Below are positions 1-64,000 of a stretch of DNA of 64,000 bases, one piece after another. Source of the stretch: Phyllosticta citribraziliensis (Eukaryota); NCBI RefSeq assembly GCF_038025025.1, contig NW_027117342.1:992001-1056000 (forward strand), in the 5' to 3' direction. Numbering within the stretch: position 1 is the first letter of the stretch; every line of letters begins with the position of its first letter. Below the pieces are notes generated by a model. The model saw only the letters and a list, made by a program, of their open reading frames with translations. It searched no databases and was not told the DNA's origin. Both the position numbers and the translations under genes were made by a program.

Positions 1-1279
1 TCCTTTAGTATTTTAAAGCGCTCTAGCTTAGATTCCTTAGCGTCCTTATTATTAGACATTTTAGTAAAGATGGTATTATAGAAAGTAACGGCCTTAAGTA
101 TAAGTATCTTAGGTTTATTATAAATATAGGAGTAGACTTTAAGGCGCGCTTTAGTAGGCAGGGTGTTAATTAAGTTTATAAGTTGCTTACTAAACTTAGA
201 AGAGACTAGGATATTAAAGCTAACTATACTAATATAACGTAATAGCTACTGCTACTATTTATAGGTAACCATACTAGGTAGGAGAGTAGGCAAACCTATA
301 TTACCTAGAGCCACCTTGTTTATTTACTTTAATAACGCCTTACTTATTATAGAGACTGTTTTTATATAGGGTTTTAGTAAAAATAGGTAAGGGCCAACTT
401 CTAGTTATATCTAGATATTAAAGTAAGGTTTAAGTTATTACTTTTATAGAGAGGAAGAGATAGAGGATTAGTATAAAAAGGACTCTTTTAGGTAATAATA
501 TTTTAGTATAAGGGTAAGGTTTAGAAGGACTAGAAGTAAGAGGTTATAGGTATAGAGGGTAAAATAGTCTAATAGATAAGGAGGGTCGTTATCTAAGAGT
601 AAAGGTAGTAGATAATAATAGGTAAAAGACATAGGAAACTAAAGGTATTATAATCTAGAATAGAGTTAACCTATATACTAAACGCTTAGTTAGAGTCAGC
701 TTGTAGCTAAGGTTATAACTTATAGTAGTAGGGCGGTTAGTATTAAGTAGAACCTAGCTAAGAGTAAGCCCGATTATTTTAGGCTAGCTAACTATATAAT
801 CTAGTTCTAGTAAGTATAAAGTACTAAGATAACTAAGGCTAGTAAAGTGTAGTAATAGATTTAAAAGATGATCTAAGTAGACGAGCTAGAATAAGTAGTA
901 GAGGAGGAGAAGGTAAAGAGAAGTAGTAGTAGTAGGATAGAAGGGTAAGGATTATAGAGTAAGAGATTTAAAGAGAGTAGGCGGTTACTTAGGCGCTTTT
1001 ATCTACTTCTAGGCGTCTAGGAGTTAGGATCCTATAAGAATTACTACTATAGGTAATTAATACCTAGCTAGCTGCCTCTCTTATTCTATAGCCTTAGCTT
1101 TAATACTTACCTAAACCAACTCTACTTCCTTATAATAGGTATCTTATTAGATCATCCTCTTCCTTCTATAAGGTATAGTTATAGGTTTAGTTTATATTTA
1201 TTTTTTAACTATTAAGTCTACGTCTAATTATTTCTATTAGTACCTATATTAGCACACCGCTATCTAAATCCCTATTAAC

Positions 1280-1800
1280 TATACTATTAGGTCGATCCTT
1301 ATTCTAAGTCCTCTAGGCTCTTAAGATTCTGTTTAATATTCTTATAGGTATTAGTAATGCTCTTATAGTAGGTGAAGTCTTAGGCAGCTACTACTTATTT
1401 AGTAAGTATTTTATTCTTACCCTTAGTAAGAGCTTTAATTATTTCATTATAGTACTTCTTTAAAAATTAATATTAGTGCTGAATTAAATATTAAGAAGGT
1501 AGTTAAGGCACATACTAGGGTGGTATTATAGTTTAGAATAAGAGTATAGACTTCTTTAAACGCCTTACTTACTTTAAGGTCACTATTCTTATCCTTAGAG
1601 AGTAGGCTAGCTATATACTTAGCCTTAGTAACCTCTATAGCGCGAACCCTCTTAATACGGGCTAGCTTAGCTTACTTACTTTTAAGCTCTACTTCTATCT
1701 CCTTAAGCTTAGCCTTAAGCTTAGTAAGAAGTTTAATATCTTCCTTACTTACTAGACGTTCTATTAAGATAGAGATCCCTTAGAAAAGTAAGCTTAATAA
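1280..1800 (-). pseudogene. RIP relic of a coiled-coil-like protein gene with one intron
   Basis: Minus frame reads EDIKLLTKLKAKLKEIEVELKSK*AKLARIKRVRAIEVTKAK...; GTATGT donor near 1514 and CTAAT branch-like site. Boundaries approximate; no family recognised. Confidence 0.4.
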
Positions 1801-2146
1801 TAGGGAGGAGATAAGCAAGTTACTAATAGATAAACCTAATTACTAATAGTATATATTAAAGGCAGTAGTTGGTTATAAGCTTAAAGTTAAGTAGTAGTGG
1901 CGGTGGTAGTAGTAGTAGATTAAAGAGGGAAGGTAGAAGCTATAGGTAAAGAGTTATAAAGAAGCCTTTTTCTTCTACTAATAAAACTTAGGTATATACT
2001 AGTATAATAAACTGCTACTATTCTTCTCTTATCCTATAGCCATTTTTACTCTCTTTATTAAATCAACTCTGCCCTTTAGGCAGTCTTATAAGTCTACTTA
2101 ACCTAGTCTTTAAGAGCTATAGGTAGCCTTGAGTTACTCCTTACTA

Positions 2147-2538
2147 TTACTTAACTTTAATTAATATTAATAAACGTGCGCCTGCTTAATATCTACCTAT
2201 AGGTTATATAATCTCATCCTTATAGGCATCCTTCTAAGGTGAGAGCACCTATAAAGAAGGCTAATAGTAGCTCTTAATACTAATTACTATATAGCGTTTT
2301 CTATAGTACACTTACCTTTTAAATAAGTAAGATAATATTAGATCTTTACTTAACTTTAACTAATTTTAATAAATATATGCCTACTCCTATAGGTTATATA
2401 ATCTTATTATTATAGGCATCCTTCTAAGGTAAGAGCAACCTATAAAAAAACTAATAGTAGCTCTTAATACTAATTACTATACGGCGTTTTCTATAGTATA
2501 CTTACCTTTTAAATGAGCGAGTTAATATTAGATCTTTA
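2147..2538 (-). repeat. Tandem duplication of a ~190-200 bp exon+intron module (2 copies)
   Basis: 2147-2346 and 2347-2538 share cctataggttatataatct...ggcatccttctaaggt...ctaatagtagctcttaatactaattactat...cttaccttttaaat...atattagatcttta. Each copy has a minus-strand AG|GTAAGT donor and a TAG acceptor. Confidence 0.9.
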
Positions 2539-2699
2539 TTAATACTTCTAAGCGGGATAACTATTTTCCTTACTATTATTTAAATTTAGCTAGGTCTATA
2601 GTAAGGACATGGCATCTTATTTGCTATTACTTTAATAAGTTATACTAACTACTTAGTAGATAAGGGTAAGGTTATTCTAACCGCCTCTGCCTTAACTAT

Positions 2700-4992
2700 A
2701 TTATAGTATCCCTAGAATATTTCCTAGGTCCTCCTCCTCTAGGAAATATAAGAAAGGCTTAAATCGACCCTAGTTATATTAATAAGCTTAATAAGAGCTT
2801 AGCTAAAGCTATAGGACTATTAGAAGGACTTTTTAGTAAGCTTAATAACTCTAATAATAATGCTATTATAGTGAGTAATCTAGGTAGGGGATGCTAGAGA
2901 TCTAAACTTTCTAGTAAAGATAATAAAGATCTAGACTATATAGCTTAGACTAGTCTTTAGAATGGCCTATCTTAACTATTATACTACTATACTAGCGAGC
3001 TATCGCTTCTAGAAATGCCTATATAGATGTGCTAAAGTGCTAAGGTCTCTAATAGTGAGCTAAAGCTTGACCTATATTAGTTAGAGGCTGTAGGTTAGTT
3101 AATTAAGACTCTATAAGAGAAGAAGAGCGCTATTTTAGTAGATAAAATAGGCCTTAGTAAGATGCTAGTAGTAATAGCCTTAATTCTTAGCTTAAGAGCT
3201 CCTAAAAATAAGCTAATCCTTATTATAGCGCCATCCTCTATCCTTAATATATAGGAGAAAGAGATAGCTATATTAGTAATAAATCCTCTATTATATGTTC
3301 TAAGTACTAAGCATAGTGTGTCACTTAAACCTATTAAAGTTAATAGGTTTAACATTATATTAGCTACCTATACTTAGCTTTAAATAGAGTTTAACAACTT
3401 CTAAGACCTTTTTAATAGTATTATAGATACTTAGTATAGATACCCCTAGCTAAATAGCACTTACCTCTTTAGCTATTTCCCCATCCTCTCTTATTTATAG
3501 GGCTATATTGTTCTAGATAAAGCGTATTATATGCGCAATACCTAAACTTTAATAAATAAGGGAGCAAGTTTACTTAAGGTAGAATATAGGGTAGTAATAA
3601 CTAGCAGCCCCCTTATAAATAACTACCTAGATATTATATCTATATATAATTTTATTTAAAGTAATCCCTAGGGAGATTTAGTATATTTCTATAGTATAAG
3701 TTTCTAGTTTTTTATCCGTCTCCTATAGTATAGCTTATTATACTAATAGTTAAACCTAGCACTTTATCTTTAAGAAGTTAACTAAATAGAAAGCCTAGTA
3801 ACTAGAGAAGGATAGAAATATAATTCTTATATTAAGTCTAAAGGATATTATACTTAGGTATAAGAGAGATAATTTCTTTAATAATAAAATTATCTATAAT
3901 ATCCCTAAGCTAGTTATAATTAAAGAGAATGTCCCTCTTAATAAATAAGAGAAACGCGACTAATAAATAACAAAATACTAATAGGATAAATTTATATAAT
4001 AGAAATAGCTAGAAGATTATAAGAAAGGAGTTATAAGCTTAGGAATCCTTTCTAAGTATAAGGCCTAGAAGTAGATACATCTTACTACTATAAAGCTGCT
4101 ATATCTATTATGCTACTTCCTAGAGGCTAGTAATAATAATAAGAAGGCACTATATAACCTAGAATTTTACTATAAGCTGGTCCTCTTAATATAAAGCTCT
4201 TAGAATGAGAGTAGCAGGTTAATAAGATACCTAGAAATTGTTTAGGATAGGAAGTAATATAGTAAGGTAATTATTTTCTATAGATATTAGATAGGGCTTA
4301 AGATATTTAGCAACGCACTTAACTCTAGTAATATTATATAAAAAGCACTTAATAGTAGTATTAGTATTAATAAGAGGGCGCAGATTATAGTAGAGTTTTA
4401 AAATATAGTATTAGGACCTTAGGTTCTACTAGCTACCTCTAGTATAAGTAGTAAAGGTCTAACTCTTACTACTACTAAGACTATTATACTCCTTTTACCT
4501 AACTAGAATCCTAAAGTCGATGAGTAAAGCTTTAGCAGAGCAGTATATAGGGGCCAGACTAATTATATCTATATATATTAACTACATGCTATTTCTTTAA
4601 TTAAATATAAAATTTATTAAGATTAGAGGATAAAGCTCCTAAAGTCTAAGTTACTAATTAAGCTTAATTTAATTAGATTAGAGCTAATAAAGGAGATTAT
4701 AATATAGATAGAAGATAAGTTCTATAGTTATCTAATAAAGATTATAAGAAATAAGGTAGTTAAGACTATAGAAAGATTAAAAAGGGCAGCAGGCTTACTT
4801 ATAGCTTTAGTAGCACGCGATATAGATAATAAGATAGAATTTAAGAATAAGAAGAAATAGGACTTAACCCTAAGTATAGATAAGCTAAAAGACCCTAAGA
4901 AGTCTAAAAATAAAGGACTAGGCTCTAAGGAATTAGAGTATAGAGGTAGCAAGATAGAATCTAAGGAAGAGCAGTTTAAAAAGATAAATTAG
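2700..4992 (+). pseudogene. RIP-inactivated SNF2-family (SF2) helicase/ATPase
   Basis: Q motif LKLDLY*LEAVG* (~3060-3098). Walker A ILVDKIGLSK at 3132-3161 (=ILADEMGLGK). Motif Ia LILIIAPSSILNI*EKEI. Walker B IVLDKAY at 3507-3527 (=IVLDEAH). Motif III TSSP at 3600-3611. Motifs V/VI KGLTLTTTKTII...N*NPKVDE*SFSRAVYRGQT at 4453-4560. Relic intron ~3695-3760. Start approximate. Confidence 0.92.
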
Positions 4993-5979
4993 TTAGAGAC
5001 TAACGCCCCCTCCTAGTTCTAGTAATAACGGTCACATACCAGGCCACATTGTATATACTAGGCTGGGCCTATTAGGGCGTGAATTGCCTGCTTTAGTATA
5101 GATTTAATAAGAGGATATAAAGGGTAATAAAATTTCTTAGTTACTAGAAAACTAGATAAATAGATAAAAGCTCCTATTATTCTATATCTATTATTCCTAT
5201 CTATACTATAGTAAGGAGGCAAGCTAAGTTAATAGTAGTCGCTCTTATTACTAATTAACTTAAGTATATTAGACCTAGCAATCCTAATAGATAAGGGCAT
5301 TACTTATCTATAGCTATAGTAAGTACTAATCACGTCTATATAACCGTAGCTTTTTAGCTGGGTTCTTATTATATGCCAGCGACTATAGGAATGGCACTAT
5401 AGACTCCTACTATTTCTTAAGAACTTGTATAAAGTAATAGAAGAAACTATTTAAATACGTCCGTGCTAGATATAAAGAAAAGTCCTATTATATAGCAATA
5501 GAATATTATTAACTAATAACGCTAGTAATAAGAACAGGGCTAGAAGGTTAGTAGGATAGTAGAGCTTATAGTATCTTTAATATAAGGCAGAATAGGTAGA
5601 CTAGAATAGGAGATTTATTAATAGCGTTCTATAGAGTATGCCTATAGCATGTTAATAAAATAAAGGTCTCTAAATGTTTAATACTAAAGTTTCTATTTTT
5701 AGCTACTTAAAATGTTTCTATTTAAACCCTTACTAAATTACAGCGGCCTAATAGTGTCTTATTATAGAGTCTTAGCTATTATATCTCTAATATTACCCCC
5801 TACTAAGGCCTTACTTATAATCCTCTATTACTCTTTATCTTATTTGCCTATAAGTCTTAACTTTTAAACTAAGCTGGGTTATTTATACCCCTTTTACTCT
5901 ATATACCCTGACCTAACTAAATCTATTAGATGAACTCTTATTTAGCCTTCTTTCTATATAAGGGTGATCCTTACCTGCA

Positions 5980-6950
5980 CTTAGGCTATAGAGGCGATAT
6001 AGAACGTAGTTAAAATAGTTTTAGTATTATATATAGCATCTTAAGTAGGTTTAGATCTTTAATAGTATTAGATAAGATATAGACTTAGTAAATATAGTGG
6101 CTCTATACTATTATATTATATAGGCCTAGAATGTTTATATTAACTTTATATTATTCTATAATAATTTAGTAGAGGATATTAACTAGTATGGGCTTTTAAA
6201 CCTTTCTAAGGACTCTTCTAAGTATCTTATACTCTTTATTACTTAGGGTCTTATTATATCCTTTCTATACCCCTAAGATGTTATTAATCTCTCTTACTAG
6301 AGGCTGAGGTACTAACTTTCTCTTTTTATAATTTTTACTAATATTAGGCTCTTTTAGTAGTAGGGGCTCTAGGTCTTTAAACTAAGTTCTAAGTAGGGAC
6401 TTATAGAGCTTATAGAAGCCTGTCTTTAATATATTCTTAGACTTATAGAGATCGAAGTCCTTAAAGTACGTAATAGGTTTATAATTACTAATAAAGACTG
6501 CCTATTTAATCTTATAACCTATAACATCCTATAGTAAGCTTTTAGTAGATAAGGACCTTACTACTAAGCTAAAATAGGCTTTATTATCCTCTAAACTGCC
6601 TATAAGGTGTCTAATAATGAAGACTTATTTTATTTTAGTAAGAATAAGGTTAATTTTATATGCTATACTGTCTTTATTAGTGACGTGCCTTGAGGTTTAG
6701 AACTAGAATTATATTATAAGGGCCTAATAGAGGTTGATCTAGATTATACTATATCTTTACTATTAGGAAGTGTGACTAGGTTAGGCGGCCTTACTAGAAG
6801 AGGCGGCATTACTTAAGGATCCTAAGGCGTGTTATTAGTTAGAGTAGGCAATCTAGGGCGTTTATATCTCGCGTGCGGTTAGATAGGCGTGTTATTAGTT
6901 AGAGTAGGCCAGCTAGGGCGTTTATATCTCACGTGTAGTTAGAGGGGTAT
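5980..6950 (-). pseudogene. RIP relic of an unknown protein gene
   Basis: Long protein-like minus frame (...RHLIGSLEDNKAYFSLVVRSLSTKSLL*DVIGYKIK*AVFISNYKPITYFKDFDLYKSK...) with only RIP-type stops; no family recognised. Confidence 0.4.
6825..6943. repeat. 60-bp tandem repeat x2
   Basis: aggcgtgttattagttagagtaggc..ctagggcgtttatatctc.cgtg..gttaga starting at 6825 and 6885. Confidence 0.9.
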
Positions 6951-8039
6951 AATAAGTAAAAACCTTAAGATTATAACCTTTAGCTCTATCTATATATAGA
7001 TACTAGTTATATGAGAGTTAAAGTTAAATAGCTAAGGTAGTAGAGGTAGGTTGTATAGTAGTTAAGAGGATGGCTCTATAGGATAGGAAACCTTTACTTT
7101 ATATTATTTACTTATTATAAAAGAGTTAAGTAGTAAGGTTATAGCACCCTTAAGCCTTAGACCTTACCTTTATAAACTAAGTATGGCGTGGTAGAAAAAG
7201 TAAGAGCGTATTATCTAGTAGGTATATATAGTAGTAATAGAGGCTCTTAAGTTACATAGCATCTTAATTTATAATATAAAAATTAGACTTGCCCTGTAGA
7301 GACGGAGCTTGACTTAGTATGTAATAGATAGAGGCTTAAGGAGACTATAAGCTAGGAGCGTATAGTTAGAACTAGCGGCGGATTTATAGAGTTACTACTC
7401 TAGTAGAGTTATAGATTAGAAGTATAGAAGTAGTTATTAGAGCGAGTTAATAAGCGCTAAAAGTAATAATATAGAATTAGTAAGCTAGGATAGCTCTAAA
7501 AGAAAATTTAATAAAAAGATAGAAGCTATTAATATCTATCTTCTTTATAATTAATAATGCGTGGCTCCTTAAGGGTCTTCTTTCTACATCTTCTCTACCT
7601 AAGCTGCATACTATTATAATCTTAATAATGATTATTTAATATGCCCTTAGTAGCTAATTTATCGCGTATTTCTATTATCTATAAGCTATAAGAGCTTATA
7701 ATGCTGCCTTTTTATATTCTACCTTTAACTTACTAGGCATGATTCCTATTTTTTATTATATAGTTAGTGGGGTGAAGAGGGTAGTTAGGTCTTATAGATA
7801 TATATAAGAAGAAAGTTAGATGTATTAGATATAACCTAATAGATGCTACTATAATATATAATCTAGATAATATATAAAGTATAATATCACCTTAGGATGT
7901 TAGCTGCCTAGGGCGGCCTAGAAGTTCCTATCTTAGTACTAGGTGCTAAGTGCCCGGGCGGTGCCTAAGGTAAGGTAGGCTATAGTAAGGTACCTATAAC
8001 TAATACGTAAAATATTATTCTATACTCTACTCTATACTT

Positions 8040-8900
8040 ATAGCCTATCTACCTTTATAGCATCCTATCTCTCTATTTCTTCTATAATTAAAGCTCTATA
8101 AGCTAGTTAGTAATACCTATACGCTACTAACTATTAAGAGCTTAGATAATAAGAGAGCTAACATATCAGCTCTACTATTAGCTTTACTACTATTCTCTCT
8201 TATAACATCTTAAGCGCAAACGGTATAACTTCTATGGCTTATATATATACTAATATTATAAATAATAAGTTGCTAATATTAACTATCTATAGCCTAGGTT
8301 CTAGGTTTTTAGTTGCTATTATTATTACTATTAAAATTTATCCTTCTCTCCTAGGTAATATATAGGGTGTATTTAGCGCTTTCTATAGGAGGGACGCGTA
8401 TAATATATACTTAGCACGTAATATTACTACTTCCTACCTAATCTATAATAAAAGCTCTGCGGCCTCTAACTTAGTAATACTACTATAGGCTAAGAATCTG
8501 CCTCGCCTTTTTATACTAGATACTATATTAGATATAGGCTTATATCCCTAGTTATATAGTTAACTAATAAATACCAGACTAAATACCTAGCGCTAACTTT
8601 AAGTGCTATATTACGATGCGAATTCTAGTATAGAGTAGCGGTTATTATAGGAAGGCATTTATACTTTTCTCCTTATTATAATATAGTCTATAAGTTCTTA
8701 GTAATTCTGCCGACTTCTCTTAGTTTCTTACTAGATAATAACTAAGCCACGGAGCGCATTATTTAGATAGATAACTAGGTAGAAAAGTCTTAATACTAGA
8801 TTATAAATAAGTTAAAAAGGTCGTTTATTATTCTAGTATACCTACTAACTATTATAAAAATGCTTCCTCTTTCTTATAGCTTAGTTCCTATACTAAATAT
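8040..8900 (-). pseudogene. RIP relic of an unknown protein gene
   Basis: Protein-like minus frame (...CAPWLSYYLVRN*EKSAELLRTYRLYYNKEKSINAFL**PLLYTRIRIVI*HLKLALGI*SGIY...); no family recognised. Confidence 0.3.
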
Positions 8901-9888
8901 AGAGTTTATATTATATTTTAGTAAGTTGTATAGATACCTGTATTTATAGGTATAGCCCTATACTTTTAATATATTAGAATGCCCTAATTGTTCTAATACT
9001 ACTTAAGGATATTATCTAATTATCTATATTATAGTTTTCCTAGATATTAAGATAAATCACTCCCTTAGTATTATAAATAATGCTAAGCGACCCTATATAT
9101 TACTACTACTCTAAGCTATTTATATTCTAAATATGTAGTTAAGTTAGTATAAGAGTCTAAGCTATAATCTACTTTAACTATAACCTATAATCTAGCTAGT
9201 AGCTTATATAATATAAAAGTAAGCCTCTCCTACCTACTACTCCTATAGTCTGCGTCTTTAGATAAGTAGCTTTCTACTTTTACCCTATCTAGTAATACCC
9301 CCCGCCGCGCCGTCTAGGACTTAGCATGTATTTAATAGGAGTATCTAAGAGCTCTTCTAGTTAGTATCCTATATACTACCTCTATAGCTAAGTAAGCCCC
9401 TCTTCTATATTTATAACTAAGCTACTCTTAATACTAAACTCTAGCTTTTAGCTTTTACTTTATCCCCTCTAATACCACATCTTATAGAGTACTAGACGAT
9501 GACATGGCACTCTAGTACATAGTAAGGAAAAGGATAGAGGCGAGAAAGGTAGGTATATAGTAGGGCTAGTACTAGCTAGATATTAATATTAGACTTACTA
9601 GAGTAATAGGCATAAATAGGTTATAATAGGTAGATGGCATACTAGTACTAAGACCGTGGTATTTTAGAGCTGATATAGAGAGATAGAGGATAAGAAGGTT
9701 AGATATAAACCCTATACCCTAGTAAATAGCATGAAATAATACTGAGTAATAGAATATAAGGAGTAAGAAATTAACCTATAGTAGTAAGTATTAAGGCTAA
9801 ACTACCTAACTAGATAAAGCTCTACTATAATCTAGTAGCTATATATACCTAAATAATAAAAGGCGAGTCTTCTTAACTATAACCTTAA

Positions 9889-9951
9889 CTTTTCTTAATA
9901 CTATACTACCTTTCCTTAATACTATACTACCTTTTCTTAATACTATACTAC
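9889..9951. repeat. 21-bp tandem repeat x3 (probably coding, 7-aa unit)
   Basis: cttt(t/c)cttaatactatactac three times in tandem. Confidence 0.9.
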
Positions 9952-12269
9952 TTACTCCTACCTCTAGCCTTTAGTTATATCTTCTATTAAGTCTGCCTAC
10001 CTATACTCTAATATAGTATCTATCTACTATCTACTTATTATATAACTTCTCTAATTATATTAATCTACTTATTATCTAAGCTTTAATATTATCTTTATTG
10101 GTATGCCCTTAGCTAATCTATATAATATAAAGCTGACTAGTATAAGACTAGGTACTTTACTTAACTATTTAGCTCTATATTATAGTAATTAAGAATCCTA
10201 ACTAGAATGACTAGGCCCTAAGTAGTATAAAGCTAGAAGATAAAGTAGTAAGTATATTCCTATTAAATTATAAGCTTAATAGTTAATAGGTGCCTTACTA
10301 TAAGCTTACTAAGATTGCGAATATAAGAGAAGAGTGCTACTAGATAGAGGAAGAGCGCTATTAACTCTATAATAGGAAGATATATCTCTAGGAGTAGTTT
10401 TACTCTAGTAAGGTTAGCTATAAGGCTCTAGAAGAGATTAAGAACCTAGATAAGTAGCGTATAGTAAGGGCTATTACTAGGATTATTAAGATGACTATTA
10501 AAGCTATAGATCTAACTAAGGAGTACCTTAATAGCTTTAAAGAGTAGCTATCTAGAATGATATCCTCCTCTCTAGGATGTAGGAGTACCTAGTAGATTAC
10601 TAAGCTATTTACCTTTATTTAAAATAAAGTATAGAACCTAATAGTATATAGGGAAGTAGGTTAACTAATACTATAATAATTAAAGTAAAATTAAGGGTGT
10701 TTTTAGTAATAGGTATATTAGGCGCTGTTAATTCTAAAAGGTGATATAGGGGATACTATATAGGTTAGAGTGTAGATATATTTAAGGGCCATGCTAGTAG
10801 TTAGGTAGATAGGAGTTTATTAATTAGCTTTACCCTATAAGAGGAATAAGGTATTAACCTAAAGGTTAGACCTAGTTCTAAGATTATTTCTAATAAAGCC
10901 TATATATAAAGACTCTAAGATGTGCTTATACTAGGTAACCTACTTATATACTATATACTATATACAGCGAAAAGCGTGAGGTCTATAAGGAATATAATAG
11001 TATTAAGTAGGAGGTATAGTATAGGTAGTAAGGAGCAAGCTATAATATAAATAACTAAGTAGAGGATATTACTATTTTAAGTAGTATACTTATATATAGA
11101 GTTAGGGCAGCGCGTCTAGTAATAAGATACTAGGTAACTATATATACCATACCTTATAATAGAGTGCCTCTATATATAGGTCGTGCGCAGCTATATATCT
11201 AGTCTATACTTAGTTAGTTAGTCCTAGGCACGTACGCGGTACGTCTTAGCCCCCTATCTAGGTAGCCTATAGTATATACTTACTAATATTACCGCGCGCA
11301 CGTCCTCTACTTATACTTAATATAATTATTTTTACTCTTCTAGTTAAGATACTATATAGGTCGCCCCTCTACCTATATATATTATATATACTATAGCCTG
11401 CCTCTCTACTCTAAGCTTAGGGGTCTCTTATAGTTAGTATTAGCTACCTAACCTTAGGCCTATAGCGTGATAGGATAGGAAGCCCTAAAGCCTAGTCTAG
11501 CTATTATATTTTATAGTCGTGTCTTTGCGTCTCTAGTCCTAAGCTAAGACTAGATCTAAGTTGCCTAACCTACTACACCTCTACTATTTCCTTACTTAGT
11601 TGCGTACTTATAATAATACAGCTAAAGTAGAAGCCTAGAAGGCAATTAAGGGAATACTAATATTAAAAAAGTCTATATATAAGTCTACCCTACTAACTCT
11701 AATAGATACTAATACTTTTAGTACCTAGAGTCCTATATCTCCCTATATACTTAAGACAACATATATCATACTACTATATAGTAGTATTATATATTATATT
11801 CTATAATTAATAAATATAGGCAAGAGCTGACTGTAAAACTAAAGCTAATATATAGGCATGGTATTAGTAGTGCTATTAGTAGGAGAAGGGGTGTCTTTTA
11901 GGTCGCCTTAGTAGTTAGTCTAGATATAGCATGCTATAGGTAACTACCTACCTAGTAGGCTGCTCTATATTCCTATCTTAATACTTAGAGGCGTCTAGAA
12001 AAGCCCTAAAGATACGCAGGAAATAGAGTTTATTAGATAAACCTATAGGCGCGGATAGTAAGGTTATAAATATACCTAAATCTATAAGTAAAAAAAAATA
12101 AAAGGGACAAGACTTATAACTAGCTATAATTATTAGTAAAGGCCTAGATTGTTATTTAATAGTAACTTTCTAAATACTATTATAATACTATCCTTTAATC
12201 CTTTATATTAATATTAAAGAGAGAATTTCCTAAACTATTAACTAAAGAATAAAAAGACTCCTAGGGATA

Positions 12270-13270
12270 TAAATAATCTTAGCGCTATACTTAGTCTAGT
12301 ATAGCATCTATCTCTTCTAGGTAGCTGACTCCCTTTTTAAGTCCTATATCTAGATCTAAGGTCTTTTATTCTAGTAGCTGGTTTCTTAGTAGATTATTTA
12401 TAAAATATAAAAGTCTATAGTACTAGGTAGGGAAGTTAGCTAGCGGCCATATTAATATTATTATATCTAAGGATTAGGCAGGTATATATAACCTAGCCTA
12501 GTTTAATAGGCCTAAGCTGGGCGTGCGAAAAAGGCGGTTATCTAGTAATTAATTAGTATAGATAAGATCTACTTATACTAATATATATTATAGCTCTTTA
12601 TCTAGTCCCTTATCTCTATAGCCTTATAGAATCTTTAATTAGTAGTAGTAATCTAGGTACTTAAAGAGTTTAGATAGATAGCTCCCTCTAGATCCTTTAC
12701 CTATTACTAAAATATGTTGCTTAGTAAGAAGTAGAGTGATAGTGCCTATAGTAAAATTATTAAGATTAGAATCTCTATATTTATATATAATCTAGTAAAC
12801 AGCTATAAGTAGCGCTTAACTATATACTTAAAATCTAACTCTAATATAAGAATATTAGGAATCTTCTAAATATTAATAATTATACTCTACTTTAGAGTTG
12901 GCTTTTATAAGAGTTAACTAATAACTCTTAGGCATTTTATAATACTCTTATTAAGTCTAGCACCCTATCTATTACCTCTAACTTAGATTATTATACAGAG
13001 GTCTGTAGCGTGGTAAAGGAGGATACTAGTAGTAGTATTACTAAAGGTAGATATCTATAACTAAGTAACTTTAACCTAGGCGATATTAATAATTCTAGAA
13101 GTAATATAGATAGGCACCTAATAAGTTTTAGTAATAGTAATAAGTATAGACTTATACTACTCCTATAAAATGCTTAATAATAGGAAGAAGCTAGGTATAT
13201 CCTTAGGGTACTATAGTATATAACTAGTTAATAGCTTATCTAGGTCCTCTTAATCTATTATTACCTTTAT
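12270..13270 (-). pseudogene. RIP relic of an unknown protein gene
   Basis: About 330-codon minus frame with only TAA/TAG stops (...ILLYHATDLCIII*VRGNR*GARLNKSIIKCLRV...TAFFARPA*AY*TRLG...); no family recognised. Confidence 0.3.
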
Positions 13271-15017
13271 AATTAGGATTTACAGCTTAGGAGTAGGGGT
13301 TAATTATATAGTATTTATACTAAAAGGAGGAAATATTAAAGTTTAAGGTTATATATATATAGGGTTATAAGGTAGCAAGTTAAGTAGCATATAGATAGTT
13401 ATAAGTTAAGAAGGGTTAGTTATTAGGTTAATATAGGATACTAATAAAGTTAGTAGGATATATAACTTTCTATTCTCTATAGGGGCGCTTATATATAAAT
13501 AGAGAGAGATAGAGATAAAGAGAGAAGTTTTAATACTCTAGGTAGATATTTAGTTATAGTCTATTAGTATATATAGGAAGCTAAGTAGGTAGATATAGTA
13601 GTTATAGAGTTAAAGAAGGTAAAGGCTAAAATAAGGGTAGTTAGCATATAGGACCTAACTCTTATATAAAATATATAGAATAAGGAAGTAGCTTATTAGG
13701 AATTTTTAGTATATATACTAAATTCTTTAGTATATTAAGTTCTAGGTAATAAGTACTACCTATCTTATAACTTAAAAGTATCTCTTATTAAAGCTCCTAT
13801 TTAAATCTTCTCTTTCTTATCTATTATACTACTACCCTCCCTCTATAACTATATGCTCCTTAAATAATTCTTACGGGCTATTACCTTATACTAGGCTATA
13901 TACTACTACTACTTAATATCCTTAAAGTCCTAGGTTAGATTATATATTATACCTACCTAAGTCACCTTATAACTATTATATTTAAAGCTATTATAGGCCT
14001 CCTTATAGATATTACTAAGGAACTTATAAAGGCCTTAGTCTTACTTAATATTACTAGCCCTTTTATAGAAGACATAGTTAAATAGTAGTTAAGGCTAGAG
14101 AGGATATAATTAGTAATAAAATCTTACCTATCTTATAGATTATTAATATATAAATTAGCTCTTATTAATTTTTATTATAGTTTCTCTATTAATTAAGGTT
14201 GCACTTCCTGTCCTTAAGTAATAATATAGATAAAATAGCTAGAGCTAGTATAAGTTATTACTAACCTCTATAATATTAGTAATAGTAGAAAATATATATA
14301 TATAAACTAAGTATAGCTTATATCTATATAGAAGTTACTAGTTACTAAGAGCTCTATATTAGTATCCTTTATATATGCTATAATTTATAATTAGTATACT
14401 AGGTAGAGGATAACCCTCCCTAGGTTAGAAGGTTAGAATATATATAAAGTAGTCTATCTTATGCTATATTAATATTAGTATATTTAGCAGATCTACTATG
14501 CCTAGTCTTTATAGGGAGGGGATAAGATGTCTATCTTTATTAAGGTAGTATTTATCTATATTTACTTTATATTAGTATTGCTTTATATTAATCTTATTTT
14601 GCGTGAATATACCTGGCATAGTAAATTTTATAGTAATGTTAGGGGTTGGTAATATAGATGTTAGAATGATGCAATGTATCTTTAGGGCGCAATTGTTGGC
14701 GCGTCGTGTAGATGTCTAGGTGGCGCCGCAGGTGTTCCAGTAGAGGCTTGACCATTAGCAACGAATAGTAAGCAGCGAGCGTCGAGGCAATCACCGCTGA
14801 TCGAATGTGACGTAGGTTGTATGGCATTAAGGTCGCGTTTGCTGGGAATTAGGAGACTGTAAATAGTGAGCAGAGATAGCAAGCCTCGTCACGGTCTATG
14901 ACTGTGGACGGCGCGTAACGTGAAGAGGGTCAGAAGCTGCCGCTGTGTTAGAGGGGAGCGAGACCAAAGTGCAATGCTCGGTAGATGATCGACAGACTTC
15001 CTTCATTGTCCCGCGTC

Positions 15018-15312
15018 CTGACCTGTCTGCTGCGCGTGAGACGGACCTCCTCTTCGCCAAGAAGGGCCACGATCTCATCAAGTTCTGCGTCCGCGAAGAC
15101 ATTCCTTTCACTGTCTTTGAGAGCTGGAAGGACATTCACGCCGTCTGCAAGGAGATTGTGTAAGTGTCCCTTTGATATTCGCAAGCATCAACATGCTGAA
15201 CCACTGCAGTGAGGGCAAGAAGTCCGTCCAAGAGGCGGCGGTCGAGGGCCACCAGCAGTTCAAGAGTGGTGAGGCTGGTGTCAATGGTAGCGCCAATGGC
15301 GCGGCTAAATAA
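15018..15312 (+). pseudogene. 3' fragment of an MtnX-like HAD-superfamily phosphatase (5' three-quarters missing)
   Basis: DLSAARETDLLFAKKGHDLIKFCVREDIPFTVFESWKDI... is the C-terminus that follows the GDGVSD motif IV in this fungal family. Intact intron 15160-15209; stop 15310-15312. No GDG or DFDGT upstream. Confidence 0.85.
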
Positions 15313-15459
15313 GCATTTGGCTTCCAGAGCACGAGCATGTATAGAGCAGGTGGATAGAAGGGGCGTCTACAAGTATGCTCATGGCGGTGCACGCCAGAAC
15401 AAAGAGCCACAGTGGGTGTCGAAAGAAATTACAACTCCTGGCAATACAAGTGCGCCTAG

Positions 15460-15558
15460 GGAGCGTTCATTCGCTGCTTCGCCTGCGCTCAAGGAGCATT
15501 CATTCACTACTCCGCCTGTGTTTAAGGAGCATTCATACACCTATACATGCGCTTAGGA
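15460..15558. repeat. 33-bp degenerate tandem repeat x3
   Basis: Units start ggagc(g/a)ttcat at 15460, 15493 and 15526. Confidence 0.75.
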
Positions 15559-16244
15559 AGTGGTTGTTCATTACGGCAGACAGACCGGGAGAGCCTCATT
15601 TCTTTTGACACCCACTGTGGAGCGCTCTAGAAGACATAGAATGATAGAATGGGGTGCGAACCAGACAATATACATCGCATTGGTACAGGTAATGGGCCTT
15701 GTGGACCTGAAGGGTCTGTTCCAATCAAGGCGCCTTGGATGCAGATCTCGGGGCGCTGCGCTGCCAGCGCATCAGACAGTCGAACAACCGCAAGCCCCCG
15801 AAGCCACAACGCTCGCTCCTCCGCCGGTCGCAGCCATGGATGTTCATTCGACAGGGCGCGTGGTGTTTCAGATGGCCTTCATACGACAGCGTCCGCTAGG
15901 CGTTCGTGGTCGATGGAACCATTGCCCTGGTGTAGCATTTCATTGTCTCGCGCTTGCCCCGCGGGAGTTATCGGACTCTAAATAATGACGACGGGACCGC
16001 TCCACGACAGTGGCATTGGATTCTTCAACGCAACCAGGTCGCATCCAACTGCCCGACCCGTCGTGCGCAGACCCCTCTCTTCCCTCAGCCCTTCGCACCC
16101 CAAAGAACACGACGCAACCACCAACTCTCTCGCCTATAAAGCCATTGGGACGCCCAGCAGCCGCCCACGACTCGCCGACTGCACCCACCTCACACCCCCC
16201 CTTCCTCGCCTTCGCAACCAAGCCAACCAAACCCACCACCGGCC

Positions 16245-17174
16245 ATGGAGACCATCGACCCCACGACCGGCAAACCGCTGCCCCCCGACGCAATCCAGCG
16301 CGTCTTGTACATTGCGCGCCAAGTCCACGTTTACCAGATCCCGCCCGCGACGTCGACAAAGGGGTACAACGCGTCGACGTGGATAGGGCCGAACAACGAG
16401 CGGCTCATCTTCACGGCGCGGCTGCGCGTGCTCGAGACGGCCATACCGAAGCCCGCCGCAGCGCAATCGACGGCAACCGCAGGAAGCGCAACACAACCGA
16501 ACGCAGCGGGGACCTCTAGTGCCGACGACCGGGAAGAAGACGTCAAGGTGGACATTTTGCTCGAAGACCCGGCCACGGGGCAGCTGTTTGCCGGCGCGCC
16601 GTACACTTCGCCCGCGGTGGTGGAGCCGACGCTCGACAGTAGCCGCTTCTTCGCGGTGCGCGTCGTGGGCGAGGGCCGCAAGGCGACGCTGGGCGTCGGC
16701 TTCGAGGAGCGCAGCGATGCCATGGATTTCAACATTGCGCTGCAGGACGCGCGCAAGGTGCTCGGATTGGATCAGTCTGGGGGCGGCGCGGGAGGCAGGA
16801 AAGCCGCCTCGGCGAAGACCAGCGCTGAAAAGGAGCAGGAGAAGCGCGATTTCAGCTTGAAGGAGGGCGAGATGATCACGGTCAACATTGGGCGCAGGGG
16901 CAGGAGAAAGGCTGACAGCCCCGGCGAAGGCGGCGGTGAGGAGCAAAGAGATTCGCAGGCTGCGCTGTTCAGTATCAAGCCGCCGCCTGCTGGTGGAAAT
17001 GGAAATGGCGGCGGAGTGCCTTTCCTGCCGCCGCCGCCAAAGACTTCGGACGTCAAGGCAGACCGAAGACGGAGCCGGAATATGCAGCTGGAGGCACCGA
17101 GGGAGACGCTGTCGAAGCAGCCCAGCGCTCAAGAACTGGGCTTCGACGACGGAGAGTTCGGAGAGTTTCAGTGA
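16245..17174 (+). CDS. NECAP-like adaptin ear-binding coat-associated protein (DUF1681/PHear domain)
   Basis: Single-exon 309 aa: VHVYQIPP...GYNASTW...FTARLRV...LFAGAPY...VEPTLDSSRFFAVRV...LGVGFEERSDAMDFNIALQD; C-terminal DDGEFGEFQ. Confidence 0.92.
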   Translation: METIDPTTGKPLPPDAIQRVLYIARQVHVYQIPPATSTKGYNASTWIGPNNERLIFTARLRVLETAIPKPAAAQSTATAGSATQPNAAGTSSADDREEDVKVDILLEDPATGQLFAGAPYTSPAVVEPTLDSSRFFAVRVVGEGRKATLGVGFEERSDAMDFNIALQDARKVLGLDQSGGGAGGRKAASAKTSAEKEQEKRDFSLKEGEMITVNIGRRGRRKADSPGEGGGEEQRDSQAALFSIKPPPAGGNGNGGGVPFLPPPPKTSDVKADRRRSRNMQLEAPRETLSKQPSAQELGFDDGEFGEFQ

Positions 17175-17437
17175 CACACGGGATAGAAGTGCAGAAGAAG
17201 GATCATTTGGGACACCGGATTTGGCATAGAGGCTCGATTGTGAATAGATCGTTCGGATATTCGCGCATTACCTGCTGTACAGCTCCAAATGAGATGGACT
17301 ATCCGCCTCGTTTTTTCCCCGTCGACCTCGTCAAGTCATTACAGTAATTCATACACGGCGCGCGGAGAAACGCCAGGCTTCCAATTTGTACGAGAAGATC
17401 AGTGCTTCCAACGCTGCGATTCAGTCTTGCGGCACGG

Positions 17438-18391
17438 CTAAAACCCGTCGAGCGACTCGGTGTTGAGCTGGTCGTACAGCGCGTTGATATCACGGACGAG
17501 CGACTCCTTGTCCGAGCCATCGGGGCAGTCTTTCCACTCACCGCCGTCGCGGATGCAGCGAATCTTTTCATTCAAGCGGACCTGTCTCTCATTAGCGACT
17601 GGTCTCGACGTGCCAAAGCTTCCCACTCACCGTGCAGCTCTTTGTCACGTTGGCCTTGGAGCTGCGCTCAAAGCTGGCCTGCAGCAAATCAACAGCGTAC
17701 CCGCCATCGTCCTTGCTCAAGCAGTCGTTGAGCTTGTCGAAGGCGAGGCCGTGCTCGAGGGCGCAGTCCTGGACGAGGTCGCGCTGGGGGATGTCGGCGT
17801 ACTTGCGCGTCAGGCACATGGTGAAGCCGAGATAGAGCTTGGGGTCCGGGTACAGGTCGGCGGCGCACAGCTCGAGCATGTTGCCCAGGCACTCGGTCTG
17901 GCCGTGCTTGCACTCGACACCGTCGTCGTGGTCAGTCGGCGTGCCGATGTACGAGAGCGTGAAGGCGATGCGCGGGCTCAGCTGGGCCATGACGGGGAGC
18001 ACCAGGTCGCGCAGACAGTCGCGCGCGTCCGGGCATTTGGACCTGCGGATGCGTTAGCTGGTGGTGGTAGTCTTCGCGGGACTCGGATCGGCGCGACGGA
18101 CATGATGTGTGCCTCGAGCGGCACTTTCTTGTCGAGGACATGGTAGCCTTCTGAATCCTTTGGTGCGCTGCTGGTGCTACTGCTCTCGCTTTTCCCCAAG
18201 GGCCGGAGGTTGATGAGCGGCCGCGTTTGTCCAGGAAACGGGTGGCCGAAGAGGACCAGAAACGTCAGAGCTGCCAAGAGGGCGGCACGAATAAACACCA
18301 GCCACCCGGACCGTCGAGGGCGGGTGTAGGCGGCGATGGGCGGGCCTTGAGGCTGCTGGAAGTCGTCCGAGAGGCGCTTCTTTTCTTCCAT
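17438..18391 (-). CDS. GILT-family thiol reductase, 3 exons, N-terminal signal anchor
   Basis: Spliced KVPLEAHIMSKCPDARDCLRDLV...CKHGQTECLGNMLELCA...SCTVRLNEKIRCIRDGGEWKDC. Two GT-AG introns with CTAAY branch sites. Confidence 0.9.
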
Positions 18392-18840
18392 GGTCGACTA
18401 GAGGTGCAAGACTTGGTGGAGGGGAGGAAATGACGCGAAGAGGGTCGTGAGCACAAGCTCGAAGCTCGAAGCTTAACCCAGAGCCAGGGTACATGTAGTT
18501 AGTGGCCGGCGTTTGGTCGCAAGGGTGTGCCAAACGCCGGCCTGGACAAAGGGACTCGAGCTAGCGGTCTGGACGCGTCGCTCTCTCCACTCGCGTGCCT
18601 GGCTGCTATGCTGAACCGAACGGTATACGACTGACTGCACTGCATGGGACGGGAATCCTGCGTCGTCGCCTCATTAAACCCCATCCAACGCCGCGCAAGG
18701 CTGGAGCTGAGACTGTTCGCCCGCTGATCATGGCCGCCGTCGTCTCTGCTGCCTTATCTTGAACCATCTCACGGGATCCATCTCTCTCGACTCCCGTCCC
18801 CGCCATCTCGCCCTTCCATTCCTGGCCTGCCGCACTACCC

Positions 18841-20723
18841 ATGGCTGCGGCTCCGTCTCTTCTCCACCAGGACCAGGACCAGGACAATGCACTGCACCAC
18901 CACCTTCTGCAGCCGCTGACCCGCTGCCTCGATGACGCCGTGCTGCTGAGTCTGGCGCGCGGCTTTGCTGAGACGTTCAAGGACCTTGCTGAGAACTCGC
19001 ATCAGCACTTTCTCTCGACCCCCGTGACGGCCCTGCCCACCGGCCACGAGGTCGGCAAATTCCTGGCCATCGACGTGGGCGGGACCAATCTGCGCGTCGC
19101 CTGTGTAGAGCTGTTGGGTGACGGCGATGATGTCCCCACGTCCCAGTCCGGCCCCTCGGGCCACCACGACCCTAAAATTCGGAGGTATTCCGAGCGGGCC
19201 TGGCCCATTGAGGAGCACATGAAGATGGACAAGGCTGAGGACTTGTTTGCCTGGATTGGGGACTGCATAGCCGGTGTTCTACATGACGTCTTGTACGGCC
19301 CAGACGCAAGCATCCATCCCGACGACTTTGGAGACGACATTCCCATTGGCATCACCTTTAGCTTCCCAATGACGTACGTTTGCAATCTGTCTACCCGTCT
19401 TTGATCCCGCCTATCTTTGCGTTTGTGCCTGAGTCGGTTTGTCGTAGGAGCCATCACTAACGCTTTTCAAGACAAACATGCATCTCGGAAGCAACTCTGA
19501 TGCCCATGGGAAAAGGCTTCGCCATTTCGTCTGACCTGAACTTGGCAGAAATGCTGCTGGCAGGATACGCAAAACATTGCACCCCTGGAGCGTCAAATGG
19601 TCATCCTGTTAATTCAGCAAATGGTCACCCGCGCAAATTACTGCCCAAGCTGCGTATCACAGCCATCACAAACGACACCGTGTCGACCTACGCCTCCCTC
19701 GCCTACTCTGTCAAGACTTCCTCCAGGAGCCGCGTAGCAATGGGCGTAGTCGTCGGCACAGGTACCAACGCCACCATCCCCATGCCCCTGAGCGACCTCG
19801 GCCAATCCAAAACCGCATCTCTCAAGCTCCCCCTGGACGTCTCCTCGCCCTCTTCCTCGTCGACCAAAATCGTCGTCAACACCGAGTGGTCGGTCCGCGG
19901 CACCGAGCGCCCCGTCAAGCCGTACACGACGGTATGGGACGCGGAGCTCGACCGCAACACCGACCTGCCCGGCTTCCAGCCCATGGAGTACATGACTTCC
20001 GGACGGTACCTCGGGGAGCTGGTGCGCCTCGCGCTCGTCGACGCACTGTCGCGGGAATCGACTTCGACGGACCACAGCAGCAGCAGCCTGCCCGCAGCGC
20101 TCGGCCGGCGCAACGCCATATCGACCAAGTTCCTGGCGCACGTGGCGGCGCGGACCTCAGACGACGAGATCCGCGCCAGTCTGGACGAGCTGTTCCCGGC
20201 GCCGCCGGGCAGCTCGTTCGTGTGGTCCAAGGCCCGGATTGACGCGCTGCAGGCGGTTGCTGCTGCTGTGCTGATTCGATCGACGGCTCTCATCGCCGCC
20301 ATGATAGTCGGCCTGCTTGCGCGGGTGGGCGAGCTGCATCTCGACTCGTTGGCTGATGCTGGCGCTGGGGGAAACAGCATACCCGACGCTCCCGTCTCTG
20401 CAACACCATCACCATCATCGTCAAACACGCCGACAGTCCCCCCAGCCCATCAAACAACAGCAGAAGCTCGCCTAGCCTTAAGAGCGAGAGAAGAAGAAGA
20501 GGCAGCAGAAGAAGAGCTCATTGTCGCATGCACAGGCGGCCTGATCCTGCAGTACCCTGGCTACCTCGAGACGTGCCAGCGCTGGATCGACCGCCTCGTG
20601 GCCAGCGGCTCGCCGCGGAACGCGGGCAAGAGAGTCGTCCTCGACGAGGCGCGAGATGGCGGCGTCATTGGCGCTGCTGTGCTCGCTGCCATGTTTTACT
20701 CCGCTCCTGTGTCTTCGCGGTAG
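18841..20723 (+). CDS. Hexokinase-family protein, atypical MGKGF type, 2 exons
   Basis: FLAIDVGGTNLRV, GITFSFPM, MPMGKGF, ITNDTV, VVGTGTNA, VNTEW, EYMTSGRYLGELVR, DGGVIGAA; intron 19374-19471. Confidence 0.93.
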
Positions 20724-20762
20724 AAAAGAGAGAGCGTCTCTTGGGGGAAGGTGTACAGATGA

Positions 20763-20792
20763 GGGGGGTTGGGGTTGGGGTTGGGGTTGGGG
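20763..20792 (+). repeat. (GGGGTT)n G-tract repeat, G-quadruplex-forming
   Basis: ggggggttggggttggggttggggttgggg about 40 nt after the hexokinase stop. Confidence 0.85.
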
Positions 20793-22003
20793 AGGAGATG
20801 GGTGATGTTGTTGGGAGGGGCGCTTGTTTTTAGAGGAAGACTAGGGAGTGCAGATGGGAACGCATATCTTGTGGTTCTGGTATGGATGATTGAAACGAGG
20901 ACATGAACACGACTTGGGCTTCTTATTCCTCCTCCTCCTCCCCTCCTCTCTCTCTCCTATTTACCGTCGATATACCTGTCTAGTACCATCTACATAAATA
21001 CATATCTCTTGTGCGCTTCGCAATGGCCTACCTACCCACTGCGTCATGCTTCGACCCTGGGGCCTTTGTTGCATTGACCGACTACTCCGCATTCTCCCAC
21101 TCACGTCCATGCAATGTTTCTCAGTAGACGGTAGACCATGACTCCCGACCTGATTCACGCACGCCATCACTGTCAACGCATGGCCCTCAATGGGTGGTGG
21201 TAGGTCGGAAACTTGATGTAAAACGTGAATGGACTAAGCTCAATTGCTTCTGTGCCTGGTAGAGCTTCCAGGGGGGTATCTGTCGCGAACAAGTAAAGAA
21301 AGACCGCTCCCACCACCGCTGCAGTCGCCGTCCCCGCCGCCGCTGCAAGCACGCCTTTCCTCCCTCCCTCCCTCTCATAACTAACCCATGCTACGCTTTG
21401 CTGATGCATGAATCCTCGAAGAGACAAACTTTTGGCAAAACTGCCGTGGAAAGAGAACCGCACGCTTGAATGCTCCCACTCGCACCCAAGACCAAAACAG
21501 AGAAAACGTTTGAAACAGCCCGAATGCTCCCGCTTACGCAGGAGGTATACACCTGGCAAAAAGAGCTCCTGTCAACCACGTCCCCTAATCGCTCAAACGC
21601 CGTGAGACCAGAAACGCCAAATGTAAGAAACACAAACGCATCCGCGTTTATCCGCCATCAAACGCCAAAAAGCAAGAAACGCCAAAGGACAAAAAAGTAA
21701 AACTCGAAACCGCAGAGCCGCAGGGGCTCGCTTGAATGCTTCCAGGTCCGCTCTGGACGATGGAAAAGTTGATAGAAAAAGCGGACAGAAAAAAAAGGAC
21801 CGAGCAAAACAGCAGACCGCTGGAACGCTCCTTGGTCCGCTCTGGACCATTGGAAAAAGGGTAAACAGCCCACAAAGAAAAAACCGCGCTCTTGAATGCT
21901 TCAAGGTCCGCGACGAGCAGGACCGACAAGGAGAAAAGGTAGGAAAATGTTGACAACTCGGCGACACGGGAGGACGAATGCTTCGCGGTGCCAAACACTC
22001 GAT

Positions 22004-24923
22004 CTAGGCCATGACCAGGCCTGTTTCGTCCTCCCAGTCGAAATCGCCAGTGAAGCCGCCGTTGACGATGGCGCAGGCGAACCAACGGCGTGCGTGATCA
22101 ATGACCGCGGGTTCGGGGTCGTATGAGCTGGGCAGGACAGCACGGCCGCGCAAGATGTTGGCCGTGTTGACAATCACAAACATGCCGCAGTCCGAGCCGT
22201 TGCCTTGTTTGGGGGAGTTTTGTTCCCGAATGACGGTCCAGTCGGACTCGTTCCAGTGCTCTCCCATGAAGACTGACATGAGGCGCTTGGCCGTGTTGAC
22301 GTACTTGCCCGCAGGGCCGCCCAAGCTGTCGAAATAGTGAATGGTCCGCTTCTGCCCGAAGATCACCACCAGGCGCCAATGAAATCCGTCGCAAATGGGC
22401 AAAAAGACGGCCTGAGTCTGGAACAAGTTTTCTCCCAGGTGGTTGGCCCTTCTTCCCCAGGACTTCATGCTGGATTCGCCGAAGGAATTGATCGAGGTGT
22501 ACCACATTGGCGTGTAGGCGTGGAAAGGTGCTGGCTGTCCTCTCGCCTTGACCTGCTTGGAAAAGCCGGCTTTCTCATTGGCTCGAAGGCACAGCATGTC
22601 CGTCGCCTTGCAGACTGCCTCATCATTCAGCCACGGCCTGCTCGGGCCGATCATGGAACGGAGGTCTTTGGATTTGAAGTTGCCCTTGATGTCGTAGGCG
22701 TCGGACTTTTGCGCAAGGGTTTCCAGGGTGATGGCGTGTGCCTGGGGCAGCGCGCGGAAGAGACCACTGGATCTGTCCAAAACCCAGCGCTCCTCATCAG
22801 TCATTGCGTTGAGCGCCGCTTCCCTCTCCGCGGCCCGGGCAGCCTCAGCTGCAGCTGCAGCGGCCTCCCTCGCCTCTCTCTCGGCCTTCTCCTGGGCCTG
22901 CTTCTCCTCCAAGGCCCTCCTCTCCTCGCGAGCTTTCTCCTCCAGTTGCTGGACCTTCCGCTCCTCCTCCGCCGCGAGCTTCTCGCATGTTGATTGCATG
23001 GAACGCTGGAGCTCCCCCTCGACGAAGCTGAGATCCACATCGGTGGGAACGGGGACCAACTCGAGACTCGTGGCCGCCTCTTTTGCTGCATCCGAGGGGT
23101 CCACGATGACGCTGGAGTCACTGCCCGAAGACGTTGGGCGTGACTCTGACTCGGCATAATGACCGGGAGAACGCGATGGGGACAGAATCAGCGAGGATCC
23201 AAACGGCTTCTCCTCGGACGCCTTGAAAGCGACGCGGGGACTCAGCCCATGGGCTCGAGAGGCAGAGGCCGCCGAGCTGACACCAATGGAAGAGAGGCTT
23301 GATCCCAGACGGAGTTCCTCCAAACTCGTCTCGCGCCTGACACGGGGCCAGGCTCGGCTCTCGAGCCTTGTCGACTGCCGCAAAGCCGCCCGAGCCCGAA
23401 TTGAGTGTGCTTGCTTTCTTTGTTGCATCTCGGACAAGCCGTACGAGTGAGGCACCACGTCGTTGTTAAGCTGCGTCCGAAGCGTCCTGGGCCGCCTTTG
23501 TATGGACGACTGTTCTTTCGCCTTTTCATGTGTAGGGGACAAAGAAGAACCAAGGCCAGGAGACGACCATAGGTATTTTCTCGCGGGCTGGATTGCTGGC
23601 GGAGGAGTAGTAGGCCGGGCTGGGGGTTGCGACAGGACTGGACACGGGGCATGCGCCGCAGGAATGCTGCTGGAGAGAAATTCGGTCTGCTCCACGGGTT
23701 GCTCCACGGGCTGCTCCATAGACAGCTGCTCTACAGGTGGCATGTCGTCGACCATGGCAGCAGACTCGGGAAATGCCCCTGGCATAGTTTTACGACGCTT
23801 CTGGGACTTGGAAGCGACTAAAGCGTCTGGATAATTGGTCTGAACAAAGCGCGAAAACCAGCCACTGGCTGCTTCCGTCGCCCAGTGAAGGGCTCTGAAA
23901 ATGCCCATTGGCGCATTCGTCTCAGATGGTGACATTTTGACAAAATCCTCCCGTCCGGTGATGGGCAACTGGCTCGCAAGGGTTGGCTTTATATCTTTCT
24001 CGGTGGCGTAGTCGTCAAAGGAGCGCTTGTTTGGTGTCATCGGGAATCCGCCCGGAATCGCCGAAGCAAGTTGAGGCGTGCGCATTTGTGTTGTGCAGGG
24101 GTGAACGTATTTGGCAGTAGGGCTCTGGGGATTCAAGAGCCTGCGGATCTGGGGGTGGTTTGATGATGCAACCGGAATCGCTGGGACTTGGGCGACCGGC
24201 TTTACTGTCGGGTTGTGCTGGGTGCTCGGAGGTAAGTTGGTGGGACAATATGGTCGAGTAGAGTCTATTGGCAGTCGAGGGCGGTTCGAGTTCCTGTCAA
24301 CGTGGAGTTTCATGTATTTTGTGTGAGCATCCCGAGGATGTGTATTCTGCGCTTTGCCATTCTTTTGCTCCGGTCCTCGGTTCGCTCTCAAAAGTTTGAC
24401 GACTTCTGAAGACGGCCGGTCAAATGTCCGGCGTGCATTTGCAAATGTGATGGGGCGAGTCTCCGTCGCATTGCGCGTGGGAATGTGCGAGAAGTTGTTT
24501 TTGTTTCCGGCAGGCAGCTTTCGGTTTGGCTGATAGTTGAGTCCACCAGAGGGTTGATAGTGGATGGTCGAGTTGGCTGCGAAAGACTTTGGGAAAATCG
24601 TGGCCGGTTGAGTGGGAGTCCAATCCATGTTGGACTGCGACGAGTTAGTGACAGCTACGGCAGAACCATGAGGCAGTCACATACCGAAGCTGGCGACTGA
24701 GCACCGCGAGGAGCCGAGGCGTCTCTGGCCTGGGTGTTTTGTGTGTGGAGGTTGGGTGTCGAGTTTTGGGTGGAGGGCCGGCGGAGCATCGGGCCAGTCG
24801 GGAACTGTTGCTGTAACATGTGCGATTCATGGAGCCAGTTCTGCAAGCGCGTTGTTAGAGTCAAATGTGGCGACTGGGTGGCAGTGGTCGTACCGTGCCA
24901 TATTGACCAAAGTGGCCGGCCAT
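22004..24923 (-). CDS. ULP1: Ulp1-like SUMO protease (peptidase C48), 3 exons
   Basis: C-terminal WLNDEAV...FLPICDGFHWRLVVI...YFDSLG...QGNGSDCGMFV gives the His-Asp-Cys triad. Two upstream exons (MAGHFGQYGT; NWLHES...SPAS) join in frame through GT-AG introns with CTAAC branch sites. Confidence 0.88.
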
Positions 24924-26310
24924 GGTGGGCGGAAAGCGCGACCGGACAGACGCGTCGCAATGGTGAAAAACGCGGGGATGGAGGTCGGGCGCGAAAATGT
25001 GTCCTTAGACGCGCGGGAAAGGAGGTTTGGGTGGGCGGAAAGGATGGCAGCAAGCTTGAGCTTATCCGACAAAGCACAAGGTGAAGTGCAAGGGTGGGGC
25101 GGGCGATGGGGTGCGCTCGAGCGTGCTGAAGACGGTGGTGGTGAGAAAGGATGAAGACGAAGCACAGCTCGGCGATGGATGGATGGTGCTTTGGCGGCGG
25201 GCAGCTCGGCGTCGGGGGTGGCCGGGGGGCGGCCGGGGGTCCCATCCGGCTTGTGGCGGTGCACGGACCCGTCAGATAATCCGGCCACAGCACACCGGAG
25301 CCAGGCGAGCCGATTCCGGCCTCGTAGCAAACGTTGCCGTCTTGTTGTCTCTTCACAGCAAAGCCCACGAACATTTCTCAAGCAATATGGGGCACCCGGG
25401 GGCTTGCTGGCAAGAAGCAGTCGGACCGTTGGACGGGCGTTTGTGGCGGTGGATCGACGTAGGGCTGAAAAAGGGTCCACGGGGTCCTCCCGTCGGCGTG
25501 GTTTGACATGGTGCTCCCTCGTCGCGTTCCTGCGCCTGCGTTGCGTGCTTCTGCTGCTCCCTGCCTCTTCTTCTGCTTCTAGACCATCTCTGTGCTCTTT
25601 TCTACACTTTGGAGAATTCAATTCGAGCCATCCATGCCCGTTTTGCTTTACACTTTGCAAACAGCCCAAAGTCATCCTGTCTAGACAGTGAGTGAGCCAT
25701 GGACCCCCGAGACGAGACACGACAGCAGCAAACAACAAGCCAACGACAGTCTGCCGTCTGCACGTTCCCCGCCCGACCCCACTTGTCTGGTCCCTGTCGA
25801 TCCTGGCGGAGGTGACATGCTTCTGCTCCAGTCTTGGCTTGTCTGTTTGTGCCCCGCTCTTGGTTTCTCGGCCTGTCCACCCAAGTGCTGATTCTGATTT
25901 TATAACATGCTCTTTCGGTGCTGCTTGTGAGGCAGATCATGCCAAAGTTTGAGGGACTTTTCTCAAATCTTTCATGCAACAAGAACATGAGCCGCTTAAA
26001 CCTTGCCTCGATGCAATCCTTCTCCTGTACGGGTCCCTTGAGAAGAAGTGAGCCCGCTTCTTTTGCACACTCCTTGTCGCCAAAGAATCAGCGCTTTTTT
26101 TTTTTCATTTTTTTTTTTTTTTCCGACAGCAACATACTGTTCGGCACTTAGCACAGTCAGAAAGCAACCCGAAAATTTCGTGGCATGTAATAAATTTGCC
26201 ATTGTGAAGAGGTAGATGGCACATTTTTGCTCCTCTAAAAATGACTGAGAGGCTTTCATCCGCTCAGCCCACAAAAAATAGAAATGCATGTCCCGACTTT
26301 TTGATCCGAG

Positions 26311-27834
26311 CTACGCCAGCAACTTACTTGCTATCCATGCATTGGCGAGAACCAGTGAAAAGACAAGCGCCACGACCGCCCCAATGCCAAACGGCGTAGC
26401 CACAACGGGCCTCGGCACGCTTTCAATGTCTCGGATCTCCTTGTCGAACCGCTCTGCCATCTTCGTTCTCGAAAACTCACTCTTCACGCGCTCCCGGCCT
26501 GCTGTTCCCATCTGGACAAGCTTATCGTGGCCGATGCCTCCGGGCAAGACTTTGCGCATGACGTCAGTCCACTCTTCGACGGCAGCCACATTTCTCAACC
26601 ACCCAGTAACGTCCTCCTGAATAGTCTCCGTCGGCCCGCCTTCATTGGCCGCCAGCACAGGAGTGCCCGCTAGCATTGCCTCGAGCGGAACGATGCCAAA
26701 GTGCTCATGGCGCGGTGTGTACACCAATAGACTAGCGGACGCAAGAAGCGTCATCTTGAGCATTTCAGGGATGGAAAGCAGGAACAGAACGTCAATGTCG
26801 TCCGGGATTGAGAGCGCGGTGATAACAGTCTTGACCGTGGCGATCTTGAGCTTGAACGATTCGGCGAGTTGGCAAAGCTCGTTGTAGCATGCGATATTCT
26901 CTTGGACCCGCGAATCGTAGCCACCTGGAAAACAATCAGCGACACGTAAGATCTATTTTGTCCAAGGTCCCTACCTGCAATGACGAGCCGAGTGTTTTCC
27001 CGCTCCCTGGAGCTCAGCCCAGCATAGGCACGAATGGCCAGGCCCACGTCCTTTTTCCTTTCGAAGCGGTTGATGCTCAGAAAAGTGGTCTTGTCCTCCC
27101 ACATGTGAGCATGTCGCTGCGCCGTGTCCCATGCCGTAGATTCGCCATCCTCATTTGTGTCCACGCAAGGATAGACTACCGCTGGTTTCCTATCGCTCAG
27201 GCCTGTGAATGCCTGAGCAAAAACGCTCCGTGTGAAGCCACTGTTGACCACAATGACATCGCTGCATCCAGTGCTCCAGCTTTCTACCCAGTCGAACGGT
27301 ATTCTGTACAAGGCCTTGATCAATCCCTCCTTCTTGGCCAGCAGCTTGTCCGGGAAGTGGCAGTAGAACAGGATTCTTGTTTCCCCAGCGACTATTCGCA
27401 GCAAAGGAATTCCCGCGCTAAGCTGGTCGATGAAGAATACGTCGGGTTTCAGCTCGCGAAGCTCGGAAAATGCGATGGCAAGTATCAAATGTATTTGCCG
27501 CAGAATGGCGCACAGTATGGAGAAGCGGCCAAGTATCGAGGGCGGGAAGAGAGAGTCGCCGCGGACGCGCACGTCAAGAGTTCCTTTTCATGGCGCGTTT
27601 TCTCAGCTCCCCTTGTCTCCACAATAAGCGCCGTCGTTGGGCTACATCCGATGGGGCGAGCTTACCATCGCGAGCCTCGTCGAAGCAGTGCCTGGGGTCG
27701 CAGTGCGATGTGAAGATGGTGACCTTGTGGCCGAGATTCTGAAGGCCGACGGCGGCGTCGACGACCAGACGCTCGGCACCACCAATGCCCAGGTCCGGGT
27801 GGAAGAAGACAATCTTCTTGGGCTTGAAAGCCAT
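26311..27834 (-). CDS. ALG2: Alpha-1,3/1,6-mannosyltransferase, 3 exons
   Basis: [68 protein letters not shown]-terminal TM segment. Confidence 0.96.
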
Positions 27835-28177
27835 GGATGGTTCGGTCGGAGTCGTGAGACGCTTGACTCTGAAGGAAGGCGACCTTGTTGAGGGCGGACG
27901 CGTTCAAGACGTGGCCACTGCCCTGCCCTGGCCGCTACTGCTGATTGGGCAAGTTTCCCGACCCTAGTGCTCGCGCGACCCCAGCTGCCATGCGCACCCT
28001 CAACACCATCACACATCGCCCGGACTCGTCGCAAACAATCACAGAGCTGCGTCTTTTTGCGACGGAGCCTGCCCTGCGAGGCCGCAACGCTGCGCCGCTT
28101 CTGCTGACTCGCGTGCGCAACATGCGAACAGCCCAACACCACAAACGCCGTCAACATCACCGGATGCCTGACCAAAC

Positions 28178-31100
28178 ATGGGTCAAGGCTACTCTCTCAC
28201 TACCCTGTCCGCGGGGGCTGCAGGAATCGACGTGCCAGAACTCGCCGACTTGACCTATGAAAAGAGCTTGGGAAATGCCCGTTTTATGAAAACGATTAGA
28301 GCGCGGCATAAAGATGGACTGGTCGTGGCCAAGGTCGTGATGAAGCCTTACGCTAGCATGAAGCTCGATCAATATGTCAAGGCCTTGTTAAGTGAGATTC
28401 AAAATGCGTGGATCTTTTCATCCGTCGTTGCTGATGACCATCAGATGAGAGGAGGGTATTGTCAGAAGTGCCAAACGCACTCGCGTATCACCGCATTCTC
28501 GAGACGAGTACCAATGGATTTCTCGTTCGCCAGTTCATCCACAGTTCTCTTTATGACCGTATCAGGTATGAACAAAGCCACAGATCTTGCGCTAGATCTA
28601 ACTAGTGCAGCACGCGCCCTTTTCTGGAAGATGTTGAGAAAAAGTGGCTATCCTTCCAGCTGCTTTGTGCAGTACGGGATTGCCACGCCAGAAACATCTA
28701 TCACGGCGACATCAAGACTGAAAACCTTTTGGTGACGTCATGGAACTGGTTATACCTTTCGGACTTCTCATCATCCTTCAAGCCTACCTATTTACCGGAG
28801 GACAATCCCGCCGACTTTTCATTCTACTTTGACACTTCTGGTCGCAGAACATGCTACTTGGCTCCGGAGCGATTTCTTAGCCCGGGCACGCAGCCTGATG
28901 GTTCCAGAAAAGTCGACTGGGCCATGGACATGTTCAGCGTTGGCTGTGTCATCGCCGAGCTATTCCTTGAAACCCCCATTTTCTCGCTTAGCCAGCTTTT
29001 CAAGTATCGCCAGGGAGAATACGATCCGTATCACACTCATCTGATCAAGATTGAAGATGTGGATATTAGGGAAATGGTCTCTCACATGATCAAACTCGAC
29101 CCCAACACTCGGTACTCCGCTGACGAGTGCTTGAGCTTTTGGCGAAAACGAGCATTCCCCGATTACTTCTTCAGCTTCTTGCATCAGTACATGTACTCAA
29201 TCACCGACCCCTCTTCTGGCCGTGGCCCCATTACCGCTGGTGGGGAAAACCTGGGCGAAGCAGACGACAGAATCGACAAAGTCTACAGCGACTTTGACAA
29301 AATCTCTTACTTTCTGGGATACGGCGAAGAGAAAAAAGAGGAAAGGCCACCTGGAAGCAGATATACCCTACGCAGCGACATTTTCCCGCTGCATTTGGAC
29401 ATTCCCAACTACAGGCACCAAGCATCAAATCGAGTTCACACGACCACGGACGATGGAACCCTCATTTTCCTGACGCTGGTTGTTGCGTCTGTCCGTAGTA
29501 CAGCGCGCGCTACTGCGAGGATTAGGGCATGCGAACTGCTCTTGGCCTTTGCTGAGCGGGTCACTGACGAGGCCAAGTTGGACCGCATACTTCCATACCT
29601 GACAGTCTTGCTAAATGACAAGACTGACCTTGTCAGGATTGCCGCACTTCGCACAATCACTCAAGTTGTAAGTACATGTATTCCCCGGGTTGAACTTCCC
29701 TAATTGTTGGCAGCTGGACCTCGTGTCTGTAGTCTCTCCCATCAACGCCTACGTCTTTCCCGAGTACATTCTCCCAAGACTTGAACCTTTTCTTCCCGGC
29801 CACAAGTCGACACCCAGTCCTTTATTACGAGCCACTTATGCTTCTTGCCTGGCCACCCTGGCCACAACCGCATCCAGATTTTTAGACATGATGCAAGCGC
29901 TTCGAGCGGATGGGTCATTGCCCACAAACGATCCAGAAGCCGAGGAAGATAGCATGAGTCGCTCTGCTTACCAAACGCTGTACGACATCTCCCGCGATGA
30001 CTTGGTGTCCAAATTCGAGGCGCAGACCAAAGCTCTTCTAACGGACAACGACCCGTCCGTCCGAAGAGCCTTTCTGGGGTCCGTTTCGAGCCTGTGTGTC
30101 TTCTTCGGAAGTGCCAAGGCCAACGACGTCATCCTCAGTCATCTCAACACCTACTTGAATGATAGAGATTGGATGCTGAAATGCGCGTTCTTCGAAACGA
30201 TCGTGGGCGTTGCAACATACGTTGGCGGTGCGAGTCTGGAGGAATTCATCCTGCCACTGATGGTTCAAGCGCTTACCGACCCCGAGGAGTTTGTCGTTGA
30301 AAAGGTGTTGAGATCACTTTCATCAATGGCACAGCTCGGCCTTTTCCAGCGCGCAAGAACATGGGAGCTGGTCGAGATGGTCGGCCGCTTGACAATGCAC
30401 CCAAACATCTGGATTCGAGAATCCTCAGCCCAATTCATCTCCTCGGCCATAAGATATCTTTCGGTCGCCGATATCCACAGCATCATCGTTCCTCTAATCA
30501 AACCATATCTCAAAGTCCAGCCATCAGAGCTGACGGAGTTGAAGCTTCTTGATTCGCTCAAGAAACCCCTGTCTCGACTTGTCACAGACATGGCACAGAC
30601 CTGGGCTGTCAATGCTGAAAAGGGCACCTTTTGGAAATCTGCTCAACAGCAGCGCACGTTTGCTTTTGGGCTTTCCGACGACGTCATACCCGTTGCACCT
30701 ACCAGAGAGCTAGGGCCCAAGGCGCTGAGCAGGATAGCCAAGAATGAGGAAGACGAACAGTGGCTCAGGAGATTGAGAAATGCGGGAATGCATGCAGACG
30801 ACGAGATGAAACTCGTTGCCCTTCGCGAGTACATTTGGCGAGTGGCACACCGCAGGAAACAAGACAATTCGGATGGAACCGGGTCCAGATTCAACGCCAT
30901 CTTGCCTCTCAAGGACCTTGGAATCACCCCTCAAACCATCTTCTTTGACCACAAGCAAGCCGTGTTCGAAGACGCTTTCCACGATCAGATGGACGTGGAT
31001 GGCGACAAGCCTCACACCATCGCTGATGCATTGCGTGAAGCCTCCATGTCGGGCGACGACGCACTGTCCCGAAGACGGATGTCACACATCAATAGCCATC

Positions 31101-33187
31101 TAGAAAGGCGAGGCTCTGCAAGGCCAGAGGTACAGCACACGGATCCTTCCTCGCCTACTTCTCGAGCCGAAAGTCCAACAGGTGGATCTACGCCTCAGAA
31201 GGATGGCATTGAAATACCCAAAACACGCGCCAAGGACCAGGACACCCTCCTCTCACCTGCATCTGTTGATTCACGGACAGGCTCCAACCTGGGTGTGCAC
31301 GAACACGCTGTCAGACACAAGTCCAGTGCAATGAGTCTATTGAATCGCATGGATGGCGGAAACAAGGCCATGGCAGAAATCAGCACCACCTCGACGACCG
31401 CTGTTGGCAGGCTCGACAGCGTCAAAAAGCGAGAAGAGATCCCCCTACGAACAAAATCGCCGCTTGCACTGGCACAAGAGCAGCATCGCCAGGATCCAGG
31501 CAGGATCAAGTTCCAGGCTGCGCATTCTTACACGGGCAACGACCCTACTATTCTTAAACTTCTTGATTCGGTCTACCTCGAGAACTTTCCTGTCGAAAAT
31601 GTCGAGTTTGGCCCTCGCATCACACCAGTGAGCCGGAAACAGCCAATAAAGCGTGGCAGCGGACAGTCGTCGTCTGCAACATGGCGTCCAGAAGGGACTC
31701 TGGTGGCCATGATGGGCGAGCACACTGGTGCAGTCACCAGAGTTCTGGTCTCTCCGGATCATGCCTTCTTCATCACAGGCTCCGATGATGGTACGGTCAA
31801 GGTCTGGGACTCGTTCCGACTAGAGCGAAATATTACGCATCGCTCGCGAGCCACACACAAGCAAGGAGACAGTGTCAAGATTACCAGCCTCTGTTTTGTC
31901 GAGAACACACATTGCTTCATCAGCACCGGTTCCGACGGCAGCATCCAGGTTGTCAAAGTCGACTATAGCGAAATCCAGTCTGGCACCACCATCTCCACGC
32001 GCTATGGCAAACTCAAATTCCTGCGCTCTCACAAGCTCCCTCAAGACACCTATGCTACTTGTTCTTTCCACTACAAGTCCGACAATGCGTCGGTTCTGCT
32101 GGTCGCCACCAACACATCACAAGTCATGGCTCTCGACCTCCGCACCATGCAAACGCTCTATACGCTCTCGAACCCCCTCCACCACGGCGCACCGACCTGC
32201 TTCGTCACAGACCGCAAGCACCACTGGCTGCTGCTCGGGACAACGCACGGCGTACTCTCGCTCTGGGACCTACGCTTCAAAATGCGCCTGCGAGCATGGG
32301 CGTTCCCGGCCGGCGCCCCTATCCATCGCATCTCGATGCGCACGGCCAAGATGAGCCACAAGCCGCGCTTCATCATCGCAGGTGGGACTGGCGGCGCCGA
32401 CGTGTCCTTCTGGGACCTGGAGAAAGTCGTCTGCACCGCGGCCTTCCGCACATCAGTCCACAAGGAGACGTCGGCCAACCGGCACTACACGCTGGTGGAC
32501 CTGGACGAGGAGCGCGGCGCAGGCGGCGGCGCCGCAGCCGGCGGCGGCATGCTGCTGCTCGGCCGCTTCGCGTCGGCGCTGACTCCCGAGACGGCGGCCG
32601 TCGTGGGCACCAACCCGTCGCCAGCAGCCGCAACGGGCGGCATCGGCGGCGGCGGCGCGACGGATCGCAGCGTGCGCGCCACGGCGCTGGGGTCCGACGA
32701 TGGCAACGATTTCGTCGTGACTGCCGGCCCCGATTGGAAGGTCCGCTACTGGGACGTTGGGCGCCCGGAGAACTCGACCGTCGTGTCGGGGCTCGAGATG
32801 GAGGAGAGTCGGCCAACGTACGCGTCGCTGCCGCCGTCTGCACCCAACCCGGAGACGGCTGTCGTTCAGGAGCGCATCTTGCGGCCGCAGGGCGGCGTCG
32901 ATAACGGCGATGTCGTCGTGGGTGGCAGCAGCAACAATAACAACAGCGGGAAAGGCAAGGCTGGAAAGACTGCCAGCCCAGCCGGCACGCCGCCGCCGCC
33001 GTCTTCGTCGTCGAAGAAGAATCAGAGCGCGGCGAACGCGGCGGCGCGGGAGAATCTGCGTGGGTTGCAGCAGCAGCAGCTGTTGAAGGGGCACTTGGAT
33101 AACATTATGGATGTGGCGGTGCTGGAGCAGCCGTATGGCATGGTGGTCAGCGTGGATAGGGCAGGTTGCGTTTTTGTTTTTCAGTAG
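28178..33187 (+). CDS. VPS15: PI3K regulatory Ser/Thr kinase Vps15 (kinase, HEAT and WD40 regions), 4 exons
   Basis: MGQGYS myristoylation start, KSLGNARFMKTIRARH, HGDIKTEN, SDFSSSFKPTYLPEDNPADFSFYFDTSGRRTCYLAPERF, HEAT repeats, C-terminal WD40s; three GT-AG introns restore the frame. Confidence 0.97.
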
Positions 33188-35308
33188 AGTGGGTGGGCGT
33201 AGTTGAGGTGGTTTCTCTCTCGTTCTTTTCCTCGGGCTGCATCTGCAACTGAGGAGGGGGAGGAGGTAGAATGGGTTGGGTGCTTGGGTGAGAATGGCAA
33301 TGGCAATGACAATGGCAGTGGCGGCGCAGTAGTTGAATGCAGACTGATGAATATTCTCTTCCAAACCTGACTTGGCCCCTGTATCTATTTCCCTACTCAC
33401 TCTTCTGTCTAGTAGCGGTCGGTAAACGAACGCTCCTTCGCCAAAAAAGACAAAAAGAGCAAAAAGAAACGCGCATACCCTTCCTCGGTTCTCTTCCCCA
33501 AGAGGGAGTCGAACGCAAGACCGGGGCTGTACTGTGTACGGCACGATGACCCTAGCTCACACACCCCGGGGTTCTAGTCTTAAGGGTGTTGGTGGCAACA
33601 GCGTTGAGACGGTGTCCTGTTCCATTGCGCTAACCAGCCGTTGTTGAGGGTGTTGTCGTTGTTGCGGGTTATATAGCTCAGTGGTCGGGCGCGGTGGTGG
33701 TGGTCGCGGATTACTCATTGTAGCGCCTGTGATCGGATGGCCGGCGGCTCTGGGCTTGTTGTCGTTGTCATCGTTGTTGCCGTTGCTGCCCTTCTCTTGA
33801 TCTTGACCTTTTGGTTGTTGTTGTTGTCGTTGTCGCCACCACTTCGCTCGTTCACTGTAGCTCCTCCCATCAGTAAGTATCCAACGTTTGCATACGCTAC
33901 GTGCGTCTGCCAAAATTCCTCAATCGGGCTTCATCACGCACCGTAGGTGCCCGAAAAATGTCACGTCACGTCCAAGTCAAAGCCACCAATAACAGTCAAT
34001 CAAGAGCCAAGCAGTCATGAAAAAGAGCAGAATATCCATTAGAACCTCGGTACCTCGTCGAACGCGCAGTAGTAGTCGTAGTAATCAAATCAAAGAAAGA
34101 GAAAGAGAAAAGCAGCAGTAGCAGTAGCAGTAGTGGACCCCTTCGCCACTCATCCAATGACCGACGCCTGGAAGAAAAGCAGCCGCAAACCAAACGGCGA
34201 GTTTGGGCAGCCGCGATCAAATCCGCCAAACAGTTAGAGTCGGAGAAAAACGGCTGGGGTAGAAGTAGCAAATAAAAGACTCCCGTTGACCCTTGGACGC
34301 TCCATTACAATGTCGAGGTGCCGCAGAAGAGGCGACTGTGAGGAAGCCTGGTAGGGACCTGGACGCTTGTGCAGCCTCGCTCCATACTGGTGTTTTGCGG
34401 CCCTCCAGCTGGTGCTTGGTCGCACGTAATGTGGTCTTTGCTCCAGCCGGTGTGTCGTAAACTCCATCAGGTGCCAGGCAATGCACTCGGGATATGGGTT
34501 AAGGGTAGGGGAGTGTATGTAGACGTCAAAGGCGGTGGGCGTACTAAGCGGTAAGACCGACGAGGCCTGATGCTGTTCGATCCGGTGCCATGACGTGTAA
34601 AAGCATTCGACGAGGTTGAGGTCCGGTTTGAAGAAAAAGGAAATAAAAGACTGGTGTATGCATCAATCAACCAACCATCGACGCCTCTGATCCGTTTCTT
34701 TTGAGAGCCCTTGGAGCATCCTTGCTCGGGCCACGTGTTGGGTATGTAGTCTTTTGTCCGCTTGCCGTATCGCAGAAAAAGAGAAGAGAAGAAAGTCGTC
34801 GCAATCGACCGAACGTAATATCCAGATCGAAGAGGCTTGTTCGCTTTGCGCGTGGTGCCTGTCCTGTAAAACGCCGAACTCAAAGTGCGGGGTTGAGCGG
34901 AAGAAGACTGTAATTGAGGGAAAAAGGGAAGACACCTATCCCAAGTCGGGAGGCCAAAGAGGGTTCAAAGACTTCGATGTCAATCAGGAAGAAACCGCCC
35001 AACCCCGATGATGATGGACCAATGCTGAGAATTTGGATGCCGCCTGTAAAAACGTGCAGGGCCTGCCGTGACAGTGCCCGATGCTTGTGGGAATCACTGA
35101 AGGAGAATTTGGAAAACCCGCATTGCTAAACGCCGCCGCCATGCAAAGAGTTTCTGAGCTTCGTTGAGTATGAGAAAAAAGACCGAGCCTCGAGGTCTAT
35201 AGAAGAGGCCATGTATGTGCAGAGTGTCGTGACTTGAAAACGAAGAGGGGTATCTTGAAGGAGGTCGGCAATGCCAGACCGGGGTGTGCTGCGCGCAATT
35301 GGACGAGG

Positions 35309-36973
35309 TCAAACGCTTATGACTTTGATGCGAGGGTAGTGAGGAGAGTCGCTGTCGCTCTTGGCCGACTTGGTGATGATGGGCAGGGCAGGCGAGTCCT
35401 CTGCGTCGGCTTCAAGCTGCTTTCGCTCGCGGAGAGCAGCCTTTTGAGCCTGCTTGCGCAAGTCCTTTTTGGAGCGAGCAGGCGTGGTCGTCTTCTTTGG
35501 CTGCGGACCGGCCTGCTTTTGAGAAGACTTGGCCATGGGATTGCCTGCGTCCGCATCGCCGGCCTCTTCATCCTCCTTTGGGGGCTTGGGCATCGTGAGC
35601 TTCAGGCGAATGCCTTTTTTGGGGGAAGATGGGACAGGAGCGGTGCTATTGGCGGTGCTGTCAGCGACCTTGTCGGACGTCGGCTTGTCGTCGTCGTCGG
35701 AGTCAGAAACAATGGCGCGCCTTCTTCTTACTTGTTCAGGTGGGTGAGCGTCGTTGTCGGAAAGAATGACACGCCTTCTCCTCGTTGAGTCGGTCGACTG
35801 GGACGGACGAGACTCGCTGCCAGCAGTCGATTCTCGCGAGCTTGGTCGAGATTGGGAGGGCGAGCTGGTGCGGTTCACCCGGCTCTTGGCTGTGAGCTTG
35901 GGGCGGCTGTCGACACTTGATGGGGGCGTGGTCGAAGGCGTGGTGGAACGCGGAGGCTCTGATCGCTCGCTCGGCGGCACGGAGACGTTGTTCCTGCGCT
36001 TGTTCGGGCCGTAGAGGTCCTCGTCGTCACTGTCGTGCTCCCTCTCGATGCTGGAGCTTTCCTGGGCCGAAGATTGCTCGCGTGAGTCCTGCTCGTGCAT
36101 GAACTTTGACACGACAATGTCAATGTCGCAGTTGTTGTGGAGGAGAAGCTTCTTGATCATTGCCCTGTCGACGAGAAAGGTGATGGACTTTTGGACAAGG
36201 TCAATCTGCCAATCCTCGACCTGAGTGTGCGCTGGAAGCATCTGCTTCATGGCAGCCTGAGCCTCGGGGCTGAGACAACGCAGGTGGATGCGGGGAGGGC
36301 CGGAGTGGGGGCCCTCGATGTTGCGAACGGAAGAATAGTGCTCCCAGGACTTGTTGGTGTCAGGACGGCGCGAAGCAAAGTGAAGTGAGGCGGTGGAGCG
36401 AAAACTTACGTGGTAGGCAATGTGCACGACGGCCTTTTTTCCGCCTTGGCCAGCAAAGGGAGCGACTTCGTAGGCGTGTCCCTCGTGCCAAATCTTGACG
36501 ATGCAGTTGTAGGCGCGAGCAAAGGCCTGAATCTCGACGTTGTCGCCCCAAGTGCCGCCCTGGCGCATCATCTTGACGTGCTCGGTGAAGACGCGATCAA
36601 TCTCCTCTTCGGTTGGCTTTTGCTTGTCGTAAGGAGTCGAGTATGCGTTGGTGTTTTTGCGCTTGGGGTTCCTGCGCACGCCGCCACCGGGGTTGACGCT
36701 GACAAACTCCTTGAAGAAGTCGGCGTGCTCGAGGATGTAGTCGCAGACCCTCTCACGGATTTCGCGGTGGCGCTCTTGGTGGCCGAAATATTGGTCGGAG
36801 AGGGCATTGAAGAGACAGTTTCCTGCAGTGGACGCGTTGTTAGCCGGGTTGCAAGGCGAGGTCTCGTGGGTCGGGCGGAGCTTACCGTCGCCGCGGATAT
36901 CTGAGGCGTACAGGCCCATGTCGCTCATGAGAGGGAACTCTGGATCTTCGGTGGCCGACCGGCGGGACCGCAT
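35309..36973 (-). CDS. OTU-domain deubiquitinase with a disordered Ser/Lys-rich tail, 3 exons
   Basis: Spliced IRGDGNCLFNALSDQ, GTWGDNVEIQAFARAY, HIAYHSWEHYSSVR; introns 36823-36885 and 36350-36409. Confidence 0.92.
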   Translation of the reverse strand: MRSRRSATEDPEFPLMSDMGLYASDIRGDGKLRPTHETSPCNPANNASTAGNCLFNALSDQYFGHQERHREIRERVCDYILEHADFFKEFVSVNPGGGVRRNPKRKNTNAYSTPYDKQKPTEEEIDRVFTEHVKMMRQGGTWGDNVEIQAFARAYNCIVKIWHEGHAYEVAPFAGQGGKKAVVHIAYHVSFRSTASLHFASRRPDTNKSWEHYSSVRNIEGPHSGPPRIHLRCLSPEAQAAMKQMLPAHTQVEDWQIDLVQKSITFLVDRAMIKKLLLHNNCDIDIVVSKFMHEQDSREQSSAQESSSIEREHDSDDEDLYGPNKRRNNVSVPPSERSEPPRSTTPSTTPPSSVDSRPKLTAKSRVNRTSSPSQSRPSSRESTAGSESRPSQSTDSTRRRRVILSDNDAHPPEQVRRRRAIVSDSDDDDKPTSDKVADSTANSTAPVPSSPKKGIRLKLTMPKPPKEDEEAGDADAGNPMAKSSQKQAGPQPKKTTTPARSKKDLRKQAQKAALRERKQLEADAEDSPALPIITKSAKSDSDSPHYPRIKVISV

Positions 36974-37441
36974 GTTGAAATTGGATTTGAGAGAGGGAGG
37001 GGAGAGGGTTTAGGCGAAGATGAGCATGCGAGAGGATTACAAAAAGAAGAGAGGTTGTGGGTGGAGAGGGACGAGCAGTCGCGGGGGAGCTCGTGGGGCG
37101 GGTAGCGTGTGGTTCGCTTGCACTGCTCTGGGGTGGTTCTACTCCCTTTGAGCAGTGACGATGTGGGAGGTGTGAACACGGCGCGGCGACAGGGGTCCGA
37201 GCTTGGCGCGTTTGGTAGAGGTTGACGCTGACGCTGGGCTGACCGCCTTCCCTTCGATCTCTCACTTTCACTTTCACTTGCGAATAATGTGAATTGAAAC
37301 CCGCGATAGGCTGACCCTCCCGAGCGCCGGGGTTGCCTGCGGTGGCCTTTTATATGCTCGCGCCGCCATGTCGTCCGCTGGCTCTGGTCCATCACGCCCT
37401 CTTCTCGCTCCCTCTACCGTGATCCCAGGAACTACTCGACC

Positions 37442-38900
37442 ATGGCTCACGCCGATGCTAACATTGTCGTCCTTGGGTGAGTGAACACCCCCCGCCGGCC
37501 CGACCTCTGACTGACCTCACCACCCACCCCAGCGCCGGCGTCGTCGGGCTGACCACCGCCCTGCTGCTGTCCAAGATCCCAAACTACCGCGTCACCGTCG
37601 TCGCAAAGCACATGCCCGGCGACTATGACATTGAATATGCATCGCCCTGGGCGGGCGCAAACTTCCTGCCGTAAGTCGTCACTTGGTTCTGCTCCAATGG
37701 TACAATGATCCATACCATTTCTTTTGTTGAGTTGCCCTTCATGGCTGCCTTTACTCAATCCTCCCCTCGAGTCATTTCTCTGCTTTTTTCTTTTGGCTCT
37801 GTACGACCACGGCTGCAGGGTCCCTTGTGACACTCCTCTGATCTGTCACGCTTCCTTTTCACCATCACCATCGTCACGTCCCCCTCAAACCCACCCAAAT
37901 AACACTCCCCCAGAGTCGGCGCCCCGGGCTCGCTGCTCGCCAAACTCGAAGAGCGCACGTGGCCCGAACTGCAACGTCTAGCATCGAGCGTGCCCGAAGC
38001 CGCGATCCACTTCCAAAACACGGTCGTCCAAAACCGGTCCAAGGACGTAGGCAGTGCCGTGGGAACGTGGTTCGCAGAGCTGTTGAGGACGGATCCGTGG
38101 TGGCAGTCGCTCGTGCCTGACTTCCGCGTCCTTCCCAAGCAAACGCTGCCGCAGGGCATCGACTCGGCCACGGCCTTCACCTCGGTCTGCATCAACACGG
38201 CCGTCTACCTGCCGTGGCTCGTGGGCCAGTGCCTCGCCCATGGCACCCTCTTCCGCCGCGGCGACGTCGCGCACGTAGCCGATGCCGCTGCGCTGCACGC
38301 GAGCGGGCGACCTGCTGCCGTCGTTGTCAACTGCACGGGCTTGGGCGCCCTCAAGCTGGGCGGCGTCGCCGACAAGGCCATGTTCCCGGGCCGCGGGCAA
38401 ATCGTCATTGTCCGCAACGACCCCGGCGTCATGACTAGCACCAGGTATTACTACATCACGTGTCACGGCGCCCAGTAGAGTGAATCAATGCTAACTATCA
38501 CACCCCAAGCGGCACTGACGACGGTCCTGACGAAGCCGTATACATCATGCAGCGCGCAGCCGGCGGCGGCACCATCCTCGGCGGCTGCCTGCAAAAGGGC
38601 TCCTGGGAGAGCCAACCCGACCCCAACCTCGCGAACCGCATCATGAAGCGCGCCGTGGAGCTGTGTCCAGCGCTCACAGACGGCCAGGGCCCAGAAAAGC
38701 TTAGCGTCATCCGACACGGCGTCGGCCTGCGTCCCATGCGCGAGGGCGGCCCGCGGGTGGAGAAGGAGCGCATTGGCGGCGTGTGGACCGTCCACAACTA
38801 CGGCCACGGTGGCTACGGGTACCAGTCGAGCTACGGGACGGCCGATGAGGCGTTGAGGTTGGTACAGGAGGTGTTGGGGGCCGCAAAGGCTAAGCTGTAG
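37442..38900 (+). CDS. D-amino-acid oxidase, peroxisomal, 4 exons
   Basis: [14 protein letters not shown] (FAD binding), [47 protein letters not shown]; ends AKL (PTS1). Confidence 0.95.
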
Positions 38901-39783
38901 CTGCTACGTAATGTCCACGTCTTTCTCCCGTCACTTTTTTGCTTGGTTCTTTGGTTCATCCGCTTTGATATTTGGTCAGTGGTCCAGTCGCGCGCCATGT
39001 CCCATGGCACAGCAACATCAAAGGGCATGTTGCCTATCTGCCTGCCTGTCTCCCTTACCTATGTAGGTAGCTTCTGTCCACCCAAATCACGGCACCCGTC
39101 AAACCAACGGCACAACGAGGTGTCGACGCCAAAAGAGCGCGACAGAAAGGAAAACGAAACGGCAGTGTATCCAACGCATGCCCGCGCAACATGGTAAGCT
39201 GCATGGTTTTTTCTATCAGACTGCATTCGAATCACTGGCTACACGTTCAGACTCCCGTCCTACTCGATCCTTGATGAGAATTCTGCTTGTCTAGGTTATA
39301 ATGCAGAGATTGAGGAGCCTAGTTCCCTTGTCAAGTATTCCTCCGTGTACCTGCACAAGAGGCGCTCGATTCGTTGGGACAGGGGGAAAGAGGCGCGTCC
39401 AATAAGCGTCCTGCTGGGGAATCTGCGTACACATTGCTTCACTTTTTGCACCTAGCCTTGGCGAGTGACAAAGCACTTCCACTCAACAACGTAACCGTCA
39501 TGCGACCAATAATGTGGTCCGAATTTTTGCTGCGTATTTGTATTGTATCTTGGGGAAAGGGTCGCACGCAGACCATCTTTACTTTTTTTTCCCATTTGCT
39601 ATGCTCTACCTTCCTTATCTAGCTAGCTGACCAGGAACCATGCTCCGTGCTCCAGACGCCATTTTTGAGGCTGTATCCCCCGATTTCACCAGCTTCAGTA
39701 GGCTCTCTCGCGTGCGCTGACACGAGACAGCACGTCCTTCGTTCCCGAATTTTGCCAAACCCTCGGTCATCGTGATTTTCCAT

Positions 39784-41620
39784 CTACACGCGCACGACGC
39801 CGCTCTTGCTCTTGATGCCGTCAAACACGCACGTGTTGTCCACGGGGATGTACTGCTTGGTCACGACCTTGATGACCTCCTGTGCCACCATGCCGCCTGC
39901 CACCGCCGCGATGTTGTGCATCTCGGCGCCTCCAGCGCGGACCCTGTGTCTCTGTCAGCACGACCCTGAAGCCGACGCCTCAATCATAGGCTTGGACGAC
40001 TGGTTGAACTTACAGCTCTGCAACAAATCTCCTCAGGCCCTCCTTCAACTCGTCATACTCGGCTTCGTCTTCAATGATCTGGCTCGCCTCTTCTAGCAGC
40101 GCGTCCATGAATGTCTTGGCGATACCAAACGTCTTTTCCGTGTCGGCGTCGACGTTTGCGTCGAGTGAGCCCGGCACGCACGGCGCGCCCATCAGGTCGT
40201 CTGCCTCGTGCGTGGCGACGAACTCGTCCCAGGCCAGGAACGCCACGTACAGCAAGAAGAGCGTCTCCGAGTTCTGCAGACCACTGAAGCCGGCGAGGGA
40301 CTTTGCTCGCTCGCCCCACGTCAACTTGCCTTCGCCGGCTGGGACGACGTGGAATGGACGGCCGCGGATCAGCTTGATGTGACCGGCGTTCTTGCAAAAC
40401 GCTTCAATCTCCTTCTCAGGAACCGAGCCCTCCGCACGAGTGAGGCTTTGCTCTAATGAGCGCACTGTGCCAGTGATCTCGGCAAGGTCGGAGCGCGCCT
40501 TGTTCTTGTAAATGTTTTGGAGAGCTATGTAGTCTGCGGATTGGGCCTTCATGTCCGGGAGAGAACCTGGGAAAGGGAGAACACCGTGGTTTTTGTAAAA
40601 GAGGGATATGGCGTGGGCGATGAGCCAGAAGCTGGCAGACGACGCTTTGAGGTTTTGGCACTCGTCGGCCTCAAAGACCTCGCGGACGTGGCTGCCAGCG
40701 GAGGGAGTATTCAAGCTCTTGAGAACGGCACCCACCGCTTCGTCATAATTCTCCTCGCCGCCTTCGGGGTTGTCTATGCGTGCCCTTTTGCGTACCATAT
40801 CCCTGAACTCTGTCTTTTGCTTGTAGTTCTCCGGGTATTTTCCGTCGTGGTCGGCCTTCCATTCCTCGAGATGATGCAAGAGGAGCAGCACATATGGGAC
40901 ATGACCGTGGTCGTGGTCACTCATACCATCCAGATCACTGGTCTTTTCCGCCACGAACTGGGTGAGCTCGGCCCATGGCGCTAGTAATCTCAAGTCTACC
41001 GTGGACTCTGCAGGCGGGTGGGTATCAACAATGGGAAATGCAGGTGGTAGGTGAATCGAGAAATGCGCAAAGAATCCTACGCTGTGGATGTAGAAGGTAG
41101 GAGTGCCATTTTCGCTGGCATGAGAGCTGATCTTTTGGAGAATGGAGGGGCGGACGGGCGCAGTGACGAGAATGAGAGTGTATGGCTTGAGAGCATCTGG
41201 CTTGCTGATGAAAGACTCGATGGGTTCGGTGATGCTGTGGCCCTGAACATCGGGATTCAATTCTTTGAGGTAGTTGGCCGTGTGCTCTGCTCTGAAGCCC
41301 CCAAGGTTCTCGTCTTCGAGGAAGAAGTTGACACCAAGGTCGGCGTCGCTGACAATGGCAGAGTCCTGAATTGTGAACTGGCCAATTCCTTGGTTTGGTT
41401 AGGACCTCTTGGCTGACAGAGGGGCGAGCTGCAACTCACCCGGTAGAACAAGGTTCTTCAGTGTCTCAATGCCTGCCACACCGGGACCAGAGTTGACGAG
41501 TAAAATGTGAGCATCCTCCAGAGCCTGTTGGCCGCTGGCAGCCCACAGACGGAGCTGCCTGTCGTACTTCTTTTCCTTGGAGGTGGGGCCTTGGAGAGGG
41601 GGAGGAGTGGTAGGGGTCAT
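39784..41620 (-). CDS. ULA1: NEDD8-activating enzyme E1 regulatory subunit, 3 exons
   Basis: [93 protein letters not shown]. Confidence 0.95.
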
Positions 41621-42639
41621 GATAGCGGCGCCTGAGGAGGCATGCGGGGATGTGATTCTGATGCTTTGAGGAGTGTAGTCCGCGGCGTGGAGCTTGGGAG
41701 AGCTTGGGCGCTGCCGTGGTGGGTGGCAGTCGCGTGGGGCTAACGCCTACGGTAAACTCCGAGTCGCCGAACGCTCGGGCCGGGCCAGCAGCTGCCGATA
41801 GGGCTGACGGGGAGGACGGGACTCTGGGACTCTGTCAGTTTCACCTTCAGTTCACATCTCTTTGGCATCAAAAACCTCGAACCGTCTTGACTCTTCTCCC
41901 AGAGTGAGAAACATCTTTCCAGAACGTTTGTTTTGGAGATTCTTCTCCTCCTTTATCCCGCCATGTTTCCAGCGAACTCTTTCCGCCTTCCAGCCACTAC
42001 CAGCGGTAAAAGCGGCCTCTCATTGCAGCGTGTTCCATGAAGGTGATTCCAAAACAAAACAACCGTCTTTCTCCCAGTTCGTCTCTGTAGACTGCAGCTT
42101 TAGCCTTCCACCAAATGCTCGTAGACCGATGCGCGACAGAGACCGGCCACCCAAGACGAGTCCAGATGCAGCTCGGGCCTACTCTGACGCCGATGACGGA
42201 ACCCTCCCACACTGCGCGACATCATCGCTCAGTCCAAGGTGGGGTCTTCAGGTCTCCGTCCGGACGATTACTCACGAACTTGCCGACAACTTCAAGCAAT
42301 CCCCCATCACGGCGCCTTTCCCTCCTCGTTAGCTTTCTCAGCACCTGACGCACCATTGACAGGCTACACACGGCCGTCGCTTTTCGACTTCCGCTTCTTA
42401 CCGCAGTGTCCATCCAAAACCGTTGCATGCCCCGCGCAACGATACGATTTTTCCTACCCGAACCCCTTCCCTTCCACCGTCCTACAGCTCGCCTATCCGC
42501 TGTCAATCGCCTATCCTTCGGTAGCCTCACTCAGTCCAAGAGCGCTGCTATTTGGAACCAACCGCGCTCGACGTGCAGAAAAGTCCTCAAGCCGTATATT
42601 TCGTTACCCCGCCAAAGCAAACGATTTGCCAGTAGCAAG

Positions 42640-43531
42640 ATGCCCGAGCTCTCGATTGAAGACGCAAAGAAGCAGGCCGCCCTCAAGGCCGTCGAGGAGC
42701 ACTTTGACCCCAACGCGCGCTACGTCGGCATTGGCTCTGGCACTACCATCGTCTACGTCGTTGAAGCCATCAAGGAGAAGAGCAACAACCCCGGCATTCA
42801 GTTTGTTCCTACTGGCTACCAGTCGCGACAGGTCATTGTCAAGGCTGGCCTGACGCCCATCGCCTACGACTCGTTGCCCGCGAATGAGATCCTCGACGTT
42901 GCGTTTGATGGCGCTGACGAGGTCGACGATGACCTGAACTGCATCAAGGGCGGCGGCGCGTGCTTGTTCCAGGAGAAGCTCGTTGCTGAGCGCGCAAAGA
43001 AATTTGTCTGCGTCGCCGGTAAGCTCCACTGCCCTCCCAGCTTCAGCCGTTGAGGTTGCTCATCTTTTCGTTTGCGCGCAAGACTACCGCAAGCAACAAT
43101 CCCGCCTCCTGACCCAATGGCCGAGCATCCCCATCGAAGTCGCTCCTCTTGCCGCCTACACTGTCCTCTCCGCACTCAAGCGTCTGGGCTCGCCCAACCC
43201 CGAAATCCGTACGCACTCGCTCGAAAAGTCGGGCCCGATCAAGACCGACCAGGACTTTTTCATCATCGACGCTCCATTCAAGCAGCTCATTACCGAATCG
43301 GACGTTGCTGCCAAGGGCGGCAAGGCTGGCAATGGCGAGGACGGCGTGTGGGAGGTCAACACCTTGGCCAAGGAGATTAAGAGAATCACTGGCGTGCTGG
43401 AAGTGGGCATCTTTGCCGGCGAAAACGGTGCACAGGCGCAGGCTCGCGGCGCTGCCGGTGGCCAGAAGCCTGTTGCTTGCTACTTTGGCATGCAGGATGG
43501 CAGCGTCAGTGTCAGGCTGGCAAAGCAGTAG
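42640..43531 (+). CDS. RKI1: Ribose-5-phosphate isomerase A, 2 exons (alternative upstream ATG at 42427)
   Basis: VGIGSGTT, PTGYQS, DVAFDGADEVD, IKGGGACLFQEKLVA, ADYRK, IPIEV, GPIKTD, GVLEVGIF; intron 43019-43082. Confidence 0.96.
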
Positions 43532-44063
43532 ACCACTCGGCAGGACATTGTGTTTGAGGAGTTGGAAAAGCGAGAATTTCAGCAGGGAGTTGGAGTGCAA
43601 CACTTCCTTAATACACCTTCGGCAATGTTGACTTGAGCAGGTTTCAACCGCTGTTTTGATGGATTTGCTGATGCGATAGCACGAAGTGTCCACAGGGAAC
43701 TAACCCAGTATTTTCAAGGCTACTGCTTTGCCCGCTGAGAGAGATCTATCTCACCCGAGGATTATAAATACACGACACTGCTGCGATTACAGAGTCACTA
43801 TGCCGTTGCTACCGCAAATGCTAAACGAGTGACGCAAACATCAGAAAACAGGACCAGGAAGTAGTAGGCCTAGAGAATTGTACGTTGAGTACCATCGCCT
43901 TTCATGCTAGGATCCCGTCCGCAAGAGAACGCGTCTCATGTTGAAGAGACCGCTCTGTGCCCCATCTCCCGCTCGCCAGTTCCGAAGCCAATCCAGTTAC
44001 CTTCCCCCTCAATCAATCTGGTCGTCCCTCTTCCTCCTTCCCCGCCCCCTCGTCAATCACATC

Positions 44064-45017
44064 TCATTCCTCCTTTCCCTTCGGCTCCCTCACCATGATG
44101 TCCAACTCAACCACCTCCTCCGAGCGCTGCAGATAGAGCTTGCGGCACTCCTTGAAGCCCAGACGACGGTAGAACGGCAGGTTGGCGACATTGCTGCTCT
44201 CGAGGTACGTGGCGCGGCCGTCGCGGTCCGCCTGGCACGTGACGTGGTCGACGAGCTTGCGCGCATAGCCTTTGCCGCGCGCGGCGGGCTTGGTGCCGAT
44301 GTAGACGAGGTACCAGGACGAGGCGTCGCGGTCGCCGAGCGTGTGCGCTTTGATGTCGTGCAGAAGTGGCATAAATTCGGTAAAGAAGCGCTTGCGGCCC
44401 TCGCGGCAGAGACGGTAGTAGAGCCTCCACATTCCGCTGCGGAGGAACGTCATGAGGTTCATGTCAGCGCTGTTGGGTGGCATCCTGGGAGAATTTTAGT
44501 ACATCGGTGTGTTTTGTGGGAAATTCTTCGCGGTTGAGGTTTCGCTGCTGGCTAGAATGCTAACTTACCACAGAGCAACGCCGCCGTAGTCGGGTCCGAT
44601 GGTCGTCACCATGCCCTGCGCAATGTGGCAGTAGGTAATAACCTCCATCATGAACAGATGAAGCTCCCATTTCTGCTCCGGCGTCCAGTCCTTCGTGCCA
44701 GGCGTGTCGACAAAGTAGCGGCCGACAGCATCGCTCTCGAACGCCTCGGCCAGGCAGCGCGCAGCCGCCTTGTACTCGGACAGCTCGACGACGCGGACTT
44801 GGTCTCCCGTGTCCTTTGCTGATCCCGGACTTGGGATCTCCGTCGTCGCGGAGTCGGGAACGCGCTCCGTGGTCTCCATATTGGCGTCGCCGTTGCTGCT
44901 CTCTTGCAACTGCGGCTGTGGTTCGATGAGGCCGTTGCCAGAGTCCTTGCGCTTGTTCAGGCCGGGTTTCTCGACGAGGTCGATCTCCGTGTTGGATGCG
45001 AGCGTAGTTGACGCCAT
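44064..45017 (-). CDS. GNAT-family acetyltransferase, 2 exons
   Basis: EYKAAARCLAEAF, GPDYGGVALW|MPP, WYLVYIGTKPAARGKGYARKLV (acetyl-CoA motif A), YLESSN..NLPFYRRLGF. Confidence 0.92.
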
Positions 45018-47314
45018 GATTGCGGTTTGGGCGGTTTGGTTCTACTGCGATTGATGTGGGTGCGGCCGGATCTTTTGTAAAAGGCGTCACTGATGAGTCG
45101 AGCCAGCGTGAACGGCGTGTCTTGTCTCGGCGGCGTGATTGCCAGCCAATCCAACTGACGATGCAGGGGCGCGATCAAAAAAGTGAATCAAGCAAGACTT
45201 GCTGCTGCTGCTTGAGCACTGACTGCCTGTACGGTTTGAATTAGCTGGATAGTCAAAAGACGCGTGGATACTCTCCCAGGGTCGCGCGCGGTTCATCCAA
45301 AGACAGCAAAGAAGGGTTCCTGGCACAGACGCCCGGGCCCCTGGACACGATGGACTCCACAGGGACTGGACCGCGGGGCCATGAGCTCCAGCCATTTGTT
45401 GTTGAACCTCGCGGTGGAGGATTTTGGTTTGCTCCTGGTATGGGGACCCAGTGCCGAATAGGTACCTTTTATTGTCTTTTCACGAATTTTCAGCCGGACG
45501 AATACTATCGCCTGTGTGATCAATGGACAACTGCGATCTCGAGACGCTTTCGACTCGAGACGGAAATCGCAATGATGTGAAGGCTTGACGCAAATCAACC
45601 GACATCAATATCTGGCTGCTAGGCCTCGATACCAAACGTGGGGAAGAAGTAAGGCGGAGGGCGCGCGGCTAGGGCGAAGACTTCAAAAGACCAAGCGGGG
45701 GCTTTTGAGAGACGAGGACGAGACTGTACACTCGGCGAGACGCAGGAATCTTGTTGATTGTGCTAGGGAGTACAGTATAGAATCGTGGTGGGATCTTTGA
45801 GGAGTTGCAGGACGTCACAAGACGGGGCAGGGATAACAAAGTGATACTGCTTGGCGGACAGAACAATGAGGCGCGAAGGCACAAAGACGTGGACAGCTGG
45901 AATAGCTGCAGCCAGAAGCTGTGCGTCGTAGTAAGCAGCGAAGCGTGGGGTAGAGGTGTCGCAGTGTGGAGTTGTAGAAGAGGAGTGGATGGTAGCCTAC
46001 ACGGCAGCCGCGGGATGCAGTCAAATATAGGAGGCATCCCAAGGCACTGCTTTCGTAAACCCTACGATCAATTGCCACCGAATCAGAACGAGGCAACATG
46101 TCAAAAAGCACTGGGCGTCCCTGGCTTCATGGGAGGTTTTCGAGATAGAGCCGACGGGGGTAAGGTGGAGATGTCGCCCTAAACTGCTTTTAGCAAGTCC
46201 AGCCAGATAGCGATAACGGCATCCTCTCTCTCGAACTTTGTGCAAAGGGATTCATGACAAGCCTGTCGTCACAACCACACATGGAGCCCATCTCTTCCCA
46301 GATAACGAACCGAGGCGCTTGGTCCGCTGCGGCGACGCGTCGTAACGGCTGCCGATGCCATGCAGTGCCACCTGTGGTTCCCCCGTGTGCTACCTCTCCC
46401 ATTTCCTTGTTCAACACCATGTTTGTCCAATGACGACAGTTCCAAATCCCGACTCGACAGGTACGCGGGCAGCGGCTTGGCCGACACAAGCGGGCCGTCT
46501 GGGCAATCAAGCATGTGGCCGTCAGCTCCATGGCTGCGTGGGAGACGATCCACTGCTTGCAAGACACCAGCCGCGAGTAAGACCAGCGACGGCAGCTACC
46601 TAGGCGGCGTACGACTGCCGCCCCGAGCCGAAACAAATGCATGGCGGTTGGCCACGTGAGCCCCCCATCCAATGGGAATCTCGACTCAATGTCCGTGAAG
46701 AACCGTAACCCTTGTGTCTGCCCCTCATGGATTATTCGGCAGCGTCTTTGGCGGCCCTGCGGCTTGCGAGCCGACATCCTCCTGACACAAAGCCACGTCT
46801 AACAACGACTACCGACCGATCGTCATGCTTGACTTTGGATCTCCTGTTGGCCATGCTGTGTCAAACTCAACTGCGTACGGAAACTTGCACGGAGCCCCAA
46901 CGATACACATGATTCGTATTCTGATATTACTGCGGAACCCGGCATGAAAACCTCCCAAATCCTGATTGGAAAAGATCAAAGTACGACATGATGTCAACTG
47001 CTAGGAGTATAACTTCGCTGTTCGCCAAATATCTGAATTCCACGGAGAAACGGCACGAGTGTCGAAGGAAACGGTGGTCAGGTCCAACTAGACGAGGACG
47101 ATTGCTCCTCGATTGCTCCTTGTACAGTACACAGCCGCAGTGCCAGGAGGTGTCGATTCTTCCGACGCCACTTCGACGGTGCTGGAAAGATCAGACCTGC
47201 GAATATGTTAACACTCATTGTTTGTGAGCTTTGGCATCGCACATGAAACTTCGACCAGACATACCCAGATCTGTAGCCTCGACGCAAATACCCCGCCAAC
47301 ATTCTGTCTTCCTT

Positions 47315-49918
47315 CTAATCGTCGCCTTCGTCATCATCATTATCACTCTGCTCGTCGTCGGTGTTTGTGGCTTTCTGTTTCCCCTTTCCGCCCCGTCCAC
47401 CTCGACCCGCTGCTCCTCCTCCGCGTCCACGGGTTGCTTTTGTGGTCCTAGTGGTCGCGCCTATTTGTTGTCAGAAGCTGTCTAGAATCATCGTCCAATT
47501 CTCCCGAGTCGTTGGGCTTTACCTGTTTTCTGTTTCTTGCCCGTCTGTCCTGCGTCCTCAGTATCCTTTCCTGCTTTTCTCTTGCTGCCCTTCCCATCAT
47601 CGCCTGGCTTATCCCCGGCGTCCTGTTCCTCAGTCCTCTGTTTGTCGTCTTCTTTCGGCTCAAATCTGGCCTTGATCTTGAGCACACTGACGCCATTCGC
47701 ATTCTTGACAATCTTGGCCGTCCCATCGGCATGAGCATCGGCCAGCTTCTTAATCCAGCCATCGCTTGCGCCATTGTTCACGGGAATCAAGTCGGATTTC
47801 AGAACGACTCTGAGGGGTCCATTGTTTGTTGCGCCCGTTTGTCGCGGTTTCGTCAAGTAGAATGTTCCTTGGCTCAACAGTCCTCCCTCGTCAGATTCGT
47901 CGTCGTCGGCCGGATTGTCGCCGCCTGTCTTTTTCTTTTGAGCTGCCGCGAGAGCTCTCCGGCAATTTTGAAGAGCTTTAGCATCTTGAGCAGCTTTCGC
48001 TTTGGCAGCCTTTTCGGCCTTTTCGGCCTTTTCAGTCTTGTCCTTGGCTATAGTAGCGGCCTGTGTTGCGTTTTTCTCCTTCGTTAGAGAATCGCCCAAT
48101 GTTGATTCAGCGGCCTCAGATCTAGCCTTGAATTGAGCTCTTTCCCGCCTGAGCTTTTGGATATTATCGCTGTCGGCTTGAGTTGTGGCAGCATTCTGAG
48201 CTTTGGCAAGCTCTGCTTCAGCTTTTTTGGCTCTTTTCTCGAGATCATCTTTGTCTTTTTTGGCCTTAGCAAGATCGGCAGCCAGAGCGGCGGCATCGGC
48301 CGTAGCATCACCACCATTGTCCGTGGTAGTTCCCCCAGAAGCTTTCAACTTGGCCTCCAGTTTCGCATTCTTCTGGATTTCCTTGACGAGACTGCGTTCC
48401 AACTTTTTCCTCGCTTCCTCAGCCTGTTTGGCCCTCTTCCTAGTCTTGTCTTGCAGCTCTACAACTTGTTTTGACTGTTTCCGCTCCTGCTCAAGGCGGG
48501 CGCAGACTGCTTCCAATTTTTCCTGACATGACGGTTCGTCGTTCTCGTCGCCTTCTTCACCGCTGGCGTCGCCGTTTTCGTCGCCAGCTCTTGCGGACGC
48601 TGCTTTGTACTTTTGTTTCGTCTCTGCGTGCTTTTTCTTTTCCACGTCGAGTTCGCGCCGCAAATCGCGCACTTGGCCTGCCAGCTCACTTTCTTTTTGC
48701 ATGTCAGTGTTGTCCGCCATTTCCGAACGAAATTTGGTTGGGAGTCGTCTGAAGGACCAAAGGATTGCACAGCTGGAGACTTACCTTTTGATGTTTGTTG
48801 TGTCGTTTGCCCCGTTCTTTGTCCCTTCTGCGAACGGGCAGCGTTGCATTCTTTCAACTGGGCTTCCAAGATCGCGCTTTTGTTCTTGGCCGCCTTCGCC
48901 CGTGTTCTAGCTATATCGAGCTGACCACGGAGCCAGGTGATTAAGTCGATCCTCTCAATGATCGTAGACGACAACTGATCCGCCAGAAACTGGGACGTGT
49001 CAGTCCGACGCTCAGAAGTCGCGGCACAGATGAAGAAGCCTGGTTTTACGTACCTTGATTTTGAGGAGATCCCATTGTCTCTTGCTCTCTTCATACACGA
49101 AACGTGGTTCCGGTGTCCTGTTGTTCAATTGGTCTTTCAATCGGTCCACCTCTCTCGGGTCATGCCAAAGCGTTTGGTCGAATCCATCTCCACGACAAGT
49201 CAGCATGCCGCATCTGTATTCCACTCCCGGGTTTGCTAAACTTACACTCTTCAAGCAAGTTTGAGACATGCTTCATGCATTGGTCAACTACATCGGTGAT
49301 TTCCTCATCAGTATGTCCCGGTTCGTCGTCGTCGTCATCGTCGTCGCTTCCTTCGCCGCCGAGGCCATCATCTTCCCAGTAGTTATCCTTGACAACCTGC
49401 ACGACAGGCCGCACCAACCGGTCCAAGTCTTCTTGATCAATCCCACTGGCTGGCGTGATAATCACCTCGTCCCTTTCCGCATCGAGCCTGATGAGCGACT
49501 TTACGATCAAGTCACTCGCCGCCTCACCGCGCATTGTTCGCTCCATAAGGTCGATAACTCCTTGGTCAAGATTAATGACGACCTTGTAATCCCCGACGTG
49601 GGTCAATAATTTGTTCTGATCCGCGTGGCCAGCATGATATGCCAGGGCACGCTTGGCCCTGACCAAAGCGCCAACGTGCTGCGCAAGGCTGTCCGTATAC
49701 TGCAGCCATTTTCCAATGCGCGAAGTGTCCCACTGCTCGCCGAGGAAGTCCCTCACGCCATTGGTGTCGGTGTTGGCCTCGAGGACGCCGAGGCCCTGCT
49801 CGGTGAAGATGCGGTCGAGGAACCCCAAGCTGTCGTTGACGAGGTCGAGGACTTCAGCCTTGTCGAGTTGCGGCGGAGTGTTCTTCTTAGCGACGGCGGT
49901 GCCGCCGGCGTCTGCCAT
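47315..49918 (-). CDS. Uncharacterised coiled-coil protein with C-terminal RGG box and acidic tail, 5 exons
   Basis: Four introns with donors GTAAGT/GTACGT/GTAAGT/GTAAAG and CTGAC branch sites join the ORF fragments in frame from MADAGGTAVAKK to ...RGRGGGAAGRGGRGGKGK...DDDEGDD*. Confidence 0.75.
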
Positions 49919-50924
49919 GGTGCGTTTGTGTGAGCGTGCGCGCGGAGCCTCTAGGGCGACGGGGAGGTGACTGATGACTTTTGGGAAGTAAAGGGACAGG
50001 TCAGTGTGCAAATTATTTTGGAGAGGGCGCTATTAGTCTTTTGGGTGTTGGATTGTAGGTGTGAGAACGTGTCCGCACAAAGAGAGCGAGGGCGCAAGAA
50101 TAATGAAGTTACTGATGTGCACAACAAAGGAGACTTGATCGAAGCTGCCGTTTGCGGAAACCTGCAAACCATCCTCGACAATGAAGGCGCAGTGCTTGTC
50201 AAAAGAAATTCGCAACTTTCGGTACTGCGCGGACTCGAAGATATAAGCACAGCAGCGAGAGGTGCGCAGTACATGTAGGGGAGCATCCGACTAAGGTTCC
50301 GAAGTCAGCAAAAAATCGTGAGAGGGAGCAATCAAGCTGTACATCGCAGGACAGCACTTGTGTGTTTGCCACACCTTTTGCTATCCAGCATCAGATCCTT
50401 CTCTCAGCACCACGCGTTGCACTCGGGTAGCTGTCATTCACTACTACAGCCTCGCATAGGAAGCTTTCTCTAGCACCACAGGCTGCGCTCAAGGAGCCGC
50501 AGTTCAACGCTGTCGTTGAATCTGAGGAGTCTGCTTCTTATCCCCACTTTGGGATCAAATAAAAGCAGTTCAAAGCCGCCGACTCTCAAGTGAACTAGTA
50601 CAAGGAAAATTGCTTCATTAATGAAACGCAAAGTCTGTAGCTAAAGGGAGTTTTGAACGCTAGGAGCAATAGCCATCTACCGGTACTAAGTGTCCTTAAT
50701 GAGAAGAAGCATCCGTGACCAGCTCAACAGACGTGCTTCGAGCAAAGGGGAATCGACATTAAGCTTGATCAACACATCAACGCCGTAGTGTGAACAATTT
50801 CATGTCTCTTTTAGTCCTGCAGTGCAACCGGAAAATCGGAAAGCAAACGTAATATGGCGAGCCGCGGTGCCATTGTAGCAAATAGAGCCCTTGGGCATGG
50901 TAAGTTTGTGAATGTTGGGTGATA

Positions 50925-52833
50925 TCAGAGGCTGGCCGAACGTTGTCGGCGACGGTTTTTGAGCATGTCGGAATACTCGGGCAGATCGGAGTCGTTATCA
51001 GACAAATTGTCGCCCTCATTTTCGCCTTCATGATTAGGGGGGATGTTGTAAGGGACGTTCTGGATGTTGTATGCGAGCGACTGCGAGGGGGTCAAGTGCG
51101 TGTCTCGAATAGTGGGGGATCGACGAATGGGAAGTTCCTTCGTGAGCTGCTGCGGAGAGACAAAAGCGGTCGAATCGACGGGCCTAGGATAGGAAGATGC
51201 GGGCATCGTCCCATCGCTTGAGCTATTGATGGCCGTGAACCCACCGGGCATGTTTCCGATCTGTCGTGGCGTGGGGCGTGCATCCTGTGCGACGATCTTG
51301 CTATTGAGGACCTCGTAAACATATTCCTCAATGTGGATAGGGCCATCGTCCATGTCCTGACTGTCCAAGTCCAAATGATCTGTGTTCCTCGGGGAGTTGT
51401 AGTTCGCATCCTCCATGTTCACATCCTCATTGTTGTTTCGGGCAGGGGTTGACGCAGTAGCTTCCGCGGGCACATGGTTATTCCTTGGAGGAATAGCTTC
51501 CTCAGGGTTGAAGTCATCCGCAGGTTGGGAAATGCCCCTTGTGACAGTGGTCTCCTCAGGCTCGACATTGCTGGTGTGACTATTCTCCCTGGGCAGACTT
51601 GCGACGAAATTCTCTTTCTCGAAATCGTTCTCTCTCGGCAGAGGGAAGTTCGGTCTGGATTCAAGAACATGTGCCTGCATTCGCTCACTGTCCTGATGGA
51701 TCTGGAGTTCCGGACGACCCTTCCTCTTCAGTTGTGAGACAAGGAAAGCTCTTGCTGGCTTCAACTCCTCGGTGATTCGGATGACAGCATCGATTCTCTC
51801 CACAGTCTCTTCGATGGTGAGATTCGTCGGAGTTCCTGGAGCAGAGCCCGGGACCAAAGTCTCATCAGTCTCAGGCGTGGTATCTCCTGGTCGATTCGCA
51901 GTCGGTCGCTTAGATGTCTTCTTGCTTCGGTTGACAGTTTTGCGTTTCTTCGCGCGTGGCGGCTCTGTCTCATCTTCGTTGTCCTTGGCACTGTCAACAG
52001 CGCCAAGGTCCACCAAGTCGTCTATTGGGTGCACATCATCCAGGTAGGCAGCGTTGCTGACCGATCTCCGCCTGGATCTACGAACTGGATTTGAGCGACC
52101 TCTGCCATTGGCATTTCCCGCTGCATCGTTGTTAGAGAGACAAGTTGAGATTCGGATGAAAGTGAAGTGGCTGTCAGAAGAAATCAACATACCAGCATTG
52201 CCACCATACGAGCTGGAACTTCGCCTTCGGCGGTTCTTGCGAGATTCTTGACTGATGTCATCGTCGTCGCTATCTTCCTCGCCGCTGCTGATCGCAATCG
52301 TCTCCACGAGGCCGCTCCTAGCCGCTAGCTTGGGGCGAGTGACAACATCCATGGGATGATATTTGGAGTTGTAGATCGGCTTCGGCTTCTTGGCTGTAGA
52401 TGTGCTGGTGCGAGCCCGTGTCTTGCGCGAAAATGTCGCTGGTGCTGTACTGGGTACGTCCCAGTTCTGGGAAAGACCGCCGATGATGTCCTGCGAGGGG
52501 TGCAAGCCACTCAAGAGCCTTGATCGTTTGTTTCTTGGAGGAAGGGACGATATCTGAGCGCGTTACAGGTGAGCGGCGCGAGAAGTGGAATGGATTCTGA
52601 ATTCTGAAGGGACAGCATACCGGCGGCCTGTCCGGCTCCTCATTCTCCGGCGTTGAATCTTCCTCCTGGCGAGGGCGCCTCTGCAGAAATTGTCAGCAGT
52701 GGAAGATTGGGAGAGATGATTGAGGACTTGCTCGACTGGTGCCCGTGGCTTGGGGTTTCTGAGGAGGGGGCATCGCTGGGGACGCGGTCTGCGACGGAGA
52801 CGGCGACTCCGAATCACTCAAAGCTGGCGGCAT
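50925..52833 (-). CDS. Uncharacterised, largely disordered, probably nuclear protein, 4 exons
   Basis: MPPALSDSES start; GC-AG intron 52681-52731; GT-AG introns near 52554-52620 and 52121-52192; motif YNSKYHPMDVVTRP; basic NLS-like PRAKKRK. Confidence 0.75.
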
Positions 52834-53673
52834 GATGCATGAGATGGGTGAGAGCCACCGCGCGATGATGGGTTGAGGATGGAGGTGAAGGATCGAGGGT
52901 GGGGTTCGTGGAGAAGGTCAGGAGGAACAGATGAAAAGCTTCGCGAGGTCTACAACGGGGGAAGTCGCGAGGACGCGCCTTCCCTCAACCACCAGCTTAA
53001 CCAGCACACCCCCGGAACGATTGGCTACCTTACCTTAAAGGCCTGAGCAGCCTGAGCAATTGCAATGACGCCCTCAGCTGCTTCCGGGCTCGCATGCACC
53101 TCACTTACATGTAGGTGTTGACTTGACCATCGAAGTTCTTTCTACAACCCCAAAGCATAGACAGCTTCGTGTAGGATGCACGCATGCTCGTCATAATCGG
53201 ACTTCGGCCGGGACAGGTAGGTACCTCTCAATGCAAATTCGAGAAAAGAGGCAGCAAGGGAACTGAAAGGAACCAGGAGAGCCTCGTGCTTATCATAGCC
53301 TTGGAGCGTGACGCGGTGGACACTCGAGATCATCTTTTGCCTACATTGTAGAGTAGTAGAAGCCCAAATGATCCAACGGTTAATAATGATTGGAGAATGG
53401 TTACCAAAACGGTGCCTCGACTCACTTCGACTTTTGCCTACTCAACGACTTTCCTCCTCATCAGTCTCGCTCTCCCACAACTCTTGAATCCTGGGGTTTC
53501 CTATAATCCACCGGCCCACTTCAGTACATTTCCATTTTCCACAACGCCGAAGCCCCATACAGAACCAAACACCAAAAAGCCAGACGCCATAAAATCAAGG
53601 ATATAGTGCGAGAAAAAGCAGATTTTCCGCTCAAACGCTGGAGTTTTTGAAAGCGAGAGGGCCGACGCAGGGC

Positions 53674-54681
53674 CTAACACCTCTGCGAGGTCATGCGCAA
53701 TCCCCGCGGCGGCAGCACGGGCATTGTGAACTCGTCGTCGTCCGAAACGCCATCGTCCACCTCAATGTGGTCGATCTTCATTGTGCCGCTGATGGGCGTC
53801 GGAAGGAGCTTGGCGTCCGTGTCGATGCTGGAGTGGCTGATCAGAGACTGCCGCGGATGCTCGACGGGCTCCCGCTGTCTGACCTGTTCAGCAGCAGCTT
53901 TTGCGGCCTTTACCTCTTGCTTCTCGATTTCATGCTCGCAGAGCGTCATGACGTCCTGGAAGCTCTTCCGGGCGCCCTCGAGCTCGACTCGGCAGTCGCC
54001 CTCGCGGAGAGATTGATGTGCGCCACGCTCGCACAGACTTTGCGCATTTTCCAGCGCCTTGTCTGCTTGATCGAAGGCGTCAGATCCGCCATCGCCGTTG
54101 GGCTTGCCTGCTCCCATGCTGCGCGTCGTGCGGAAGCCGCCCATGCCCGCTCGGGGTCTGAATTGAAGCCTCGCCAGAATTGGATCGGAGCCTTCACTGT
54201 CGTCGTCTTCAGCATCAGGGCTTTCTGCCGTCATTGCCTCCATTCTCGCGGCCATTTTGCCTTTTCGCAGCATGTTCCTCCCGGTGCCGATATTCCTGAC
54301 CAAGTTCTCAAAGGCCTTTTGGACTTCGCTGTCGTAGTAGACGACGATCATGCTCCTTGTTCGGTATTTGGTCGGGCCAGATGCTTTCGAAATGACCGAG
54401 GCAGTCTTGCGTTTGCGGCTGGCGAGGCGTTGCGCCTGGTTGGGGATTTGGCTCTGCGGATTGTGCTCCTCCGCTTCGCCCGTCTCTTGATCGAGGACAT
54501 TTTCTTTCCCCGGTCTGAGTGACTCGGTCGATCCCGTCTTCCTGACGACTTTCTGGGTGACGGGTACTTTTGCAATCTCGTCTTGCTTTTCCTCGATCTT
54601 GTGTCCCACTCGCTTGAGCTCCTCGACCCAAGCGGGGATATTGTCCCGCAAGAAAGTGAAACACTTTTCAGAGTCGGACAT
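53674..54681 (-). CDS. Conserved fungal hypothetical protein
   Basis: Single exon with coding-like codon usage; blocks IPAWVEEL, KYRTRSMIVVYYDSEVQKAFENLVRNIGTGRNMLRKGKMAARM and LCERGAHQSLREGDC. Confidence 0.85.
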   Translation of the reverse strand: MSDSEKCFTFLRDNIPAWVEELKRVGHKIEEKQDEIAKVPVTQKVVRKTGSTESLRPGKENVLDQETGEAEEHNPQSQIPNQAQRLASRKRKTASVISKASGPTKYRTRSMIVVYYDSEVQKAFENLVRNIGTGRNMLRKGKMAARMEAMTAESPDAEDDDSEGSDPILARLQFRPRAGMGGFRTTRSMGAGKPNGDGGSDAFDQADKALENAQSLCERGAHQSLREGDCRVELEGARKSFQDVMTLCEHEIEKQEVKAAKAAAEQVRQREPVEHPRQSLISHSSIDTDAKLLPTPISGTMKIDHIEVDDGVSDDDEFTMPVLPPRGLRMTSQRC

Positions 54682-56760
54682 GTCCTGGTGTCGAATCGTG
54701 ATTTGGGTGCAATGAGAGCGAGGGCCAGTTGAAGGAGCCACCCAGGATCGGCGCGGGCTCCTGCGGAAGCCAAGCAGGCGAGGGAGGAGGGAAGTGAAAT
54801 TGAGGGAGGTTGTCGCAAACAGGGACGGAATTGTGGGAGATGGTGGTATGCGGTGGGATCGAGGCGTCGAAAGGAGTGTAGGACGGTCGTGGGAGGAGAG
54901 GTTGAGCAGGAGAGAGAAGTGCGGCGAAGCGGAGCGTTCTTGAGAAGCTCAGGATAGGTGTGCAGGCCGTCGGAGTCTTGAACGCGAGCGGGCAGGGTGC
55001 GGAGCGGGAGCTCGGCCTAGGGCCCGTCAGCGATCTGCCCGTGGCCGGGGTAAGGCGGCACAGGTTGCGCAATGGCCAGAGGTGGCCGTACAAGCAAGTG
55101 GTTTGGTATTTGGTATTGTAGGAAGGCTTCTTCTGTGTTGTATGAATGCGTCTGGAGAACATAAGGAAATGGGAGTGGAGGACAGGACAGGGCAGGACAG
55201 GGCAGCACGAGGGAGAGGGGGAGAGACGAGACGGGAGCGGCCGAGCGAGCCCGTGGAGAGGACAACGAACGAGCGGTGGAGCGACGCCCAGCACAGCACA
55301 CCAGCAGCCTCAAAAGACCAATCCAGCTTGTCAGTGTACGAGCAGCGACATTAATCGGCCGACATGCACGTCGACTGACTGACTGACTGACAGGACGCAC
55401 CTTGCCTCGCCTGATATTTGTCACCCACAGCATGCGTCCATTCTCTTCTGCTGCCCAGGCGGGAGAACCGCTGCAGCGGCTGACGCTACGCACTCAGTCT
55501 GGGCAGTCTGGACCAGGGAGTCTCGTGCCTTGTGCATGCACCTACAGCATCAAACGCCCTTTTGAGGTCATTCTCATGCACGCCAGCGCTGGGAGACGGC
55601 CGCGCGTGGGATGAACAGGCCAGGCCATGACGGGTTTCATCCTGTCGAGCCTGTCCCTCGCAACCCTAGAACACCACAACACAAACAGCCAGATCAACGG
55701 CCGTGCTCGACCATCGCCGTCCGAAACGGTCGCCCAGCTCTGCCGCACGCGACGTCCAACGCCGCAGCTCGCCAGTCTGGGTGCTGCATCGAGTTAGCAT
55801 TGGCCACTCCTGTTGCCGACTCCAACGCCTCCCGCACCGTTTCGGTACACCCGCAGCATGCGTCTTCCGTCTCGCAGCCTGCCCGGAGCATCTGGCCCTG
55901 GGAAAAAGCAAAGAAAACGAAAAGGAATCACGGTGCGCGCGACATCAGGCAGCTTGTGTCTTCGTCGTCCCTGTCGTCGTCTCGCCTGCGTCATTTCTGC
56001 TTGCTCCACTCACTCCCTTCACCCCCACCAGCGTGCGCCGCGCGCAGCAAACCACGCAATAACAATCGACCCAGCAGCTCGCTCCAATTCAATGCGCGCA
56101 CCTATGCGCGTGTGACTGTCAAATTTCGTGTCAACATACTCCTTGTGGCGTCTCCGCCGTGGCTGCATCGCCAATCCAGGTTCGAGCAATCTTTTTCTTC
56201 AAGCGCGACGCGCTGCGACGTATGCATGTCGTCGGCGACCAGACCGGATGCCTACACAACACCCCCTCCTTTTTCCAGAGATACATGTATATGACGCCGA
56301 ATGCGCATCCGTCGCACACGTTTCCCTTTATCCCCCTACCACAACGTGCTTTTTCCTGTCCGACGCCTGTCCAGCTGTCCTGCGCCATATTCTCTTGACG
56401 TGAACACACGACCGCAGTTTCGGCGAGTTGGGACTCCCTGCTACCATCTCGCTGCGAGTCTGAGTACTCCTTACTCGAGCGTACGGGCGCCTAGATGCTC
56501 TACCACTTCCGAAGTCTGAAATCTCTTGATCAACGCTTTGAAGCTGTTGGAGGATCCTTACCCATGTTTCCTGCCTGTGCCACGATATTTTGCACAAGCC
56601 TCGATCTTCCAGACTGCAGGCCCGTTCACGTGCCTTGCAAGCGCTCGCCCATCAATGATCGGCAGACATCCGTCAGTGCCTCAGAAGGTTGTACGGAATG
56701 TATTTCTCTGCCCAATGTAGCTCATCTTACAACCCAAACCCCCCTGTGCCATTCATCCGT

Positions 56761-57935
56761 TCAGGGCCAGAGCTCTTGCGTCTTCCACTCGCTCGTATCC
56801 TTGACGAAGGTATACAAGTGGCGTCGAGCCTTCTGCGGATCGCTCAAGTCGATTTGCTCCACTTGCTCCGGCTTGATCACCACAACTCTGAAATGCTTCC
56901 GCGCGACTGCGTCGTTTACATCCTCCACCGGTCTCCCCAATTTGAGGTGCTCGTCGTCATAGGGCTGGTTGACGGGCTGTCCGGGTGGCGGACCGCTGAA
57001 GGAACCTATACGACGCGAGGGCGGTCAGTGACGTGCTACAAGCTGCCGACGAGATGTGACACCAAGCGGAGATGGGGCAAAATCCTGGGTTGAATCTCCA
57101 AAGCCTAGCCGGAGCATGGGGGATTTCTGGTAGGTGTCCTCTGCCTTGCATCCTGTCGGCCGAGGAAGATGGTTCGAAAAAGCTCCGAGCCCATGGCTGC
57201 GGGATCGTCCTCCCTGCGTTCAAAATCCACCTCTTTGACATCCCAAAACAGGAATATCAACGGGTGGCCTTGTACAGTTTACAGAAGCTGTGCAGCCACT
57301 TGCGGCAACCAACATTATAGCAAAAGCGAGATTCGTAACTCACCTCTCATGCCAGGCGACAGGTTGCCAAAGTGCGCCGTCACCTCCTTTGCCCAGCTCC
57401 AGTCCTTCTCTTGCCCCGGCTTGGCCACCCTCATTCTGTCACCCACCTCGCTCTTCACTGTACGCACTCCTGAACTCTCTTCTCCGTCTCCTTCAATGTC
57501 AGGGCCGACCACAAACGCCTCGCCCTTGAGTCTCCACTGTATCATTGTGTCCTTGACCCACCAGACGGCCTCGACAGGCCCGCCTCCTCCACTACCCTGC
57601 CACTGCTCTTCATCGCTCGCGTGACCGCTGCTCGACTTGAAGATTTGCGGAATCTTGAGCATGCGCACGTCCGTCGTAAAAGTAGGCAAGTCGCTCTCGT
57701 AGACACGCTCATTCTGCGGTGCCGGGTTTCGCTTGTTTTCGGGCAGCTCTGCCCAGAAGCCGCGGAAGATGCAGTACCGTGCGCGTGGAAGGTATGGGAC
57801 GGGAGATCCCTTCGGCGCCGTCTCGAGTGTCGACAGCACAAACTCGGGCGAGTCCATTCGCGAGATGTGGTCATGGAAGGCTGACCTCCACGGTGCGGGA
57901 CTCTGTCCTGCTCCTCTGCCGGCGGTGCTCGACAT
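56761..57935 (-). CDS. Pyridoxamine-5'-phosphate-oxidase-like FMN-binding protein (Alr4036 family), 2 exons
   Basis: APWRSAF, PRARYCIFRGFW, TFTTDVRMLK, GPVEAVWW...QWRLKG, LSPGMRGSF.GPPPG, ARKHFRVVVIKP, ELWP*; intron 57006-57343. Confidence 0.9.
57052..57270 (-). ncRNA. Putative intronic H/ACA-like structured RNA
   Basis: Successive hairpins, an ANANNA box (ACAGGA, 57151-57156), and a GACACC/GGUGUC stem immediately followed by ACA (57055-57057), within an unusually long intron. Confidence 0.5.
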
Positions 57936-58721
57936 GGTGCGCAGGATCGAATGCAGTCGTGAGGAGGTGCGTGGGGAAGCTATGGTTGCGAGCTGAGGAA
58001 GCAATCGAGTTAATTGAAGGTGAGAGAGGGACTGATGGTGGAGAGCAGACAACGCGCTGTTCAGATGGTTGAAAATGGTGGAGTGACTTTCACGTCGTGG
58101 TGATTGATGACGAAATCCTTATCGATACGATTCCGAATCAGGCAATGAGCTAGGTCATCGATGGTTCCAAGGGAACATTGATCTGCAGATCTGCTAGACG
58201 CCTGAGTGCCTCTCTTTCCATCATCTTATGACACTTGACGACTGTCTAACCTTTCCGATTGGGAGGCGTTTTGTTGTCCTAGTCTACTTCGGCGGATTGA
58301 AGCATTTGGATTCTGCCATCGCCCTGGGCTCATAGCAGAGGTTCTTGTTTTTATCTAAGTCTATCTACCGAGTAGCTGACTATGACTGAATTGTCATGGA
58401 AGATATGTGGAGCTTTCACAGGCCGTCCTCTGGCTTGGCCCTGTTTTTGTTCCTTTGACGGCCTGGCAAAGCTTGCGGACGAGCAGCGTACTGATGACTG
58501 TTTGGAAGCCAAATTTGGCGTGCCAGGAGCGGAGTCGACTTTGGTCGAGATCTTTCCATGACAGGGACAAAAACGTCATCAATTCCGGATAAGGTCGCGG
58601 TCATGCTTCTGGCAACCCCTTGAGGCTTCCCCAAGTAGTTTCGACTCTGATGCAGATGTAGAGCAGCCAGCGAGCAGAAGACAAAGCCAACAGGCAGCAC
58701 ATGTGTTTCGTAAGGTTCAAT

Positions 58722-59995
58722 TCAACCCTTTCGAACCACGTTGATGCCGCTGTCTTTGTCCTTGATAGCGTCTTTGCCCAAGGCCTCCATCTCCTCCAGG
58801 CTCATGTCTTCGAACGCCTTGTGAGGTGGCTTCTCATCATCTTCCTTTCTCACGACTTGCGGACCAGTCTGTGGTCGCTGATCCTCTGCCTCCTTCTTCC
58901 ATTGTGCCCGTTCCAGTTCATCAAACTCATCTCGTCTCTCAAGCCACCGTTCTTGAACATCTCTTGGCTCCATCATGCCCACTCCTTCGCGCATGGCAAC
59001 TTGCCACACCGTATCATTGACACCCTCGGAGGCGCCGAAGGCGTAGCCACCAGCCCTGTCTATTGCACGCAGTAGCGCCATCATAGACTGCTTGTCCTCG
59101 ACCGCAAGTGTGTGAAAGGCGAGGAGACCGAAAGAATCAATCATTTCGCAAATCGCATGGTTCAGGGCGGAAAACTTGGACTTTGGCTTCAATGGCTCAA
59201 GGTCGTCGGCATCGGCGAGATCTTCGTCCCCGTCATCATCCCTATGCTTGGCCGGGGCTTTTCCACCAAATCTCGCTCCTTGCTCAGCTTCCAAGTGTGG
59301 GATCAAGTAGTCCAAAGTCTGTACTTCTGTGTAGAAATCTAGGTTGAATGGCAGGTCTGGATAATTGCGGAGGTTATCGATTTTGGTGAGGACGTTGATG
59401 TGCGGGAGGTCCATCTGGAGCATTCCACGCAATGCGAGGAGTAGCGCCGAGACATAGAGTGAAGGTTGAGATATTACGAAGGAGTCTGTGAGTTGTATGA
59501 CCACTAACTGCAGATTGTTTAGTAAAGACCCTGGCAAGTAATGGAGGACAACAAACCCTGTATCCCAATTTTTCCAAGCGAAAAAAGATGTGTCGAAGTG
59601 ATGTGTGATGTGTAAAAAGCTCCACTTGACCGGGGCAATCGAAAAGGACGTAGTCATCTGGGGCAGAGTCAGCTCTGAATCAGAGACGCGAAAGCGGGCT
59701 GCTCACCTCCGAGTTCCTTCAGGCCTTGTTCAAGCCATTCCAAGTTGTGTTCTAATTCTTCCATGGCATAAATCATGCCTCCGTTAGGACCAAGCTCCTC
59801 AGCTTCCATCACCTCCTCAACCGTCACCAAGTCGCGAACGTCAAGCGCAGCCGGGTAGGTCGTCTGGTCGTTGGCGGGGTCGAGATTGACGACTGAGCAT
59901 TTCCTGCCGATTGCAGACATGAACTGGTGCATGCCATTGCAGTAAGTAGACTTTCCTGCACCAGGCGACCCAATCACGAGCTGAGCGAAAGGCAT
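58722..59995 (-). CDS. GPN2: GPN-loop GTPase 2, 3 exons
   Basis: MPFAQLVIGSPGAGKSTYCNGMHQF, VVNLDPAND, LGPNGG, FDCPGQVELFTHH, PHINVLTKID, DFYTEVQ. Confidence 0.93.
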
Positions 59996-60202
59996 CTTGT
60001 GTTGTGATGGCGAGAAACGAGAGAAATTGGGCCGTCGAAGCCGCGCGAATCCACGACATAGACCCTGCGCCGATCATGACGCTGCGCGTCGCTTTTCTGC
60101 CGTCTGTGACCGCCCTGTCGCTGTCAACACCCGACCACGGCAGCCAGATGCACCCACCTTTTGATCTTCCATCAACTATCTCCCTGAGGGCCAAGCTCCA
60201 AA

Positions 60203-61360
60203 ATGTCCACAAACGCAGGCTCTAGTATGTCCATTCTTCCTACGATGAGGTCTCAGCTAACCCTTGCCCAGGCCAATTCGAGATTGCCGAATCTCCAAGC
60301 GACGCCATTTCCTCCCTCACGTTTGCGCCGGGCGATTCCACGCGCCTATTGGTCTCTTCCTGGGACAAAAATGTCTACCTCTACGATACACACTCGCAAC
60401 CCGGTGGCGAGCTCCTGCGCAAGATTGAGTACCGCGCGCCTGTCCTAGAAGCATGCTTTGGCAAGGATCACACAGAGGCCTTTTCGGCAGGCCTAGACTG
60501 GGACGTGAACAGGTGGGCAGGTCCTCCTAGAGTTCCAAATATTGAAAGCTGACTGGTAGCGGTACAGGATTGACCTCGAGACAGGCGAAAAAACTGTTCT
60601 CAGCTCTCACGAGGCAGGTGTCAAGTCCGTCGTCTACAGCCCCGAACACACCCTTCTCATATCTGCTTCTTGGGATTCCACATTACACATCCACTTCCCA
60701 GAAGATACCAACCAGCCACCGGCTATAATTCAGCTCCCCAGCAAACCTTTCTCGCTTTCCATCACCGCCACAAAGCTCGTTGTCGCCATGGCCTCTCGCA
60801 ACGTCCATATATATGACTTGAAGTCATTGCAGATGCTCGCTTCCGAAATCACTGAAACCACTACTCTCAGCCCAGAGCCCTGGCAGCGCCGGGAGAGCTC
60901 GCTCAGATTCATGATAAGAGCCGTGGCCTGCATGCCAAATGACGCTGGCTATGCTACGAGCAGCATCGAAGGGCGTGTGGCTGTGGAATGGTTTGACCCA
61001 AGCCAGGAATCACAGACGAGAAAGTACGCATTCAAGTGCCATCGCCAACAAATCAACGATGTCGATACAGTCTACCCGGTCAACGCGCTCGCATTCCATC
61101 CAGTTCATGGCACTTTTGCTTCCGGAGGAGGCGACGGCGTCGTTGCTCTGTGGGACGGTGTTGCCAAGCGAAGAATCCGCCAATATCAGCGGTATCCTGC
61201 CAGCGTGGCTGCACTGTCATTCTCATCCAATGGCAAGCACCTCGCCGTCGGCATTAGTCCTGGATTCGAGGATGGCCAGGAGGACGTCGCGGAGGGTCTT
61301 GTCAAGGTATTCATTCGCGAGCTGGGCGACTCCGAGGCGAAGGGCAAAGGCGCAAAATAA
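60203..61360 (+). CDS. BUB3: Spindle checkpoint WD40 protein Bub3, 3 exons
   Basis: PSDAISSLTFAP...LLVSSWDK, QRRESSLRFMIRAV, SSIEGRVAVEWFDP, KYAFKCHR, YPVNALAFHPVHGTFASGGGDG. Confidence 0.95.
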
Positions 61361-62016
61361 AACTTTCTTCTGGAGTATGGAGTCGGTGCTGGCATACCCT
61401 TCTGGCCAGAAGAATGGCATCCATCGATCATCAAATGATTTTGACACAACACTACACCAATGCTCTGAACATGCTTTTAAAAAATGTGGTATGTTTTCTA
61501 CGTGATGGACAGATCTTGGACACGATCAATGCACGTCAGAAAATCTGTCTCACAATTCGCAAGAAGCGGGCTGAGTTCTCCAAAACTTTACTGCCTCAGT
61601 GCCCGTGCATAGACAGGACACTGCGGTGACGCGCCATTTTAGGTTCACGGGAGGGTTCTTCCGAAACCTACTCACCACCACATCCAACTTGTCAACCTAC
61701 ATGTAGTTGATTATGCTCTGAGCGTATTCCTGAATGTAAGCGCACTGGCGAATAGCATTGCCTGTTGCAGACTACATGCAAATGATCCTAGTGAATATGG
61801 TAATAACTTCTTTCTTGTGAGAACCGAAAAAATCAAACAGCAAAAGTGCAAAGTGAAGGCGCTCTGGTTGGCGGTTTGCGTGGTTTGGACAGGCGAGGAA
61901 GGTATATCCGAGGCTCGGATGTGGCTCTCGCTTAAACCTGCCTCTTCTCGTTCGCGCTCAATCAGGTGCCGCCCGCAACAACCATCGCGAACTCCAACAA
62001 CCACCAGTCAACAATC

Positions 62017-62952
62017 ATGGCTTCGCAAACGCCACCCAACTCCACGTAAGTTGTATTCATGTCTAAGTCGTCTCCGCTAGCTAACAGCTCACAGTGTCTA
62101 CGTCAGTATCTCGGTCAGAAATGCGCCCGCCCTGCTAACGCCCCAAGCAGGTCAAGAACCTCGAGGAGCGCATCAAGATTCCCGAGTTGAAGGAAGCGCT
62201 GCTCGAAATCTTCAGCGAATATGGCAACGTCATCGACATTCGCGCAGCGAAGAACCTCAAATCCAAGGGACAGGCTTTCGTCACCTTCGAGAATGTAGAG
62301 TCAGCCGCGCGCGCCATTGAGGAAATCAACGAGTTCGACCTCTTCGACAAGCCGATGAAGCTGGATTTTGCCAGGACTCGCAGCGACGCGACTGTCAGGA
62401 GGGAGGGCAACGAGGAGGATTTCGAGGCACACAGGCGCCGAAGGCTTGCGGAGAAAGGTACATCTCAGATCCCATTGCACTGCGGGATCAGATGGGTCCT
62501 TGCTTTGCGTTTTGACGTGTCGCTCTTTGGTGAGTAGTATGCTTACACATGCAACAGAAAGGAAGCAGGCCATCGAGGCCCAGGAGAAGCAGAAGCAGTT
62601 GAAGCGTCCTGCGGGCGCTCCCGCGCAGCCCGAGAGGCCCGCCCAGAAGGCGCGTGGTGCTGGCCTCAAGTCGACCGGCGCTGGAGGCGCTGTCATTCCC
62701 GACGAGTATCTCCCGCCCAACAAGATCCTGTTCGTGCAGAACCTGCCCGATGGCTACGATGTCGAAGCGCTCTCGGCCATCTTTGGCCGCTTCGAAGGCT
62801 TCAAGGAGGTCCGTCTTGTGCCTGGACGTGCCGGCATTGCCTTTGTTGAGTACGAGGCTGAGTCTGGTGCCATTTCCGCCAAGGAGGCCACTGCTGGCAT
62901 GGCGCTTGGTGATGAAGGCAAGCCCGTCAAGGTCACTTACCAGAGGCAGTGA
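62017..62952 (+). CDS. U1A/U2B''-family snRNP protein (two RRMs), 4 exons including a 7-nt microexon
   Basis: Spliced PPNSTVYVKNLEERIK...KGQAFVTF...FDKPMKLDFARTRSD and PPNKILFVQNLP...FKEVRLVPGRAGIAFVEY. Introns 62046-62094, 62102-62150 and 62458-62557. Confidence 0.95.
62448..62508 (+). promoter_or_regulatory. U1 stem-loop II-like U1A-binding hairpin overlapping the intron 3 donor
   Basis: GATCCC-ATTGCACTGC-GGGATC (62468-62489), extended by CATCT/AGATG, AAGG/CCTT and GCGGAG/CTTTGC pairings. Confidence 0.8.
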
Positions 62953-63103
62953 GGAAATCTGTAGATGGAACAGAGGTTGCATTGATCAAGGTAGGGGTCA
63001 CAATCATTGAAGCATGAGGCGCCAGAGATCAAAACAAATACAATTTACAAGTGCTCCAGTTTTGGGCTGCTCGCATCGCGTTCATGTACATAATCCATCC
63101 GCA

Positions 63104-64000
63104 TCAGAAAATCACGTCCTCATTATCCTCATCTCCCAAGAGGTCCTTCGTCTCGATTCCCTCAGCCCGACGTTCAGCTTCCTCCGAGGCCGCAGCCCGT
63201 TCCTTCTCAGCAGCAGCAGCATCACGTCCCTTCTTGCCCGAAACCTTCTTCAGCCTATAGAACTCTTCTCTGTCGAGCTCATCCAACTCGGAGTTGATGT
63301 AGGCAATGGTGTTTTCGGTACGAGGAATGATGACGTGTTCGCTGAACTCTTGTCAGTTCAAGGAACAATGCGACAAGCGCCAAAGTTACAACTTACATGG
63401 CATTCACTCTGCGGTTGACAATCTTGATGACTTCGTCCAGAATAACAAAGGCCGTCTGCAAGCTGGCCAGCTCGACGAGCGTCTCAACTGCGCGAGCATA
63501 TGTCTCCCTACATCTTTGGACCTGCTGTCCTCCCTTGCCCAGACCTGTGAGGCCAAAGTCGTTGGCGCCTTCGACTGTGAAGCTTTCGAAAGCTGGGAGG
63601 AAGACACCGGACACATTTTCCTGCTTTGTGCGCACTCGGAATTTGGCATTCTTCGCAGACTCCTGGATCTGGTAGCTGATGTCACCGCCGGCTGCGTATG
63701 TGACTTCGGCGAGGGAGAAGGCCGCTATCTGCATGACACGGCCCATCTTGCGCTTGGCTTCATCGATGCGGCGTGTGATCTCTACACGTATCTCAGTATC
63801 TGTGTCTCGGCCGCGGTGGCTGGAGTCGTACCTCGGAAACGCCTGTGCCAAATATGAGCATGCAAACAAGAAAGAGGGTCATGGCAGATGGGCGCACTTT
63901 GTCAGGGCCTCACTCTTCCTCTTCAGCAGGTCGTGACCGATTTGAGCTCCCTTGAGCTTGCTTTTCATCTGACCCAACGCCTGCCGCGTCGGGAAGACCG
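63104..64000 (-). CDS. VMA8: V-type ATPase subunit D (5' end outside window), includes an 11-nt microexon
   Basis: VFPTRQALGQMKSKLKGAQIGHDLLKRKSEALTKRFREITRRID, ENVSGVFLP, GLGKGGQQV, ELASLQTAF, NRRVNAIEHVI, ELDELDREEFYRLKKV. Confidence 0.97.

Follow-up and report, generated by a model that had tools for sequence, protein, structure and literature searches.

The window analyzed here comprises 64,000 nt of the genome of Phyllosticta citribraziliensis (C5:992,001-1,056,000, where C5 is contig NW_027117342.1 of the 31.35-Mb, 22-contig assembly). The first 14.6 kb of the window are AT-rich with a strong RIP signature, and they constitute the in-window part (positions 1-14,620) of a 41-kb RIP block, which extends over approximately C5:965,440-1,006,620, at a locus between a SHE9-like and a NECAP-like gene. 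One flank protein clusters at 90% with proteins named from P. citribraziliensis, P. citrichinensis and P. citricarpa. The block edges are sharper than 0.4 kb and give way to gene-dense DNA with a GC content of 0.55. The characteristics of RIP-mutated DNA were seen, namely an excess of TpA, depletion of CpA and TpG, and directional C>T and G>A changes relative to a non-RIP homolog. Across the seven parts of the block, the RIP substrate index ranges from 0.18 to 0.32, with 0.24 in the LTR element; in the flank it is 1.24. In the SNF2 gene described below, GC content, TpA/ApT and (CpA+TpG)/(ApC+GpT) are 0.29, 1.69 and 0.32, compared to 0.57, 0.54 and 1.24, respectively, in the flank.

The SNF2 gene is a pseudogene of two exons on the forward strand. 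Exon 1 (2700-3695) contains the N-terminal region and motifs Q, I, Ia, II and III (PF00176), and exon 2 (3760-4992) contains a RING-less linker, motifs IV, V and VI and a charged tail (PF00271). The 2700 start is nominal; homology to the intact Phyllosticta capitalensis protein P0284 (see below) begins at 2943. The exons are separated by a relic phase-0 intron of 64 nt (3696-3759, forward strand), recognized by the change of frame between the two Pfam halves and by the exon border of the homologs. The intron ends with AG, and its first base is A instead of the donor G, itself a RIP-type change. With X placed at the stops, the segment 2700-3710 matches SNF2-rel_dom (PF00176; E=8.2e-20, 71.5 bits) and the segment 3700-4992, in a second frame, matches Helicase_C (PF00271; E=8.4e-6, 26.4 bits); two control frames over the same gene gave no Pfam match. 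The motifs start at positions 3075 (Q), 3135 (I), 3219 (Ia), 3510 (II), 3600 (III), 4264 (IV), 4447 (V) and 4525 (VI), and together they span 3075 to about 4557. In comparison with intact P0284, 27 of the 54 motif positions are identical, 16 others become so by reversing C>T or G>A changes alone and 11 are neither. The preliminary description of this DNA had claimed that eight SNF2 motifs could be recovered in order by reversing RIP, with one relic intron between them; both claims hold (43/54 motif positions identical or reachable; a single intron, common to the homologs), and the profile matches to both halves agree with them.

Over the aligned codons, 156 of 582 are identical to P0284 and another 143 are RIP-reachable; the resulting 299/582 compares with a mean of 99 and a maximum of 128 in 500 shuffles, a control that is somewhat lenient because the alignment itself is RIP-aware. 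The 742 codons of the fossil include 48 stops, exclusively TAG (27) and TAA (21), and no frameshift was found over this length, from which we infer that the gene was intact until RIP struck. P0284 retains motifs I, II, III and VI. Judging from its family, the product of the fossil gene would have been a compact, RING-less SNF2 ATP-dependent DNA translocase.

A phmmer search with the fossil against 1.84 billion representatives yielded 698 matches at E<=0.001, of which the 150 listed are 24-38% identical. RIP-aware rescoring of these 150 placed the P. capitalensis SNF2 protein KAK8232938.1 (P0021) on top, with 114 bits in the C-terminal half and 62 for the next match. Five named records of P. 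capitalensis contain P0021, the contigs being 1.87-1.89 Mb long; when it was compared with 5.8 billion proteins, none exceeded 39% identity among the 120 matches listed. A word search with the damaged N-terminal half recovered no homologs among 922 candidates. KAK8223320.1 (P0284), of the same P. capitalensis SNF2 protein, is the intact relative used above. No P0284 loci were found in metagenome or viral contigs, and in Atlas the protein falls into generic SNF2 clusters only; some of these include viral members, which is no sign of transfer. Its matches to solved SNF2 structures are many and about equally weak, and the single-sequence predicted folds of P0284 and of gene 2 of the orphan module described below have a mean pLDDT of 35 and 34, respectively.

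P. citribraziliensis itself contains a further relative, a GC-normal, decayed paralog among ordinary genes at C2:211,184-212,275 (hereafter the C2 paralog). Over the first lobe, its identity to P0284 is 42%; it has one stop, its motif I is eroded and a second lobe could not be detected. It is the apparent ortholog of P0284 in this species. The intron after motif III is common to the fossil, P0284 and the C2 paralog, and the second intron of the latter two is absent from the fossil. In an IQ-TREE analysis of 16 rows, the three form a clade with support of 99/97, within which P0284 and the C2 paralog group together (98/95). This clade belongs to a wider long-branch group with proteins of Aulographum (KAF1984085.1) and Botrytis (TGO28593.1, KAF5873348.1), sister to the host Rad5/16-like genes. 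A FastTree analysis of 39 rows, with the raw fossil row, agrees with the IQ-TREE result; with the RIP-ambiguous residues masked, the wider group stays (99) and a metagenome protein joins the trio at 90. For the wider group, attraction among fast lineages is possible, because the fossil forms a long branch and has an unusual composition. In AU tests, forcing the fossil together with each of four host RING paralogs was rejected in every case (p = 1.3e-6, 3.4e-7, 8e-10 and 3.5e-5), and pairing the fossil with the C2 paralog was not rejected (p=0.15).

In Rad5, Rad16, Uls1 and HLTF, a RING finger is inserted between motifs III and IV, and the host RING paralogs carry their RING at the same place. 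The spacing between motifs III and IV is 278-341 codons in the four RING-bearing host paralogs, 192 in P0284 and 200 in the fossil, which leaves no room for a RING in the latter; P0284 gave no match to RING or HIRAN. The intact SNF2 set of the host includes ISWI-, STH1-, INO80-, CHD1-, MOT1-, MIT1-, HIRAN/RING- and RING-type proteins, the names being inferred from their domains. The case in which the fossil would be the ortholog of a core remodeller, i.e., of host RAD5, RAD16 or ULS1, is excluded by the AU rejections (p<1e-4) and by the lack of the RING insert. The preliminary description had left it undecided whether the gene clusters with these host genes or elsewhere, and whether related genomes keep intact copies; the trees set the fossil apart from the RAD5/RAD16/ULS1-like genes, together with P0284 and the C2 paralog, and P. 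capitalensis keeps P0284 as an intact relative. On these sequence comparisons, the fossil represents a fast-evolving lineage next to the Rad5/16-like group, and its clade is patchy, the best intact matches listed being only 24-38% identical. In P. capitalensis, P0284 gives the impression of a fixed host gene, and the setting of the C2 paralog among ordinary genes is likewise that expected of a host gene.

The remainder of the 41-kb block consists of one high-copy element and a series of RIP-killed coding remnants. Upstream of the window lies an LTR retroelement of 8.2 kb (C5:969,594-977,790), with 401-nt repeats that are 95% alike and with matches to RT and RNase H. It occurs at a minimum of 39 other places (40 of 133 candidates were scored) and is the sole high-copy part of the block. 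A coding remnant of about 700 codons, delineated by codon-model segments, occupies window positions 1-233 on the reverse strand and continues upstream to C5:990,142; this single-copy remnant (C5:990,142-992,233) has no match in Pfam, PHROGs, NCBIfam or PDB. The codon model also indicated a remnant at 6040-6687 on the reverse strand, with no family match. Long RIP-killed frames of 300-760 codons are seen at C5:986,800-989,100 (forward), C5:990,142-992,233 (reverse) and C5:966,450-967,400 (forward). All three are without family assignment, and they are the best candidates for a hidden mobility gene. The other long coding remnants of the block likewise yielded no family in the Pfam, NCBIfam, PHROGs and PDB comparisons. 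No conserved housekeeping gene was recognized by Pfam scans in the approximately 33 kb of unique block DNA, and, apart from the orphan module, no host DNA matching the block was found in 508 kb of GC-normal loci, which partly overlap.

Several repeats accompany these features. Just 5' of the SNF2 gene are two direct copies of 153 nt, 88% alike with a spacing of 190 nt (window 2196-2538), and a short tandem duplication with a period of 60 nt is located at 6825-6943. Another, with a period of about 71 nt, is found at C5:979,390-979,810, 5' of module gene 3, where the non-RIP module likewise has tandem repeats. Within window 11157-11343, a piece of 75-190 nt is 68-81% similar to pieces of RIP blocks at C13:1,308,862 and C5:49,249, and is perhaps a small shared terminal motif. 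The latter two contigs also share 58 kb that are 99.99% identical in inverted orientation (C13:1,280,001-1,338,180 and C5:20,001-78,184), a pair that spans GC-normal genes flanking both sides of a 40-kb RIP block; close to the contig ends, such identity reflects either overlap in the assembly or duplication of very recent date.

An orphan module of three genes is present at three places on C5 with different flanks: one non-RIP copy and two RIP copies that are mutually inverted. The non-RIP module (C5:2,047,690-2,053,040) is 1 Mb from the block. Its gene 1 contains stops, and the reading frames of genes 2 (258 codons) and 3 (about 320 codons) are open. For gene 3, a search of 5.8 billion proteins yielded 1585 candidates of 146-466 aa, none of them a homolog. 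On either side of the non-RIP module is a Ser/Thr-rich gene; the two are paralogs whose C-termini resemble each other, the arrangement expected if the module had inserted into a tandem pair. Copy A, on the reverse strand at C5:1,007,037-1,004,158 (window 12,158-15,037), is homologous to C5:2,047,689-2,050,522 and contains the upstream region, gene 1 (approximately 13,800-14,628) and gene 2 (12,515-13,300). Of the 2722 columns aligned with the module, 2267 (83%) are identical or differ in the RIP direction, the transitions numbering 654 in the RIP direction and 125 in the reverse. Copy B (C5:968,384-981,293, forward strand) is RIP-mutated and interrupted by the LTR element. The copy A and B pieces score 96-351, and the nulls reach at most 46 or 61; only for the upstream region of copy B was the null not exceeded. 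The SNF2 gene is located within the 23 kb between copies A and B and has no other physical tie to either. Long terminal inverted repeats were considered and rejected, the inverted segments near the block ends being two diverged copies of a gene module, the left of which is set back 3 kb from the block edge. Between copies A and B there are about 250 transversions in approximately 1.1 kb, probably too many for the two to trigger RIP with each other.

The right end of the block adjoins a truncated host gene. An MtnX-like HAD phosphatase gene is represented by its 3' end alone (15,018-15,310, forward strand), which matches positions 172-214 of the 220 in NF007103 (E=0.004). The homology of copy A is firm to window position 14,985 or so and weaker to 15,037, the phosphatase break falls within about 35 nt of the end of this homology, and the RIP signal dies away about 400 nt short of the proposed right end. 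No full phosphatase gene was found in the genome, and its 5' part is absent from the left flank of the block; the arrangement is thus not a clean insertion with an empty site. In view of the single 3' end and the lack of a full copy, the lineage may have lost its MtnX-like phosphatase through insertion or rearrangement. In run X1, contigs carry a different sequence before 15,018, which reads as the upstream part of the phosphatase and may derive from other fungi; X1 covers the right flank piecewise, with 0-3 differences, but no long piece falls within the block. The same holds for X2, and at a depth of about 3 such missing cover is uninformative; none of the contigs in these runs spans the block. 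In run X3, of a related organism, the 3' part of the phosphatase adjoins the same downstream genes. Run X5 has the same junction (a piece covering 14,906-15,075 with 0 differences) together with seven short block pieces with 0-1 difference; the junction is therefore not an assembly error, although X5 may be the same strain. Farther downstream, window 15,407-15,620 contains imperfect 33-nt repeats, is matched by many contigs in all four runs, is replaced by 77 other letters in X3, and is possibly a small dispersed element.

The SNF2 fossil is single-copy today. At the DNA level, the search of its own genome found only the fossil itself, and window 1-14,700 matched only copy B and the two short pieces of 68-81% similarity; for the block, copy number at this level covers the DNA outside C5:982,001-992,000. 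A protein search of the genome with the fossil gave 14 other matches of 21-33% identity; of the 37 PF00176 matches in the genome, this fossil is the only stop-riddled one. No present-day duplicate partner was thus found at the DNA or protein level, which leaves no set of genomic copies from which the consensus suggested in the preliminary description could be derived. RIP needs a near-identical partner, and the gene is 16.9 kb from the LTR retroelement and 7 kb from copy A. Of 11 other insertion sites of the LTR element, 3 have GC-normal DNA within 1.5 kb, and at these the leakage of RIP, measured as CpA/TpG depletion, reaches only 450-600 nt past the LTR; the other eight are embedded in deeper RIP DNA and are uninformative. 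Because this reach is far too short, the unique 23-kb middle of the block, including the SNF2 gene, most likely existed twice at some time. The suggestion in the preliminary description that the gene was once duplicated or lay in a repeat is supported by this distance and by the observation that its RIP is as saturated as that of the LTR element. The argument is not airtight, since in Cladosporium fulvum RIP-affected single-copy DNA, totaling 2.5-32.7 kb per chromosome, has been read as leakage (PMC9453070).

Genes and ends indicative of mobility were sought throughout the block. Six-frame Pfam scans revealed no transposase or recombinase; in the LTR element, the same scan recognized RT and RNase H despite their RIP damage and missed the integrase, and a damaged transposase could therefore escape detection. 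The non-RIP homolog of the block-end gene gave no Pfam match either. DUF3435 had no match in the genome, in a search whose positive control was also silent and whose sensitivity RIP lowers. As terminal repeats, the best candidates are a 10-nt direct and a 7-nt inverted match, with the left boundary not fixed. As to the earlier proposal that the gene belongs to a large mobile element, the sharp block edges and the module in three different flanks speak for it, and the failure to find a transposase, recombinase or terminal repeat speaks against it.

Taken together, the 41-kb block probably entered as mobile or duplicated DNA. That it was itself mobile is what we infer from its architecture, and we give about an even chance to the SNF2 gene having been the passenger of a derelict composite mobile unit. 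The gene would have been carried as a passenger or accessory in a large multi-gene mobile unit, with the orphan module as its terminal part, and the present block would combine two related units, oppositely oriented, with an LTR element that inserted later. A near-identical second copy in the same nucleus during the sexual cycle would have caused RIP to saturate the unit and kill the intact gene, and the partner would later have disappeared, by loss or by segregation, so that a single copy persists. The enzyme that moved the unit may be unrecognizable after RIP or may have been supplied from elsewhere. The uniform RIP over 41 kb, the sharp edges, the distance of the gene from the LTR element, the module at three places, the position of its non-RIP copy between two Ser/Thr-rich paralogs, the cut phosphatase, the patchy SNF2 clade and the X3X3R8 precedent favor this reading; against it stand the single copy, the lack of a detected mobility gene or terminal repeat, the flanks that do not rejoin, the early fading of RIP at the right end, the lack of a closer physical tie between the SNF2 gene and copy A or B, and the resident appearance of the relatives.

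The main alternative, somewhat less likely, is that lineage-specific host genes of an accessory region, namely an old paralog of a Phyllosticta SNF2 family and the orphan genes next to it, were segmentally duplicated or rearranged without any mobility of their own, killed by RIP and reduced to one copy. The absence of a recognized mobility gene or terminal repeat, block flanks that do not rejoin into one gene, and a clade of P0284 and the C2 paralog (98/95) whose members look like ordinary resident genes would all be expected from such a history. The presence of the orphan module in three unrelated flanks and the cut host gene at one end argue against it, as do the lack of a recognized housekeeping gene in the unique 33 kb and the fact that, in the 508 kb of GC-normal loci, the module alone matches the block. 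A bolder conjecture, which we consider unlikely, is that the RING-less SNF2 clade is a hallmark of undescribed large fungal elements with no known transposase or captain; the block would then be a derelict element ending at about 15,017, the module its conserved terminal core, and the P. capitalensis gene a domesticated copy.

It is rather improbable that the SNF2 ATPase was part of the machinery proper of undescribed large DNA elements lacking a classical transposase, e.g., for opening chromatin at the donor or target site. The gene being intact when RIP struck and its patchy long-branch clade would fit such a role, as would the recurrence of SNF2-like helicases in a RIP-killed multi-gene repeat of another fungus (PMC3017866). 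However, no SNF2 gene was found within the 60 kb searched around the non-RIP module, and the closest relatives look resident; this part of the preliminary description thus obtained no direct support. Least probable by our estimate, and very much so, is a never-duplicated single-copy gene mutated by leakage from neighboring repeats over many generations: the gene is indeed single-copy today and C. fulvum offers a parallel (PMC9453070), but its saturation equals that of the LTR element 17 kb away (copy A being 7 kb away), leakage reaches only 450-600 nt and the block edges are sharp. Copies A and B, moreover, are probably too diverged to have triggered RIP in each other.

The pairing of SNF2-like genes with RIP-killed repeats has already been published (PMC3017866). 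What this locus adds is a RING-less SNF2 lineage that has no name yet and of which an intact member is available, together with a candidate for the boundary and a reference module untouched by RIP. The lineage is intact in P. capitalensis and was lost twice in P. citribraziliensis, once by RIP and once by ordinary decay. The boundary and the reference module bear on the large RIP-killed multi-gene units that have been left unexplained since X3X3R8. If such units were self-mobile with a chromatin motor of their own, they would represent a type of cargo-moving element outside the Starships; if not, the case shows that RIP, following a short-lived duplication, can wipe out genes that are unique today over tens of kilobases.

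A Starship is recognized by its captain, a DUF3435 tyrosine recombinase at the 5' end, by its cargo, and by direct repeats and occasionally TIRs at its boundaries (PMC11162782). Like these elements, as characterized there, the block has a corresponding size range, sharp boundaries, a cargo of genes, a low copy number and susceptibility to RIP ("derelict") (PMC11162782). In contrast to them, neither a DUF3435 captain at either end nor a direct repeat was found, and the block is therefore not classed as a Starship. In the open-access literature we found no report of SNF2 genes as cargo of Starships or giant transposons, and none of Starships in Phyllosticta.

Among known proteins, the Rad5/Rad16/Uls1/HLTF group is the nearest named group to the fossil in both trees. 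The fossil lineage differs from it in lacking the RING insert, P0284 also lacks HIRAN, and the intact host copies of the group are separate. The P. capitalensis SNF2 protein is the closest intact relative, with clade support of 99/97, the shared intron, no RING and a similar length; its identity to the RIP-damaged translation is only about 27%, or 51% with RIP-reachable residues counted, and it has a second intron and is intact and uncharacterized.

The closest published parallel to the block is X3X3R8 of Parastagonospora (Stagonospora) nodorum, for which a single paper was found in the open-access literature. This repeat is affected by RIP and combines Rad5/SNF2-like helicases with a Rad6-like enzyme and ORFs of unknown function; the authors interpreted it as an endogenous gene cluster (Hane and Oliver 2010, PMC3017866). 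Gene models exist for nine copies of X3X3R8, and the unit encodes three helicases, arranged in tandem, besides the Rad6-like conjugating enzyme. The block has one copy and one helicase, and Pfam scans of it gave no match to a Rad6-like conjugating enzyme. By description, both are multi-gene, RIP-disrupted units of a Dothideomycete, combining a Rad5/SNF2-like helicase with uncharacterized ORFs, and for X3X3R8, too, no transposase is named in the accessible text (PMC3017866).

Follow-up and report, generated by a model that had tools for sequence, protein, structure and literature searches.

A candidate U1A-responsive splicing hairpin in a U1A/U2B''-family gene of Phyllosticta citribraziliensis, with counterparts in other Pezizomycotina

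Results

A predicted U1A site over the donor of intron 3

We found that the third intron of a U1A/U2B''-family gene in Phyllosticta citribraziliensis carries a predicted U1A RRM1 site, a hairpin that has all the sequence determinants such a site requires, and that the weak donor of this intron, GTACAT, is paired within the lower helices of the hairpin in the predicted fold. We consider it probable that free U1A locks this hairpin and thereby blocks splicing of its own pre-mRNA. The evidence comes from one window, the whole 64,000-nucleotide stretch analysed (contig NW_027117342.1, positions 992,001 to 1,056,000), from 80 orthologous metagenome loci that form the comparison set, and from assembled RNA contigs.

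The gene and its exon-intron layout

Judged from its sequence, the gene product is a two-RRM orthologue of the U1A/U2B'' family. Pfam RRM_1 was found in both large exons (exon 3, E = 4.9e-13; exon 4, E = 8.4e-12), in the arrangement of two RRMs and a linker expected of U1A/U2B''/SNF proteins (~240-280 aa), and the orthologous proteins are 241-269 aa long. The solved structures closest to RRM1 were human U1A (E = 6.2e-22) and then U2B'' (E = 7.4e-20). The RNP2 and RNP1 cores, TVYVKNL and KGQAFVTF, align to human U1A residues 14-111, with TVYV coded by exons 1-2 and RNP1 reading RGQAFVIF in the aligned solved relative; in the alignment to human U1A, a Lys of the window protein stands opposite the residue that we take to be Arg52. 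The best protein matches were Phyllosticta entries named 'U1 small nuclear ribonucleoprotein usp102' (97-98% identity), and the database names of related proteins are mixed ('usp102', 'U1A/U2B''/SNF', 'U2 snRNP B''').

The exon-intron layout is given in Table 1. A joint from 62045 to 62151 with TGTCTAC between its two sides was observed in three RNA runs (X2, X3 and X5), and exon 3 ends in GCGGAGAAAG at 62457. In a fourth run, X1, which we assumed to be RNA and which contains the spliced joint, the intron 3 joint skips 100 nt with GT..AG ends; it is read as 62455 to 62556, the cut being placed two positions further on. By the CTRAY consensus, CTTAC at 62542-62546 is presumably the branch site. 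Among the annotated Phyllosticta gene models, one has a 24-residue insertion and another misses the 7-nt micro-exon, and gene models near the hairpin introns are often wrong.

Table 1. Features of the U1A-family gene and its intron 3 hairpin (window positions)
Feature	Position	Strand	Basis
Two-RRM U1A/U2B''/SNF-family gene (usp102-like), coding region, 4 exons	62017..62952	+	Pfam, solved-structure and protein matches
Exon 1, coding part, ATG at 62017	62017..62045	+	Sequence; RNA contigs reach 62045, then join onward
Intron 1, GTAAGT...CAG, 49 nt, without hairpin	62046..62094	+	RNA-contig joint; no hairpin-model match
Micro-exon TGTCTAC, 7 nt, finishes Thr and codes Val-Tyr of RNP2	62095..62101	+	Letters inside RNA-contig joint, 3 runs
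Intron 2, GTCAGT...CAG, 49 nt	62102..62150	+	RNA-contig joint; sequence
Exon 3, RRM1 and linker start, ends ...RRRLAEK + G	62151..62457	+	Pfam, structure match, RNA contigs
Intron 3, GTACAT...AG, 100 nt, weak donor, hairpin-bearing; retained and spliced forms	62458..62557	+	RNA contigs
5' splice site region, predicted paired: AAG/G (-3 to +1), CAUCU (+4 to +8)	62455..62465	+	MFE fold
Core hairpin, predicted stem GAUCCC 62468-62473 / GGGAUC 62484-62489, C-G closure	62468..62489	+	MFE and centroid folds
10-nt loop AUUGCACUGC; heptamer AUUGCAC at 62474-62480, first seven loop letters	62474..62483	+	Sequence, fold, pattern scan
3' strands of outer helices, AGAUG, CCUU, CUUUGC	62490..62508	+	MFE fold; block TCAGATGG kept in L001
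Donor-like consensus GTGAGT 62530-62535, overlaps in-frame TAG 62535-62537	62530..62537	+	Sequence
Candidate branch site CTTAC	62542..62546	+	Sequence alone; CTRAY consensus
Exon 4, linker, RRM2, stop TGA at 62950-62952	62558..62952	+	Sequence, Pfam, RNA contigs

Anatomy and predicted fold of the hairpin

The MFE and centroid folds of 62440-62520 (-27 kcal/mol) both have the 6-bp stem closed by C62473-G62484. Below it, CAUCU 62461-62465 (donor +4 to +8) pairs with AGAUG 62490-62494, AAGG 62455-62458 (donor -3 to +1) with CCUU 62498-62501, and GCGGAG 62448-62453 with CUUUGC 62503-62508. A C-G closing pair is required of a U1A RRM1 hairpin site, and we assume that the fungal RRM1 has the U1A specificity. 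Retention of intron 3 leads to an in-frame TAG, 26 codons into the intron, with loss of RRM2. The original prediction had described a 100-nt intron 3 with a GTACAT donor, a GAUCCC/GGGAUC stem around a 10-nt loop, three outer helices that leave the donor largely paired, and read-through into this stop; the intron is the third of the gene by the RNA-contig joint and micro-exon, all the helices recur in both folds, and the reading frame bears out the stop. A covariance model gave 29.5 bits (E = 5e-6) for the window hairpin, which was itself one of the rows from which the model was built.

A GTGAGT stands 28 nt upstream of the 3' splice site of intron 3 in the window. We considered it as a true in-frame splice variant and found this unlikely, with a 28-nt intron being left and the L001 counterpart being out of frame. 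Usage of the GTGAGT donor appears in one annotated Phyllosticta protein.

Chance expectation and specificity

Folding energy is ordinary in this region, with a z-score of -1.56 and 13 of 200 shuffles equal or better for 62440-62520, and a z-score of -0.32 in a 201-nt context. The window contains 7 copies of ATTGCAC as such, where 6.4 would be expected. A hairpin that unites the exact heptamer with a 10-nt loop and at least 5 stem pairs is present just once on its two strands, in intron 3; a simple calculation gives an expectation of ~1.4e-6 (Watson-Crick pairs only) to 1.6e-5 (with G-U) such hairpins per 100-nt intron, and ~1-10 per 30-Mb genome. The case is one of comparative evidence rather than of folding energy.

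At E <= 10 (61800-63200), neither the hairpin nor the rest of intron 3 was matched by an Rfam family, and the hairpin had no match at gathering score when the whole window was searched. For five hairpin-bearing loci searched at E <= 1 nothing relevant emerged, a chance s2m match (E = 0.28) being the single hit. Two weak matches in 61800-63200, away from the hairpin and the intron, are noise.

Recurrence of the hairpin at other splice signals of the same gene

Across the 80 loci, 38 match one hairpin model together with the window (E <= 4e-5), all on the gene strand and inside U1A introns, and the next best matches to the model in 331 kb had E-values of 1.1 and 6.1. In a pattern scan, exact-heptamer hairpins with stems of at least 5 pairs were found in 25 loci and the window, all within U1A introns, with none elsewhere in 534,754 bases of loci or in the rest of the window on both strands. 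Overall, ~660 kb were scanned, and such hairpins are confined to these introns.

The original prediction looked for an invariant AUUGCAC loop with a covarying stem in intron 3 of Pezizomycotina orthologues. Its intron 3 part did not hold: ATTGCAC lies downstream of exon 3 in 1/80 loci (L001), so that conservation of the intron 3 hairpin across Pezizomycotina was rejected, and L001 is the one locus to keep it among the 69 others that have the intron. A few more loci contain motifs resembling UGCAC in intron 3, in no comparable loops and unscored by the hairpin model. The result, though unforeseen, favours the prediction, with equivalent covarying hairpins in 37 further loci, where a U1 stem-loop II-like hairpin with AUUGCAC or AUUGUAC sits in intron 1 or 2. 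It lies over the intron 1 donor in 25 + 2 loci, over the intron 1 branch site in 9 loci (the L065 group) and over the intron 2 branch site in one (L029). The 5' arm is the intron 1 donor in Leotiomycete- and Sordariomycete-like loci and in the deep lineage L049/L078, the donors GUACGU, GUAUGU and GUUCGU making up this arm in the donor classes, and the branch sites CUGAC and CUGAU lie within the 3' arm in the branch-site classes. In all five hairpin classes, one arm is a donor or a branch site. Retention leads to an early stop in 14/14 hairpin-bearing loci tested and in the window.

A match is absent in 42 of the 80 loci, including all Eurotiales-like and most Lecanoromycete-like ones; of the unmatched loci, L019 is truncated within the hairpin, with the 3' arm visible at the contig start, while L030, L053 and L061 have little or nothing of the 5' region. 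In a quick tree of 102 columns and many open forks, used solely for these two points, each hairpin class is one clade and L001 is the sister of the window (SH-aLRT 90); the RRM1 identity of this pair is 78%.

The L001 intron 3 keeps the block TCCCATTGCAC.GCGGG.TCAGATGG, and the remaining intron has diverged with indels. In its fold, donor positions -1 to +3 and +5 to +11 are paired, and the donor, GTACTC, is also weak. The loop-proximal stem is CCC/GGG only, and the MFE structure prefers an 8-nt loop. A GTAAGT lies 31 nt upstream of the L001 3' splice site, out of frame with 79 nt upstream of it.

Covariation of the stem and constancy of the loop

Upon aligning 24 distinct hairpin rows, we observed changes on both sides in 10/11 stem pairs, and 84.8% of cells were paired, compared with 17-52% when the partners were slid, although the rows were picked by a hairpin scan and the percentage is thus partly a product of construction. 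The closing pair is C-G in 24/24 rows, and the heptamer is invariant except for a C5 to U change in two lineages. The three spacer positions vary freely (UCC, AUC, ACC, CCC, UGC, AGC, AUU, CUU, CUC and the longer AUCC). Hairpins with AUUGUAC (L006/7/9, L065 group) are probable variants of the U1A site, and we call them so solely on three grounds: they lie in U1A introns, have stems of 7-9 bp and are closed by C-G. These criteria were applied because a one-mismatch heptamer hairpin is unspecific by itself, the scan having given ~22 such hits in locus sequence beyond the gene and another 4 in the window, the majority on 5-bp stems.

Retained and spliced forms of intron 3

The retention foreseen for intron 3 was observed, with intron-retaining contigs beside spliced ones in 2/4 runs (X1 and X5). 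In X1, spliced and retained bubbles lie between the same exon contigs, the spliced joint contig at a depth of 2979 and the retained contig (62428-62585, 0 differences) at 1969, and in X5 a retained contig (62442-62585) has a depth of 5.4 versus ~10-11 for the spliced ends, all of these depths being crude measures of level. Retention in X5 is specific to intron 3: introns 1 and 2 have zero contig cover in X2, X3 and X5, the runs that cover this part of the gene, with one contig joining across both, while in X1 the 5' part is uncovered. X2 and X3, where intron 3 is spanned by no contig and no contig is listed over its joint, are uninformative on its retention. A last intron with a weak donor could also be retained without U1A input.

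Discussion

Proposed mechanism

The findings support a reading in which U1A regulates itself through this hairpin, as the original prediction held, on the grounds of family identity, site determinants, a donor paired in the predicted fold, a premature stop and retained contigs. The intron 3 hairpin would imitate stem-loop II of U1 snRNA, to which U1A RRM1 naturally binds. When U1A exceeds the available snRNA, free U1A would bind the loop and lock the hairpin, U1 snRNP would be unable to pair with the donor AAG/GUACAU, and intron 3 would stay. The retained RNA would be unproductive, whether through decay, nuclear retention or translation to a truncated protein, with negative feedback on U1A as the net effect. 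Equivalent logic would operate at other sites of the same gene in other Pezizomycotina. The direct results are the anatomy, the predicted fold, the recurring and covarying hairpins, their confinement to these introns, the intron-specific retention in RNA contigs and the premature stops; we infer that U1A binds, that access of U1 or U2 is blocked, that the response follows the amount of U1A, and what becomes of the retained RNA.

On a broader scale, we lean towards the view that Pezizomycotina U1A genes carry a modular, protein-locked stem-loop II switch that has long been kept and was re-sited at least four times (donor and branch site of intron 1, branch site of intron 2 and donor of intron 3) and on every occasion rebuilt with a core splicing signal as one arm. 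This would be the fungal counterpart of vertebrate U1A autoregulation, acting via splicing occlusion and not via poly(A) polymerase inhibition.

Alternative explanations

An unselected hairpin that happens to contain AUUGCAC would agree with the ordinary fold z-score, the expected count of the heptamer in the window and the handful of such hairpins expected in a genome of 30 Mb. However, the expectation within intron 3 itself is ~1e-6 to 2e-5, the core is conserved in L001 amid a diverged remainder of the intron, and 37 further loci have the motif in the U1A gene and none outside, and we regard chance as extremely improbable. Donor-sequestering stems lower splicing by themselves, the window donor is weak, and retention was observed without information on the U1A level, all of which would suit a protein-independent structural brake on the donor that causes constitutively inefficient or temperature-sensitive splicing and leaves the U1A-like loop functionless. 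Such a brake needs no special loop, whereas AUUGCAC or AUUGUAC and the C-G closure are kept over five unrelated stems in three introns, with spacer letters and stems varying while heptamer and closure stay, which makes this explanation very unlikely.

A further alternative accepts that U1A binds the hairpin and assigns to it an output other than splicing occlusion, such as U1A buffering or storage on the pre-mRNA or lariat, nuclear retention and decay via GTGAGT, 3' end formation as in vertebrates, or aid to a weak donor. The evidence is strong for the binding-site determinants, whereas the direction of effect is inferred, and the consensus donor-like motif upstream of the 3' splice site, by 28 nt in the window and 31 nt in L001, could trap U1 on the unspliced RNA. 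Nevertheless, the coincidence of one arm with a donor or branch site in all five classes would be difficult to account for if occlusion played no role, the hairpin offers one intronic site as opposed to the two-site 3'UTR element of vertebrates, positive feedback would not yield homeostasis, and retained forms are abundant among the RNA contigs. We consider this alternative unlikely.

Comparison with known systems

Yeast ribosomal protein L30 blocks splicing of its own pre-mRNA by attaching to a structure there that resembles the protein's usual RNA target and takes in the region of the 5' splice site; the unspliced RNA is unproductive. The fungal U1A element is similar in that a target mimic in the gene's own pre-mRNA includes a core splicing signal, here the donor that is paired in the predicted fold, with donors or branch sites in the four other classes. 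The two differ in that L30, a different protein, uses a kink-turn internal loop and not an RRM hairpin loop, and L30 is confined to a single gene and lineage, whereas the U1A element lies at different introns and signals across lineages. The L30 system (old name L32) is mentioned as a case of splicing autoregulation in a part of PMC5640933.

Like U1 snRNA stem-loop II, the fungal hairpins have a 10-nt loop that opens with AUUGCAC, ends in three non-specific spacers and is closed by C-G; unlike it, they sit in a pre-mRNA intron, with stem sequences dictated by splice signals. According to excerpts of PMC6325900, U1A RRM1 recognises AUUGCAC atop stem-loop II, and a portion of PMC10466895 gives a Kd of ~20 pM for the human U1A site, a hairpin with the loop AUUGCACUCC, which many of the intron 1 hairpins share exactly over its 10 nt.

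Vertebrate U1A autoregulation acts via the polyadenylation-inhibition element (PIE) of the U1A 3'UTR (Boelens 1993 and van Gelder 1993, as summarised in a section of PMC5829640), in which two heptamer boxes in internal loops take up two U1A molecules and poly(A) polymerase is blocked. As far as that summary goes, the fungal element resembles it in that the protein family is the same and its pre-mRNA contains a heptamer like that of stem-loop II, by which free U1A would be sensed in a negative feedback, and departs from it in having a single site in a terminal 10-nt loop, located in an intron, with one arm being a donor or branch site and splicing as the expected step. A PIE-type location, in the 3'UTR immediately before the poly(A) signal, is absent, as none of the 7 ATTGCAC sites of the window lies in the 3'UTR and the hairpin model has no match there, and so is the two-box layout, there being one heptamer in a terminal loop. 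The search of curated RNA families at E <= 10 also left the vertebrate model, if in the library, unmatched.

SmB is subject to feedback by unproductive splicing. The cross-regulation of U1C and U1-70K by unproductive splicing is described in a part of PMC3798272. The proposed U1A switch is akin to these cases in that core snRNP proteins keep their own level by alternative or unproductive splicing, and, on the account in that source, those systems differ in using alternative exons and clusters of U1 sites rather than a snRNA-site mimic that hides a splice signal.

Significance

Among RRM proteins U1A is the textbook case, and the feedback through its 3'UTR in vertebrates is a classic example. 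We found no description of an intronic hairpin in a fungal U1A gene in the open full-text literature (subscription-only papers being outside this scope), in keeping with the original prediction, whose author knew of no such arrangement in fungi. The main texts of two surveys of fungal structured RNAs, PMC5640933 and PMC8216456, are without U1A, snRNP, MUD1 or usp102. Outside vertebrates, U1A autoregulation is reported absent in a section of PMC5829640, for example in Arabidopsis, whose U1A is reported there not to bind its own RNA.

The element would be a small and defined RNA switch of ~30 nt with one known protein and picomolar affinity in the human pair. It could serve to study how U1 snRNP binding competes with RNA folding during transcription and as a model for designing synthetic control of splicing, and, if the reading is true, it would be a natural example of a pair of RNA-binding protein and hairpin that is easily moved to control any splice signal. 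For the biology of the Pezizomycotina, it would mean that fungi too keep U1A balanced with U1 snRNA, that their feedback arose by a different mechanism from that of vertebrates, and that the element moves between introns while its logic is kept.

Structure of the U1A gene

We found that the gene carrying the hairpin is, judged by its sequence, a U1A/U2B''/SNF-family gene of a Phyllosticta-like Dothideomycete, the family being assigned because the RRM domains, the solved-structure matches and the nearest proteins agree. Pfam RRM_1 is detected in both large exons (E 4.9e-13 and 8.4e-12), the solved structures nearest to RRM1 are human U1A (E 6.2e-22) and U2B'' (E 7.4e-20), and the closest database proteins are from Phyllosticta (97-98% identity), two of which bear the name 'U1 small nuclear ribonucleoprotein usp102'. 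In alignment, the RNP1 core KGQAFVTF of RRM1 matches human RGQAFVIF, and a Lys stands at the residue aligned to what we take to be Arg52 of human U1A.

The micro-exon encodes Val-Tyr of RNP2 and has a 49-nt intron on each side. A matching 7-nt exon (NGTNTAY then GT) is present in many Eurotiales-, Lecanoromycete- and Dothideomycete-like loci; Leotiomycete- and Sordariomycete-like loci are without it and have a single 5' intron instead. The annotation of the Phyllosticta protein P0001 omits the micro-exon and begins at the wrong ATG, and many Aspergillus annotations fuse the U1A orthologue to tubulin-folding cofactor D, giving models 1390-1453 aa long (P0021, P0027, P0029 and others), which are probably merged neighbour genes. 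Adapter letters lie immediately 5' of 62012 and 62008 in contigs of the sequencing runs X2 and X3, and the contig of run X5 begins at 61995; the adapter positions suggest cDNA 5' ends merely 5-9 nt 5' of the U1A ATG. One long contig from the RNA runs carries the downstream gene's transcript together with the U1A 3' end.

Coordinates of the U1A gene and its neighbours in the window, and hairpin classes at other splice signals (a slash marks the exon-intron border)
Feature	Location	Strand	Basis	Hairpin (5' arm-loop-3' arm)
Upstream flanking gene, WD-repeat-like ORF	60560-61360	+		
U1A gene exon 1	62017-62045	+	sequence	
U1A gene micro-exon, 7 nt, TGTCTAC	62095-62101	+	RNA-derived contigs, 3 runs	
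U1A gene exon 3	62151-62457	+	sequence	
U1A gene intron 3, donor GTACAT	62458-62557	+	RNA-derived contig joint	
U1A gene exon 4	62558-62952	+	sequence	
Downstream flanking gene, convergent, multi-exon	63104-64000	-		
Intron 1 donor, main class	25 loci			...AC/GUACGUGUC-AUUGCAC(UCC, AUC, ACC, CCC, UGC, AUU or AUCC)-GACACGUAC
Intron 1 donor, second class (stem differs)	L049, L078			GUUCGUAC-AUUGCACAUC-GUACGGAC
Intron 2 branch site class	L029, Dothideomycete-like			GUUGUCAGC-AUUGCACAUC-GCUGACAAC
Intron 1 branch site class	nine L065-group loci, Lecanoromycete-like			AUCAGCC-AUUGUACCU(U/C)-GGCUGAU

The hairpin of intron 3

Upon folding positions 62440-62520, the MFE and centroid structures coincide and reproduce the original prediction, whose hairpin coordinates and pairings were all correct. 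In the predicted fold, the innermost stem GAUCCC/GGGAUC closes the loop AUUGCACUGC (62474-62483), CAUCU (donor +4 to +8) pairs with AGAUG beyond a CA bulge, AAGG (donor -3 to +1) pairs with CCUU, and GCGGAG/CUUUGC forms a further helix. The fold energy is ordinary (z -1.56, 13/200 shuffles as good; z -0.32 in a 201-nt context), and energy alone is not evidence for the hairpin. The count of ATTGCAC in the window is also at chance level (7 found vs 6.4 expected). The exact heptamer AUUGCAC, the target of U1A RRM1, opens a 10-nt loop closed by at least 5 pairs just once across the two strands of the window, in intron 3, and such hairpins are expected at ~1e-6 to 2e-5 per 100-nt intron; the rarity resides in the arrangement of heptamer, loop and stem, not in energy or heptamer count.

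Relatives were obtained by scanning metagenome contigs with an orthologue alignment, which confirmed 293, and the best 80 of 293 were kept as loci. Among these best 80, matches stop at the last codon of exon 3 in 80/80 and exon 3 is continued by G/GT or G/GC in 69/80; the position of intron 3 is therefore widely shared. A loop invariant in intron 3 across Pezizomycotina, as originally envisaged, fails as stated, ATTGCAC being present in the orthologous intron of one locus, L001 (1/80, best 80 of 293). L001 is the nearest relative among the best 80 of 293 (RRM1 78% identical), and a quick tree places it beside the window as its sister (SH-aLRT 90). Its intron 3 is diverged from that of the window, with several indels, yet the block TCCCATTGCAC.GCGGG.TCAGATGG is kept. 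The L001 donor, GTACTC, is as weak as the window's, the fold pairs donor positions -1 to +3 and +5 to +11, and only three G-C pairs adjoin the loop.

A consensus donor-like GTGAGT (62530-62535) lies 28 nt 5' of the intron 3 3' splice site in the window, with a counterpart GTAAGT in L001 (position 80 of 110, 31 nt 5' of the 3' splice site), and the block TTTGACGT immediately 5' of the hexamer is common to both introns. The hexamer is too near the 3' splice site for donor use; one possibility is that it traps U1 on unspliced RNA, another that it is a remnant.

Equivalent hairpins in introns 1 and 2

A whole-gene scan of the loci revealed further heptamer hairpins in introns 1 and 2. In the main class the stem is perfect (7-11 bp), the 5' splice site itself forms the 5' arm, and the loop of 10-11 nt is in many loci identical to AUUGCACUCC, the loop of the human U1A site (PMC10466895, in excerpt). 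Among named proteins, those of Leotiomycetes and Sordariomycetes come closest to RRM1 of these loci, and 3/25 loci (L006, L007, L009) carry AUUGUAC in place of AUUGCAC. The second class, L049 and L078, belongs to a deep lineage. The 3' arm holds the branch-site motif CUGAC immediately 5' of the 3' splice site in L029, and is itself the branch motif CUGAU in the L065 group. The hairpin is the predicted fold in context (z -4.1 in L005, -3.0 in L049, -3.6 in L065 and -2.0 in L071); in L029 z is -0.3 in wider context and the hairpin is nevertheless formed in the fold. AUUGUAC in two lineages (L006/L007/L009 and the nine-locus L065 group), with the C-G closing pair and the rest of the hairpin intact, may set the same switch to a weaker affinity. 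In the quick tree, with 102 columns and many unresolved forks, every hairpin class is a single clade and the seven hairpin labels need no more than the minimum of six changes.

Exact-heptamer hairpins with a stem of at least 5 pairs are found in 25 loci and the window, all on the U1A gene's strand and, in the loci, 329-420 nt 5' of the exon 3 end, with none elsewhere in 534,754 scanned bases. A covariance model trained on 27 hairpins and run over 331 kb matched the window and 38 loci at E <= 3.9e-5. These 39 matches arise by construction or as duplicates of model rows, and apart from them no score in the 331 kb was better than E 1.1. The 42 of 80 loci (best 80 of 293) without a model match include all Eurotiales-like loci and the Chaetothyriales-like one, as well as L019, which ends inside the hairpin, and L030, L053 and L061, whose 5' region is largely or wholly missing. 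Chance alone yields 5-bp hairpins with a one-mismatch heptamer (~22 in the loci, 4 in the window), and the AUUGUAC forms were accepted solely on the strength of where they lie, their longer stems and their C-G closure. A recurrent one-mismatch match, gtgatATTGGACGAGgtcat, on the minus strand ~1.07-1.5 kb 3' of the exon 3 end (L020, L023, L031, L037, L040 and others), was treated as background, the region probably being a conserved neighbouring coding region.

In 24/24 distinct rows a C-G pair closes the loop; over the same rows the heptamer changes only from C5 to U, three or four spacer letters are free to vary, and 10/11 stem pairs have changes on both sides. Paired cells reach 84.8% vs 17-52% with partners slid, a percentage that is partly by construction since the rows were gathered by hairpin scan, and the covariation score was reached by 0/500 shuffles. 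The independent evidence is the sole location in U1A introns, together with the heptamer and closing pair kept over five unrelated stems. The covarying stem proposed as a check is borne out over introns 1-3; within intron 3 no loop is shared beyond L001 among the 80 loci. U1A needs the closing C-G pair, and the three 3' loop letters are mere spacers. The heptamer is read specifically by U1A RRM1 (PMC6325900, in excerpt), and the conservation pattern of the hairpins is the recognition pattern known for this domain.

Retention of intron 3 and its consequences

The RNA evidence consists of assembled contigs, whose depths are rough and unable to prove regulation. Spliced cDNA of the U1A gene or a close relative is present in 4/4 runs compared. 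Run X1, of guessed type, is identical in sequence to the window and has a joint that skips 100 nt with GT..AG ends, which is intron 3 splicing. Here, two alternative short contigs link the exon 3 and exon 4 contigs, namely a spliced 58-nt contig over the joint (depth 2979) and a retained 158-nt contig with the entire intron 3 (0 differences, depth 1969). In X5, a declared RNA-Seq library of a relative ~6% diverged, a retained 146-nt contig crosses intron 3 (3 differences, depth 5.4), and for the spliced form there are two contigs that begin at the 3' splice site and have the end of exon 3 as their loose end (depths 10-11). X2, X3 and X5 each contain a joint from 62045 to 62151 that has TGTCTAC in the middle; in these three runs introns 1 and 2 have zero cover and a single contig joins across both; X2 and X3 have no contig over intron 3 and are uninformative on its retention. 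The contigs show intron 3 specifically left in a sizeable share of molecules, and the anticipated retention is thereby seen, beside splicing, in X1 and X5.

In the window, retained intron 3 would translate as GTSQIPLHCGIRWVLALRFDVSLFGE, and reading the frame through it confirmed the expected stop at TAG 62535-62537, 26 codons into the intron; the predicted product is RRM1 without RRM2, the loss originally proposed. Read-through of the hairpin intron meets a stop after 17-66 codons in 14/14 hairpin-bearing loci checked, and in the intron 1 forms this stop precedes any RRM. The Phyllosticta gene model P0003 treats 24 residues of intron 3 (GTSQIPLHCGIRWVLALRFYVSLF; corresponding to window 62458-62529) as coding and so leaves an intron of 28 nt, which very likely reflects misannotation caused by retained-intron RNA. 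In the Colletotrichum model P0066, 20 residues are inserted where this intron lies.

Proposed mechanism and known systems

Negative feedback on U1A through the hairpin is the best-supported reading of the observed anatomy, recurrence, covariation, intron-specific retention and premature stops. We infer that U1A left over from snRNA would, in a dose-dependent manner, bind the stem-loop II mimic and stabilise the hairpin, that the donor (in other lineages the branch site) would be occluded and unusable, and that the unspliced RNA would be unproductive, closing the feedback. Splicing despite a 9-11 bp stem over the donor could reflect a kinetic race during transcription, a reasonable guess, with the donor emerging ~20 nt ahead of its partner strand. 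U1A might instead bind with another output, such as buffering, nuclear retention via the nearby donor-like GTGAGT, or a positive effect, which we consider unlikely because every hairpin class overlaps a core splicing signal. A structural brake independent of protein would leave the conserved loop unexplained and is quite improbable, and that the hairpin arose by chance is hardly credible.

Consistent with the original prediction, which knew of no fungal case, searches of the openly available full-text literature turned up no report of a fungal U1A gene with a U1A site in one of its introns. U1A-related terms are absent from the accessible main text of the fungal structured-RNA surveys PMC5640933 and PMC8216456, and no Rfam family matches the hairpin in the window and the hairpin-bearing loci searched. 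In Arabidopsis, U1A reportedly does not bind its own RNA (PMC5829640, in excerpt). Of the known systems, the 3'UTR element of vertebrate U1A comes closest; in it two heptamer boxes bind two U1A molecules and polyadenylation is blocked (PMC5829640, in excerpt). The two are alike in protein family and target mimicry but unlike in place, in site number and presentation, and in the predicted step controlled, and membership tests place the fungal hairpin outside that element. In yeast, L30 protein binds an RNA structure of which its own gene's donor is part, a logic that the one proposed for the fungal U1A hairpin resembles. L30 autoregulation is mentioned in the accessible part of PMC5640933. Overall, we rate the U1A hairpin, of which an earlier description is possible, as a probable case of RBP autoregulation by target mimicry.
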